From Octopus vulgaris (taxonomy: Eukaryota), in contig OX597816.1 in the NCBI GenBank assembly GCA_951406725.2, positions 78,058,001-78,122,000 on the forward strand: a stretch of DNA of 64,000 bases. The letters run 5' to 3'. Positions 1 through 64,000 of this stretch are shown here, in pieces. Position numbers and translations under genes: made by a program. Position 1 is the first letter of the stretch; each line of letters starts with the position of its first letter. The notes under the pieces are model-generated. The model made no database searches. It was not told where the DNA came from and saw only the letters and a program-made list of their open reading frames with translations.

Positions 1-112
1 CGACGCGCGCAGGGTGTATACGCACGTATTTAAATACAGGCGTCTCTCTGCGGCTTTATCGATCGGTAATTGGGGTATGAGCGCAACAAGTCTAAACAGG
101 ATTGAAAATTGA

Positions 113-667
113 CGGTGTAACAGCTCAGAATATACCCCTGCCCAGACTATACCCCCAAGCTTGCAGGCAAATAACGCAAATGTACCTCACTAAAAAAGTT
201 GCATCCGAACATTTATAAAATTTGGTATTACACAATGGAGAATTAAAAGTTTCGATTTAAACATAGCAATTTAGAATTATCAATATAAAGCTACACGAAT
301 GGCTACATTTGCGCGTGTCTGGCTGAGACTCATAGCACAGGTGGGCTGCGCAGCATGCGCGAGTTGTCAGTTATTTTCTAATCTACTTTTACATCGGGTT
401 TATATTGATACATTGAGTATTTGCATTTGATAATTCGAAATTGCTATGTTTAAATCGAAATTTACATGTAACTTTTAATCCTTCATCGAATGATATCAAA
501 TTTTAAATATGTTCTGAAGCAACTTTTATAAGCGAGGCACATCTGTGTTATTTGTACGCGAGCATGGGGTATAGTCTAGACAGGGATGTATTCTGGGCTG
601 GCTGGCTAGCTCCGTGTATAGTCTGGGCAGGGGTATATTCTGGGCTGTTACAGCAGTCGTAACACCG
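113..667. mobile_element. Foldback/MITE-like non-autonomous DNA element (long imperfect palindrome)
   Basis: 116-152 is the reverse complement of 616-652 (1 mismatch), with a second arm copy at 566-600. Internal 250-283 is the reverse complement of 428-460. No ORF. Confidence 0.7.
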
Positions 668-1205
668 GCTCATTGAGGACATAGCCTGCAAGAGTGGTTT
701 ATGAAGAGGTTATTTGTTTTCACCATCACACATTTACGAACGCCTATATTTTCGACATATTTATCATCGTAAGTTAATTCTTAATTTTACTTTTTATATT
801 TGTATTAAGCATCCAATAAGTAGGGACCTAATAAGCCAATAAAAAGACAAACTAGTAGTGCTGTTAGAATTAAGAAGGAAAGGGAAAGATCGAGAAAGAC
901 AGGCTGATATCCGAAAGAGAGAAACGACAAACACTTGTCACAGTCTGGGTTTTGTTGCCCTAGTAACCACAGCTTTTGAGATAGGGGTTTCTAACCTAGT
1001 CCACTCACTTCCTCGCCTCTTTTTACATGTCCCTGTAAATTTTAGAGCCAATCCGACCACATGTAGTGCCCTTAACCCGTTCCAATCCCAAAATGAGACA
1101 AACAAATTTTTCGCATTTCAGCTTTATAGATATTGATACATTCGCAAATTCCCCATCTATACTATGTGTGTGTGATTGTCTGTCCACGTACATTTGTGTA
1201 CGGGC

Positions 1206-1207
<2 letters not shown>

Positions 1208-1268
<61 letters not shown>
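1208..1268. repeat. (TG)n microsatellite
   Basis: Pure dinucleotide run. Confidence 0.98.
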
Positions 1269-1275
<7 letters not shown>

Positions 1276-1615
1276 TATGTGTGTGCGTACGTGTATGCAT
1301 GCGTGTGTGAAAAATGTGTATGTCACTATATATACATGTATGTGAACGAGTGTACGCATCTACTTATATATCTCCCTTTTAATTTCCACCCTAAGCGCAT
1401 GCGTATATCTACATACGTTTTTCTATTTTGGGATAGAACTTTCCATAACTATTAACATAAACCATCTCACTCATAACGCCTATACGTTCTGAAGATGTAA
1501 CTTTCCCAAATAAAGTGCACTGCATATTCAAGTCCCTGATGAAACTATAGGATATTATCCTGGTACTCAAATAAGCGTCCACCACATCTTATAGCAGAAA
1601 GATATATATATATAA

Positions 1616-1886
1616 CAATTGCAGCGTGGAAGGTGTTTTTAAGCCATTTAAGAAACACACAAAATCCGTTAGATTCACTTCAACATTTAAATTTAATTTG
1701 TCAAAATATTTTCGTTGCTTTGAGGCCGCGACCTGTTCACTGACACAAATTAAATTTAAATGTTGAAGTGAATCTAACGGATTTTGTGTGTCTCTTAAAT
1801 GGCTTATAAACACCTTCCACGCGGCAATTGGTTTCGTTCCAGCACACGATCTCAGATCAGGTCACTTGCTACGCAAGTACATCTCC

Positions 1887-1888
<2 letters not shown>
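1616..1888 (-). mobile_element. Short hairpin element in (TA)n, probably PLE-derived and non-autonomous
   Basis: ~88-bp inverted arms 1616-1703 and 1741-1829, (TA)n on both sides, hammerhead motif in the loop. Confidence 0.65.
1699..1745 (-). ncRNA. Minimal type-I hammerhead ribozyme motif, G3-C8 core variant
   Basis: Minus strand reads UGUCA GUGAACA G GUCGC-ggccucaaa-GCAAC GAAA AUAU UU UGACA: stem I, core, stem II, GAAA, palindromic AAUAUU, UH. Confidence 0.6.
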
Positions 1889-1929
<41 letters not shown>

Positions 1930-1932
<3 letters not shown>

Positions 1933-2234
1933 TAACGTTTTCCCCACTATAACATGGGTGCTCTATAAAGAACTATGTTACTACATTTTAACCCCAAGAA
2001 AACGTCTTTTCCTGCTGGTTAACAACACACACCCTGTGTCACGTATATTGTAAGAGAGCGAATCACTCTCCCTCAGGCTTGGCAAGACCAGTAGATCATA
2101 GTTTCTGGATCTTTACCGGATACAGGTTGTGTGTCGTTAACCAGCTGAAAAAGACGTTTTCCTGAGGTTGAAATGTAATAATGTAGTTCTTTATAGAACA
2201 GCCATTCTATAGTGGCTTTAAAAAAATATTACTG
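1930..2234. mobile_element. Tc1/mariner-type MITE
   Basis: Termini CAGTAA...TTACTG, ~110-bp imperfect inverted arms, left end abuts (TA)n. Confidence 0.7.
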
Positions 2235-2304
2235 TCTAGTATTGTTACTATTTATATCTCTTTGAGAGATTTTAAAACTAGCTACTTTGTTCGTGTATAT
2301 ACAT

Positions 2305-2412
<108 letters not shown>

Positions 2413-2460
2413 CCAAAATCTTGAACCAACAGACCCCGCCAAAACCTTGGGCTACCAGGT

Positions 2461-2528
2461 TTTGGTATCTGACGATACCCATAAGGCTAAACTCTTTATT
2501 GGTGGGAAACTTAAGGTAATCCCATAAA
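2461..2528 (+). ncRNA. Degenerate hammerhead-like motif in a ~140-bp element between (TA)n tracts
   Basis: CTGACGA (2469), imperfect stem II, GAAA (2506), palindromic CTTAAG, GTA, imperfect stem I. Confidence 0.4.
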
Positions 2529-2610
2529 CCGGCCTTCCCCATGTTTAATATATACTGCTCTATATCTTAGAGTGTCCTTTCAAATTTATATTTTTTACAG
2601 ACGATATATA

Positions 2611-2850
2611 GCAAAAATTTAGAATCAGATGAATATGGTACTTAAGTTGAGGCACCAGAATTTATTACGGTATTATCCATACAATTTCAAAATAAGGTGA
2701 TTAAAATTAAAATAAGCAACAAGGATATCCAGAGGTAATGCAGTACGATCGTTTCACGCAATTTCATTTAAATAGAGTTGCTTGAAACGATCGTACTGCA
2801 TTACCTTCGGATATCCTTGTTGCTTATTTGATTTTAATCACCTTATTTTG
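2611..2850. mobile_element. Small PLE-derived element with head-to-head inverted duplication (same family as 42790-43030)
   Basis: Arms 2688-2756 and 2783-2850 are reverse complements centred on ATTTAAAT; 2611-2760 aligns by eye with 42792-42940. Confidence 0.7.
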
Positions 2851-4477
2851 ATTATATATATATATATAAATTTCATTTGGGTGTTAACCGTGGGGTTTAC
2901 CTTATTAAGTTCATACAGGCAATCAGACATATAGTTATCCAGAGATTGTTTTTTTATGAAACACCTGCCTGAAAATCCAGCAGTATCCACAGAGTTTTTT
3001 ACAATTACAAACAAAGAGAATGGAGTGAACAAGTCCTTTTCTTGCATTAATTTACAATTGTTTCATTGAAATTGAATGACATGAATGTCATAAATATTGC
3101 TATACTAAGCAATGATATATGCAACAATTTATTTATAAGGTCACGAATCCAACTCAACAGAATTATGTATAAAAAATATTTGTTATAGATACTTGAACTA
3201 TCGATAATTTATACTTATAAAGAGTTGGGTGTGTTTAAATGATTACATTTTCATATTACAAGCGAATCAAAACAAAACAAACTATTGGCTTGAATTAACC
3301 AATCAATAAGAAGGATGAATAGGCAAACGAAAATTAGTAATCAGTAATGTATCGGGCGCAGTAATTAGTAAAACTTTAAGTATTGTGATTAGTATTAACT
3401 CGAGAGTATGATTAGTAATACATTAAGTGTAGTAATTAAATTAGCAACCGTCAGTCATATCCTATAAATTTCATAATTTCCTGCGGGTATTCTTTTGTAT
3501 TCCTGACTATATACACACTCTTTAAGATGCTATATCATTGTTGTTGTTGTTGTTGTTGAAGTCGTCATTTAGCACCAGGTCAGTCCCGATCAGGCAGATC
3601 TCTGATCAAAATCATTTTTCATCTACTATCGGTTAACTACATTATTCACAGCGTCCTCCATTTTAAGTCTGTAGGATGGTAAATTTCAGTGGTGAATTTT
3701 AGCAAAATTTCGGTTCTATTTCTAGCAGAGTAATCAACAGGGTTGAATATTTTTCGTTGACTCGATACTAACAAAGTGAACCAACAAGGAAATAAACGAT
3801 TTTTAACTGTAAACCTCAATTGGCTTCGATCAAATGGGTTTAATCCCTCATCAAATAAAAACAAAACTATCCACAAAGTAGTTTTTCCGCCATTGTTACA
3901 AGACAACACAAGCAAAAAACATCTCTACATAGTCGTTCGACCTGTTACAAATAGTAGCTAAATTTTAGATTATACCCGACTATTGTTTTAAAAAAGGAAG
4001 TTTATTATATGGTCTTTGAAACACAATCTGAATAAAAGAAAAAGACATAGTAGTCTCATCTTTTATTAAAGTAAAATTTCAGCTCAATCAGGGATGACGC
4101 GGAGCAAAGCAACAATAACAATAATCAACCAGACAGTATCGCTTTTGGTGATTAACAACATTTACATGTAATAAGTCGTCTTGTACACGATGAGCAGCGA
4201 GAATCGGAACAATGCCAAACATATTTAATCTTAATACTCCAGCAGTTTCGAATGGAATATGTTAATCGCTGTTGCATTTTGTTATTGAAGAACAACTCCT
4301 ATCAAGTGAAAATGCGTTCACAACACATTGGAGTTATTAGTGCAAGGGAAATTAATTAAGCGTGTTAATGAAAATACATTCGTCTGAAAGGGGTTGTTCT
4401 CCTATGACGAAAGACAACAACGATTAGCATAGCATATTCACATTTGCCTGAACGTATTAAGAATTCTTTCTAATGTT

Positions 4478-4675
4478 GACAGAAGGCCGGCAATTTTGGG
4501 AGAAGGAGAGGTGGTCAAATCGATCTCATCCATTCCAGCACTTGGCTGGTATTTTATTTCATCGAATCCGGAGGAGAATTAAAGGCAAGGTTGGCCCCGG
4601 CGGAAATTGAATTTCGGAAGAAATTCCGACAAGCATGTTTTTCCCGGCTCTCTAACGGTTCTGCCAGATCACCGT
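4478..4675 (-). mobile_element. tRNA-derived SINE, degenerate (family of 8948-9125)
   Basis: Reverse-complement similarity to the SINE at 8948 (aaaggcaaggttggccccggcggaaattgaa). Confidence 0.6.
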
Positions 4676-5721
4676 TGACAGAACCGTTTTAATGCGAATG
4701 TCATCAATATTTACATGTGTTTTATCGTTAGTTTGCAGTTCTGAGTTCAGACAACACCTCGGGAATATATTTGAAAGAGATGGACATCACCATTCACTGG
4801 CTTGGTCTAAATATACTAATATGAAAACGAAGTCTTCGGTGGTATTCCTATGACTCAATAGACTACAGATCTCACCATCTCGTCATTCCTAATGCAGCAT
4901 TTATTTCACTCAGCTGGTTGTTCGAAGCGTTGACTTTTATTCAGCGTATATGTCTTGTAGTATCTTACAAACGTACAGCCGTTTGGGTTTCCACAACAGG
5001 ATAATCCATGTAACTGTGATAACGTTCACCTTTTTTAACGTAGACATTTCTTGTAAAGTTCTCAGACACCTATTTAAAGAAATGTGAAGAAGATTCATTG
5101 AAATTATTTATCTACTGACTGATCATCAATTTTCAATTTTCCGGAAGTCATTTTGCTTTGTTCTGTTTATTTGTGTGTTCTACTCGAAATGTGTATAACT
5201 TTTCTGGTAGAATCTATTTCTGACACATACTATCGCTGATGGCTTTCTTTTCTTACTGCACACTGACACCTGGTCTCTATGATTTACTGAACCAGGTCTT
5301 CTAGTAACAAAATGGTAGGTGGAAAGAGACGTTGAAAGTTGTCTCAGAATACAGATGTAATTAACACTTTTCCTTAACATATATGATGATGTTAGTAAGT
5401 GGTTACATTGCTTCATACAGTGATTTATATTTATAATTTACATACAAGCTGAATAATTCATTCTGATGATGAATGAGTCAGACCTGTGGCAGTAATAGAA
5501 TTACCTTTCATGTATAATATTAAAACTCAGTTATCAAAATCGTTCTTCATTTGTGCTCATTTCCTATCTTATTTCTTTTAAGACTAAAAAGCAAACTCTT
5601 TAACATTATGAAAATTTGCGTTTGTAATGCACGTTTTCTTTTTAGTTTGTATTTGTATCTGTATTTGTGTATAAGATTACTACATATTTAACAGTTTCGT
5701 TAACAATTTTATAGAACATGC

Positions 5722-5770
5722 ATACATACATACATACATACATACATACATACATACATACATACATACA

Positions 5771-5800
<30 letters not shown>
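5722..5800. repeat. (TACA)n microsatellite
   Basis: Pure tetranucleotide run. Confidence 0.97.
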
Positions 5801-5804
<4 letters not shown>

Positions 5805-5927
5805 CACCTCCTCCAATTCTGCTAAGCATCACACCATTACTCACACCTCTGAGATCTCTAAGGTAATGAAGAAGCAACTAACAATGATGCCCTCAGTTAA
5901 TTTGAATCTCTTTCTCTCTCCCTCCCT

Positions 5928-5962
<35 letters not shown>

Positions 5963-6310
5963 CATTGCAATTAAAGGAAAGAATAATACTTAAATATGCA
6001 ATGAAAGAATTATATAATAAAATAGATTAAGGATAAGTTAGACTTTAAAAAAAATTATTCAACCGGTATAGATAAATTATTTTCATTGGTTTTGTAATAG
6101 ATACAGTTCAAGAAGATGGATAGCGTTTGCATCATTATGTGTATTATTTAAAATCAAGTATAGATGAGAGTTTGAAAAATTAACTATTAAGATATGTTAT
6201 CACGTAAGCCTTACTTATAAACCGTTAGTCTTCAATATATAAAATGTATATATTCAAATTCATGAGTTTATTCATTGGCAGATGTATACATATATATCTA
6301 TACACTTCCG

Positions 6311-6355
<45 letters not shown>

Positions 6356-6375
6356 TTACGCATACATATATATAA

Positions 6376-6582
6376 TGTGACCTCGTGTGTACCGTTGGCG
6401 ATTTTTTTCCTCTGTCTTCCCTTCTCTGGATCTTTCCTTCTCCTATGTTTCCGACGAAGAGCTCCGCTCGAAACGTTAAACCCTCGTTCTTTCCTTCTTT
6501 CTTGAGCGTCCAATAATACTATATTTGTTCCACGTCCTCGCGTTGTTGTTTTTTTTTTGTGCTTTCTTGTTTGGATTAACTT

Positions 6583-6587
<5 letters not shown>
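6376..6587 (+). mobile_element. Short (TA)n-embedded element with a hammerhead-like motif at 6447-6481
   Basis: GTTT CCGACGA A GAGC-TCC-GCTC GAAA CG TT AAAC; flanked by (TA)n on both sides. Confidence 0.55.
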
Positions 6588-6646
<59 letters not shown>

Positions 6647-7560
6647 AATACATACATACATACATACATACATACATACATACATACATACATTCGCATA
6701 TAGACACGATACCAATTCTTAGCATATGACCAAATGCTTAGAATAACGAATCACCTAGGGGCATGTATTGAAACATATATGTAAGTTTTTCGCATCTGCC
6801 ATTTCGTTTAGTGTTTTACAACTTACAATTTCAACATCTTTATATAAGACAAAAAAATTATTTAAACATCCAGCATGGCTGCAGTCAATTGACTGAAACA
6901 AATAAAAGAATAAATGAATAATCCATATATAAAACACAAAATAACTATTCTCCTGTGCTAAATAACGTAACAAAATACAAGATAGACCGCATTTAGGCCG
7001 TATGTCTAGACATTATATATTTGTATATAATTAAATAAATGATACCACCATTACTTATGACTATTTTTGTTAATACTGTACTCTGTATGCCACTAAGAAC
7101 TTCTATTCCTGAATGTGTGTGTGTGTGCGCACGCGTTTGCGTGTGCGTGTGTGCGGGGTGCGTATGTGTGTGTGTGTGTGCGTGTGATAAAATCTTTGTG
7201 TTCATATAAACACTGACGGCGAAAACAAAGAGGTCTGAAGATTTATTCGTCTATCTCAACAAAACTGACATAACACTTTAGAATTACACCATAACAGAAG
7301 GAAAAGCTTGTCGTCTGCTAATTAGAAGTATATCTTAACATCATCATCTGCTTTATTAACTTACTGTGTGAATACTTAAATATATACTTGTAATTGAATG
7401 TCTAACTGAAGTTGATCGATTATAAATTTCATTGTTATCAATAATATTAATACGCTAACTTTTTGTTAGTGTATTAATTTTTGTACATACCTGATGTGTG
7501 TGTCACACTTACTTCAAAGGAGTGGCAAAGCGAGAGATAGGAGGACAGAGAAGAAGTAAG

Positions 7561-7597
<37 letters not shown>

Positions 7598-7921
7598 GAG
7601 TGAGAAAGAGAGTGAGAGCGAGAAAGAGAGAGTGTGAGAGAAAGTGGGAGAGTGAGAGAAAGAGAGAGAGAGAGTGAAAGAGACAGTGAGTGGTGACGGC
7701 GTTCGTTTTGTGTTTATAAATGTTTATCACATCACAACAGAAGTAGATACATAGATTCATATACACATTGTTAAATCAAAAGCGGGAGAGAATAGGTACA
7801 CAAAAGAAGTGAAAGAGAAAGAAAGTGAGAGAGACAGCAGATACATAAATCCAAAGAAAAGTTCATACGTAGATACATAGACACAGCAAATATTGGATGT
7901 CAATTTCACTTTTCATTACTA

Positions 7922-8055
7922 CACGAGGATAAAATTAACTCACAAATGGCTGAGTACCCCACAGACATGCATAACATTAACGTAGTTCTCAGGGAGATTC
8001 AGACTCACACAGAATATGACAAGGCTGGCCCCTTTGAATTACAGCTACAACTCAA

Positions 8056-8057
<2 letters not shown>
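7922..8057 (-). mobile_element. SINE central-domain fragment (family of 42383-42760)
   Basis: Reverse complement resembles 42575-42700. Confidence 0.6.
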
Positions 8058-8116
<59 letters not shown>

Positions 8117-8614
8117 GAGTGTACTACTATTCATAGATACCGCACGCTAGGAGGGACCCTTGCGGTCAAAACTACTAAAATAAACACATTTTACCGAGTG
8201 CAAAACTTCAAAGCAAGTCATTTAAAAAAAGAATTTAGTTACATATCACCTGTGATTTCGCAATTAATGCAGAATATGCATTCTATGCTCATCAGTATAT
8301 ATATATAAAATTAGAGATAAAAACCACTGTAAATTTGGATATATATATATATATATATTGGGTTTGCAATAATAAGTGTCGCGTGGTGGAAATCAACACA
8401 ATTACCAAACTTTCATTCATAAATCCATTTATTATTTCGTTCTTTTGCATTTCAATTTGTACATTAAGGTTCTTTGAATATGTACGATGTATTTTAAGGT
8501 TAAATAGTAATTCCGTTTACGCTTGTGCAACTGAGATATTTTGGTTGGATTGTATAGTCATTGGTGTTACATTACTTTCTATATTCTGTAACTATCACAA
8601 TATACTTTTCTAGG

Positions 8615-8745
8615 ACTGAAATTTTTGTGATGAGGGGGCCTGTTGATTAGATCGACCCCAGTACACAACTGGTACTTAATTTATCGACCTTGAAAGGACG
8701 AAAGGCAAAGTTGACTTCGGCAGAATTTGAACTCAGAACGTAATG
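8615..8745 (-). mobile_element. tRNA-derived SINE fragment
   Basis: gaaaggcaaagttgacttcggcagaatttgaactcagaacgt is the reverse complement of the 8948 family. Confidence 0.65.
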
Positions 8746-8947
8746 ACAGGTTATAATATACAAACATTACTCATGGCAGCAGTACACTGTTTACAGATGC
8801 TTACATTTTTTATTTTTCTGTGAATTTTTCACGTGTCCAGTTAGTATAAATTGATACATCAGTTTTAAAGTCAGTGTGTAATCCTACTTTTGAATATATT
8901 TGTATTTTATCATTGACTTATCTTAAACATTATTGATTTTAATGATA

Positions 8948-9125
8948 AGGCGGCGAGCTGGCAGAAACGTTAGCACGCCGGGCGAGATACTTAGCGGTAT
9001 TTCGTCTGTCTTTACGTTCTGAGTTCAAATTCCGCCGAGGTCGACTTTGCCTTTCATCCTTTCGGGGTTGATAAATTAATCGACTGGCCCTCTCCCCAAA
9101 AATTTCGGACCTTGTGCCTAGAATA
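8948..9125 (+). mobile_element. tRNA-derived SINE (Meta-domain-like core)
   Basis: A-box-like TGGCAGAAACGTTAG, B-box GAGTTCAAATTCC, core gtcgactttgcctttcatcctttcgggg; many copies in window. Confidence 0.8.
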
Positions 9126-12100
9126 GAAAAAAAATAATAACACTTTAATGATATGCTTACTCTATATTAGCGATCATCTTGATTATGAGTAATGGCGTGA
9201 TGATTGAATGGGTGAGATAATTGGTTATGAATTCAAATCTACTTTTGGTGTTTTATTGAAAACTTTGTTTATCTTTATTTTTGCTCATGCAGCTCTGAAG
9301 AATATGACTTCATCATCAGGGAATATCACTGCCGATACACTGTCTTTACGATCAAATATAAACATCTGCTTTATACAAATGTTGCTTTCTATGTGCATGA
9401 TATGGGAAATTCAGGTATCTTGGCAGTTTGGTAAACAGCACCAATATTGACTTCAAAGTGAGAAAAGCAGAAGATTGTGTAGTGTGTCACAAACTTAAGA
9501 GAATATGAAGTCAAGATTGTCAAGAGGAACAGAAATCAGACTGTTCCTTGCTACTGTAAGTTAGTGCTCTTGCAAGGCAGCAAAACATGTACACATACCA
9601 AGGAAGCAAAGACGAAATTTGATGGCTTCTACTCTGGATGCGAAATGACAACAGCACATGACCAATGCCAAAAGTAACCCGCAAAAGCAGGAAATTACGT
9701 CTCCGCACATCAGAAGAAGCATCAAAACTTGTTCTCTGGAATCCCCGGCATGGTACTGGTAAGCATGCCAGTCTTCGTCTGACATTTGTCGACAACCTGA
9801 AGGACTCAAGATTGAATTCTATCCAAGTACTGAAGGTAGCAATGATGAATCGAGATGCTTGACGAAATGGCTTTGTCTTCGAAGACCGTGTGGAAGCCCG
9901 GCCAAAGTAAAGTTAAAGTAATAATGTGCATGAGTGCATATGCACGCCTTATGTTTATATCTGTATATGTACGTCTATATGTCGGTAGCTTAAATAAGGG
10001 AATGCATATGTTGGAGAATTTTTTATCTCATAATAAGCAAAGCCTCCGACTCGGGTTATTCTCAGGCTGGAGACTTTGTTCGTATACTTGTACGCAAAGG
10101 TCAGTCGGTGCCGCTAATCAGGGAGACAGATGATATTTTGAATAAAACCGCTTGAATTTTCATTTTATTTATTTATTCATCTTTAATTTGACAATCTAAA
10201 ATAATCAAGAATAAACTACGAAAGCAGAACTCTCGGCAAAAATTAAGAGACTGAAGTCTCTGTTTCATATAGTAGAGAAGGTGAGCATCTTAAGTAAAAG
10301 AAAGTTTAAAATAACTAAAACCGCAATTATTTTTGCACCAACCAACACTAAGACGGTTTAGTCTAAAAGATTGTGAGTGTAATCAAAACCTTGCAAACAG
10401 AATTTGATAAATATGTGTGCGTTCGTGTGTGTGTGTGTGTGTGTGTGTGCATATGAGAGAGAAAGAAGTTGGGGCTGTGCAAACAAAGCAAAAGAGTGTT
10501 CAAAGTATTGTGAAGAGTATATATTTATATAAGCAGTCGGGAATTGGTTCGTTCGTTATTCAGGGTTTCATATGTACTTAAAATAGAAGTGTAATCATTC
10601 ACATGTCTCTCGTAAACGGAGGTGTAACCACAAATCACTGGTAAAACTACTGATTATTGGTCGTTGTTAACGTCCTTTTTAGTGATCAAAGTAAATCGTA
10701 TAGCCGAAAATATTGTTATAAATCGAACTACTTAATACGAAATAGAACCATATTGCGAACTTTTGAAAGTTCCTCTTGTCCACGTTTTACCAGCAGACAT
10801 CGAACTACGGATTGTCAAACTGAGCACTAACTAACTACAACGATCTGAACAATCTTAGAATGATTTCATAGAAACTGACTCCGTCCACTAATTAATTAAT
10901 AGTTAAAAAGTATGACACGGACATCCGTTTTAATTATTGATTAATCAATGCGAACTTAATTCTATAGCTTCACAAAACCTATATTTATGTGATTCGTATT
11001 ATTATGTATTATTTATTCATAACTCACGCCGTATTGTAACTGTAGCAATTAATTTAGGAAGACGTCATGACAAAGCAACAACTATGTCAGAATGGCCATA
11101 TTATACACTTAATAAATTACCGCTCATCCAGAGACAGTAAAAGATTTGAGAGTTAAATTGAAGAAAGGAAGAAATTGTGACTAAACGTAAAATGAAATCT
11201 ATTTTACCAAAATCAGAGTCAAAACTATTGAAAAGGTTGCAAGACGCAACGAAAATTTTAGAAAAATAAAAAAGAAATAAATGGAAATTTTACCGGTGAG
11301 TGTATTAAATTATAAGGCACCAAAAGAGAATGACTCTCCCCAGACACAACAGTAAATAATAAATCCCCTTAATATATATATTTTCCATTGATTCCTATAT
11401 CAGCAGTGTTATGTTTTACTTTCCGTGCAATATGGTGGTCTATAAGTTCATTGCTCAAATTCTCTGGGTCTTCTGCATAGATGATAGAACAAGCAGTCAA
11501 ATTTCGTTCCTGTCACTCACTAATTCTTTAAAAAAGTATCTGTCTGGAAAATGAACTGATTTATTTGGTTTACTATCGATCACTATAACTTGGAAAGAGA
11601 TTTGTTCTGGGGATTTTTTGACAAAACATTTAAAGCCGAAGCCCCCGGTAGTTGCCCAATGATTCATTAAAGCTTATTGACATTTTAAAACATTTATTCC
11701 GAGTAAATTTTTAATATCTTTGACTATAAGTCTGCTTGGAAAAGAGTGGCCAAGAGTTAAACAACATCCCCTAAATCCCAGAAAAAGAATCCTGGGTTAT
11801 TCCACTGCGTGGATCTTCTCCTCACTTTGGAGCACTTCCATGAGCCTTCACAAAGTGGCTGGAGCGCTACAAGTGATTTGAAGTCAGAAGATTCTACTTT
11901 GAAGGAGATTAGAGTTTTGTACATCTTTGAAATTTTCTCTCCTGAAAAAGTTTGAAACCTTCTGGAATGCACCTTGTACATTATCGCTCGACCTGCTAGA
12001 AATAGCAGCAATTTATTTCTGATAATATTCATCATGCTATCATTAAATGCAAAGACAGATTGAACAGTGTAATCATACATGTATTACGACCATCAAGGAA

Positions 12101-12326
12101 TTGTCACAGCCGGGAATATTCAATAAGGGTTGACTCGAGTCTGGGTAACAACAAACTACATTTTAGCTGCACTTTATTTACTTATTTATCCGTTTACTGG
12201 CTAAACCCCACAAAATTTTATAACATTTTCCTAACATAACGATTTAAATATATTCTTTAACCATATAACACAAGCCTGCTGTAGTTTTTTCACTCTTTTT
12301 TTGTCTTATATATATATACATATATA

Positions 12327-12404
<78 letters not shown>

Positions 12405-12434
12405 TATATATACATATATATATATAATACACAC

Positions 12435-13120
12435 TATAAAACCACGTTAAGTGTTCATATCGCACCATGAGATAAAGCGGAGGGACAAAACAAACAAGCA
12501 AAAATTATTGAATAATTCAAGATCCAAGGATTTCTGGTTCTGCTTTAAATAAGCTTTACCGTCATCAATTGAATATATCAAGGGTACATAAATACAGATA
12601 TATATATGCACAGCAAACGATATACTTATATATACGAGCGTCATAGATACATACATATCACGTATGGACACAGCCAGTTGAATTGCCCGCCAAAGCAACG
12701 CATAAATACGATATGGTTAAAATAAGCACCGCAGTGAATATAATAACGAATTATATAAATTTATATATGAGGATAATATCGATATTTAAGTATCAAAATT
12801 ATCAAGTGGCCAGCATCTTTATATATTCAATTGATGACGGTAAAGCTTATTTAAAGCAGAACCAGAAATCCTTGGATCTTGAATTATTCAATAATTTTTG
12901 CTTGTTTGTTTTGTCCCTCCGCTTTACCTCATGGTGCGATATGAACACTTAACGTGGTTTTATAATCAGAATTTCGACTGCTATTTCGGCATGTTGGTGT
13001 CTTTTAGACACACTCATTTTTAATTGTTAAAAAATCTTTTACCTTTGTACGGTATTTCTTTCATGCTGGCCACTTGATAATTTTGATACTTAAATATCGA
13101 TATTATCCTCATATATAAAT
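12435..13120. mobile_element. Interleaved inverted-repeat element with two opposed hammerhead motifs
   Basis: 12435-12577 is the reverse complement of 12822-12964; ~12760-12816 is the reverse complement of 13063-13118; bounded by (TA)n. Confidence 0.7.
12825..12884 (+). ncRNA. Type-I hammerhead motif (U3/G8 core); inverted copy at 12515-12574
   Basis: ATTCAA TTGATGA C GGT...ACC A GAAA TCC-TT-GGA TC TTGAAT. Confidence 0.55.
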
Positions 13121-13154
13121 ATATATATATTTAACCCCGAATCAACCCGGGACC

Positions 13155-13235
<81 letters not shown>

Positions 13236-13310
13236 TATACTATAAAATTGGATTTAATCCTAAATCTAATTTTTCCCTGTAAGTTTGGATTTATTCCCTA
13301 ATATTATTAT

Positions 13311-13364
<54 letters not shown>

Positions 13365-14109
13365 AAAAACAAGTCAAGATAGAAAATGCTAAAATAATTT
13401 TATAAAGAACATTTCAGTACCGGTTTCAGTCATTTGAGACCTTTTCAACTGTAACGATTAAATAATTATATTTAGAAAAATTGAAAGAAAAGTTTTTTAA
13501 AAGAATATTTGTATAGTGTTCAAATATAAGTGGCATTTTCCTTGTTTCTGCCTTTCTCTGTCTCTCTTGTGTACACTTGTGGGTTCGAGGTCGTTGTGAA
13601 TTCTTGGTAGGGAAGAAGAACAAGAAGGATGAGAAGAAGGGGGGGAGGGAGAATTTGGGAGTGCCTTGATTGTTGTATTTTGAGTGGTCAGTGGCGGCTA
13701 GCAGTTGCTGTTCAATTCATGAGAATATTTCTATTGAAAGGTTTGTTTATAGAATTTGCGTTGGTGTTATACTAAAAAGCATTAGTGATAAAGTTAGGAA
13801 GTAGAAGGGGGAGAAGAAGAAGAAGAAGATGATGATGATGATGATGATGATGATGACGACGACGACGACGACGACGATGAAGAAGAAGAAGAAGAAGAAG
13901 AAGAAGAAGAAGAAGAAGAAGAAGAAGAAGAAGAAGAAGAAGAAGAAGAAGAAGAAGCCTCCTAAAACACCACACCCGAATATGGGATATCAGGACGCAC
14001 TTCTCAATACTGTTCCAAGAACACACACCATAAATCACAACAGGGCACCCCACATCAACAAGGAACAACTATATAATAGCTACCGTCCCAACCACTGCAA
14101 TCATTTTTT

Positions 14110-16378
14110 AGACCCAATACGCAAACACAGAGACACAAGATAGCACCAAACAGGCAGGAGGAACCAAAAATGATAAAAATTATCAATCTAACTCACAAGG
14201 AACTAACAGCAAGCCAAATAAATATACTCTCCAACGGACTCAAGTTTACACCCACCCCACAACACCCCAACTACAATGAAATGAAAGAAGACATCGCAGA
14301 ATTCTGTAGAAAATTACGACTTACTGAGGAACAATACGACAAATACAACGAGGACGAATCGTTGGTCAGAAATAGGAGTAACTACACTCCCTCAAAAGGT
14401 AAGAACAAAACACTTGATCATTTCTGTGAACACATCTCGAATTACCCATATCAACATATGCACAAACAAAAACACAAACCAAACTTCAGCAAAAAAGAAT
14501 GGGCTGAGCTGAAAAAATCAAAAAATGACAAAACAATTACAATCAAAGAGGCCGATAAAGGGAGTGCAGTTGTTTTAATGGACACGACATTTTACATAAC
14601 TTTAGTACTATCTATGTTGGAAGACACAACATATGAAAAGGCACAAAACTACAGTCAACAAAAAATAATGAGGGAACTAAAATCCATGTTAAACCCATAC
14701 AAAGAAGGGCTCACCGACAAAGAATATGACTATATGACCAATTTCACAAGTAAAACCGGCCAATTCTATGGTATTCCTAAGATACACAAAAGTGAGAAAA
14801 TAAGTAGCAGGTCTCGCATGCGAAACCCACCGCCTCAGTAATTTTTTAGACACCCTGTTAAAACCACTCCTCAAACATGTCAAAAGCTCTATAAGGGACG
14901 ACCTGGATATGCTCAATCACCTACCTAATACTATAAACAAAAACACCCTACTAGTATCCTTCGATGTAGTCAACCTCTATTCCAATATCCCCCACAACCT
15001 AGGAATAGAGGCAATTCAATTCTGGCTAGAGAATCACGCCAACGAACTCCCACATCGCATCAAAAAAGAATTCGTGATAGAAGGGGTTAAATTCATCCTG
15101 GAAAATAACTTCTTCGCCTTCAAAGACAACTTCTACCGACAAAAATCGGGGACTGCGATGGGTGCGCGAATGGCCCTCCTCCTTTGCCAACCTAGTCATG
15201 GGATATCTAGAAATCAGTCTGTATCGCAAGGTTCTAGAAAGATATGGCAGCCCTTTCTCCCTCTACATAGAAAACAACTGGAAGAGATACCTAGATGACT
15301 GTTTCATTCTTTGGCATGAAAATATAGGGAAACTCAAAGAATTACAAGCAATTTTAAATGGACTGGACGTAAACATCCAATTCACGATGGAATATAGCCA
15401 GCAACAACTCCCCTTCCTCGACATCCTCATTAAGAAATCTAATAATGTAATAGAAACAGATATATACTATAAGCCTACAGATTCTAAGCAATATCTTCCA
15501 TTCAATTCATGCCACCCCAGACATACCAGAATGAATATCCCCTTCAATCTGGCAAAAAGGATATGTACTATAGTTTCTAATGCAAACACCAGAGATACAC
15601 GACTACAAGAACTAAAAGATACCCTCATCACCAGGAACTACCCACCTTCACTTATTGACATATGCATTCAACGTGACCTTCAACTCAACATCCAGGAACT
15701 GAGACATCCCAAATTAAAGAAAAATTTACGACCAAAAGCCTTACCATACATCTCCACACACAACCCTCTCAACAATGAAGCCTTCGACACCATCCTCCAA
15801 AATATACCCCTGCTAAAAAAAAAGACCACAGAATGAACATAATCTTCCAAACACACACGATCATAAAAAGCAAGAGACAGCCTAAATCTATAAAAAGTCT
15901 CCTAACACAAGCCCGAATATGCTCATCAACACAGAAGCCGACAGTAAAAAAATGTGGAAGACCCAATTGCGGGATATGCGATTATCTAATTGAGGGATCA
16001 GTGTTCTCCTTCAAACAGGGACAACGGTTCACAGTGAAAAGCAACTTCACATGTACTTCGGAGAACCTGATATACACACTAACCTGCTCTGTATGTCAAG
16101 AGCAATACATAGGCCAAACAAAAAATAGTTTGCGTAAAAGAATGGCCCTGCACAGATCCCAGATAAAAATTCCCCAAAACAGAAAAATAGCATTCAGCCA
16201 ACACATAGATATTTGCGCCAACAACAAAACACCAAGCTTCAGGATTTTCCCCCTCTACCAATTCAGGGACGATACAACCTCGAGCCAACGAATAAGTGAA
16301 GAAACTCTCTTTATTACAAAATACAGGCGCCTGAACGGGTCTACGACAAACGATATATCCACCTCGGCTTTAGAATAA
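14110..16378 (+). pseudogene. PLE reverse transcriptase + GIY-YIG endonuclease, frameshifted
   Basis: GLKFTPTP, ADKG, FDVVNLY, GTAMG, RYLDD, LPFLD, SCHP, CxxxxCxxC linker and NLIY..CxxC..YIGQT, spread over 4 ORF pieces. Confidence 0.93.
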
Positions 16379-16973
16379 CACAAATACACACGCAAATATT
16401 ACATCCCTTAGAATCCATTAAAAATCAGCCCCAATCACAGCTATAACCCATAACGTGCCAACTTTAGGTCATACAACACCTCACTACTTCCACTCATTCA
16501 TATTATCTCTTCTCTTTCTTCTTCTTCTTCTTCTTCTTCTTCATCATCATCATCATTATCATCATCATCATCGTCATCGTCATCATCATCATCATCATCA
16601 TCATCTTCTTCTTCTTCTTCTCCCCCTTCTACTTCCTAACTTTATCACTAATGCTTTTTAGTGTAACACCTACGCAAACTCTATAAACAAACCTTTCAAT
16701 AGAAATATTCTCATGAATTGAACAGCAACTGCTAGCCGCCACTGACCACTCAAAGTACAACAATCAAGGCACTCCCAAATTCTCCCTCCCCCTTCTTCTC
16801 ATCCTTCTTGTTCTTCTTCCCTACCAAGAATTCACAATAACCTCGAACCCACTAGTGTACACAAGAGAGACAGAGAAAGGCAGAAACAAGGAAAATGCCA
16901 CTTATATTTGAACACTATACAAATATTCTTTTAAAAAAAACTTTTCTTTTAATTTTTCTATATTTAATTGTTA

Positions 16974-17010
16974 CAGTTGAAAAGGTCTCAAATGACTGAA
17001 ACCGGTACTG
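16974..17010 (+). ncRNA. Minimal hammerhead motif in pseudo-LTR, U3-A8 variant; inverted copy at 13415-13451
   Basis: CAG TTGAAAA GGTC-tcaaat-GACT GAAA CCGG TA CTG. Confidence 0.6.
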
Positions 17011-17060
17011 AAATGTTCTTTATAAAATTATTTTAGCATTTTCTATCTTGACTTGTTTTT

Positions 17061-17165
<105 letters not shown>

Positions 17166-17215
17166 TTAGGGAATAAATCCAAACTTACAGGGAAAAATTA
17201 GATTTAGGATTAAAT

Positions 17216-17460
17216 CCCCGCTAGGTAACGGGGACATAAACACACCAGCATCGGTTGTCAAGCAATGCTAGGGGGACAAGCACACACGAATATATATATA
17301 TATATACATATATACGACGGGCTTCTTTCAGTTTCCGTCCACCAAATCCACTCACAAGGCTTTGGTTGGCCCGAGGCTATAGTAGAAGACACTTGCCCAA
17401 GGTGCCACGCAGTGGGACTGAACCCGGAACCATGTGGCTGGTAAACAAGCTACTTACCAC

Positions 17461-17463
<3 letters not shown>
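17216..17463 (-). mobile_element. tRNA-derived cephalopod-type SINE, partial
   Basis: Reverse complement of the 49592 family (gacacttgcccaaggtgccacgcagtgggactgaacccggaacc). Confidence 0.85.
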
Positions 17464-17498
<35 letters not shown>

Positions 17499-17525
17499 TA
17501 TACATATATATATACATATATATAC

Positions 17526-17580
<55 letters not shown>

Positions 17581-17643
17581 CACATATATATATATACATA
17601 TATATACATATATATATATACATATATATACATATATATATAC

Positions 17644-17674
<31 letters not shown>

Positions 17675-17775
17675 ATATACATATATATATACATATATAT
17701 ATACATATATATATACATATATATATATACATATATATATATATACATATATGTATATATATACATATATATACA
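17464..17775. repeat. Imperfect (TA)n/(TACATA)n array
   Basis: Low-complexity run; source of the spurious IY-repeat ORFs. Confidence 0.95.
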
Positions 17776-18794
17776 CACATACATACGCACACATAAATAT
17801 ATGTGTGTGTACACACATATATATACGTATATACACACACACACACAAACACACACAGACATACGTACATATGTGTGCGTGTTTGTGTGTGTGATGTATA
17901 AGGCATTTGGAAATAGAGATAATTCTAAACATCAAACGAATCCTATCATATTGCAGTAAGCAGATAACCGCTACTTGTTACAATTAGTTTTACTTGCTTG
18001 AAAATTTTTATGCATTTTTACCGTTTAATATTGCTTCACTCATTTTTTTTTATTCTGCAAGTATGTTTTAGAAAACAGGAATGATATACTTGATATATGA
18101 AAGTGATATTAAAACTTGTCGTTCTTAGTATTTCCTGTGCAAAGAAAACGAAAAATAAATCCAGTTTTAATGCTTATTACATATATCTTCTTGTCACCGT
18201 TATTTGGTTCAGTAGTAGACAGTGTAGTACATTACTTTCACTTTCGAGTTAGAATAAATACAAGAGTGCTAAATACGTAATACAGAGTTTATTATTAGCA
18301 AATATATAAACTATGTCTTAGTGGTGTTATATTTATCAACAATCACCAACAAAGGCAGAATATAATTTATTATACGACTGTACATTATGTCTTGTGCGAA
18401 CATGTGCCTGTCATTTTACTGTTGTGTTTATGTACTATTGTATAACCCTTTATGGATAACTATTTATGTGTCTGTGTATATATATCTATGTGTTGACGGA
18501 TTCGTGTTTATGAACAATCATTAGTAAGGGTGAAGCAGAATTCATAGAAGAAAGTTATTCAAAAATGTTAATTATAGACGTTGCATGAATCACTCACACC
18601 GGATTTTTTAATTAGTCTATCTTACGAAGGGTGTCAAATCGAACGATGTCAAGATTCATCAGAGGAATAATAACCTATCAAAAGTCGGCGTTCCGAATAC
18701 ATTTAGAATCTCATTTTCAATCGATTTGATTTTACCTCTGCTGATGATTCCTGATAAATACACAGACACAGACACATACACAAACAAGCACACG

Positions 18795-18825
<31 letters not shown>

Positions 18826-18839
18826 CACATATACAAATA

Positions 18840-18887
<48 letters not shown>

Positions 18888-19693
18888 TCAATAAATGGTG
18901 GGGTTGTGTTGACCGCACGTGGAGAAATGATAAGTAAGGAAAAATTTTTTTAAAAATGCAGAATGCTCAAATGAAAGAAAATTTTAATAAAATGAGAAAT
19001 TGATAAAATATATAAATATATATTTATTCAACCGGTTTTCGTCATTGTATGACTTGTCAAGAATATTTATGTTTTAAAAAGTTTTTTTTTAAATTAGAAA
19101 GGGGAAAAAAAGAAAATTGCATTGTTTTTTGTAAAAGAATAATGATAAAAATGTACAAAAATTAAAAAATAAGTTCTCCGATACATTGTGAGTTCGTTGT
19201 GTATCTTGAGTTTTATGGTTGTTTACGAAAAAATTACCTTGAGGTGTTAAGATCCAAAGGGATTAAGAGCAGGTGTTGTGTTGTTAAATTCAGCATGTTT
19301 GCAGGACAGGAAGTAGTAGTAATTGTGGTCCTGGTTCTTCAGTTCCTGTGTTGTGAGTAAGGGGAGACAACTCTTTTGAGTTCTTCAATAAAACCCAAAT
19401 TATAAAATTATCATTTTAGCTTCATTTGCGTTATCTTTTTTATATAATTGCTTGTTAACTTAACTTTCAGATTTTAACACTTTATTTATATTATTTTCTA
19501 ATTATATAAATCTGCATAGACAATTGCATTTCAAATTGTCATATCATTTATAATAAAAATGATAGTAATAACAACAATAGTAAAAATGATATTTAAAGAA
19601 TATAAGTTTTAGCTTGAAGTGATGAATGCATGGTATCTTTATATATTTGTGTTAGTCCATCCATGAAGAGTGAGGTAGAGAAAGGAAGTTTGA

Positions 19694-20286
19694 TCAACGA
19701 GGAGTTTGCATATTAAGTTGTGTTTGGAATTTTTCAATAAAGAGATTCTCCTTGTTAATTCTCTCCTGTGTGGTGATCCCGTCTTTACATTGGTAGAAGG
19801 GGAATATATAGAATTTGGGGTTTAAGTCTTTAGCACATGAGTCTAAGTGGTCACTCAGTGGAATTTGTCGGTATTCCGGGAGATTTATTTGTTCTTTATG
19901 CACCGTTACTCGTTTACGTAACGGGAGACTCGTTTGTCCAACATAATTATGTTGGCAACCAGCGCATGTGAGAACGTAGATAAGGTTCTCGGAGGAACAG
20001 GAGAAGTTAGTCTTGATTTTAAACTTCGTACCTTGTTTGAAGGTAAATTCAGAGCCTTCAAGTAGAAAGGGGCAGGTACCACAGTTTGAGCGTGCACATT
20101 TTTTTACTGTTGGGGGTGGATGTGGTGTGTGAAGTTTGGCATTTGTCAAGAGTTTTTTAAAGATTTGTGTTGCCTTTTGCATTTGAGGATTTTGTGTGTA
20201 TTTATAATGTTTTTCATTTTTGGGTCTGTTGACAGTAGACTGAGGTTTTGTATGATTGTGGTGTATGCTTCGATATTTTTGGGGTT
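19694..20286 (-). pseudogene. Inverted duplicate of the PLE2 GIY-YIG coding segment
   Basis: Translation identical to the C-terminus of the 23403-24602 ORF. Confidence 0.92.
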
Positions 20287-20842
20287 TCAGATTTTATAAT
20301 TTGGGTTTTATTGAAGAACTCAAAAGAGTTGTCTCCCCTTACTCACAACACAGGAACTGAAGAACCAGGACCACAATTACTACTACTTCCTGTCCTGCAA
20401 ACATGCTGAATTTAACAACACAACACCTGCTCTTAATCCCTTTGGATCTTAACACCTCAAGGTAATTTTTTCGTAAACAACCATAAAACTCAAGATACAC
20501 AACGAACTCACAATGTATCGGAGAACTTATTTTTTAATTTTTGTACATTTTTATCATTATTCTTTTACAAAAAACAATGCAATTTTCTTTTTTTCCCCTT
20601 TCTAATTTAAAAAAAAACTTTTTAAAACATAAATATTCTTGACAAGTCATACAATGACGAAAACCGGTTGAATAAATATATATTTATATATTTTATCAAT
20701 TTCTCATTTTATTAAAATTTTCTTTCATTTGAGCATTCTGCATTTAAAAAAAATTTTTTCCTTACTTATCATTTCTCCACGTGCGGTCAACACAACCCCA
20801 CCATTTATTGATCTGTACCCTCTACCACACGTGTGATTCAGA

Positions 20843-22334
20843 ATGCCTCCGAAAAACAAGAGCACTCTTACAGAGACAGTCACCAATAAGACCATTCTAA
20901 AAGAACTCAAAGTACTCAATACACATCTACTTACATTCTCCAAAAAAATTGACGAACTTCTCCATCAATCCCGGGACAACTCAGAAAACAACCATCATCA
21001 ACAACTTTCGGATAAAATTGATGTAAACCTAAACGAAATCAACACTACACTGAAAACTCTACTTTCGGATAAGATAGATGTAAACCTAAATGAAATCAAC
21101 ACTACACTGAAAACTCTACTTACCAATTCAACGCCAAAGAGACCTCAGACACCACTCAACACACAGAAAGAACACACTTCAACCCCAGCACAACGCATTA
21201 AAAACCAGATCATCACTACTTGGACTAAGAAACTACACAACAGAAAACTTCTCTTCTGGAACATGCTCAAAAACCAAAACAAAGCTGAAATTTACGACAA
21301 ATGGTTAAACTCCTCCCCTATCATACTACCCCAAAAATTCCAAATCAAACACATCCCAAACGAACCTGAAAAACAACGCTCCCTAAGAGAAAAACTAACA
21401 TTGGAAAAATTAAAACCGAAGTAGAACTTCTAAAACTCAGAGCACAAAACCACGAACAAAAATACACAAAAATAGACGATGAGATACTTCTAGAACTAAC
21501 CTCACACACCAACGAACAGCCCCTCGAACTTGTTATTAAACTATGGAAAGATGAATGTGAAAAGGAAGAACGAACCTCCCTTAAACGCTGGGAAAACAAC
21601 AAAGATTTCTTCCTCAACTATGAAACACAATTCATATTAAACCATAAATCCAAAAACCCATTCATAAAAGTACCCACAACACAGACTTCCACTGTACCCC
21701 ATAAACACCATTCCAAACCGCACCTCAAATACACATACTCTCCAAACCCCCTCCTAACAGGACACAACCTCCCCCAACCATATAAAAAACCTTTTCCCTC
21801 CCGAAACATCTCAAACAAGACCCACCACAAAACCTGGTTTTCCAATCACTCTAACACCCCTCCCCCACCGATTAGAACCTTCAAGAACCTCCCATACACT
21901 AGAAATTATCCCCCCTCAAGGCTCCCCTCCCTCACACTAATAACAAACAAGGCATCCTACCCACACCGATACATATAATACCCACCCAACGAACCCCCTA
22001 TAGTCCACCCATCCAACAACCACATTCCTACCACATCTCCTACAGATCTCCAAACCCTCACATCCCATACGAACCCAATCACCACAACTACATACCCCCC
22101 TACATCCCCCCATACAATCTACCAGACACACACCCACAAACCCATCGCATTTCTCACAAATCCTTACACCATCGCATCCCATACCAACACAAATACGACA
22201 ACTACCTACCCCCCTCCAACCTCCCCACCCAAAAACACTCCTACACATACAACCAGAACTTTAACAAAGAATACACCCCTTACCTCAACAACCATTTTTT
22301 AGACAGAGGGGAAAAATACAAACACCACCGCTAA
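20843..22334 (+). pseudogene. PLE2 upstream ORF1: helical/coiled-coil N-half and Pro/His/Tyr-rich C-half (~495 aa, two frameshifts near 21410 and 21905-21975)
   Basis: Three long overlapping open frames from ATG 20843 to TAA 22332-22334; 19-aa tandem duplication LSDKIDVNLNEINTTLKTL. Confidence 0.7.
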
Positions 22335-24602
22335 CACAGACCCAAAATAATAAAACAAAAATTATAAACCTCTCCTGCAAAACACTGACACCAACCCAAA
22401 TCAACATCCTAGCAAGAGGTTTGAAATTCACACCCACCCCAAGAACACCCAACCCAAGGATGACGTTTCTGAATTCTGCAGAAAACTTCGCCTAACAGAA
22501 GCTTTGACAGATATCAACAATGGGGACGATTCATTGATCAGAAATAAAAGCAACTTCCTACCACCAAAAGGGAGAAATAAAACACTGGACGATTTCTGCA
22601 AACACATCCAGAGTCTCCCCTTTACCCCAAGCAAAACCAAGGTAAAATCCAATTTCAGTAAGGAAGAATGGGAAAACCTACGTGACATACAACTGGATAA
22701 AAACCTCACCATCAAAGAAGCGGACAAAGGGAGTGCTGTGGTCCTTATGGACACGGAATTTTATAAACACCTAGTGTTTTCCATGCTTAACAATAACATT
22801 TTCTATGAGGTTATTAACAACTACAAACAGCAAAAAACAATCAGAAACCTCACCACACTCATACGCCAACACGGTCAGGGACTCACAGAAAAAGAAAGGG
22901 ATTATATCACCATCTTCAAATGCAAGCCCAGCCTTTTTTATGGCCTTCCTAAAATCCATAAAAACAAATACATCACCAAAGCCTGCAAACTCTCCACTGA
23001 CATCCACATCAACATCAAAGCACCGGAGGACCTAAAACTAAGGCCCATCGTGGCTGGTACCTCCTGTGAAACACACCGCCTGAGTAACTTCCTAGACATC
23101 CTTTTGAAACCTTTCCTTACCCACATCAAAAGTTTCATTAGGGATGATCTGGACATGCTCAAACACCTCCCGAAAACAGTTAACGAGGAGGCACTCCTGG
23201 TATCCTTTGATGTCATCAACCTCTACACCAACATTCCACATGAGTATGGTATAGAGGCAATTGACTTCTGGCTAGAAAAACACCCAGAGACATTCCCTGA
23301 CCGCATTAACAAGTCTTTTATTACAGAATCTCTCAAGTTCATTCTGACAAACAATTTTTTCTCTTCGACGACACACACTACCGTCAAAAATGTGGCATTG
23401 CGATGGGTACCAAGGCTGCACCAGTCCTTGCGAACCTCATAATGGGTTACTTCGAACTGTCACTCTATGAAATATCAAGCCAGAAATTTGGACATGTTTT
23501 CCACACCTACCTAATGGAAAACTGGAAAAGGTATTTAGATGATTGTTTCATCATATGGAAAGAACCTTATGAAAAACTCCTGGAATTCAAAACCATACTA
23601 AACAACATACATCCCAACATCCAATTCACTATGGAATTAAGCAAACATCATCTCCCATTCCTTGATCTCCTAATTATAAAAACACCTAAGAACCAAATCA
23701 TAACAGACATCTACCACAAACCTACAGACTCACAACAATACCTCCTCTTTAGTTCATGCCACCCAAAACACACCAAGACAAATATCCCTTTCAATTTAGC
23801 TAAAAGGGTATGCACCATTGTCTCGGATCCAAAAACACGAGAAATACGCCTTCAAGACCTCAAAAAAACACTATTACAACGTCAATATCCCTCCACCCTT
23901 ATAGAGTATGGAATAAAACGCGCCAAAGAACTAGACAACACTACACTGAAAACCACCCAACCTAACACCACACACAACCTCAAAATACTTCCATACATTT
24001 CCACCCACAACCCCAAAAATATCGAAGCATACACCACAATCATACAAAACCTCAGTCTACTGTCAACAGACCCAAAAATGAAAAACATTATAAATACACA
24101 CAAAATCCTCAAATGCAAAAGGCAACACAAATCTTTAAAAAAACTCTTGACAAATGCCAAACTTCACACACCACATCCACCCCCAACAGTAAAAAAATGT
24201 GCACGCTCAAACTGTGGTACCTGCCCCTTTCTACTTGAAGGCTCTGAATTTACCTTCAAACAAGGTACGAAGTTTAAAATCAAGACTAACTTCTCCTGTT
24301 CCTCCGAGAACCTTATCTACGTTCTCACATGCGCTGGTTGCCAACATAATTATGTTGGACAAACGAGTCTCCCGTTACGTAAACGAGTAACGGTGCATAA
24401 AGAACAAATAAATCTCCCGGAATACCGACAAATTCCACTGAGTGACCACTTAGACTCATGTGCTAAAGACTTAAACCCCAAATTCTATATATTCCCCTTC
24501 TACCAATGTAAAGACGGGATCACCACACAGGAGAGAATTAACAAGGAGAATCTCTTTATTGAAAAATTCCAAACACAACTTAATATGCAAACTCCTCGTT
24601 GA
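22301..24602 (+). pseudogene. PLE2 RT + GIY-YIG ORF (indels near 22455 and 23360)
   Basis: IINLS, GLKFTPTP, ADKG, YGLPKIHK, LRPIV, FDVINLY, AMG, RYLDD, CARSNCGTC, NLIY..CAGC..YVGQT. Confidence 0.95.
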
Positions 24603-25229
24603 TCAAACTTCCTTTCTCTACCTCACTCTTCATGGATGGACTAACACAAATATATAAAGATACCATGCATTCATCACTTCAAGCTAAAACTTATATTCTT
24701 TAAATATCATTTTTACTATTGTTGTTATTACTATCATTTTTATTATAAATGATATGACAATTTGAAATGCAATTGTCTATGCAGATTTATATAATTAGAA
24801 AATAATATAAATAAAGTGTTAAAATCTGAAAGTTAAGTTAACAAGCAATTATATAAAAAAGATAACGCAAATGAAGCTAAAATGATAATTTTATAATTTG
24901 GGTTTTATTGAAGAACTCAAAAGAGTTGTCTCCCCTTACTCACAACACAGGAACTGAAGAACCAGGACCACAATTACTACTACTTCCTGTCCTGCAAACA
25001 TGCTGAATTTAACAACACAACACCTGCTCTTAATCCCTTTGGATCTTAACACCTCAAGGTAATTTTTTCGTAAACAACCATAAAACTCAAGATACACAAC
25101 GAACTCACAATGTATCGGAGAACTTATTTTTTAATTTTTGTACATTTTTATCATTATTCTTTTACAAAAAACAATGCAATTTTCTTTTTTTCCCCTTTCT
25201 AATTTTTAAAAAACTTTTTAAAACATAAA

Positions 25230-25270
25230 TATTCTTGACAAGTCATACAATGACGAAAACCGGTTGAATA
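25230..25270 (+). ncRNA. Minimal hammerhead motif, U3-A8 variant; identical copies at 20634-20674 (+) and 19025-19065 (-)
   Basis: TATTC TTGACAA GTCAT-aca-ATGAC GAAA ACCGG TT GAATA. Confidence 0.65.
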
Positions 25271-25358
25271 AATATATATTTATATATTTTATCAATTTCT
25301 CATTTTATTAAAATTTTCTTTCATTTGAGCATTCTGTATTTTTTAAAAAATGTTTCCT

Positions 25359-25419
<61 letters not shown>

Positions 25420-25420
<1 letters not shown>

Positions 25421-25575
25421 CGATTTGTGTTGCTTTTTGTATTTGATGAGTTTGTGCGTTTTCAGGATATCGTTCATTTTTGGATCTCTAGTTAGTAAAG
25501 GAAGATTTTGCACAATAGTGTTGACCGCCTCACTGTTTCTGGGGTTGAGTATTGATATGAATAGTAGATGAGGTG
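25420..25575 (-). pseudogene. Fragment of a third PLE (thumb/linker region)
   Basis: NPRNSEAVNTIVQNLPLLTRDPKMNDILKTHKLIKYKKQHKSL aligns to PLE2 NPKNIEAYTTIIQNLSLLSTDPKMKNIINTHKILKCKRQHKSL. Confidence 0.85.
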
Positions 25576-26026
25576 TGGTGTTATGTTTTGTTGTTCTTAC
25601 TCCATACAATTTGTGACATTAACCGCATAGCTGAGATGGACTGGAAGGTGGAATGTATACGCGAGAAATCCGTGTATGTATTGATATCTATGGATGTATT
25701 TATCGGTGGGTACACGTATTTCTCGTTTATATATTTTTGGTATACTTCTACGGATGAATGCAGAACAAATTCTTGCAGAGCATAAAATCTTGAGGTATAG
25801 AGTTATCGGAAAAATTTTTTGTATATTTTCTTGCTCATTCCCTCGCGTTTGACCTGTGGTTGAATATAGGAAACATATCTCAGAGTGGATTGTAGGTATT
25901 TGACATCTACTTCTAACGTAGGTCGCTGGTCACATCCAGTAGCCCTAAAATTTTATTTTTACTTGTATGGTCAGTGTTATGCGCTAGGCCACTGATATAA
26001 TCATTTTTTTATTGTATCCTTATTTT

Positions 26027-26027
<1 letters not shown>

Positions 26028-26085
<58 letters not shown>
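26028..26085. repeat. (GATA)n microsatellite
   Basis: Pure run. Confidence 0.97.
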
Positions 26086-26086
<1 letters not shown>

Positions 26087-29000
26087 GTTAGTCTCGCTAT
26101 GCCTAAGTGAAATATTAATGTGTGTGTACGTGTGGTTGTGTGTGCGCGTGTGTTTGTGTGTGTGCGCGTATACTAAGATACATACAAGAGGTGACAAACA
26201 AATAATGCATGGAGTTAGACAAGCGAAAGCACGTGCCTGAAAAGCCAAGAAATATAAAGCAAAAAATAACAACTGAGAAGTATACAATGAAGATAAATGT
26301 GCCAGAGGAAGAAACAGGAAAGAATCTAGCATTTCGACGGACATCCGTTATCAAAAAGAAGGAAAAGGATTAAGAGATGCAAGAGAAAGAGAAGATATAC
26401 AATACCGAATTTAAAACGTCGCTTTGCATGCTATTTCTTAAATTCTATATCACCTGGTCTCCTATCGTTTGTTGTAAAGAAAATATGTAGTTTCTATTTA
26501 GTTGTATCGTGACATAATATATAACACGTGATTAGAATATATACAGTGTTTATATTTAAATGTATCATTTACATACAGACACACACTTGTGACCGTATTT
26601 TCCGGCGTATAAGATGCACTCTCCAATAAGATGCACCACTATTTTCCAAGTATATTTAGTATGTTTAATCACACACTTATTGGAAGATATTTTAAAGTAA
26701 CTTACTGGGGGAAATTCATAATTCTGTACATGTAAATATAATATTGAGACAGTATCCCGGAATATAATATGAAACCATAAATTTATCAAATATAAACTAC
26801 GTTATGAGATTATCATATCTCAGTTTCGCCTTCTTTTCGATCATCTGTATAGTTATTTATATTTTAGCCAAGTGAACTGTCATACAGGATGTGAAACTCG
26901 TATATATGGCGTTTTAGGCCAAGACTGTTGTACACTACTGCTATGATTTTGTTGTCATCCTCTCGTTTCAAAAAACCCTAATAAAGGGATGAACGTTTGT
27001 TAACATTCCATTCATCTTTCTATGGTAATTTTTCATGTAGAAAAATTTTATAAAAAATATTCATCAGATGAGGCTTATGTTTACGGAGTGGTATAAGCTA
27101 ATGTAACCTTCCCACGTAACTGTCAACGAAGAAGCAAATTTTCGAAAGTTTGTGCCGCGGCAGATTGTGATATTTTGGCTTGTTTTCTTTTTATCCAATC
27201 CCTCCTTCATTTTTTTTTTTAGGTATGGTGTGATTTGAAGACAATATTACTGTTATTTCTAGCAGACCTAACAACAACATAGGGAGCACTCTAGTTTTCA
27301 AATAAATGAGTAGAGGCATTTATTATTTAAACATCTGAACGTAAGGCACATAACACAGTGCTAATGACAAGATGCGAACTATTTCACTTGTTGATTGTCT
27401 CATACTCTACACTGAGGGACACGTGCGCGCGCGTATGTGTGCATGAGCCTAAATCTGCTTTCAAGCTGAATGGATAATTTACATACAGCTAAGCCTATTT
27501 CTCAGCAACTTCATTGATTGGCTATGTTGATATTCTATAATTCCTCGACATTAGTTCTACTGATAATAATAGAACCATTATGGATATATCCTTGCAAATA
27601 CACTTTTAGTTTTACTAATGTCCCTTTTAGATGACAGTAATCTATGTTTTATTACTGTTAAAATATTAATTTATCTTCATTCTCTGCAGTTGTTTCCGAG
27701 ATCATTTAAAAATAACTTATGCAGAGTAACATTTGCTGCTGTGTTCAATATTAAATGAGTGGCTGCAGCCTGTTGAGTATTTTTGGTAACAGAATCCTGA
27801 TTAGATTAAGCTTGAGAGGCGATTGCTTGCGAAGTAAGGATTTGTAGATAAGCCATGCTCTTAAATAATCTAATGTTTAGGATTAAGTCCCTATCTGGTG
27901 TGAATATTCGCTTCACTAGGCAGTTGGCTTTAAATATCTCTTCACTATTCTTTGTCGTGAGATTCATCAGCTTAAAAAAATATACTTCATAAAATAATTT
28001 TAAAAATTGAAATTCTTTGATTAATTGAAGAAAACTTTTCACGACTTCTTTAAATTAAGTAATCACGAGCAGTAACTAGTTGGATTGAACCTATGAATCT
28101 ACTAGGACAGATTTATAAAACAAAGGAAAGAGTTTGTATTAGCGTTAGAATAAATTAAGATAATTTATTTGAAGTGGAAATTGACTTGTAGGTAGGACTT
28201 AACCAAGTTAATCTCTTGCTAGATGGCGCTTGAAATATTTATAATGGCTTCAAAGTTTGACACAAGGCCAGCAATATTAGGGGAGGAAAAAATATTGCTA
28301 AGTATTTTATCCGACTCTTTGCGTTCTGAGTTCAAATCCCGATCCTACCAGCTCACTGCCATTACTCAAAATATTCATCATAATGATTTCTTTTATCAAG
28401 AGGCGGGTTTAAATTTGGTAGGATATTTATTTCGTTGATCCTGGAGAACAGATAAACAACGCCCGGTTACAACCTGATAAAAGCCATCCCCTACAAATAT
28501 ACACAGTGAACAACACACGTCCCTCTCGAACCCTATAGCACCTCAAGCCAGCTGATTTGGCTGGACACAACCAGTATCTCTAGCAAAGTATCTGCTTTAT
28601 CTTGGATCTATCCGAAACAACTAAGGTATTCTACTTAGGTATGTAGTTTTACCTTCTTCACACACTCAAGTTTGTCTTTGTGGTTATGTGCGCAAGCATG
28701 GTTGTATGGTTGATAACTATTTTGAAACCATGAGCTTCCGATTCTGCGGTGCTTTAGGCGAGTTCTACTACAATTATCTCGAGTTACCTATTGTTAATAA
28801 GGGAAACTTGATTAACACTATGCGGTAGACCGTCTCAGTGCACACGCGCATAACTATATATGCGTGCGGATGTGTGTGTGAAGATATACGTATGTATTTC
28901 GGGGGTGCGAAAACTAAGCTGACCTTGACAAGATTTGAACTTGTAACGTTAAGAGCCGTAACAAATACCACTAGCATTCTGTCAATCTAACACCTTTTAC

Positions 29001-29274
29001 CATCCTTTTAATTATCTAACTTTTCTTCGAGACTGTAGATATTTAGGTCGTCGACAAAGCAAGTATGAATTACCTTAGTATTTCTAGCAGTCTTGATATA
29101 TAAGTACTGGATTTTTGTGAGAAAAATAAAAATTGGACCAGTCCTAAAATAATGAAAAGCACGGAGAAATGGTCACCTTAAAGACAATCGTTGTTCTTTT
29201 AGTCTCAAGAACAATTGATTTATCAGTAGTTTGTAAGTCGTTCAAATGCCGCCCCAAAGGCAGCATGTAATGAA

Positions 29275-29380
29275 AGGCGAGGAGCTGGGAGAAACGTAAG
29301 CAGGCCGGGAAAAGTTAGCGGTATTTCGTCTGCCGCTGCGTTCTGAGTTCAAATTCCGCCGAGGTGGACTTTACTTTTGG
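29275..29380 (+). mobile_element. tRNA-derived SINE head (8948 family)
   Basis: ttagcggtatttcgtctg...gttctgagttcaaattccgccgagg. Confidence 0.75.
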
Positions 29381-29624
29381 CCGTTGGTATCGCTTTCATA
29401 TTATCATTTTCTTTCACTTAACAATTCATTTTTCATAAATTTTAATTATAATGTTCTATGTCCCCATGTCTTTTGGTGTCCCCCTCTGTGTCGCCCCTAG
29501 TGGGTAATAAAGAATCACCAAAGGCAGCATGTAATTTCACTGAATACACTGCTTCAAGCATCTATATGTGAAAAAGAGAATCAAGACTTTATCTATAACT
29601 GAGCCACATTATTACGAGATTTCA

Positions 29625-29835
29625 GTAGTGAGTTGGTAAAATCGTTAGTACACCGAACAACTTGCATAGCGGCATTTTCTCCGGCTTTACTTTTTGAGTT
29701 CAAATTCGGCGAAAAGTGACTTTGCCTGTCAGCTTTTCGAGGTCAGTTGAATAAGTACCAATTGAGCACTGGAGTTGATGTAATCGAATAGCCCTCCCCG
29801 TCAAAATATATTTTCAATCTAGTGCCTATAGTAGA
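29625..29835 (+). mobile_element. tRNA-derived SINE, degenerate (8948 family)
   Basis: gagttcaaattcggcg...gactttgcc...aataagtacca. Confidence 0.65.
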
Positions 29836-30424
29836 AAGAAACAAATTATTTTTTATTTTCAATTTAGACATTGCACATCAATTAAAAATTGCGCGACACA
29901 TCGTCACACTCGATTCTTTCTACCTAACACTTTGTCACTTACTCTTTGTCTTACTTATAGTGACCGTAGAATTGATTTTGGAAATTTGCGTACAGTTTGT
30001 AAATAATGTTTATATAAACTCTCAACTTACAGCAGTTTTTCTAGAAAATTAGTTTTCATTATTGGCAACAAGGTGTGCCAATTTCACTTTTTACCGATTT
30101 GTATTTTTTTCTTTTTATCATTATTAATCTACGTCATCTTCCAGTGTCTGGTGAGTTTCCAGTAATGCAACTTTCCTATAACTTTAATTTATAAAAGTTT
30201 CAGTTACTAGTGTATTTTATCATTGGTGTTTGTACAGTAATCATTTCAGTGCTCATTTATTTTATTTATTTTATATCGCTATTTAAGATCAACAGCACCC
30301 TTTGTTCCGGCTTCCTAACGGTTAACCCTTTGTCCCATGCATATCTGACAATGAGAACAATAACGGAGCGTGTGTAACTCGGAGTTGAACAAATATCTCA
30401 ATGCACTTCATTTTTAAAACATCT

Positions 30425-30534
30425 AGATAGATAGATAGGTAGGTAGGTAGGTAGGTAGGTAGGTAATTAGGTAGGTAGGTAGGTAATTAGATAGGTAGGT
30501 AGGTAATTAGATAGGTAGGTAGGTAGATAGATAG
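30425..30534. repeat. (GATA)n/(GGTA)n compound microsatellite
   Basis: Visible tandem run. Confidence 0.95.
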
Positions 30535-31497
30535 GGAAAGCTACAAAAGACAGACATCAAAAATAACACAGGATAAGTCCATAATCAAGGTTTTTAGTTT
30601 GACATTCTGAGAAATGGAAAGAGATAAATAGAATGACGTTTCGGACAATGTCCGTTTTCAAGACAGGGTACAATGTGGAAAGAGATGAGGTAAGACGGCG
30701 AGAACTCTCCGAAAGAATAAGAGATGCAACAACAAAAATGCCCACGTTAAGCTTATGTATGTAGGACGGTGTGAGCGCGCTTGTGGAAGCACGTGATTTA
30801 GTGTGTTGTACTCATGATCCTGAGATTGTGTTTCGATTCTTGGACTGGGTGATGTATTGCGTACTTAATTTCACATAAAATTTCACATATAGTTAATTTT
30901 ATATTATTTAAGTCTATGAACTATATTTGGAATACAGAACATTATAATGAATTTTATACATACTTATTATAGATTACTGCAGAAAAGTTACAAAGGGGAC
31001 ATATATGGATTTCAAGATTCTAATACTAAAGTGTACTTACCAAAATTAAAAGCAATAATTTTAAATTTATATTTCAAACAAACACCATTTTCCCATATTA
31101 CTTCATATTTTTAAGAAGAGTTGTCTATAAATGCTGATCAATATAGGATTGCATTATAGGGACAACACTTCTGTGAAGCGATCGTAAGATGCTTTAAGAA
31201 TTTAATTCGAAACTTTTAAACTGTCATATTTATTATTATATATTCATACTTATACATATTTACATATATTTATATATATTTATATTTTTAATACAACAAT
31301 TATTCTACACAAGTATATATCTTTCGGAAGAATTTTCTGATATTAATTTCCTGATATTATTAACAACATATTATATAGCATATATAATCGCTCGTATTAA
31401 AAGTATAAATACTTAAATAGTATTAATACTTTGATACAATAGAGCACTCAATGTAAATTCAGTATATTATATTCTCATTGAATATATTTAACTAAAG

Positions 31498-31575
<78 letters not shown>

Positions 31576-31600
31576 GTATACATGTATATATATGTATATA

Positions 31601-31955
31601 CTCTTTACTCTTTTACTTGTTTCAGTCATTTGACTGCGGCCATGCTGGAGCACCGCCTTTAGTCGAGAAAATCGACCCCAGAACTTATTCTTTGTAAGCC
31701 CAGTACTTATTCTATCGCTCTTTTTGCCGAACCGCTAAGTGGCGGGGACATAAACACACCAGCATCGGTTGTCAAGCAATGCTAGGGGGACAAACACAGA
31801 CACACACACACACATATATATACATATATACGACAAGGCATTGGTCGGCCCGGGGCTATAGCAGAAGACACTTGCCCAAGACGCCACGCAGTGGGACTGA
31901 ACCCGGAACCATGTGGTTGGTTAGCAAACTACTTACCACACAGCCACTCCTGCAC
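31601..31955 (-). mobile_element. tRNA-derived cephalopod-type SINE, near full length
   Basis: Reverse complement of 49592-49996. Confidence 0.88.
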
Positions 31956-31956
31956 C

Positions 31957-32312
<356 letters not shown>

Positions 32313-32314
32313 CC

Positions 32315-32987
32315 TTAAATCCTTAAAAATGTTTTAGCCCGAAGGCCGCGGCCATGCTGGGGCACCACCGCTGAATGAGCTACACTAGTTTGTGAATCCA
32401 CCTCTGATACGTGGCACTTGATCAACAAGGGAGTTCGATGCTGCTGCCCGCATCCGTGTCTCCTGTCGTGAGGTAGGTTCATCTGGGACTCCCAACAAGA
32501 AGAGATCCAGTTTAGTTTTACAGAAACCCACATCCACACCATGTAAGTCTCTCAGGCATTTAGGGAGGATGTTAAAGAGCTGTGGTCCTCTGAAACCCAA
32601 GCTGTTGCAGTATCTGGACCTGTATTTTGATGGTGATGTTGGAATCCTTGGCACCACGCAGCGGCGCCCGTTCTGCGGTTGGAGTAACTTTGAATGCCAA
32701 AGTTTGGGACAAGACCCTCCAGGATTTTCCAGATGTATATCACTGCATATCTCTCCCGCCTCCGCTCCAGGGAGAAGAGGTTTAATACCTTCAGTCTTTC
32801 CCAGTAGCTGACATTTTGCATTGAGACGATTTTCTTTGTGTAGCTTCTCTGAGTTGCTTCGAGTTCTGCTGTTTGTTTTATATTGTGTGGTGACCAAAGT
32901 TGGGAGCAGTAGTCCAAGCGGCTGAGGACAAATGTTTTCCATAGGACCATCAGTGTCTCCTTCTCTCTTGTTCTGAAAGTTCGGAGA
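32315..32987 (-). mobile_element. CR1-group LINE 3' end (ORF2 C-terminus + 3'UTR)
   Basis: [43 protein letters not shown]; short tandem tail; inserted in (TA)n. Confidence 0.88.
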
Positions 32988-33433
<446 letters not shown>

Positions 33434-33649
33434 GTTATCGCCATACTAATATGGCATTCTTATAAAAATAAGAATAAAGCTGTCCGCTTATTAGCTCCAT
33501 GAGGCCATCGCCTTAAGTTAGCTATTTGATACACAAACTGTATCCATATAACCTTCGAACAAGGGAGGCCAGTCGCTCCACACTACTATTATTTTCCGGG
33601 AACGCTGCCGCTGTTCTCTTTTAGAGAGACTTAGTAATTTTGATATTTC

Positions 33650-33850
<201 letters not shown>

Positions 33851-35178
33851 GTATATATATGTATATATATGTATATATCTCTTATTATATGTATATATCT
33901 CTTATTATAAATATATATATGTATATATCTCTTATTATAAAAGGCAGATTTTATCTGCCTCCCTTTGTAACTTATAGAAATCTACAATATAGGATTTCTT
34001 CAATTACAATTTACCTAGCATTTTTAAGAGTAGAATGCATCGGGTCATGCCAGGTCCAGTTTTTAAAATTTAAACTCCAATTAAGCAAAATTTACAGAAA
34101 ACTCACATTCTGGTGTGTATGTCAAATGCTTTTCTTAATGTGGTTTACACCACACGCACACGCACACACACAGTGTGCAACGAATAAAATGAAAGTAAAT
34201 AGCGACAGAGTGATTTGAGGAAGACTAAACTGAAAGTATTTAAACCACTACTCAAAAAATAAAAAAACACAGCAAACAGAAACAAATAAATACATAACGA
34301 TTTACTCCTCACACAATTTCTTCAATTAGAGTGTACCCATGATTTTTCAGAGTACTTCAGTGGGTGATGCCATAAAAAATTTCTTTCAATTTTACCACCA
34401 ATTAAGACAAAATTCGAGAAAACTCAATATTTTAACATATCACTCCGAAAGCATTGATGTACATGTGTGCGTGCGTGAGTGTGTGTGTGTCATTCCTCAC
34501 ACACACGCATACACATACATATATGAGAGTGGCAAACACAAACGTTTCAAACAACTACATACAAACACGTGTGTGTTTGTTATTAGTAAAAAAGGCGCCA
34601 AAACATAACTCACTTATCATTCCAACACATTTGCAAAGACACACGGACGGTGGAATTGCTATAACAATACAGAAAAGGTAAATTGGTTTTTATTTTACTC
34701 TGTATATATTTTATTATATAATATTATATATAGATATATGTATATATAATTGCAGTATGAAACAGTGTTTATGTATAAACAGACGACACTTATATATAGT
34801 TATTATAATAAGAGATTAATAAATGTATGCATCCGTTTAACCCTTTCGTTACCAAACCGCCCGAATTTACCTATTCATATTTAAATGAGAATATCAGAGC
34901 AAATCTCTTTAGTACATTCGTGAAAACACGTATTATACTTCGTAAACACTTCAACTACAGTTTTGTACAAAAATCGAAGTGTAATTTTAATTCCGTGAAT
35001 TATGGGAGATTTTTTTCCGAAATTTGTTCCTATTGTGTTTTCAAAATTTGTAATTCTGACAAAAAATGGATACGAATTTCATTATATCAAGCAGCGAGTC
35101 AGAATTCGAAGGATTTTCTACTGAAGACCTTCATAAATCTAACTCTATGACTGAAAAAAAAAGCATCTTTATATAAGA

Positions 35179-35278
35179 NNNNNNNNNNNNNNNNNNNNNN
35201 NNNNNNNNNNNNNNNNNNNNNNNNNNNNNNNNNNNNNNNNNNNNNNNNNNNNNNNNNNNNNNNNNNNNNNNNNNNNNN
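35179..35278. other. Assembly gap (100 N, true size unknown)
   Basis: Run of N. Confidence 1.
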
Positions 35279-37745
35279 CCCCTGAGAAATTCCAGGGCCA
35301 GCTGCCATTGGGATACCCTGGTGGCCGGCAAACATGATCAACTGCTCCTCTATGTCCGTGATCAGTGCTCCGGACAAAGGTTCCTAATTGACCCAAGTGC
35401 AGAAGTCAGCGTAATACCAGCGTTGCCAAGGGGCCTCTGTTATGAAAAACGATGCCAACCTTTAATGACCACCAATGGCTCCACAATCGAGGTGTATGGT
35501 TGCCACGTCCTATTTCTCAAAAGGACGCTGCTCACAAATATACACCTGGGCATTCACCATTGCCGATGTCCATCAGCCCATTATCGAGGCAAACTTTCTT
35601 CGAGCACACTTGCTACTGGTTGATTTGCAGGGGAGATGACTCATCAACAGCAACACATACATTGCCATGTCTCTGGCAACATTTGCAAATGCTGTCCACC
35701 ACATAGCAACCATCTCTCAGACCAAGAACAAATTCTTGAATCTCTTTGTGAGTCACCCCAATCTCACAACCCTGACATTCTCCAAACCTACAGCCCACCA
35801 TGAAGTGCCACACCACATCCCCACCACCAGCCTTCCAGTGCACAACCATGCACATCATCTATCACCAGACAAACTTACTATCACAAAGGCCAAGTCTGAC
35901 AATATGGAAGCACTGGACATAATTCGCCAATCAAGCAGTCTTTGGTTGTCACCCCTGCAAGTGGCACTGAAACCCAATGGAGGTAGGCAACCTTGCAGAG
36001 ATTACCGCCATCTCAACACATACATGACACCCGACTGCTACCCCATTCTGCCATACAGGACTTCTCAGCCCAGCTAGCCGAGTGCTCAGTTTTCTTGAAG
36101 GTCAACCTCATCTGAGGTTACCAACAAATACCAGTACAAGATGACAATGTATCTAAAACAGTTGTGACAACTCCTTTTGGGCTGTATGAATTCCTATGTA
36201 CACCCTTCGACCTGAAAAACACAGTACAAGCCTTCCATCACTTGAAGGACAGTGTGTGCAGGGGTCTTGATTTTGTCTTTGCATACTTAAATGATATCCT
36301 TATCACAAGCCAAAATGCAGAGCTACACAACAAGCACTTAGTGACTCTTTTTGATAGACTGGAACAGTATGGTCTAGTAATCAACCCCACCAAGTGTGTT
36401 TTTAGTATTACAGAAATCAAACTCCTGGGACATCAAATCACAGGTGTTGGTGCTGCACCCCTGCCAGAAAAGTGAAAGCTATCTTATATTTTCCATGTCC
36501 CACCACAAGCAAGGCCCTACACCAATTTCTGGACATGGTAAACTTTTACCATCGCTTCATCCCTTCTGCAGCAAGAGTGATCAGATCCCTATGCAAAGCA
36601 ATGTCAAAAGATGGTTCAAAAGGACAGGTGGAGTGGGATAATGCAATGACTTTAGCCTTCAAATCCACAAAACAAGTCCTGGCTAAAGCAACCATGCTGT
36701 TCCATCTTCATATGTCAGCTTCGACTGCATTCACAGTTGATGCCTCCGACACAGCAAATGGGGTCATTTTGGAACAACGCATCAATGGTCAGTGGTGACC
36801 AACTTGCCTTCTTCAGTCAACAACTATGACCTTCGGAACAGAAATACAGTGCTTTTGACAGGGAACTGCTGGCTGTCCATCTAGGTGTCTGCCACTTTCA
36901 CATTTTCTTGAAAGCTGCACATTTACAGTGTTCAGAGACCACAAACCACTCACCTTTGTTATGAGCAAGCTCTCAGAGCCTCGGTCTGCACACCAGCAAT
37001 GACAGCTATCAGCCAATTCTGAGTACACCGTGGACATCCAACACAGCTGGAAAAGGCAACTCAGCTGCTGACACACTCTCTCATATTCCTATCTAGCCCC
37101 AATAACAGAAGGTCTGGATTACAAGGCTATAGCTGCAGTCCAACAGACAGATGACGAGATCAGGACCTATAACACTATCAACATGTTACTCTCCTTGCAG
37201 GATGTGCACTATGGCTCCAACAGCACAACCCTACTGTGTAATGTAACCACTTGGAAGCCACAACCGATTGTCCCATTAGCTTGGCGCAGGAAGGTTTTCA
37301 ATGTCATTCATGGACTGTTCCATCCATGTACTAGAGCCACACAGCACCTGCTGTCAAGCAAATTTATCTGGCAAGATAAGGCCAAGCAAATTGAGGAGTA
37401 GACCAAGACCTATATCCCCTGTCAACAAGTCAAGGTCCATCAGCACACCAAAGCACTCCTTGGCAACTATGAACCACCACAGGCCTGTTTCAACATTGAC
37501 CATGTCAGCCCCCTCCCATCTTCACAGAGTTGCTCATACCTATTGACCATGGTAAACTGCTACACTCATTGGCCTGAGGCTGTCCTTCTCCGCAGCATGG
37601 AAACAAAAAGTCAGCTGAGTTTTCATCACAAACTGGGTTGCACAACAGCCTACAATCCACAGGCCAACAGGTTAGTGGAGAGATTTCATTGCTGCCTGAA
37701 GGAACCCCTGACAACCCGACTTAACAGGCCCAATTGGGCCTTGTA
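35279..37745 (+). pseudogene. Decayed Ty3/gypsy LTR-retrotransposon pol (protease, RT, RNase H, integrase)
   Basis: FLIDPSAEVS, TTPFGLYEF, FAYLNDILI, VDASD, HGLFHP, TTAYNPQANRLVERFH in gypsy domain order; many stops and frameshifts. Confidence 0.92.
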
Positions 37746-40700
37746 GATTTTGATTCTGCACTTGGTTTATATCTTGTCTAAGATATAATGTTACACTGAG
37801 GTCATGCTTTTAGCTATAGCTAGGCAGAACATACATCATGGATGAAGGATCAACGACTGTCCAAAACTGTGCTGTATTGTGAACTCTACACTGCCCACCA
37901 TGATAAAGGGGTGATATAGAAAAGATATAGAGATGTTCTGAAGTCGCTCACTGCCTGTCATATTGACAGTGGTCTACTACAACATTTAAACATGAAGCTT
38001 GGTGATGCATGATCTACCAGTACATCTCTTATTCAAGAATACACATAAGGCTACTTTGAGGACAAAAGATAATTAAAAAGAGAACAAGGATACAATAACA
38101 CTGAACCCAGAACAGAATTTCCTTTGCAACTACTGAGGTTAGGCAGCTTACTCTATATTAGCCTAGTTAGCCTACAGTCAATATGAGCAGTCCCAACTTG
38201 AATACTCATGTGGGAAACCAAGCTATGATAATTGTTCCAAAAATAGCCAATTTATTCTAAACAAAGGACTTATCAATTGGGAAATATTTTGTCATATAAA
38301 CTGTTGAGAACTCTTCATATATAGGAGAGAAAATGGGTAAGTTTGTAGTGTCACGGGCACAGAAGGATCTTTCTCAATATTGTCAAGCAAGTGTAGACAT
38401 TTATACAGCAAAGTCTATCTCTACTCATTATCTCATAAAATATAAGAGATTCCAACAAATGTTTATTTCAATAATGTTACAAAGCTGCTCCAGAAAGTAC
38501 TCCACAGTGCTGCTTATAAAATATAACTAAAAATAAATGCAAAAAGTTCTAATATAACATATTTCAGTGAGGTTGTTTTGTGAAGAAACTTGGGGATTTG
38601 TTTAATCAGTAATACAATCTCATCAAAAATTAATTGGAAGTAATAAATTAGATCTTAGAGGGATAGGGTTTCAGTAATATTTGTCTGTAAAGCATACTTA
38701 GCAAATCAAAATTTATCTCTAGCTTATTTATTTGAGTAAGCATGTTTTATGTGCACTTCATTAAACTACAATTAATATCAGTTTCACTCTACCAAATATG
38801 CTAAAACAAAAATGTTACACATAATAAAAATTTGCACCTTCTACAAGACATCCAAAAGTCAACAAAGAGATCTAAAAACCAATAAGCCTCAGAGCCTAAC
38901 AAAATTACTAACTTAAAACACCTAAGACCTGAAGGAATCACTTGAACTCACCAATACTTGCAACTGCTTGTACAAATATAGTCAGATTCCCAGTATTTTG
39001 AAACTAAATAAATAATTACAATTCTAAAGCCAAGTTAAAACCCAAGTTATGAAGGATTTCATAGACCCATCACTCCCCGATATGCATCTTAATAATTATT
39101 CCTTCATATGACTAACCCATACATTCTTTTCTCCAAACTACAATACTGATTCAGACCACTACACTCACCCACAACACTATCTAAAAGAAGGAATACAACA
39201 GCTTGAAGTGGAGCAGAAAAAATCACTAATAAAAATAAAGCTTCTGACTACATTCCTCTTTTACGCATAAAATACTCAGATCTTAAAAAAATAATATTAG
39301 CTAAATACACTAGCTGTCAGGTCACCAACCTTCTGTAATGTACAAAAACAACACTGAACACACTGTCAAAATTTGAAACTTTCCCAATGAAATACCACTC
39401 ATTCTTTTCAAGCTAAATGTATATGACTTTCTCACACCTCCTCAAAGCATACACACAGAATACAAAAATATAGATGTTACATATAATAGCTCAACAATAT
39501 TTATAGCACATATAGAAGACAATAAAGAATAAAAATACTACAAACATACAGATACCACATTTAACCAACAGAAAGAAACAATGGTATATAAAGAATATAT
39601 TAGATCCATTATGGATCCTAGCAGAGCTGCCAGTTTATCCATAATAAACCACAACACTACAAAAAACATGACATTTTTACATCATCACAAACTGTAAACA
39701 AACCACACCCATAGACCATCTACACAATTAAATAAAAGAACTAAAAATGAAAGACAATCTGCTACTATTTGAAAAATCCTCTCAAAACACAAGGCATACA
39801 GACAATAATTCCAAACAGAGCAGCTTCTCCCAAAACCAACTCATAATAAACAAGGATGAAAACACATATATATAGAAATAACTGTAGCATCAATAGCTTC
39901 ACTAGGCCTTCATTACTGCTCTAATATGTCCACCAACTGCGTTTTTGTATGGCCAACACTAGAATCTGCAAAGCTTACAGAAATAAACTAAGATAGTGGG
40001 AAGAATACATGCTCAGACTATTACACTGGCATCTGCTCCTCAGAGCTAGCTGGTTTTATAACTCCACCTCTTGGCACTTCCAGTCACAGTTTTCTCACAC
40101 TAGCTACTATATCCATTCCTTCGTCTCCAGAACATCAGCCTCTAGAATTTCCTCTCTGTTCATGTCTTTGTTGCAGCTGTTAACAGTTCAAACAGATCAT
40201 TAACAGCATCAATGTTACCAGACTTGGTGGGCTTGCAAGGGTTGTGGGCTCTGCCTTTTCCTCCAAGTTACAGTCTTGCAAATCAAAAACATTAAAATAT
40301 GTTTCAGTAATTGTCACACTCAACATTAAAGAAACAACCAATACAACAATGAGAAATCATCATCATCATCAGAGATCTGATGGAGAACTTCAATATCTAA
40401 ATACAAATTTTTCTTCAAACTTGTTGCAATCAGCTGGTGATTATACATAGAACAAGAGAGACCTTTCTATATGAACTTGAAGCTAACAAAGAATTATAAT
40501 TGCATAAATTTTGTAGTTCTCTCTCTTTCTCATACACACACCACATTTTACATTTACCTTAAAAATTGATATTCTTTGAATGGTTCCTTATGACCCAAAT
40601 CAGTTCTTATTCAGAGTCACTGCCACCTTAGATGGTTTGGAGGACCACATCTTGAAAATATGTTTCATTTCTGGCTTGGTTTCTATGGTTAGATGCTCTT

Positions 40701-42337
40701 CCTTTCACCAACTACTTAACAGAGAGTACTGAATGCATTCTGCATTTTATCATGGCATCAGCACTTGAGAGATTGTTATATCCTTAACAAAATAAGGTAC
40801 TTGACTTCACTAGACTGCCAACTACTTTGTAGAGTGTACCAGGTGCATTATATTGTGACACCAATACTAGTGAAGTTACCTTCTGAGTTTTAAGATTAAA
40901 GAGTCCTCACTTCTTTATGCTGTATCTGTTTACTCAATGCATTGTAACGAATGGGAGAAATGGCCGCATACTGACAAGAATCTAAACTATAAGGGTCAAA
41001 GGAACAAGATAATAAGGTTGATGGTAACTTCAAAGTTTCATTGTGGACTGGATTAATCAGATGAAACCATAATTCCAAGACAACCATTCCCATATATCTG
41101 CATGTGATTGTATGGTTAAGAAGTCTGCTTCTCAACCACAACATATTGGGTTAAGTCTCACTGCATGTCACTCTGGGCTTCTTTCACCTTGGGTTAACCA
41201 AAGCTCTGCAAGTGCATTTGGTAGATAGAAACTAAAAGAAGCCTAGTGTGTGTGTCTTGATATCGTATGATAGTTGCAAATGAATGTCACCATCATGTAA
41301 GCAATATTCTTCATTTCCAATCTTCTATGAAAACATATTTAACCAAGAGGAAATATTAACTTACTTGGAAACAGGTGATGGTTAGTAACAGAAAGAGCAC
41401 ATGGCTATAGAAAAACCTGTCATATTTGAGCAAGGAAATGTGAATGTTAATATGATGATAATACCTCCAAATTCTACATACATATGTACAACTAAGCTCT
41501 TAGTTTTGATATTTGTATATTAATACAATAGCATGTTCCCATTTATCTTTTGTGTAATGCTAAGGGAAGTAACTCAAATAAAATATATAAACAGTCATCA
41601 GTTATACTTGTAGTGGCAGCAGAGATGCCAGCAGTGATATTGGTGTTGATATTAGTGAATGAGAAAAAGAGATAGACAGACCAAGTGATGAAAAGAGACA
41701 CACACACACACACACACACACACAATTATTAAGTAAGAAAATGGAGAGATTTAATGGATATAATTTAATTTATCTATTAATTAATATTGCCTACAATTGT
41801 TTCAATTTTCACTCAATACAAATTACAAATATATAAAATAAAATAAGTTTGCATTTTGAAGATTTAGAGCAAAATATCACTAGGGTGAAAAGACATTAAG
41901 GAAGCTACATGTTGATTGGTTGAAATACTCTAATAGACTATGTAGTGATAGTTGTGTGTGTGTGTGTGTGTGTGTTAGTTAATAATCTTATTTAAATAAT
42001 AAAGTATATAAAAATATAAATATAAAACTAAGTAAAAGTAAATAATGAATATTAATAAAGAAAATAAAAATAGTCAAATTTGAAGTATATAAAAATAAAA
42101 TGATAAAAAATAAAAAGTAATAATATAGTAAAAATAAATACTAAAATAACTGAAATAAAATGAAAATAATATAAAATAAAAATATAAGTAGATAAGATAA
42201 AAAAATTAAAAAATAAGAAATAAAATAAAAATTTAAATAAAACCGTTATAAATATGGATGTCTATTGTCTATGTTAATTTGTGAGAGTGTGTGTACTGTC
42301 TAAGTTGATTTGTGTGTGTGTGTGCGTATTCATGTTA

Positions 42338-42382
<45 letters not shown>

Positions 42383-42385
<3 letters not shown>

Positions 42386-42760
42386 AGGCGCAATGGCCCA
42401 GTGGTTAGGGCAGCGGACTCGCGGTCGTAGGATCGCGGTTTCAATTCCCAGACCAAGCGTTGTGAGTGTTTATTGAGCGAAAACACCTAAAGCTCCACAA
42501 GGCTCCGGCAGGGATGGTGGTGATCCCTGCTGTACTCTTTCACCACAACTTTCTCTCACTCTTACTTCCTGTTTCTGTTGTACCTGTATTTCAAAGGGCC
42601 GGCCTTGTCACTCTCTGTGTCACGCTGAATATCCCCAAGAACTACGTTAAGGGTACACATGTCTGTGGAGTGCTCAGCCACTTACACATTAATTTCACGA
42701 GCAGGCTGTTCCGTTGATCGGATCAACCGGAACCCTCGTTGTCGTAACCAACGGAGTGCT
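42383..42760 (+). mobile_element. tRNA-derived SINE, young CpG-rich copy
   Basis: A-box TGGCCCAGTGG, B-box-like GGTTTCAATTCC; central domain repeated at 7922; follows (TA)n. Confidence 0.8.
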
Positions 42761-42918
42761 TCTCTCTCTCTATATATATATATATAGATTCAGTAAAATT
42801 TAGATTCAGTTGAATATGGTACTTAAGTTAAAAGTACCAGAATTTAGTATAGTATTATCCATATAATTCAAAATGGGGTGATTATAATCAAAATAAGCAA
42901 CAAGGATATCCAGAGGTA

Positions 42919-43007
42919 ATGCAGTATGATCGTTTCATGCGAGTCCATTTAATTGAACAATGCAAATATTACATCAATTTAAAATGTAGAGCAATCTTCA
43001 GCTGCAT
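42919..43007 (-). ncRNA. Type-I hammerhead motif with canonical core and long stem-II insert, in small element 42790-43030
   Basis: Minus strand: AUGCAG CUGAAGA U UGC...GCA U GAAA CGAUCA UA CUGCAU; the sister copy at 2783-2801 has the intact palindrome ACGAUCGU. Confidence 0.65.
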
Positions 43008-43129
43008 AAAATATAGAATTTAGTTAAATTCCAAGGATTCATTTGTATAGTTTTCTTATTATCCAAAATCACAAAGAGGATAAGTAGATAGACAAAGAAC
43101 ATGTTTCATCAACAATACCATAGTTGTAA

Positions 43130-43801
43130 CTGAGATTTCTTCACAGGAAGACCTGTGAAAAAGCAATGCTTTCTTTACTGAATGGTGCCTGTACATCAAT
43201 ATGAAGCAGTGTAAGGAATGGCTTAGCCCCAGTAAACAAGTGACACCATGCGTGAAACAAGACCTTCATATGCGTAAAATGATGTGCGTATGGTGGAGAC
43301 TGGGAAGGGATTATCCATTACAAATTGCTTGAATGGAACCAAACGGTCAATGCAGAACTATGTTCAACAGATGGAATGACTCAACACAGCTATTCAAAAG
43401 AAAATACCTAATCAGCAGCATGGAGTTCTTCTGCTGCAGACAACACCCACCATCATATCGCCAATATCACCAAGGAAGTCATTCAAACGCATGGCTGGGA
43501 AGTGCTGCCACACCCGCCATACTCTCCTGATTTGGTACCGATGGATTTCCATCTCTTTCGATCCCTTTCAAATGCTATGCGCGGAGTTTCATTCAATACT
43601 GATGCAGCATTGAGAGCTTGGTTGAAACAATTTTTCGAGTCGAAATCAGGTGATTTCGACCAACAAGACATTGAAAATCTTGTTGAACATTGGGAAGAAG
43701 TTGTAAACAACAAGGGTGAATACATTATTGATTAATTAGTTGTTGTTTTTTTATTAAACCTTTTAAAAAATAACGGTAGGAACTTAGTTGCCAACCCAAT
43801 A
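43130..43801 (+). mobile_element. Mariner (DD34D) transposon relic with right TIR
   Basis: WEVLPHPPYSPDLVPMDFHLFRSL...WEEVVNNKGEYIID; terminal aacttagttgccaacccaata. Confidence 0.9.
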
Positions 43802-45439
43802 CATCTGAAGCCACACAGTTATCTTTTGTTAGGCTGTACTATTCCTTTAGCCTTGAAGTTTTCCCACCAATTGTAATTCACAAGACTGTTGGTGTCAAAT
43901 CAGAATTTACCTTCTCTTTGGCAAGCTGCCAACCAAGAATGACCAAACCTGGTTGTCCAACAGTGAAAAGGCATAGGAAGTATTTTTTGTCCTTTTTTAT
44001 TCTATGTACAATTGCAATTAAATACCATTTTCTTTCTTATTGTAAATATCGGTCAACTATTAGATTCTTCATCTGGTGCATAAGGTGAAAACATGTTATT
44101 ATGAACTGATTATTACTGTTTTATAAACTATTAGCCATAATAATCATTTAGCCAATAATTAGTGTATTCCTAAAATGCTCCAGTGAGATTTAAAAAACAA
44201 TTTTTTTCCTATCAAGCTATTGGTGTCAGTCAAATCACTAATGAATTTCTATCCTAAATAACTTATAAAAACAACAATAGTTTTGAAAAAAATCTAGTCT
44301 TAAGTATTTTAGCTTTTTTTTATAATATTTAATTTATAAGTGATACTAAATTTCATGGACTTTCATGAAAGGTGGTATACATGTTATCTTCAGTTTGAAT
44401 GTTTAAAGGAGAATTAAACAGGAAGAATATTTCAATATCTCAGCTCTGAGGACAAATAATTGGTACACAATGGTTTAATTCAAAATCTAAGAAGTGACAG
44501 TATAAGGATATTAAGATGAGAAAAATTGAGTTTTTCAGATACTGTAGGGGTATGTAGCTTGCTAATTTTAAGAACCAGAGGTCATTCTTGTGGTAGAAGC
44601 AAAGAGAAAGAACAAACCATATGTAGTGCATTGGTTGAGTGAATCTTTACCTCTTTTTGGATGCAATCTAGACTGTTTATATATACAATAACAGAACAGT
44701 CTTAGCTAGGAGCAGTACTTTATTCTGGGTTGCACTTGTTTTTTTATAAAAAGTGAGCAAATGATTGGATTATGGCCAAATCTTTGGAATAGTTTTGGCA
44801 ATGTTTATACATGCAAAGTCACTATGATAAATCAGAGATTATAAGGCCTTGTACTTATAGTAATTTGTGTTTTGTTCACTGATAGGGAAAGTGTAATTCA
44901 AAACTGTTTCTTTGTTATATGTATCATAACTAGGCCGGTACCATTAACAGAGATTAGATTGTCATAATCTCCATAACAGACAAGATTTTATGTAACTATG
45001 TTTAGATTTCAATGAATTCATAAATATTAATTTAAAGCAACACAAGGACCAAAATAAATGTTACTTTGAAATAAAATAGTTTTGTACACACTATCATAGT
45101 TAAGATACATTGTTAATGGTTATGTGATCATTAGACAGACTTATTTGCATATACGTTGGCAGTGTTATCATTAAAACCCATATTAGTTGCTAAACCTTGA
45201 AAATCAAACATGTATAAACATTTTTTTAATTAAAATGGCCTACATATGGTTACTTGCTATAAATAGCATTTAAGACTTCATTAGATCATACTTTAACATA
45301 ATAATAATAAAAAAAGAAAAATACATTACTCAAAGTCCTGACCACATAAAATTATAGAATTATCACAGCTGGGATGCCTTTGATCATAGGGTTGGTTGAT
45401 CAGGGTTAATCTGGGGCTAAACAGCAATAACAAACTAAT

Positions 45440-45650
45440 ATTGGTTTCAAATTTTAGCACAAGGCCAATAAGTCCAGGAGAGGGGGGCTAGTTGATTACA
45501 TCAGTCCCAGTGTTCAACTGGTACTTATTTTATCAACCCCAAAAAGATGAAAGGCAAAGTGGACCTCAGCAGGAATTTGAACTCAGAACAGAGAAAATGC
45601 TGCTAAGAATTTTGCCTGGCATGCTAACAATTCTACCAGCTGGCCACCTT
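45440..45650 (-). mobile_element. tRNA-derived SINE, CpG-decayed (8948 family)
   Basis: gatgaaaggcaaagtggacctcagcaggaatttgaactcagaa. Confidence 0.75.
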
Positions 45651-46157
45651 ATCATTAATAACTAATATTCACACCATTCATCTTAAAAATATGTAATCAT
45701 TCAAAAAATTCTTATGAAAAATATAACTTAATCCATAGTGCTAAAGGATAAGGTATATTGAATATTTAATAGAATGTAAAATAGATATATTTAGACGGGA
45801 ATTGATCTGATGTTGACCCATAAATACAGTATTCTAATATAGTTAAATTTTATACTTTGATTTTTGTCTAAACATGTAGAAAATGAATATATCAAAAATA
45901 ATATTCACAAAGCTTCATTAGATTATCTAATTCAAAATTAAGAGCAAACAAATAATCACATCATCTCCTTCAATCTATCTCTGATATTCACTTTAAGTGT
46001 CAGAGTAAGGCAGACAAACATTGATCTGAAAATCAAAGATATCTGGCTTTTTTTTTCTATAGGAGTTAGTCAGGGATTTGTTAGGAGCATGGCTGGCACC
46101 ACATAAACCATACTGTGAATAAGTAGAATTGGTAGATAGAAACTGTTTGGAAGCTCA

Positions 46158-46234
<77 letters not shown>

Positions 46235-46677
46235 CGTGCATTCTATATTTTCACATGGAAATATTTAAGCAAAAACGGTTATGTTAACATTCCTTGTTAA
46301 CAAACCATTTTGTAATTCTACAGTTTCAATGACAAGTGGAATAAGAAAATCTAACTTGCAAAAGAGATAAGGGTTTTTGACAGGAAGGGCAGCTGGCTGG
46401 AAAAATGATGCCTAAATAAGTATTTGTTCAACCCATGCTAGCATAGAAGAACATGAAAGGCAAAACAACAAAGAAAGCTGGATCTTAGTCAGCATATATT
46501 AAATCATTTAATAATGAGTAAACATATATTCTGTGATAAATACAACATATTCAACAGATGTTATCTTCCCTAATGATAATCCTGATGATTTGCCCCATAA
46601 GCAATAGAGTACAAATCTTCAACTCTATAAAGCATAAGGGGTCAGATATTAAAAATTTCACACATTCTATAAAATAG

Positions 46678-46836
46678 ACGCAGGAGTGGCTGAGTGGTAA
46701 GTAGCTTGCTAACCAACCACATGGTTCCGGGTTCAATCCCGCTGCGTGGCATCTTGGGCAAGTGTCTTCTGCTATAGCCCCGGGCCGACCAATGCCTTGT
46801 GAGTGGATTTGGAAGACGGAAACTGAAAGAAGCCTG

Positions 46837-46840
<4 letters not shown>
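46678..46840 (+). mobile_element. SINE 5' half (49592 family)
   Basis: gcaggagtggctgagtggtaag...ggttcaatccc...cttgggcaagtg. Confidence 0.85.
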
Positions 46841-46872
<32 letters not shown>

Positions 46873-46877
<5 letters not shown>

Positions 46878-48570
46878 GCCGAATGTTGACCCAACAGAGG
46901 GACCAGCAATCCGAGTTGACAGTTCCTTAGTAGATAAGGCAATTAAAAGCATGAAAACAGGGAAAGCCCCAGGCCCATCAGGAATTACTGCAGAGATGCT
47001 CAAAATATCTGGTAGTGTCGGCTATAGCCTAGTCACCCGTATAGTTAACCAGGTGATACACGAAGGAGTCATTCCCAATGACTGGTGTAGCAGCATAATA
47101 GTCAACTGCTACAAAGGTAAAGGTGACGCCCTAGATACAAATAACTACAGGGGTATCAAGCTGCTGGATCAGGTAATGAAGGTTACGGAGAGGGCTATAG
47201 CCCAACTAATTAGAGAGAGAGTTAGCCTAGATCAGATGCAGTTTGGGTTCGTGCCAGGGAAAAGTACTACTGATGCTATTTTCATGGTAAGACAGCTGCA
47301 AGAGAAATACCTAGCCAAAGACAAGCCCATATACCTGGCTTTTGTTGATATGGAGAAAGCCTTCGACAGGGTCCCCCGATCCCTCATCTGGTGGTCAATG
47401 AGGAAACTAGGGATAGATGAATGGTTAGTGAAAGCTGTACAAGCCATGTACAGAGACACTGCTAGTAAGGTGAGGGTTGGCACCGAGTACAGTGAAGAAT
47501 TCAGGGTAGAGGTTGGGGTCCACCAAGGTTCAGTCCTCAGTCCCCTCCTATTTATCATAGTCCTCCAGGCAATAACGGAGGAATTCAAGACAGGATGCCC
47601 CTGGGAGCTCCTCTATGCTGATGACCTTGCTCTAATTGCTGAGTCTCTATCAGAACTAGAGGAGAAGTTTCAGGTATGGAAACAAGGTTTAGAATCGAAG
47701 GGCCTTAGAATCAACCTAGCCAAAACCAAAGTCCTAATAAGTAGGAAGGTAGACCAATCACAAACGCCTTCAGGTAGATGGCCCTGCTCGATCTGTAGAA
47801 AAGGTGTAGGTAGAAACTCTATAAGATGCACCAAGTGTAAGCTATGGACACATAAGAGGTGCAGCAATGTCAAAGGAAGGCTAACTAGGAAGATGGTTTT
47901 TGTCTGTGGCAGATGCTCAGGAACAATTAACACTGAAAATGCTCTGAGACCAACTTTCGTCACTTTCCAGGGAGAAAAGCTAGAAGTAGTTGATAGTTTC
48001 CGTTACCTAGGTGACCAAGTCAGTAGCGGGGGCGGGTGCGCTGAAAGTATAACTGCTAGAGTAAGAATAGCCTGGGCAAAGTTTAGAGAGCTCTTACCCC
48101 TGCTGGTGACAAAAGGCCTCTCGCTCAAAGTAAAAGGCAGACTGTATGATGCATGTGTACGTACAGCCATGCTACATGGTAGTGAAACTTGGGCTGTGAC
48201 TGCTGAGGATTTGCGTAAGCTCGCAAGAAATGAAGCTAGTATGCTCCGATGGATGTGTAACGTCAGTGTTCATAATCGACAGAGTGTAAGTACCTTGAGA
48301 GAAAAGTTGAACCTAAGAAGCATCAGTTGTTGTGTGCAAGAGAGACGTATGCGCTGGTATGGTCATGTGATGAGAATGGCTGAAGATAGTTGTGTGCGAA
48401 AGTGCCACACCCTGGCAGTTGAGGGGACCTGTGGAAGAGGTAGACCCAGGAAAACCTGGGTCGAGGCGGTGAAGCACGACCTTCGAACTTTAGGTCTCAC
48501 CAAGGAAATGACCAGTGACCGAGACCTTTGGAGGTATGCTGTGCGTGAGAAAACCCGGCAAGACCAGTGA
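46873..48570 (+). CDS. RTE ORF2 remnant: RT with embedded PHD-type zinc finger, uninterrupted for ~565 codons, no start codon or APE domain
   Basis: GKAPGPSG, NYRGIKLL, QFGF, FVDMEKAFD, GVHQGSVLSP, LYADD, FRYLG, HGSETW, RWYGHV, GRGRPRKTW; CxxC...CxxC...HxxC...CxxC. Confidence 0.9.
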
Positions 48571-48617
48571 GAACAGTCAAAATCAAGATCAAACCAAATT
48601 GAGGTCGATCAACATCA

Positions 48618-49390
48618 GGGCCCCCGTGCAGGTGACACGTAAAAGTACCATCCGTTCGTAGCCGTTTGCCAGCCCTGTCTGGCCCCCATGTCGGTGGCAC
48701 GTAAAAGCACCATCCGTTCGTGTTCGTTGCCAGCCTGGCCTGGCCCCCGTGCCAGTGACACGTAAAAGCACCATCCGTTTGTGGCCGTTTGCCAGCTCTG
48801 TCTGGCCCCCATGCCGGTGAAACGTAAAAGCACCATCCGTTCGTGGCCGTTTGCCAGCTCTGTCTGGCCCCCGTGCCGGTGACACGTAAAAGCACCATCC
48901 GTTCGTGGCCATTTGCCAGCCCTGTCTGGCCCCCATGTCGGTGACATGTAAAAGCACCATCCGTTCGTGTCCGTTTGCCAGCCCTGCCTGGCCCCCATGT
49001 CGGTGACATGTAAAAGCACCATCCGTTCGTGTCCGTTGCCAGCCTCGCCTGGCCCCCGTGCCGGTGACACGTAAAAGCACCATCCGTTCGTGGCCGTTTG
49101 CCAGCCCTGTCTGGCCCCCGTGTCGGTGGCATGTAAAAGCACCATCCGTTCGTGCCCGTTGCCAGCCTCGCCTGGCCCCCGTGCCGGTGACACGTAAAAG
49201 CACCATCCGTTTCGTGGCCGTTTGCCAGCTCTGTCTGGCCCCCGTGTTGGTGGCACGTAAAAGCACCATCCGTTCGTGTCCGTTGCCAGCCTCGCCTGGC
49301 CCCGTGCCGGTGACACGTAAAAGCACCATCCGTTCGTGGCCGTTTGCCAGCTCTGTCTGGCACCTGTGCAGGTGGCACGTAAAAAGCACC
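48618..49390 (+). repeat. Tandem array of ~61-bp units (~12-13 copies) in the RTE 3'UTR
   Basis: Unit ggcccccgtgccggtgacacgtaaaagcaccatccgttcgtggccgtttgccagctctgtct with two subtypes. Confidence 0.95.
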
Positions 49391-49546
49391 CACTACACTC
49401 ACGGAGTGGTTGGCGTTAGGAAGGGCATCCAGCCGTAGAAACACTGCCAGATCTGACTGGGCCTGATGAAGCCTTCCAGCTTCACAGACCCCAGTTGAAC
49501 CGTCCAACCCATGCTAGCATGGAGAACGGACGCTAAATGATGATGA

Positions 49547-49588
<42 letters not shown>

Positions 49589-49591
49589 GAC

Positions 49592-49996
49592 AGGCGCAGA
49601 AGTGGCTGTGTGGTAAGTAGCTTGCTAACCAACCTCATGGTTCCGGGTTCAGTCCCACTGCATGGCATCTTGGGCAAGTGTCTTCTGCTATAGCCCCGGG
49701 CCGACCAATGCCTTGTGAGTGGATTTGGTAGAGGGAAACTGAAAGAAGCCTGTCGTATATATATATATGTATGTGTGTGTTTGTGTGTCTGTGTTTGTCC
49801 CCCTAGCATTGCTTGATAACCGATGCTGGTGTGTTTACGTCCCGTCACTTAGCGGTTCGGCAAAAAGAGACCGATAGAATAAGTACTGGGCTTACAAAGA
49901 ATAAGTCCTGGGGTCGATTTGCTCGACTAAAGGCGGTGCTCCTGCATGGCCGCAGTCAAATGACTGAAACAAGTAAAAGAGTAAAGAGAAAAAGAG
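49592..49996 (+). mobile_element. Full-length tRNA-derived cephalopod-type SINE
   Basis: A-box TGGCTGTGTGG, B-box GGTTCAGTCCC, internal microsatellite, LINE-like tail; extra 3' half at 50023-50167. Confidence 0.88.
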
Positions 49997-52553
49997 TATA
50001 TATATATATATATATATATATGTCCCCGTCACTTAGCGGTTCGGCAAAAAGGGACCGAGAGAATAAGTACTGGGCTTACAAAGAATAAGTCTCTGGTTCG
50101 ATTTGCTCGACTAAAGGTGGTGCTCCAGCATGGCCCCAGTCAAATGACTGAAACAAGTAAAAGAGTAGACAATTATCCAACTCTTAAATTTTTTTTATTT
50201 TTAAATAACAAACCCAACTTCGAATCCTTAACTAGCAAAATACTAAAATGAAGGACTCTGTGATTTTCAAACCTACTGCAGAGTTAATATGCCGATACAG
50301 AAACATCCACTTCTTTGATAATGAAGGCAGTGAAGTGGCAGAGCCATTAAAGTGTTGGATACAATACTGCAGTGTATTTGTTCTGACTGTTCTGAGAACA
50401 AATCTTGAGTGGGTCAATTTTGCCTTTTATCTTTTCAGCCTTGATACTTTTACTATCTTTTAGATAGTATCAATACAAAGCATAGATTGGTGAAACTGCT
50501 AAAAGATCTGACTAGATGCCTTGTGGTGTTCCAGTTCACTGTTTTTTGACAGCAGCAGCTATAACAAAACTGGTACCTAGTTGTATCAACTAAAATTAGT
50601 AGCCTTTCTCTTCAGTAAACACCAGTGGAGTACAAAGAAAAGATTTGTATGCATGAGAAACAAGCCTTCCTTAAAACAAAATCTTGCATAGACCAGCACA
50701 TCCATGTGCAAATGCATGATCAATGTTGATGGAAGGAGGCCCTGCATGAGTAAGAGTATGAGAGAGTGAATGAGTAAAGGAGTGTACAAGTCAGAGTGTA
50801 AGTGTATGTAAATGAATGTGTTATTGCTGCTGTAATGTGACAAATGAAATTTTAGGAACAGTAGGAGTCAAGCTTGCTATACAGCATGATTGCTATACAT
50901 CACATGATTTAGCATTCCAAGACCAGCATGTTTTGTTTTGTTTCTATCAATGCAGTTTTTATTATTGCTACTTAGCACTAGCCACTACAATCAAAAATGC
51001 TTTTTTTTTCTTTTTTTTTTAGATAATCTGAACTACATTATCTAAAATTTCCTTTCTTTTTAAGCTGTAATTTGAGAAAGTTTTGGCTATTTTTAGAATA
51101 TCAAGTAACTGCATAAAGGACTCTTTTTAGCTCAAACAATCAATGTTTGTCACAGTAGGCCAAAACAAGAAAACACTCAACTACTTTCAGCATGATCTCT
51201 TCATTTAGTACCTTGATAGGTCTTTTCATATGATTTTAAAAAAATAATTGCAATTAACTCTAAGTTGATTAGCCAGAGTAATTGTTTCTGCACTTGCTCT
51301 TGATCCTACCATACACATACTTACAGAGTATATACACATATATGCTCACAAAACATTGAGTCACAAATGTATCTATAACCACTCCATTTTCTAGCTTTAA
51401 CCTAGTTTTCAAAAGAGAATTTTTTTTGTGTTTGTTCAACAGAGCGTTGATCTGCTTAAGATTTGTCTGAATTATTGTGATATTTTTTAACACACCTTAA
51501 AAATTACCTAATAAATCAGTATGACACATTTAAACTTTCCCTCACAAAAATTAAAAGCTAATTGATTTAATTTGTTGGATTAATTAATTCAATTTTTTCT
51601 TAGCTAAATGTTTCAGATTTAAAAACAAAGTAATACTTCTATAGATTTTTCAACACATTTTAAAAATCAAGATCAGCAGAAACTAATTGAATATAGCTGT
51701 TGAAAGCAAGTAAGGGAGCTCCTATATGGTTAATCAATCTTCTAGGAATAGCCAAATTTCTCTAAGACAACAAACTATTGAAAAAATGCAAGATACACTG
51801 AACAGCTCTAGTTATACTATGCTTGAAAAAATATGGAATTGTCAAGTTTGGAATGCTTATACTCATAAATTTGCTCAATTAGAATTGACGGAGTTAAATA
51901 ACAACCACCACCATTTGTTATTTTACTAGTCATTCATGTAGAAGTCTTTCCTTATGTACTTATTAAAAACTCACAAAGAAAATTAAACTATGCACTAGCT
52001 GCCCACGAGGTGTTACTTGAATTTCAACAAAACTTTCTAGTTTGTGTTAAATGATTACTTCTTGAAATGTATGTTTAAACATGCTTCTTTACAATTATTT
52101 TTTTCAGCAAGGCTCTCTCAAATGTATCCTGAATTACAACATTGGTTTGAAAAATACTTAAAGCAAAATATTTAGAAGTTTTAAAGGCAAATCAACTAGC
52201 ACTCGTCATATTAAACAATACATATCTTGGAAATGCTGTTATTAAAGGCAGCTACTACTACTATTTGAGCAATTTTTAATACAGTGAGTTTCTTAAAAGA
52301 ACAACTTCTAGTTTTGCCAAGCAATTTCTTCAAAGTATCTACCTTTGCTACAATTATTTATATTGTCATAAAATGACACCAGAAATCTTTATGATTTGTT
52401 TTAACCAACAACAACTTTATAGTATTCTCTAATGCAAAAGATTAAAAAAAAAAAGAAATGATAATGATGATAAATGCATTTTAGGTTCACCAAGTAAAAA
52501 AGATTCAGCTTGAAAAAATTAATGCAATACAAAATTTCACTTAGCTCATTAAT

Positions 52554-52594
<41 letters not shown>

Positions 52595-53924
52595 TATATA
52601 TATATATATCCCTCGCCTCCATATGACCAACAAGCAACACTGCACTAATATATAATAGATAGATTTAATGAGCTTCATAAGAGGTTTAATTTTTGTGATA
52701 AGGAAATAATAATCACATGAACAAAGTAATCTAGCTACCTCATTTTACCAACATAAAACCACTTGGAATGAAGATATTTTGATAGGCACCTAAAAGGTAA
52801 AAAAAAAAATCATCTAGCCACAGTTGTTATTCAACCCATCAACAAGTATACTGTCCAATCTGTCTCACTTGATGTCATCATCATCTAGTCTGATTAAGTA
52901 ATCACACTCTAAATAGAAAAATAATTTTAATCTATTCAGATTTAATTTAGCATGAAGCTATAACATTATGAGGAGAACAATACAAAGCTATACCCTTTTC
53001 CATGTAGTTCCAACCTATAATCAAAACCAGGTTACAGATTTCATTTGCCAAGAATTTACATGCATGTCACTCAGTTTTACTAACAGCCACTTAACTGACA
53101 GAATAGAATTCTCTCTCTACCTCTCTTAATAATATTTTACTGTCAGAACTACAGCAGTCTGTTGTCATCATTATCATCATTTATATCCAATTCCCATACT
53201 GGCATGCACTGGATAGTCATTTATACTCTCTTAGATGGGTTTGAAGGCTACATCTTGCTCATAAGTTGGCTTGGTTTTCATAGTTGGATACCTTTGCAAA
53301 TGGCATCCACTTTACAGAGTGTACTGGGTGCATTGTTTCAGGTCACCAGTACTAGGGACTTGTTTTGCCTTTGACAAAACTAAAGAGTTCTTAACCCTAC
53401 ACTTCGAGTGAACTGGATACATTTCATTTTGGCACTAGCACCAGGAGAGAGATAAAGAGATGACAAATAACAAGAGGTAGATAAATGATGAAAGTCATTG
53501 ATGGAAGAGGATATCAATTGTCCACCAAGGAGTAAATGGAAAGCGTATGAGGTATATGCATGTCTGTTGAAGTTGCTTAAGTCTATACCTAAAGATGATG
53601 AAAGATAGGGTAGAGAGGGAAGAGTGATGTAGTAGAGAGTGGATCTGATAGGTAGGCCTAGTTACACTGGAAACAATGTATACTGAATTGAAGAGATCCA
53701 CTGCTCTCCTTAGTCACATCACCAGCATAATACATAGGGTGACAAGAAAGAGTGACCAAAGCAAACAATAGGGACATGAGTGCTAGAAGTATGAATGATA
53801 AAAACAAAAGCCATAGAGAGATTGGTGAAAGTGGCATAGGTGACAGATGGACAAATAGGTGTTTTACTGGCTGAGAGGCTATCAAGGATGGTGGGGACAA
53901 ATATATATATATATATATATATAT

Positions 53925-54858
53925 ATGGAAGTGAAACATGTGGCGGAACAGCTAAGCTACATGGCAGTGAAACGTGTATGAACAGCCATACTACATGGTA
54001 GTGAAACATGGGCCGTGACTGCTGAAGACATGCGTAAGCTCGCAAGGAATGAAGCCAGTATGCTCCGCTGGATGTGTAATGTCAGTGTGCATACTCGACA
54101 GAATGTAAGTACCTTGAGAGAAAAGTTGGACCTAAGAAGCATCAGATGTGGTGTGCAAGAGAGACAACTGCGCTGGTATGGTCATGTGGTAAGAATGGAT
54201 GAGGATAGCTGTGTGAAAAAGTGCCACAACCTAGCGGTTGAGGGAAACTGTGGAAGAGGTAGACCCAGGAAGACCGAGACCTTTGGAAATGTGCAGTGCT
54301 TGAGAAAACCTGGCAAGCCAAGTGAGACCATAACCCGTAGCCTATGCCAGGGGTGTAACCAGCCCACTTATGTGTACCTTTCCTTCAGTGAACACTAAAC
54401 TCTGCTTGCGAAGACCTGTTGAGACAAGTGAAATCGAATCAAATTTGATGACTGGCACTCATGCCAGTGGAGTGCTAAGAGCGCCATCCGAGTGTGATTG
54501 TTGCGAGAGCAGCCGACTGGCTTCCATGTCGGTGGCACATAAAAATGCCAGTGGCATGTGAAAAAACATTTAAGCAAGGTCATTGCCAGTGCTTCTGGAC
54601 TGGCTCTAGTGCAGGCAGCACTTAAAAAACACCATTTGAGTGTGGCCGTTGCCAGTACCGCCTGACTGGTCCTCGTGCCGGTGGCATGTAAAAGCACCCA
54701 CTACACTCTTGGAGTGGTTGGCGTTAGAAAGGGCATCAAGCTGTAGAAACTTTGCCAGATCAGATTGGATCCTGGTGCAGCCATCTGGTTCGCCAGTCCT
54801 CAGTCAAATCATCCAACCCATGCTAGCATGGGAAGTGGATGTTAAACGATGATGATGA
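53925..54858 (+). mobile_element. Second, decayed RTE 3' fragment
   Basis: TAEDMRKLARNEASMLRWMCNVSV...GRGRPRKT, degenerate 3'UTR units, (GAT)n tail. Confidence 0.88.
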
Positions 54859-55094
54859 TATATCAGTTGGATAGAGTTAAAACATGGTCTGGTTTTCACA
54901 TTTTTTTAAAATACCATAATAAAAACGTGAAAACCAGACCAAGCTTTAACTTTATTGAACTGATATAATATTCTATACACATTTACACAAATTTGGAAAA
55001 AATATTTATACACACACACATATGTATATATATATAAGGATGCATATATGTTTATATGTACATATACTTAAAAGTTGTGACCTCAGGCATGACT

Positions 55095-55940
55095 ATTTTA
55101 CTTTTATTTGTTTCAGTCATTTGATTGCTGCCATGCTGGAGCACTGCCTTTAGTCGATCAAATCAACCCCAGGACTCAGTCTTTGTAAGCCTAGTACTTA
55201 TTCTATCAATCTCTTTTGCCAAACTGCTAAGTTACAGGGACGTAAATATACCAGTATCAGCTGTCAAGCAATGGTGGGGGGGGACAAACACAGACACACA
55301 CAAAACAAGAGAGAAGATGGAATACGGCATTCAACCAGTCTAATCTTGGATATTTTTATCCCCCTGAGGTTCATATCCTCATTTGTACCTTGATCTGCAT
55401 TATATATATATATAAATTGGGCTTCTTTCAGTTTCCATCTATCAAATCTACTCATACAGCTTTGGCTGGCCCAAGGCTCTAGAAGAAGGCACTTGCTCAA
55501 GGTGTCACGCAATGGGACTGAACGTAGAACCATGTGGTTCGTAAGCAAGCTACTTACCACACATCCACTCCTGTGTCTGTGTATAGAAAGTTTATTTCCC
55601 TACCACATGACTTTGGATTCAGTCCCACCACATGGTATCTTGAACAAGTGCCTTGTACTATAGCTCTAAGCTGACCAAAGCTTTGTGAGTGGATTTGATA
55701 GATGGAAACTGAAAAGAATCCTGTCATGTGTGTGTGTGTGTGTCTTTTCACACTTGTGCCCCACCACTGCTTGACAACTGGTATTGGTTTGTTTACATTC
55801 CTGTAACTTAGCGTTTTAGCAAAAAGAAACTGATACAATAAGTACCAGGCTTAAAAAAAAATAAACACTGGGCTCGATTTGTTTGACAAAATCCTTCAAG
55901 GTGGTGCCCCAGCATAGCCACAGTAACTGAAACAAGGAAA
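55095..55940. mobile_element. Head-to-head pair of decayed SINEs (minus 55095-55575, plus ~55580-55940)
   Basis: Both match the 49592 family in opposite orientation. Confidence 0.75.
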
Positions 55941-57879
55941 ATAACAGATATAAATGGAAGGAGACAGTTATCTTTGTATGTGATAGATGCACGGGGACAA
56001 TAAGCACTAAAGACACAAGGGAATAAGATTTTCTCAAATACCTAAGAGGCTCTTTTGAGGTTGTAACAGTTTCTGTTACCAAGCTGATCAAATTAGCAGT
56101 GGATAAGGGTGTTCTGAAAGTATTGTTGCTAGAATAAATTTGAATGGTGGAAGTTCTGAGAGCTATTACCTCTGTTGGCAACAAAATGATTCTCTCAGAG
56201 TGAAAAGCAGATTGTATGCTGTTTGTGTACAAATGGCTATGCTCCGTGGTAATGAAACTTGGGCTTACATGCAGAGGACATGTGAAGACTGGTAAAAATC
56301 ATTATTTAGTTAGAGGAGAGCAATAACTATGATCTTTGCAGTTCTTCCCAGATAGTTCTAGGAATAAAAGTTTGAAATTTTAGTGCAGGTTTGGTGGAGG
56401 TGATTAAATAGGTGTATCAAGTGAACCCGAGCAGATGTGGTGTATAGCTTGCTAGTTCTGAAATGAAGAGGCCCTTAAAAATTAGTAGATGAAGTTTGAG
56501 AAGAAATAGCACATCTGTTGACTAGTGGTTCTAACCATGTTGATGAGAAAATCTCAGTCAAGAATCACTTGGGATTTTTTTTCTTAAGATGGCGTTAGGA
56601 AGGGCATCCAGCCGTAGAAACACTGCCAGATTTGACTGGGCCTGATGAAGCCTTCTGGCTTCACAGACCCCAGTAGAACCGTCCAACCCATGCTAGCATG
56701 GAAAACGGACGCTAAACGATGATGATGATGCTTTAATAGATTTTAACATGTTGGTGTGCTTAGCAGCTTCAGTATTGTATGTCTGAGTGGTATGCTAATA
56801 AGGGTCACAATTGAGCTTTGCACTGATTTACTAACCCATCAAGATTATAGTATTTTCTAATTTTTAAGAAACCTGGTTGTCTTTAAGGTATAGTTTGGCA
56901 ACATTATGCAAATGAAACAACAATGAGATTTCAGAGACTTTGTTGCCTGGCATTTGCAATTACTCAAATTTTGAGAAAGAGAGAGAGTCTTAGTACTATT
57001 GAAGAGAAGTCATGCACTCATTGAAGAATGTTTTCTAAGTGTCTGTTCATGATGGTTCTCATGCAAAATAGGAGGATATTTTTGATGTCTGTTCTGGCTT
57101 CAGGTAGAAATATCTAACACTTTATGCTGTTCACTTTGTTAATAATAAAGATTTTTGGCTTTGTCTGAAATGTTGGCTGTTTTATCTTGTAACATATTAA
57201 CATGTCAAACTTATTTATTTTTACTTTTCCTGGCCTCCTTTCCTATAATACACTAACATATAAATAGCTGCAAAAATTTAAATAATATTACTTAACTCTC
57301 TCACATGGCAATATATATATTTCTAATGTAATATGCTGCCTGTATGTATCACAGTAGGTAATAAAAAAAATAACCACAAATATTAAAAGGCATTGGTAAA
57401 CTTTTTGTTTTTCATTATTCAACTGGTGTTTTGAATATTAAAAATAAAACAATTCATTATAAAACTAAAACCTTCCACAATAATTCCATATAATTCAAAA
57501 CAGTACATTTTGAATTATATGAAATTATTGTGGAAGTATATGTTTGTGATTGTGTATTGGGCAAACATTTAGAGATATATGTATATAGTGATCCAGCATA
57601 TGAATCACAGTTTAATTTTGCTGAAACTACAAAAATGATTTTTGACAATGAATCAAAATGCAAAGACATCATTTTAAGATTAAGCACATGTTGCCTTTCT
57701 GAACCAAGCAGTAGAACATAAATACATTAAATCTCATGGGTTGAATGGGTAGTCATGAACCAAGTCAGTTCTTATTTGGAGTTAATGCTCTACTAAATGG
57801 TTCAGAGTTTGTTTTCTATCGCTGGATTACCTCCCAAGTGTTACAGAATATATTGTTACAGGCTGATGCTAGTACTGCC

Positions 57880-58281
57880 TGACTGACACCTGTGCCGGTG
57901 GCACATAAAAAGCACCATTTGAGTGTGGTTGATGCCAGCCCCACCAGACTGGCTCCCATGCCAGTGACACATAAAAAGCATCATATGAGCGAGATTGATG
58001 CTAGCATCACCTGACTGATCGTTGTCAGTGCCACCTGACTGGCTACCGTGACGGTGACACGTAAAAATCACCATTTGAGCGTGGTCAATGCCAGTACCAT
58101 CTGACTGGCCCCGGTGCTGGTGGCACATAAAAAGCACCTACAACACTCTCGGAGTGGTTAGCATTAAGAAGGGCACCCAGCTGTAGAAACCTTGCCAGAT
58201 CAGATTGCAGCCTGGTGCAGTTTCCTGGCTTGCCAGTCTTTAGTCAAACCATCTAACCCATACCAGCAAAGAAAGCAGACG
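57880..58281 (+). mobile_element. RTE 3'UTR fragment (degenerate tandem units + tail)
   Basis: gtgccggtggcacataaaaagcacc units followed by the shared tail and (GAT)n. Confidence 0.8.
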
Positions 58282-58939
58282 TTAAAAGATGATGATGATG
58301 ATTGGCTGCATTATACTGTGCTCTCAATACTACAGATGTTGTCATGCCTTTAAGACAAGACTAATGAATCCTCTCTATCTCCATTCATTCATCAACCACT
58401 TTACAGAGTGTTCTGTACCTATTTTATCATCTCATCAGTTCTAAGGAAGTTGTTTCATCCCCAGCAAGACTAAAGACTTGTCCTTATCTTACATCGTTAG
58501 CTTACCAGAAGGTTACCTCATTCCCAGCTGAGAGAAAAGAGAGTGATGAAAGGACAAGAAAGAGGAAATTGGATAGAAAGAACATGAGGCACAATAGGGG
58601 AAGAGAGAGTGGGTGATAGGAGGGAGACTGCAAGTAACAGAACAGGAAGTGAGAAAATGCTGAGGGAAAGAGAGTACTGGAGAAAAGAGAGTACTGGGTT
58701 AGAATGATGATGAGAGAGCATGATGGAGGAGAGAGAAAGAGTGATAGGTGTCAACAATGAGTGATAGAGAAAGGAGTAATACAAGTAGGGTAAAGATGGG
58801 TTCAAGTACAATAGTAAAAGTAATGGATGTCAAAAATAAATGACATGAAAGATATAGACAGGATGTGAGGGATATTTGAGGATACTTAGTTATCAGTATA
58901 TTACTTTCTTGATAGCAAATAAAAAGTTTTCTTTCAGTT

Positions 58940-59806
58940 CCCCATAGCAGATAGAATGCCAGCACAAGAAATGAAAAGATATGAAGCCTCTGTTACATAT
59001 GTGCAGAACACAACAATTAGTAAATTGCAAACTTTCTCAGCCTTGCAAGATCTTTTGTACACAAAGTTCAGATAAGCCTCTGACAGGAATGTTTCAACTG
59101 TATTAAAGAGAGAATAAAAAACATTCTAGACGTCCAGGTACTTATAAGAACACTGCAATTCATCCACTGGGTTGAAAACATTGATAATGATCCCAGCACA
59201 GAAAAAAAAAACACTTGATCTAAGCCAGGCAATTACTTAACAAGGTTAAAAACCTTCACGCATGCTAGTTTTTTTAATTAATTTCTCTTCTCTGAAGAGA
59301 AAAACTTTGACCAAGACCAAAAATCTAACAGAAGTGACAGTTTGTACAGATCCTTCTGTTTCCAAAATGATGTACACTAAGTTTACAGTAACTGTGATAG
59401 TTTTAGGAGTGGTGAGTGACGAAGCCTTTGTCATAATATCTTACATCTTAGAGTCTTAGAAGTAATGTTGCTGGATTTGTTGAGGTGCTTGAGACAGGTA
59501 TTAAGGATGGGTGAAGTATAAAGTGAAAGGCCATGTATGCTTCAACAAGACTCAGTATCTGCTCACAAGACCCACATAATCTAGGAATGAATGTCAATCA
59601 ATATTTACTATCATATAACACCAAATTTGTGTATTCCAAACTTGCCAGATGTAAATCACACGGACTATTACAATTGGAGCATTGCTGAAAGGGAGATTAA
59701 TCAATATCCTCACAATACCCTAGCTTCAATGAAGGCTACCATTGCCCGGGTGATGTCCAAATGAATTGAAGCAGTTATTGAAACAAATGGTGGACCCATA
59801 GAATAA
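58940..59806 (+). pseudogene. Highly decayed Tc1/mariner-superfamily transposase (maT-like)
   Basis: Remnants SEEKNFDQDQK, TKFTVTVIVLGVVSDE, LQQDS..AHK, PD.NH.DYY.W, IEAVIETNGGPIE*. Confidence 0.7.
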
Positions 59807-60149
59807 TCTTATAAGAAAGTTTATCAAGAACATGTGCACAAATTTTTATTAAAATAAATTTGTTTTTTGCAAGATTACAACTGTTTTATTAAATTACCAA
59901 ATATGAGAGAGAGAGTGGGAGTGTGTGTGTGTGTGTGTGTCTGTGAGTGTGTGTGCAATGGATAACAATAAAAATAGATGGTGATCCAATGCAATGTTAT
60001 CCTTCAGTGCACCAGTGGTGTAATTTAACAAAGACAGGACAATAGAAAGGAGGAACACTGAAAAGGAAGAGTGATTGATAAGAGGGTAATGAATTAAGAG
60101 AGATTGCAGATTTTTTCTTGAATGAGTTAGGCAAGTTATCTCCAGCACA

Positions 60150-60540
60150 GCACTTCACCACAAGTCACTGTCGTTTGTCATCTTTGTGAAGTTCAGCCTC
60201 TTGAGATGTCTTCACAATTTCAGACAATGCCTTCTTTGGCCTCTCTTCCAAATGCTTGCCTTATTTCTAATCTTCATAAATTTTCTACATTCAAGATCCA
60301 TATCTGACAACAATGCAATATCACACTTCATCCATAAGCATTGTATAAGCTGCCTTTTATTCTGAGAAAGAAAGTCTTTGTTGTTAACAGAGATTATAGC
60401 TCCCTGAACTTTCTCCACCTTGTTTTTAGTGATAATTATGCTTTTGGAAGACTCACCACAACTGCTAATGAGGTCACCAAGATAACAGAAGTTAACAACT
60501 ACCTCTAGGGAGTCCTCCAAGTATTTCAAGGAATTTAATC
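60150..60540 (-). pseudogene. Decayed RTE ORF2 fragment
   Basis: DSLEVVVNFCYLGDLISSCG matches EKLEVVDSFRYLGDQVSSGG of the 46873 ORF. Confidence 0.75.
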
Positions 60541-60544
60541 TCAT

Positions 60545-60992
60545 GCACAGACATGGCTGTATGGATTAAAAGTTTACTTCTCAACTACATGGTTGTGAGT
60601 TCAGTCCTATAATGTGACATCTAGGATAAGTGTCCTCTACTATAGCCCTGGGCCAACCAAAAGCTTATGAGTGGGTTTGATAGATGGAAACTGAAAGAAA
60701 ACCCATCGTGTGTGTGTGAGAGAGAGAGAATGCGAGCACAAACATGCATACACATGTGCTTCCTTGTCTTGAAACCACATGATAACTGTAAATGTGTAAT
60801 CATCAGAGAAGCATTGTCATTTGTTTTCAATCTTCTGTGAAAATATGTCTGGGCTTGGAAAAATATAACCTTGTTAGGAAACAAGTGAGGCTTGGCAACA
60901 GGGAGGGTATCTGGCTGTAGAAGATCTGCCTTAAAGAATTCCATCTGACCAATGCAAGCATGGAAAAGTGGACATTAAAACAATGACGATGT
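60545..60992 (+). mobile_element. SINE with tRNA head and RTE-like tail (similar copy ~41100-41460)
   Basis: Head as in the 49592 family; tail gggtatctggctgtagaa...atgcaagcatggaaaagtggacattaaa resembles the RTE 3' end. Confidence 0.7.
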
Positions 60993-62056
60993 ACCCTCCA
61001 TACTAACTACTCCTGTGCATTTGCAACATATGAAGTCTACCTTCCTTGTTAGTTTGCTTCTGAATCCACTATATAATTTGTGTGTGTGTAGACAACTCTG
61101 GGAGAATTTAAATCACAGTGATGCTGCTATTAAACTGCTTCTCAGTTAGTGTAATTAGTGCTACACCATTAAACTGTTCTTTTTTTTTTATACTTTAAGC
61201 AAAGTACAGTGAAACTATATGGCACCTTTCAAAATGGCACAACAATACCTTAATTCATGATCTCTATCTAAGTCAAGCAATCACAGTATCTATCTTATCC
61301 TTTCAACATTTTATTTCCAAGTGCACACACATGTAGAGAGAGAACAAAGATAGGCACATATCATGTGGCTCAATGGCTAAATAATACCCTATGCAACAGG
61401 TGTTACATATTTTTGTAAGCTCACAAAAATTTCTGCTTGAGTTAACAGGAGGATAAAATATCTATTGAAAATCTATTCTTTTGTAAAGATATTAACTAAT
61501 AAACCAGTTTCGAAGAATTAAAAATAAGACAAAAGTAAATAAAAATTTATCAACTTCTCACAGACTGAGAACAATACAAAAACCAAAGAATAATTATAAT
61601 TTTGAAATAATGTTTTTTGACTTTCTTATTTCAAATTAGGCCAAAAACATACTGGTTCTCACTGAAGCAGCAAAATAATTTCACTGAGAGAAAACAGACT
61701 TTAAAAAGATCTTAGCAATACCTATGCTTTATTGTACTATAACAATAGTAAGTACATTTATATTAACTTACTGTTGAAAGTTAGTAGTCTTACCTGTAAA
61801 ATATATTCTACACAATATATGCCATTGTGATACATTCAAGACTCTCCAACTCATAATAATCTCTTGTTAGATGTGTATTTCTACAATCCATACTCTGTAT
61901 ATTTAACAGTGACTAACGCAAGTGAATGTGATACAATTATTTAGAAAATACTTTTGTTTGGTTCAGTATAAACACCATTCATTTTGTGTAAGAATTTTCT
62001 TAATGAAGGGTTAAGAGAAAAATGAGAAAATAATAAGCCAACAAGTTTCCACTTAC

Positions 62057-62150
62057 ATCATTGCCATGACATTTTAGTAATTCCATTTCATCTGCAGTAA
62101 AGCTTGCCATTGATATAGATTTCACTCTGTGGGGAGGGTTTAATCCACGC
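62057..62150 (-). CDS. AGFG1: Internal 94-bp exon of ArfGAP with FG repeats (AGFG1/Hrb/drongo family)
   Basis: ttttacag|G CGT GGA... encodes RGLNPPHRVKSISMASFTADEMELLKCHGND|gtaagt; matches the recalled AGFG1 ArfGAP segment RGLNPPHRVKSISM; canonical splice sites. Confidence 0.92.
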
Positions 62151-62948
62151 CTGTAAAACAATTAGTTACTTTTTTAAAACAACATCTAATTTAAAAACAT
62201 CCATTACAGATTAATATTTTACTAAAGATTCTATCAAACGACTGTTAAAAAGAATATAAGAACATTTGTCCAATCTTTATTAATATCTGAAAGAAATATA
62301 ATACACATTTAAGAAATAGGTACGTTTATGTGAGAAAGGGATAAAACTGAAGAAGCCACAAATAAAATAAGGCAGAGGAAGAAAAGAAAAAAAATTTAAA
62401 TATCAGATATTAGACAAATTCTTATACATTGAATAAAGAAGCTCAAGCACATGTCAAATTAACCCATGGCTTAATAGCAATTACATGATAGATACAGAAC
62501 CCTAATTTCAGGATATAATCTGTAAATTCTACCCTTAACAAGCAAATTTTAACACTTTAAAAAAACTATAACTATGGTATGTATGTCATTGTCATTATCA
62601 CTATTTTACATCCACAACATGAGTGAGACACGTTACTACTGTCATATTTAAAGTTACTGCTCTCCTAGACAGGCCCTAATGCCAACTACATTACATAGTG
62701 TACTGGGTTCATTTTATCAAAGCACCAACATTGCATGGTTTGTATATTCTTAGTACCACTTGATCATTAACCATTTTACAGAGTGTACAGAGAGCATTTG
62801 TCTGTGGCACTAGCACTATTGAGATTGCCTTGTACCTATAAGACTAAAGAATTCTCATCACCCCATGAGGTCTCCATTCATTTAGAGCAATGCAATCAAG
62901 AAAATAAATAGTAGAGAGGGCAATGACGAATGGCATGTATGTACGTGC

Positions 62949-63002
<54 letters not shown>

Positions 63003-63007
63003 ATGTA

Positions 63008-63225
63008 CAATAATACCTTGCCATATCGCGGTTCACCTATTGTGGCTTATTACTTAAGCTTACATCAATTCCTCTGTGGCGTTGTTTTGCATTTATAATA
63101 AAATAAATATATACAAATTATAAAAACAAAAAAATATACATTACAGTACTGTTTCTACTTCGTGGATTTTCACCTATTGCGGGAGGTTTTGAAACGTAAC
63201 ACCCACAATAGTCAAGGGATTACTG
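63008..63225. mobile_element. Tigger/pogo-like MITE
   Basis: TA|CAATAATACCTTG ... CAAGGGATTACTG|TA: imperfect TIRs with TA duplication. Confidence 0.65.
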
Positions 63226-64000
63226 TATATGAATCCATGAAAGGAAGAGTTGAAGGACTTAGAGAATAGTGTGAGGTATAAGGATAGCAGTGCACAATGC
63301 TTCCAGTAGAACTCAGACATCATAAGTTTATTGCTAAATCTACTATGCCCGTCATTATTGACATTGGACTTAAGAACAGCACAGCAGTGATTTGTGAACT
63401 AGAGAGAAGTGGAAAATATATTAATATGGCAAACACATGTAAGAGAAATACCATAGCTGAGGACAAAAAAACTAATCCTCAGTGAGATTAAAACAAAATA
63501 GTTACTGTAAAGTTGGAACGGCTACAGCTGCGTCTAGTTTGGTGTGGTGGCTGCAGGGATGATGACAAGAAAAAGTGTGCCACAGTATGGGCCAAAAAGC
63601 CTGGGCATTCCCTAGTAGCATGCTGCCAAAATTAAAGAGATCTCTAGTTGACAACTGAGAAAATTAACACACACACAAATACACACAGGTATGCATGATT
63701 ACAGACATAGACATGTTGCATGTCTATATAATCATGCATGGTATGCGTCCACTCAGAATCTCACAAGTAGGGTGTCCTGCAGAAAAACTAAGGCCAGATT
63801 TGGAATCAATAAATAAATTGAAATAAACAAACAAAACAAATACCATTTTCATCCATTGGGTCTCAGAAGATTCTCTACTTCTTTAAAATTCACTTCTAAT
63901 TATTCAAGATATTGAGGTGAAATTTGATATACTATTCAATAATACTTTACTGATAATTTAATAAGTTTTATTAGCCTTGTAGCTGTTCAATTACAGGAGG

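Follow-up and report, generated by a model that had tools for sequence, protein, structure and literature searches.

Head-to-head front ends of a Penelope-like element carrying a hammerhead motif with a swapped 3-8 pair in the genome of Octopus vulgaris

INTRODUCTION

The pLTRs of EN+ Penelope-like elements (PLEs), such as D. virilis Penelope, Adineta Pen2a and the anole PAc, are described as containing a hammerhead motif together with the first codons of the ORF, and their insertions as having an optional tail at one end, an inverted 5'-truncated copy, duplications of ~10 bp and (TA)n targets (PMC3846280, PMC8557442). The Penelope pLTR also contains an intron (PMC2377424). For the anole PLE it has been reported that in vitro reverse transcription starts at two internal sites, which define the tail, that both strands are extended and that uncut RNA is the main template (PMC11167929). 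The minimal metazoan PLE hammerheads have a short stem I, an extra base (consensus H) between positions 9 and 10.1, a G10.1-C11.1 pair and a palindromic helix III; they are mostly single dispersed motifs, in some cases opposite-strand pairs, and their activity as dimers is known to be low (Cervera and De la Pena 2014, PMC4209133). At positions 3 and 8 the same source reports C3-G8 and U3-A8, whereas PMC3088659 reports only U3-A8 as a natural variant and PMC3884650 mentions G3-C8 as an engineered one. The engineered double change C3G/G8C partially rescues cleavage of the anole PLE ribozyme (PMC11167929). Finally, non-LTR retrozymes are tandem units with PLE-related, type I minimal hammerheads (10.64898/2026.07.22.740005).

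Here we describe an octopus family that shares with the EN+ PLEs both the composition of the pLTR and all of the above insertion features. Unlike them, it has a tail of 59 nt instead of the usual 30-40, thousands of pLTR-only insertions with one fixed 5' end, and a G3-C8 core. Its hammerhead agrees with the minimal PLE motifs in structure and in dispersed occurrence, but carries G3-C8 at the variable pair and G, as do its sister families, at the extra base. The swap is the same as in the engineered anole mutant, except that the octopus has it naturally, as the fixed state of a lineage with thousands of copies. The non-LTR retrozymes have the same type of hammerhead and the same relationship to PLEs, but the octopus copies are single or head-to-head pLTRs that include the start of an ORF.

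RESULTS

The insertion in the window

The window is the whole analysed stretch of 64,000 nucleotides, to which unprefixed coordinates refer; it comes from a 2.8-Gb animal genome that is rich in microsatellites. BLAST of the full natural unit of the family against the locus returned two matches on opposite strands, which together define the insertion as a head-to-head pair of PLE pLTRs (1614..1889), 90-91% identical to the parent copy L242. It lies in a (TA)n target, with flanks at 1602..1613 on the left and 1890..1929 on the right; a target-site duplication is indistinguishable within this microsatellite. One pLTR copy (1614..1747, minus strand) bears the hammerhead and has the short 3' end without tail. 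The other (1745..1889, plus strand) is inverted and 5'-truncated, begins just beyond the predicted cut site, and ends in a PLE 'tail' (1831..1889, plus strand), which BLAST finds in this arm only and which is known from PMC11167929 and PMC8557442. The plus-strand copy also contains the first 30 codons of the parent ORF (1799..1888, ATG at 1799), and in loci L248 and L250 the same frame enters the RT ORF.

The near-perfect long inverted repeat that had drawn attention to the locus is real: 83 of 86 bases agree between its arms (1616-1701 and 1745-1830), and the fold has a z-score of -21.9, none of 200 shuffles being equally stable. The earlier note had placed the element at 1616-1829; the hairpin stands, whereas the true insertion, 1614-1889, is longer because the plus-strand arm runs on through the 59-nt tail. 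The locus is thus the back-to-back front ends of a Penelope-type element, one among thousands of copies in the genome.

Six other foldback hairpins in the window (121-600, 1944-2215, 2687-2851, 54859-54967, 55426-55714 and 57472-57536) contain no hammerhead by our relaxed scan and may be further PLE pairs or MITEs. The window also holds a 621-codon non-LTR RT frame (46705-48570, minus strand) with an adjoining tandem array of 62-nt units (48619-49406).

The hammerhead motif of the window copy

The motif is a minimal type I hammerhead at 1699..1745, with stems, core and GAAA read on the minus strand. Here the 5' strand of stem I (1745-1741) is followed by G3 (1740), C8 (1735), A9 (1734), stem II (GUCGC 1732-1728, GCAAC 1718-1714), GAAA (1713-1710), the palindrome AAUAUU and U17 (1704). 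By hammerhead numbering, cleavage is predicted after U17 (1703..1704, minus strand). Re-reading of the coordinates confirmed the core, the GAAA, the palindrome and a cut near 1704, all of which the earlier note had recognised, and AAUAUU agrees with its description of a dimer-type helix III in a minimal PLE-type hammerhead. An extra G (1733) between A9 and G10.1 was absent from that account. The strands of stem II were given correctly, but they include one C.A mismatch: the family has GCGAC where the window copy has GCAAC, so that a perfect 5-bp stem is one pair shorter here. In the predicted fold, stem II forms within the hairpin with a probability of only 0.008. Stem I is 5 bp in the window copy and 7 bp in the parent. 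Judged by its sequence, the ribozyme of the window copy is probably disabled, a dead passenger.

Compared with the minimal PLE hammerhead, the parent motif has stems I and II, G10.1-C11.1, GAAA, a palindromic helix III and UH, the window copy departing from this by its one stem II mismatch. Positions 3 and 8 pair, as G-C in the family and as C-G or U-G in its relatives; the base between 9 and 10.1 is G rather than H. It had been anticipated that standard searches would miss such a motif, and they do: the core departs from CUGANGA, and the Rfam hammerhead models gave no match in the window at the gathering threshold and none in the parent pLTR at E up to 10. A relaxed scan, written after the motif had been seen, matched four times in the window; over 100 shuffles it averaged 0.01 matches, with a maximum of 1.

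The parent element

Some copies retain sequence upstream of the unit, and its 386 exact matches led to copies fused to a GIY-YIG domain. A protein search gave 134 matches; among the best 30 of these loci, a G3-C8 copy adjoins the ORF in 29 and an A3-U8 copy in one. The parent ORF takes its first 30 codons from the last 90 nt of the unit, and the unit continues into the ORF in L248, L250, L260, L261 and L265. In L242, an inverted arm of 3 kb is followed by a broken ORF between two pLTRs and then by a tail; this is the layout of the window insertion at a larger scale. From its sequence, the parent is to be read as an autonomous RT + GIY-YIG Penelope-like element, opened and closed by the 208-nt unit.

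The ORF of L239 has RT motifs recognised by eye and a Pfam GIY-YIG domain (25.6 bits, cut-off 22.6). The Pfam RVT_1 search of the parent ORF gave no match, and none of the ORF loci inspected has an intact full-length ORF. Among named proteins, an RT-domain protein with the label Octopus vulgaris is the closest (59%). The features of C-terminal EN+ PLEs are present: a single ORF with RT, as read by eye, followed by GIY-YIG (L239), flanking pLTRs with hammerhead and first codons (L242, L248, L250), a tail at one end with an inverted 5'-truncated copy (19/19 pairs; long copies L239 and L242-L245) and a target-site duplication (8/19 pairs). Before the endonuclease, at residue 862 of the L239 translation, there is a CX3CxxC linker, which falls within the CX2-5CxxC defined for Neptune and Nematis in PMC8557442; by this sequence feature, the parent would fit either of them. 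The parent departs from the Hydra clade, which lacks CCHH and has a CxCX5C linker: its linker is a different one and, by eye, C/C/H/H residues are present, although its RWR and DKS are similar to the RWK and DKT of Hydra. In the PMC8557442 supplement, the first residues of the parent had no match, and two of the four octopus places were seen to be Naiads. The parent is barely alignable to the two PLEs inside the window. As to its 3' UTR of 1 kb, this holds (TACA)n microsatellites (L242:8540-9480) and ends in a branch-point and acceptor-like sequence exactly at the inferred start site.

Copy number and the state of positions 3 and 8

Exact matches to a 32-mer of the core number 1,223 in the genome, or 1,389 if positions 3, 7 and 8 are left free, and an 18-mer with G3 and C8 has 6,805 exact occurrences as opposed to none for the reversed control; such counts are inflated, since one hairpin copy is carried within the arms of another repeat. 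Position 8 alone differs in 434 cases, position 3 alone in 219 and both in 65. G3-C8 is therefore the master state and no quirk of the window copy, and the search for copies proposed in the earlier note shows the core to be conserved across thousands of them. The inflating repeat has inverted arms of 2-2.4 kb with one family hairpin inside (L061:1043-8490, L062:2838-6983), and about half of 30 loci chosen by the 32-mer have this same junction and these flanks.

Examination of 63 of the 65 double variants yielded 19 family members and 44 other sequences; C3-G8 was found in none of these 19 family matches and in none of three in a further set. Unpaired G3.G8 accounts for 34 of the first 100 of the 434 position-8 variants, i.e. 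~150 copies (95% range 110-189), and the mirror change for 12 of the first 100 of the 219 position-3 variants, i.e. ~26 copies (95% range 15-43). Consequently, a mispaired lineage has also spread, and it may be an intermediate of the flip. Its copies have on average 6.7 differences (n=15) versus 3 in G3-C8 copies (n=176), a weak hint at greater age in a sample biased to young G3-C8 copies. Among 215 distinct copies, subfamily changes inside the motif are found in loop II, except for one stem I wobble and CpG decay. The family unit is also present in contigs of public runs under four organism labels, together with a few ORF contigs; neither strand, start, splice joint nor cut can be read from these contigs.

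Sister families and covariation

The scaffold recurs in related families with a C3-G8 or U3-G8 core. In the 44 non-family matches, the 3-8 combination is C-G in 12, U-G in 21, U-A in three, A-U in two and unpaired in six. One sister, L241, is an autonomous PLE with a 1,312-codon frame that is 51% identical to the parent over the C-terminal query and 35% identical to its N-terminal 182 aa (E 3e-32). It has C3-G8, a compensatory pair in stem II and the same tail layout as the parent. With C3-G8 or U3-G8 present in this homologous autonomous PLE and in related families, the G3-C8 swap represents natural covariation. In an alignment of 21 rows, the 3-8 pair is kept in all rows (G-C 5, C-G 7, U-G 9) and 86.7% of cells pair, compared to 31-50% in slid controls. 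The rows were hand-picked, are related to each other and were retrieved with a pattern in which many columns are fixed, so the alignment is support rather than proof. Within this limit, the compensatory nature of the G3-C8 pair, as first supposed, is supported by pairing in 21/21 chosen rows across related families, and in stem II L241 supplies a compensating pair.

Several observations on the relatives are worth pointing out. In L241, C replaces A at hammerhead position 9 in both pLTRs (L241:7884-7938), and the ORF contains an asparagine-rich insert. The older sister families (L066-L130) are more often U3-G8 than C3-G8 (21 vs 12 of 44), a frequency that suggests a wobble pair in some master lineage. 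The window itself contains a long PLE (18844-25419) with ORF pieces at 20837-24602 (plus strand) and U3-A8 hammerheads at +20639, +25235 and -19060; it lies in (TA)n and has a 1.4-kb inverted arm with the same one-arm tail asymmetry. A second, broken PLE (13250-17217) has an inverted arm, ORF pieces at 14080-16378 and, near 16980, a core of the U3-A8 type with stem II closed by G.U.

Architecture of the copies

The 208-nt unit stops at either of two fixed 3' ends, one near position 150 and one near 208 (59 nt apart). Its arrangement was recorded in 40 consecutive loci on C1 from the 18-mer list; seven others, all one-tail pairs, were skipped. The 40 loci comprise 19 head-to-head pairs, 20 copies that are single within 350 bases and one partial tandem, so the tandem hammerhead units of non-LTR retrozymes are not the rule here. 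Exactly one arm has the tail in all 19 pairs (p 2e-6 under independence), whereas two pairs outside this set, L029 and L056, have no tail arm. The start points of the arm, and with them the inner junction, range over unit positions 3 to 99. This variable junction and the asymmetric ends differ from the symmetric, fixed terminal inverted repeats of MITEs. The family has target-site duplications of 9-13 bp; in eight of the 19 pairs one of 10-13 bp is resolved outside microsatellite, and the remaining 11 border (TA)n on one or both sides. A junction near the cut site characterises the 30 loci that were picked for likeness to the window, but only one of the 19 unbiased pairs. The long stem is a by-product of insertion with variable junctions, and the true stem I has 5-7 bp. 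Some insertions (L124, L126, L263, L013) are complex and multi-copy, with repeated template switches among pLTR pieces, and there is no PLE ORF between the same-strand pattern pairs that lie a few kb apart in L063, L086 and L201.

The 5' ends

We counted by eye the first 100 of 1,289 matches that reach the 5' end of the unit. The parent upstream sequence is kept in 29, while in 42 a G stands in place of the parent's C or T and the flank beyond it is unrelated; the rest have C (18), T (3), A (3) or GG instead of AG (5). The excess of G remains after removal of 12 cases explained by the arm (p 4e-12); in some loci (L301, L286-L288) the extra G belongs to the target duplication or to the arm. For full-length L1, such an extra G has been described as coming from the cap (PMC11702581). 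Also by eye, copies starting exactly at the cut site number ~48 in the first 100 of 103 matches, those starting one base after it 13 in the first 100 of 210 (~27) and those starting one base before it ~27 of 94. Cleaved RNA would thus be a rare template at best, given that starts at the cut site show no more than a slight enrichment. The small excess could even stem from TG microhomology and (TA)n flanks.

DISCUSSION

One tail per pair and the fixed extra G point to two-site priming on capped, uncut sense RNA. In the scheme that we propose, transcription would start ~23 nt upstream of G3, the extra 5' G would copy the cap, and the RT would have run to the cap through the uncut hammerhead. The enzyme of the element would use both strands of a staggered nick to prime reverse transcription, and two internal start sites on the capped, uncut sense RNA would give one tailed and one short cDNA. 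These two short cDNAs would then be joined head to head, likely via microhomology. Two cDNAs, one per site, joined in this way would explain why each pair has a single tail, why there are duplications and why the junction varies. In the window, we infer that the join used stem I of the ribozyme, whose complementary strands offer microhomology; this would be why the core caps a long stem and why stem I looks 88 bp long. The parent G3-C8 motif is predicted to cleave weakly, as a dimer or with the help of a protein, so most templates would escape cleavage. Taken together, we consider it likely that the locus is a PLE pLTR pair with G3-C8, primed at two sites on both strands of the nick and joined by microhomology. 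One detail may differ: as the parent upstream sequence resembles a branch point and a 3' splice site, there may be a tiny spliced first exon instead of a start ~23 nt upstream of G3.

The inverted pairs might owe their origin not to two cDNAs but to a single one that folded back, or to self-priming on an antisense template. Antisense self-priming has been proposed for rotifer Penelope (PMC3846280), and the pair junctions often have short palindromes or microhomology. However, neither route alone explains the one tail per pair in 19/19 or the fixed 5' end of the sense strand with its extra G, and we regard them as rather improbable. Much further down the scale is the idea of an independent, non-coding retrozyme whose 88-bp stem I functions in RNA, which is close to what the earlier note proposed. 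The core does cap a very stable hairpin, most copies are short and lack an RT, and the preprint 10.64898/2026.07.22.740005 derives animal retrozymes from pLTRs. Yet the junction and stem length vary between copies, 20 of 40 loci lack an adjacent inverted arm, tandem arrays are absent and the unit consists of its parent's pLTR and ORF start, all of which contradict such an element. Thus, the small non-coding retrozyme gives way to a pLTR with the first 30 codons of an autonomous PLE, its tandem organisation to one partial tandem in 40 loci, and the 88-bp stem I to two cDNA copies joined head to head at varying points. The high copy number, the inverted arms and the TA-rich targets would also suit a foldback DNA transposon or MITE whose loop is hammerhead-like by chance, but we find this the least credible of all: the two ends differ, the centre varies from copy to copy, the motif shows covariation between families, and the unit is contiguous with an RT-EN ORF, its run into the parent ORF contradicting this origin.

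Whether the ribozyme works is a separate matter. The parent G3-C8 motif is likely still able to cut, although U17 and the short stem I suggest low activity. The spread of G3.G8 copies and the C at position 9 of L241 mean that the ribozyme may be dispensable. The origin from a PLE would be the same if the G3-C8 motif were a catalytically dead relic, conserved because of a promoter, RNA-binding or recent expansion. The ~150 G3.G8 copies, the extra base G instead of the consensus H, the lack of a clear accumulation of 5' ends where the cut is predicted and the finding that hammerhead mutants leave in vitro insertion of the anole PLE unaffected (PMC11167929) all speak for a relic. On the other hand, selection on the fold predicts both the restored Watson-Crick 3-8 pair of the dominant lineage and the retention of stems I and II and the self-complementary helix III across families whose ORFs are ~50% identical, which makes a relic possible but unlikely. 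The bolder reading, which we hold to be speculative and on balance doubtful, is that the lineage flipped its 3-8 pair from C-G to G-C via G3.G8, that the flipped ribozyme is active and that the hairpins record two-site priming on capped sense RNA, settling the polarity of the template.

The class of EN+ PLEs, the kind of element and the inverted layout are already known. In the literature searched, including the parts seen of PMC6765202 and PMC6155905, there was no natural G3-C8 hammerhead and no octopus hammerhead; the novelty of the former is provisional, because the PLE variants of Lunse 2017 lie outside this search. With the same proviso, two things appear to be new: a lineage of several thousand copies, next to canonical sisters, in which G3-C8 is fixed, and traces in the genome of two-site priming on capped sense templates. 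If active, the family would provide a natural G3-C8 hammerhead, otherwise met only as an engineered rescue mutant, and standard descriptors would be missing whole PLE families. The canonical sister, the flipped family and the mispaired intermediate, all within one genome, offer a test of selection for cleavage. As regards the origin of the inverted pLTRs and tails, the single tail per pair and the extra 5' G favour both-strand priming on capped sense RNA.
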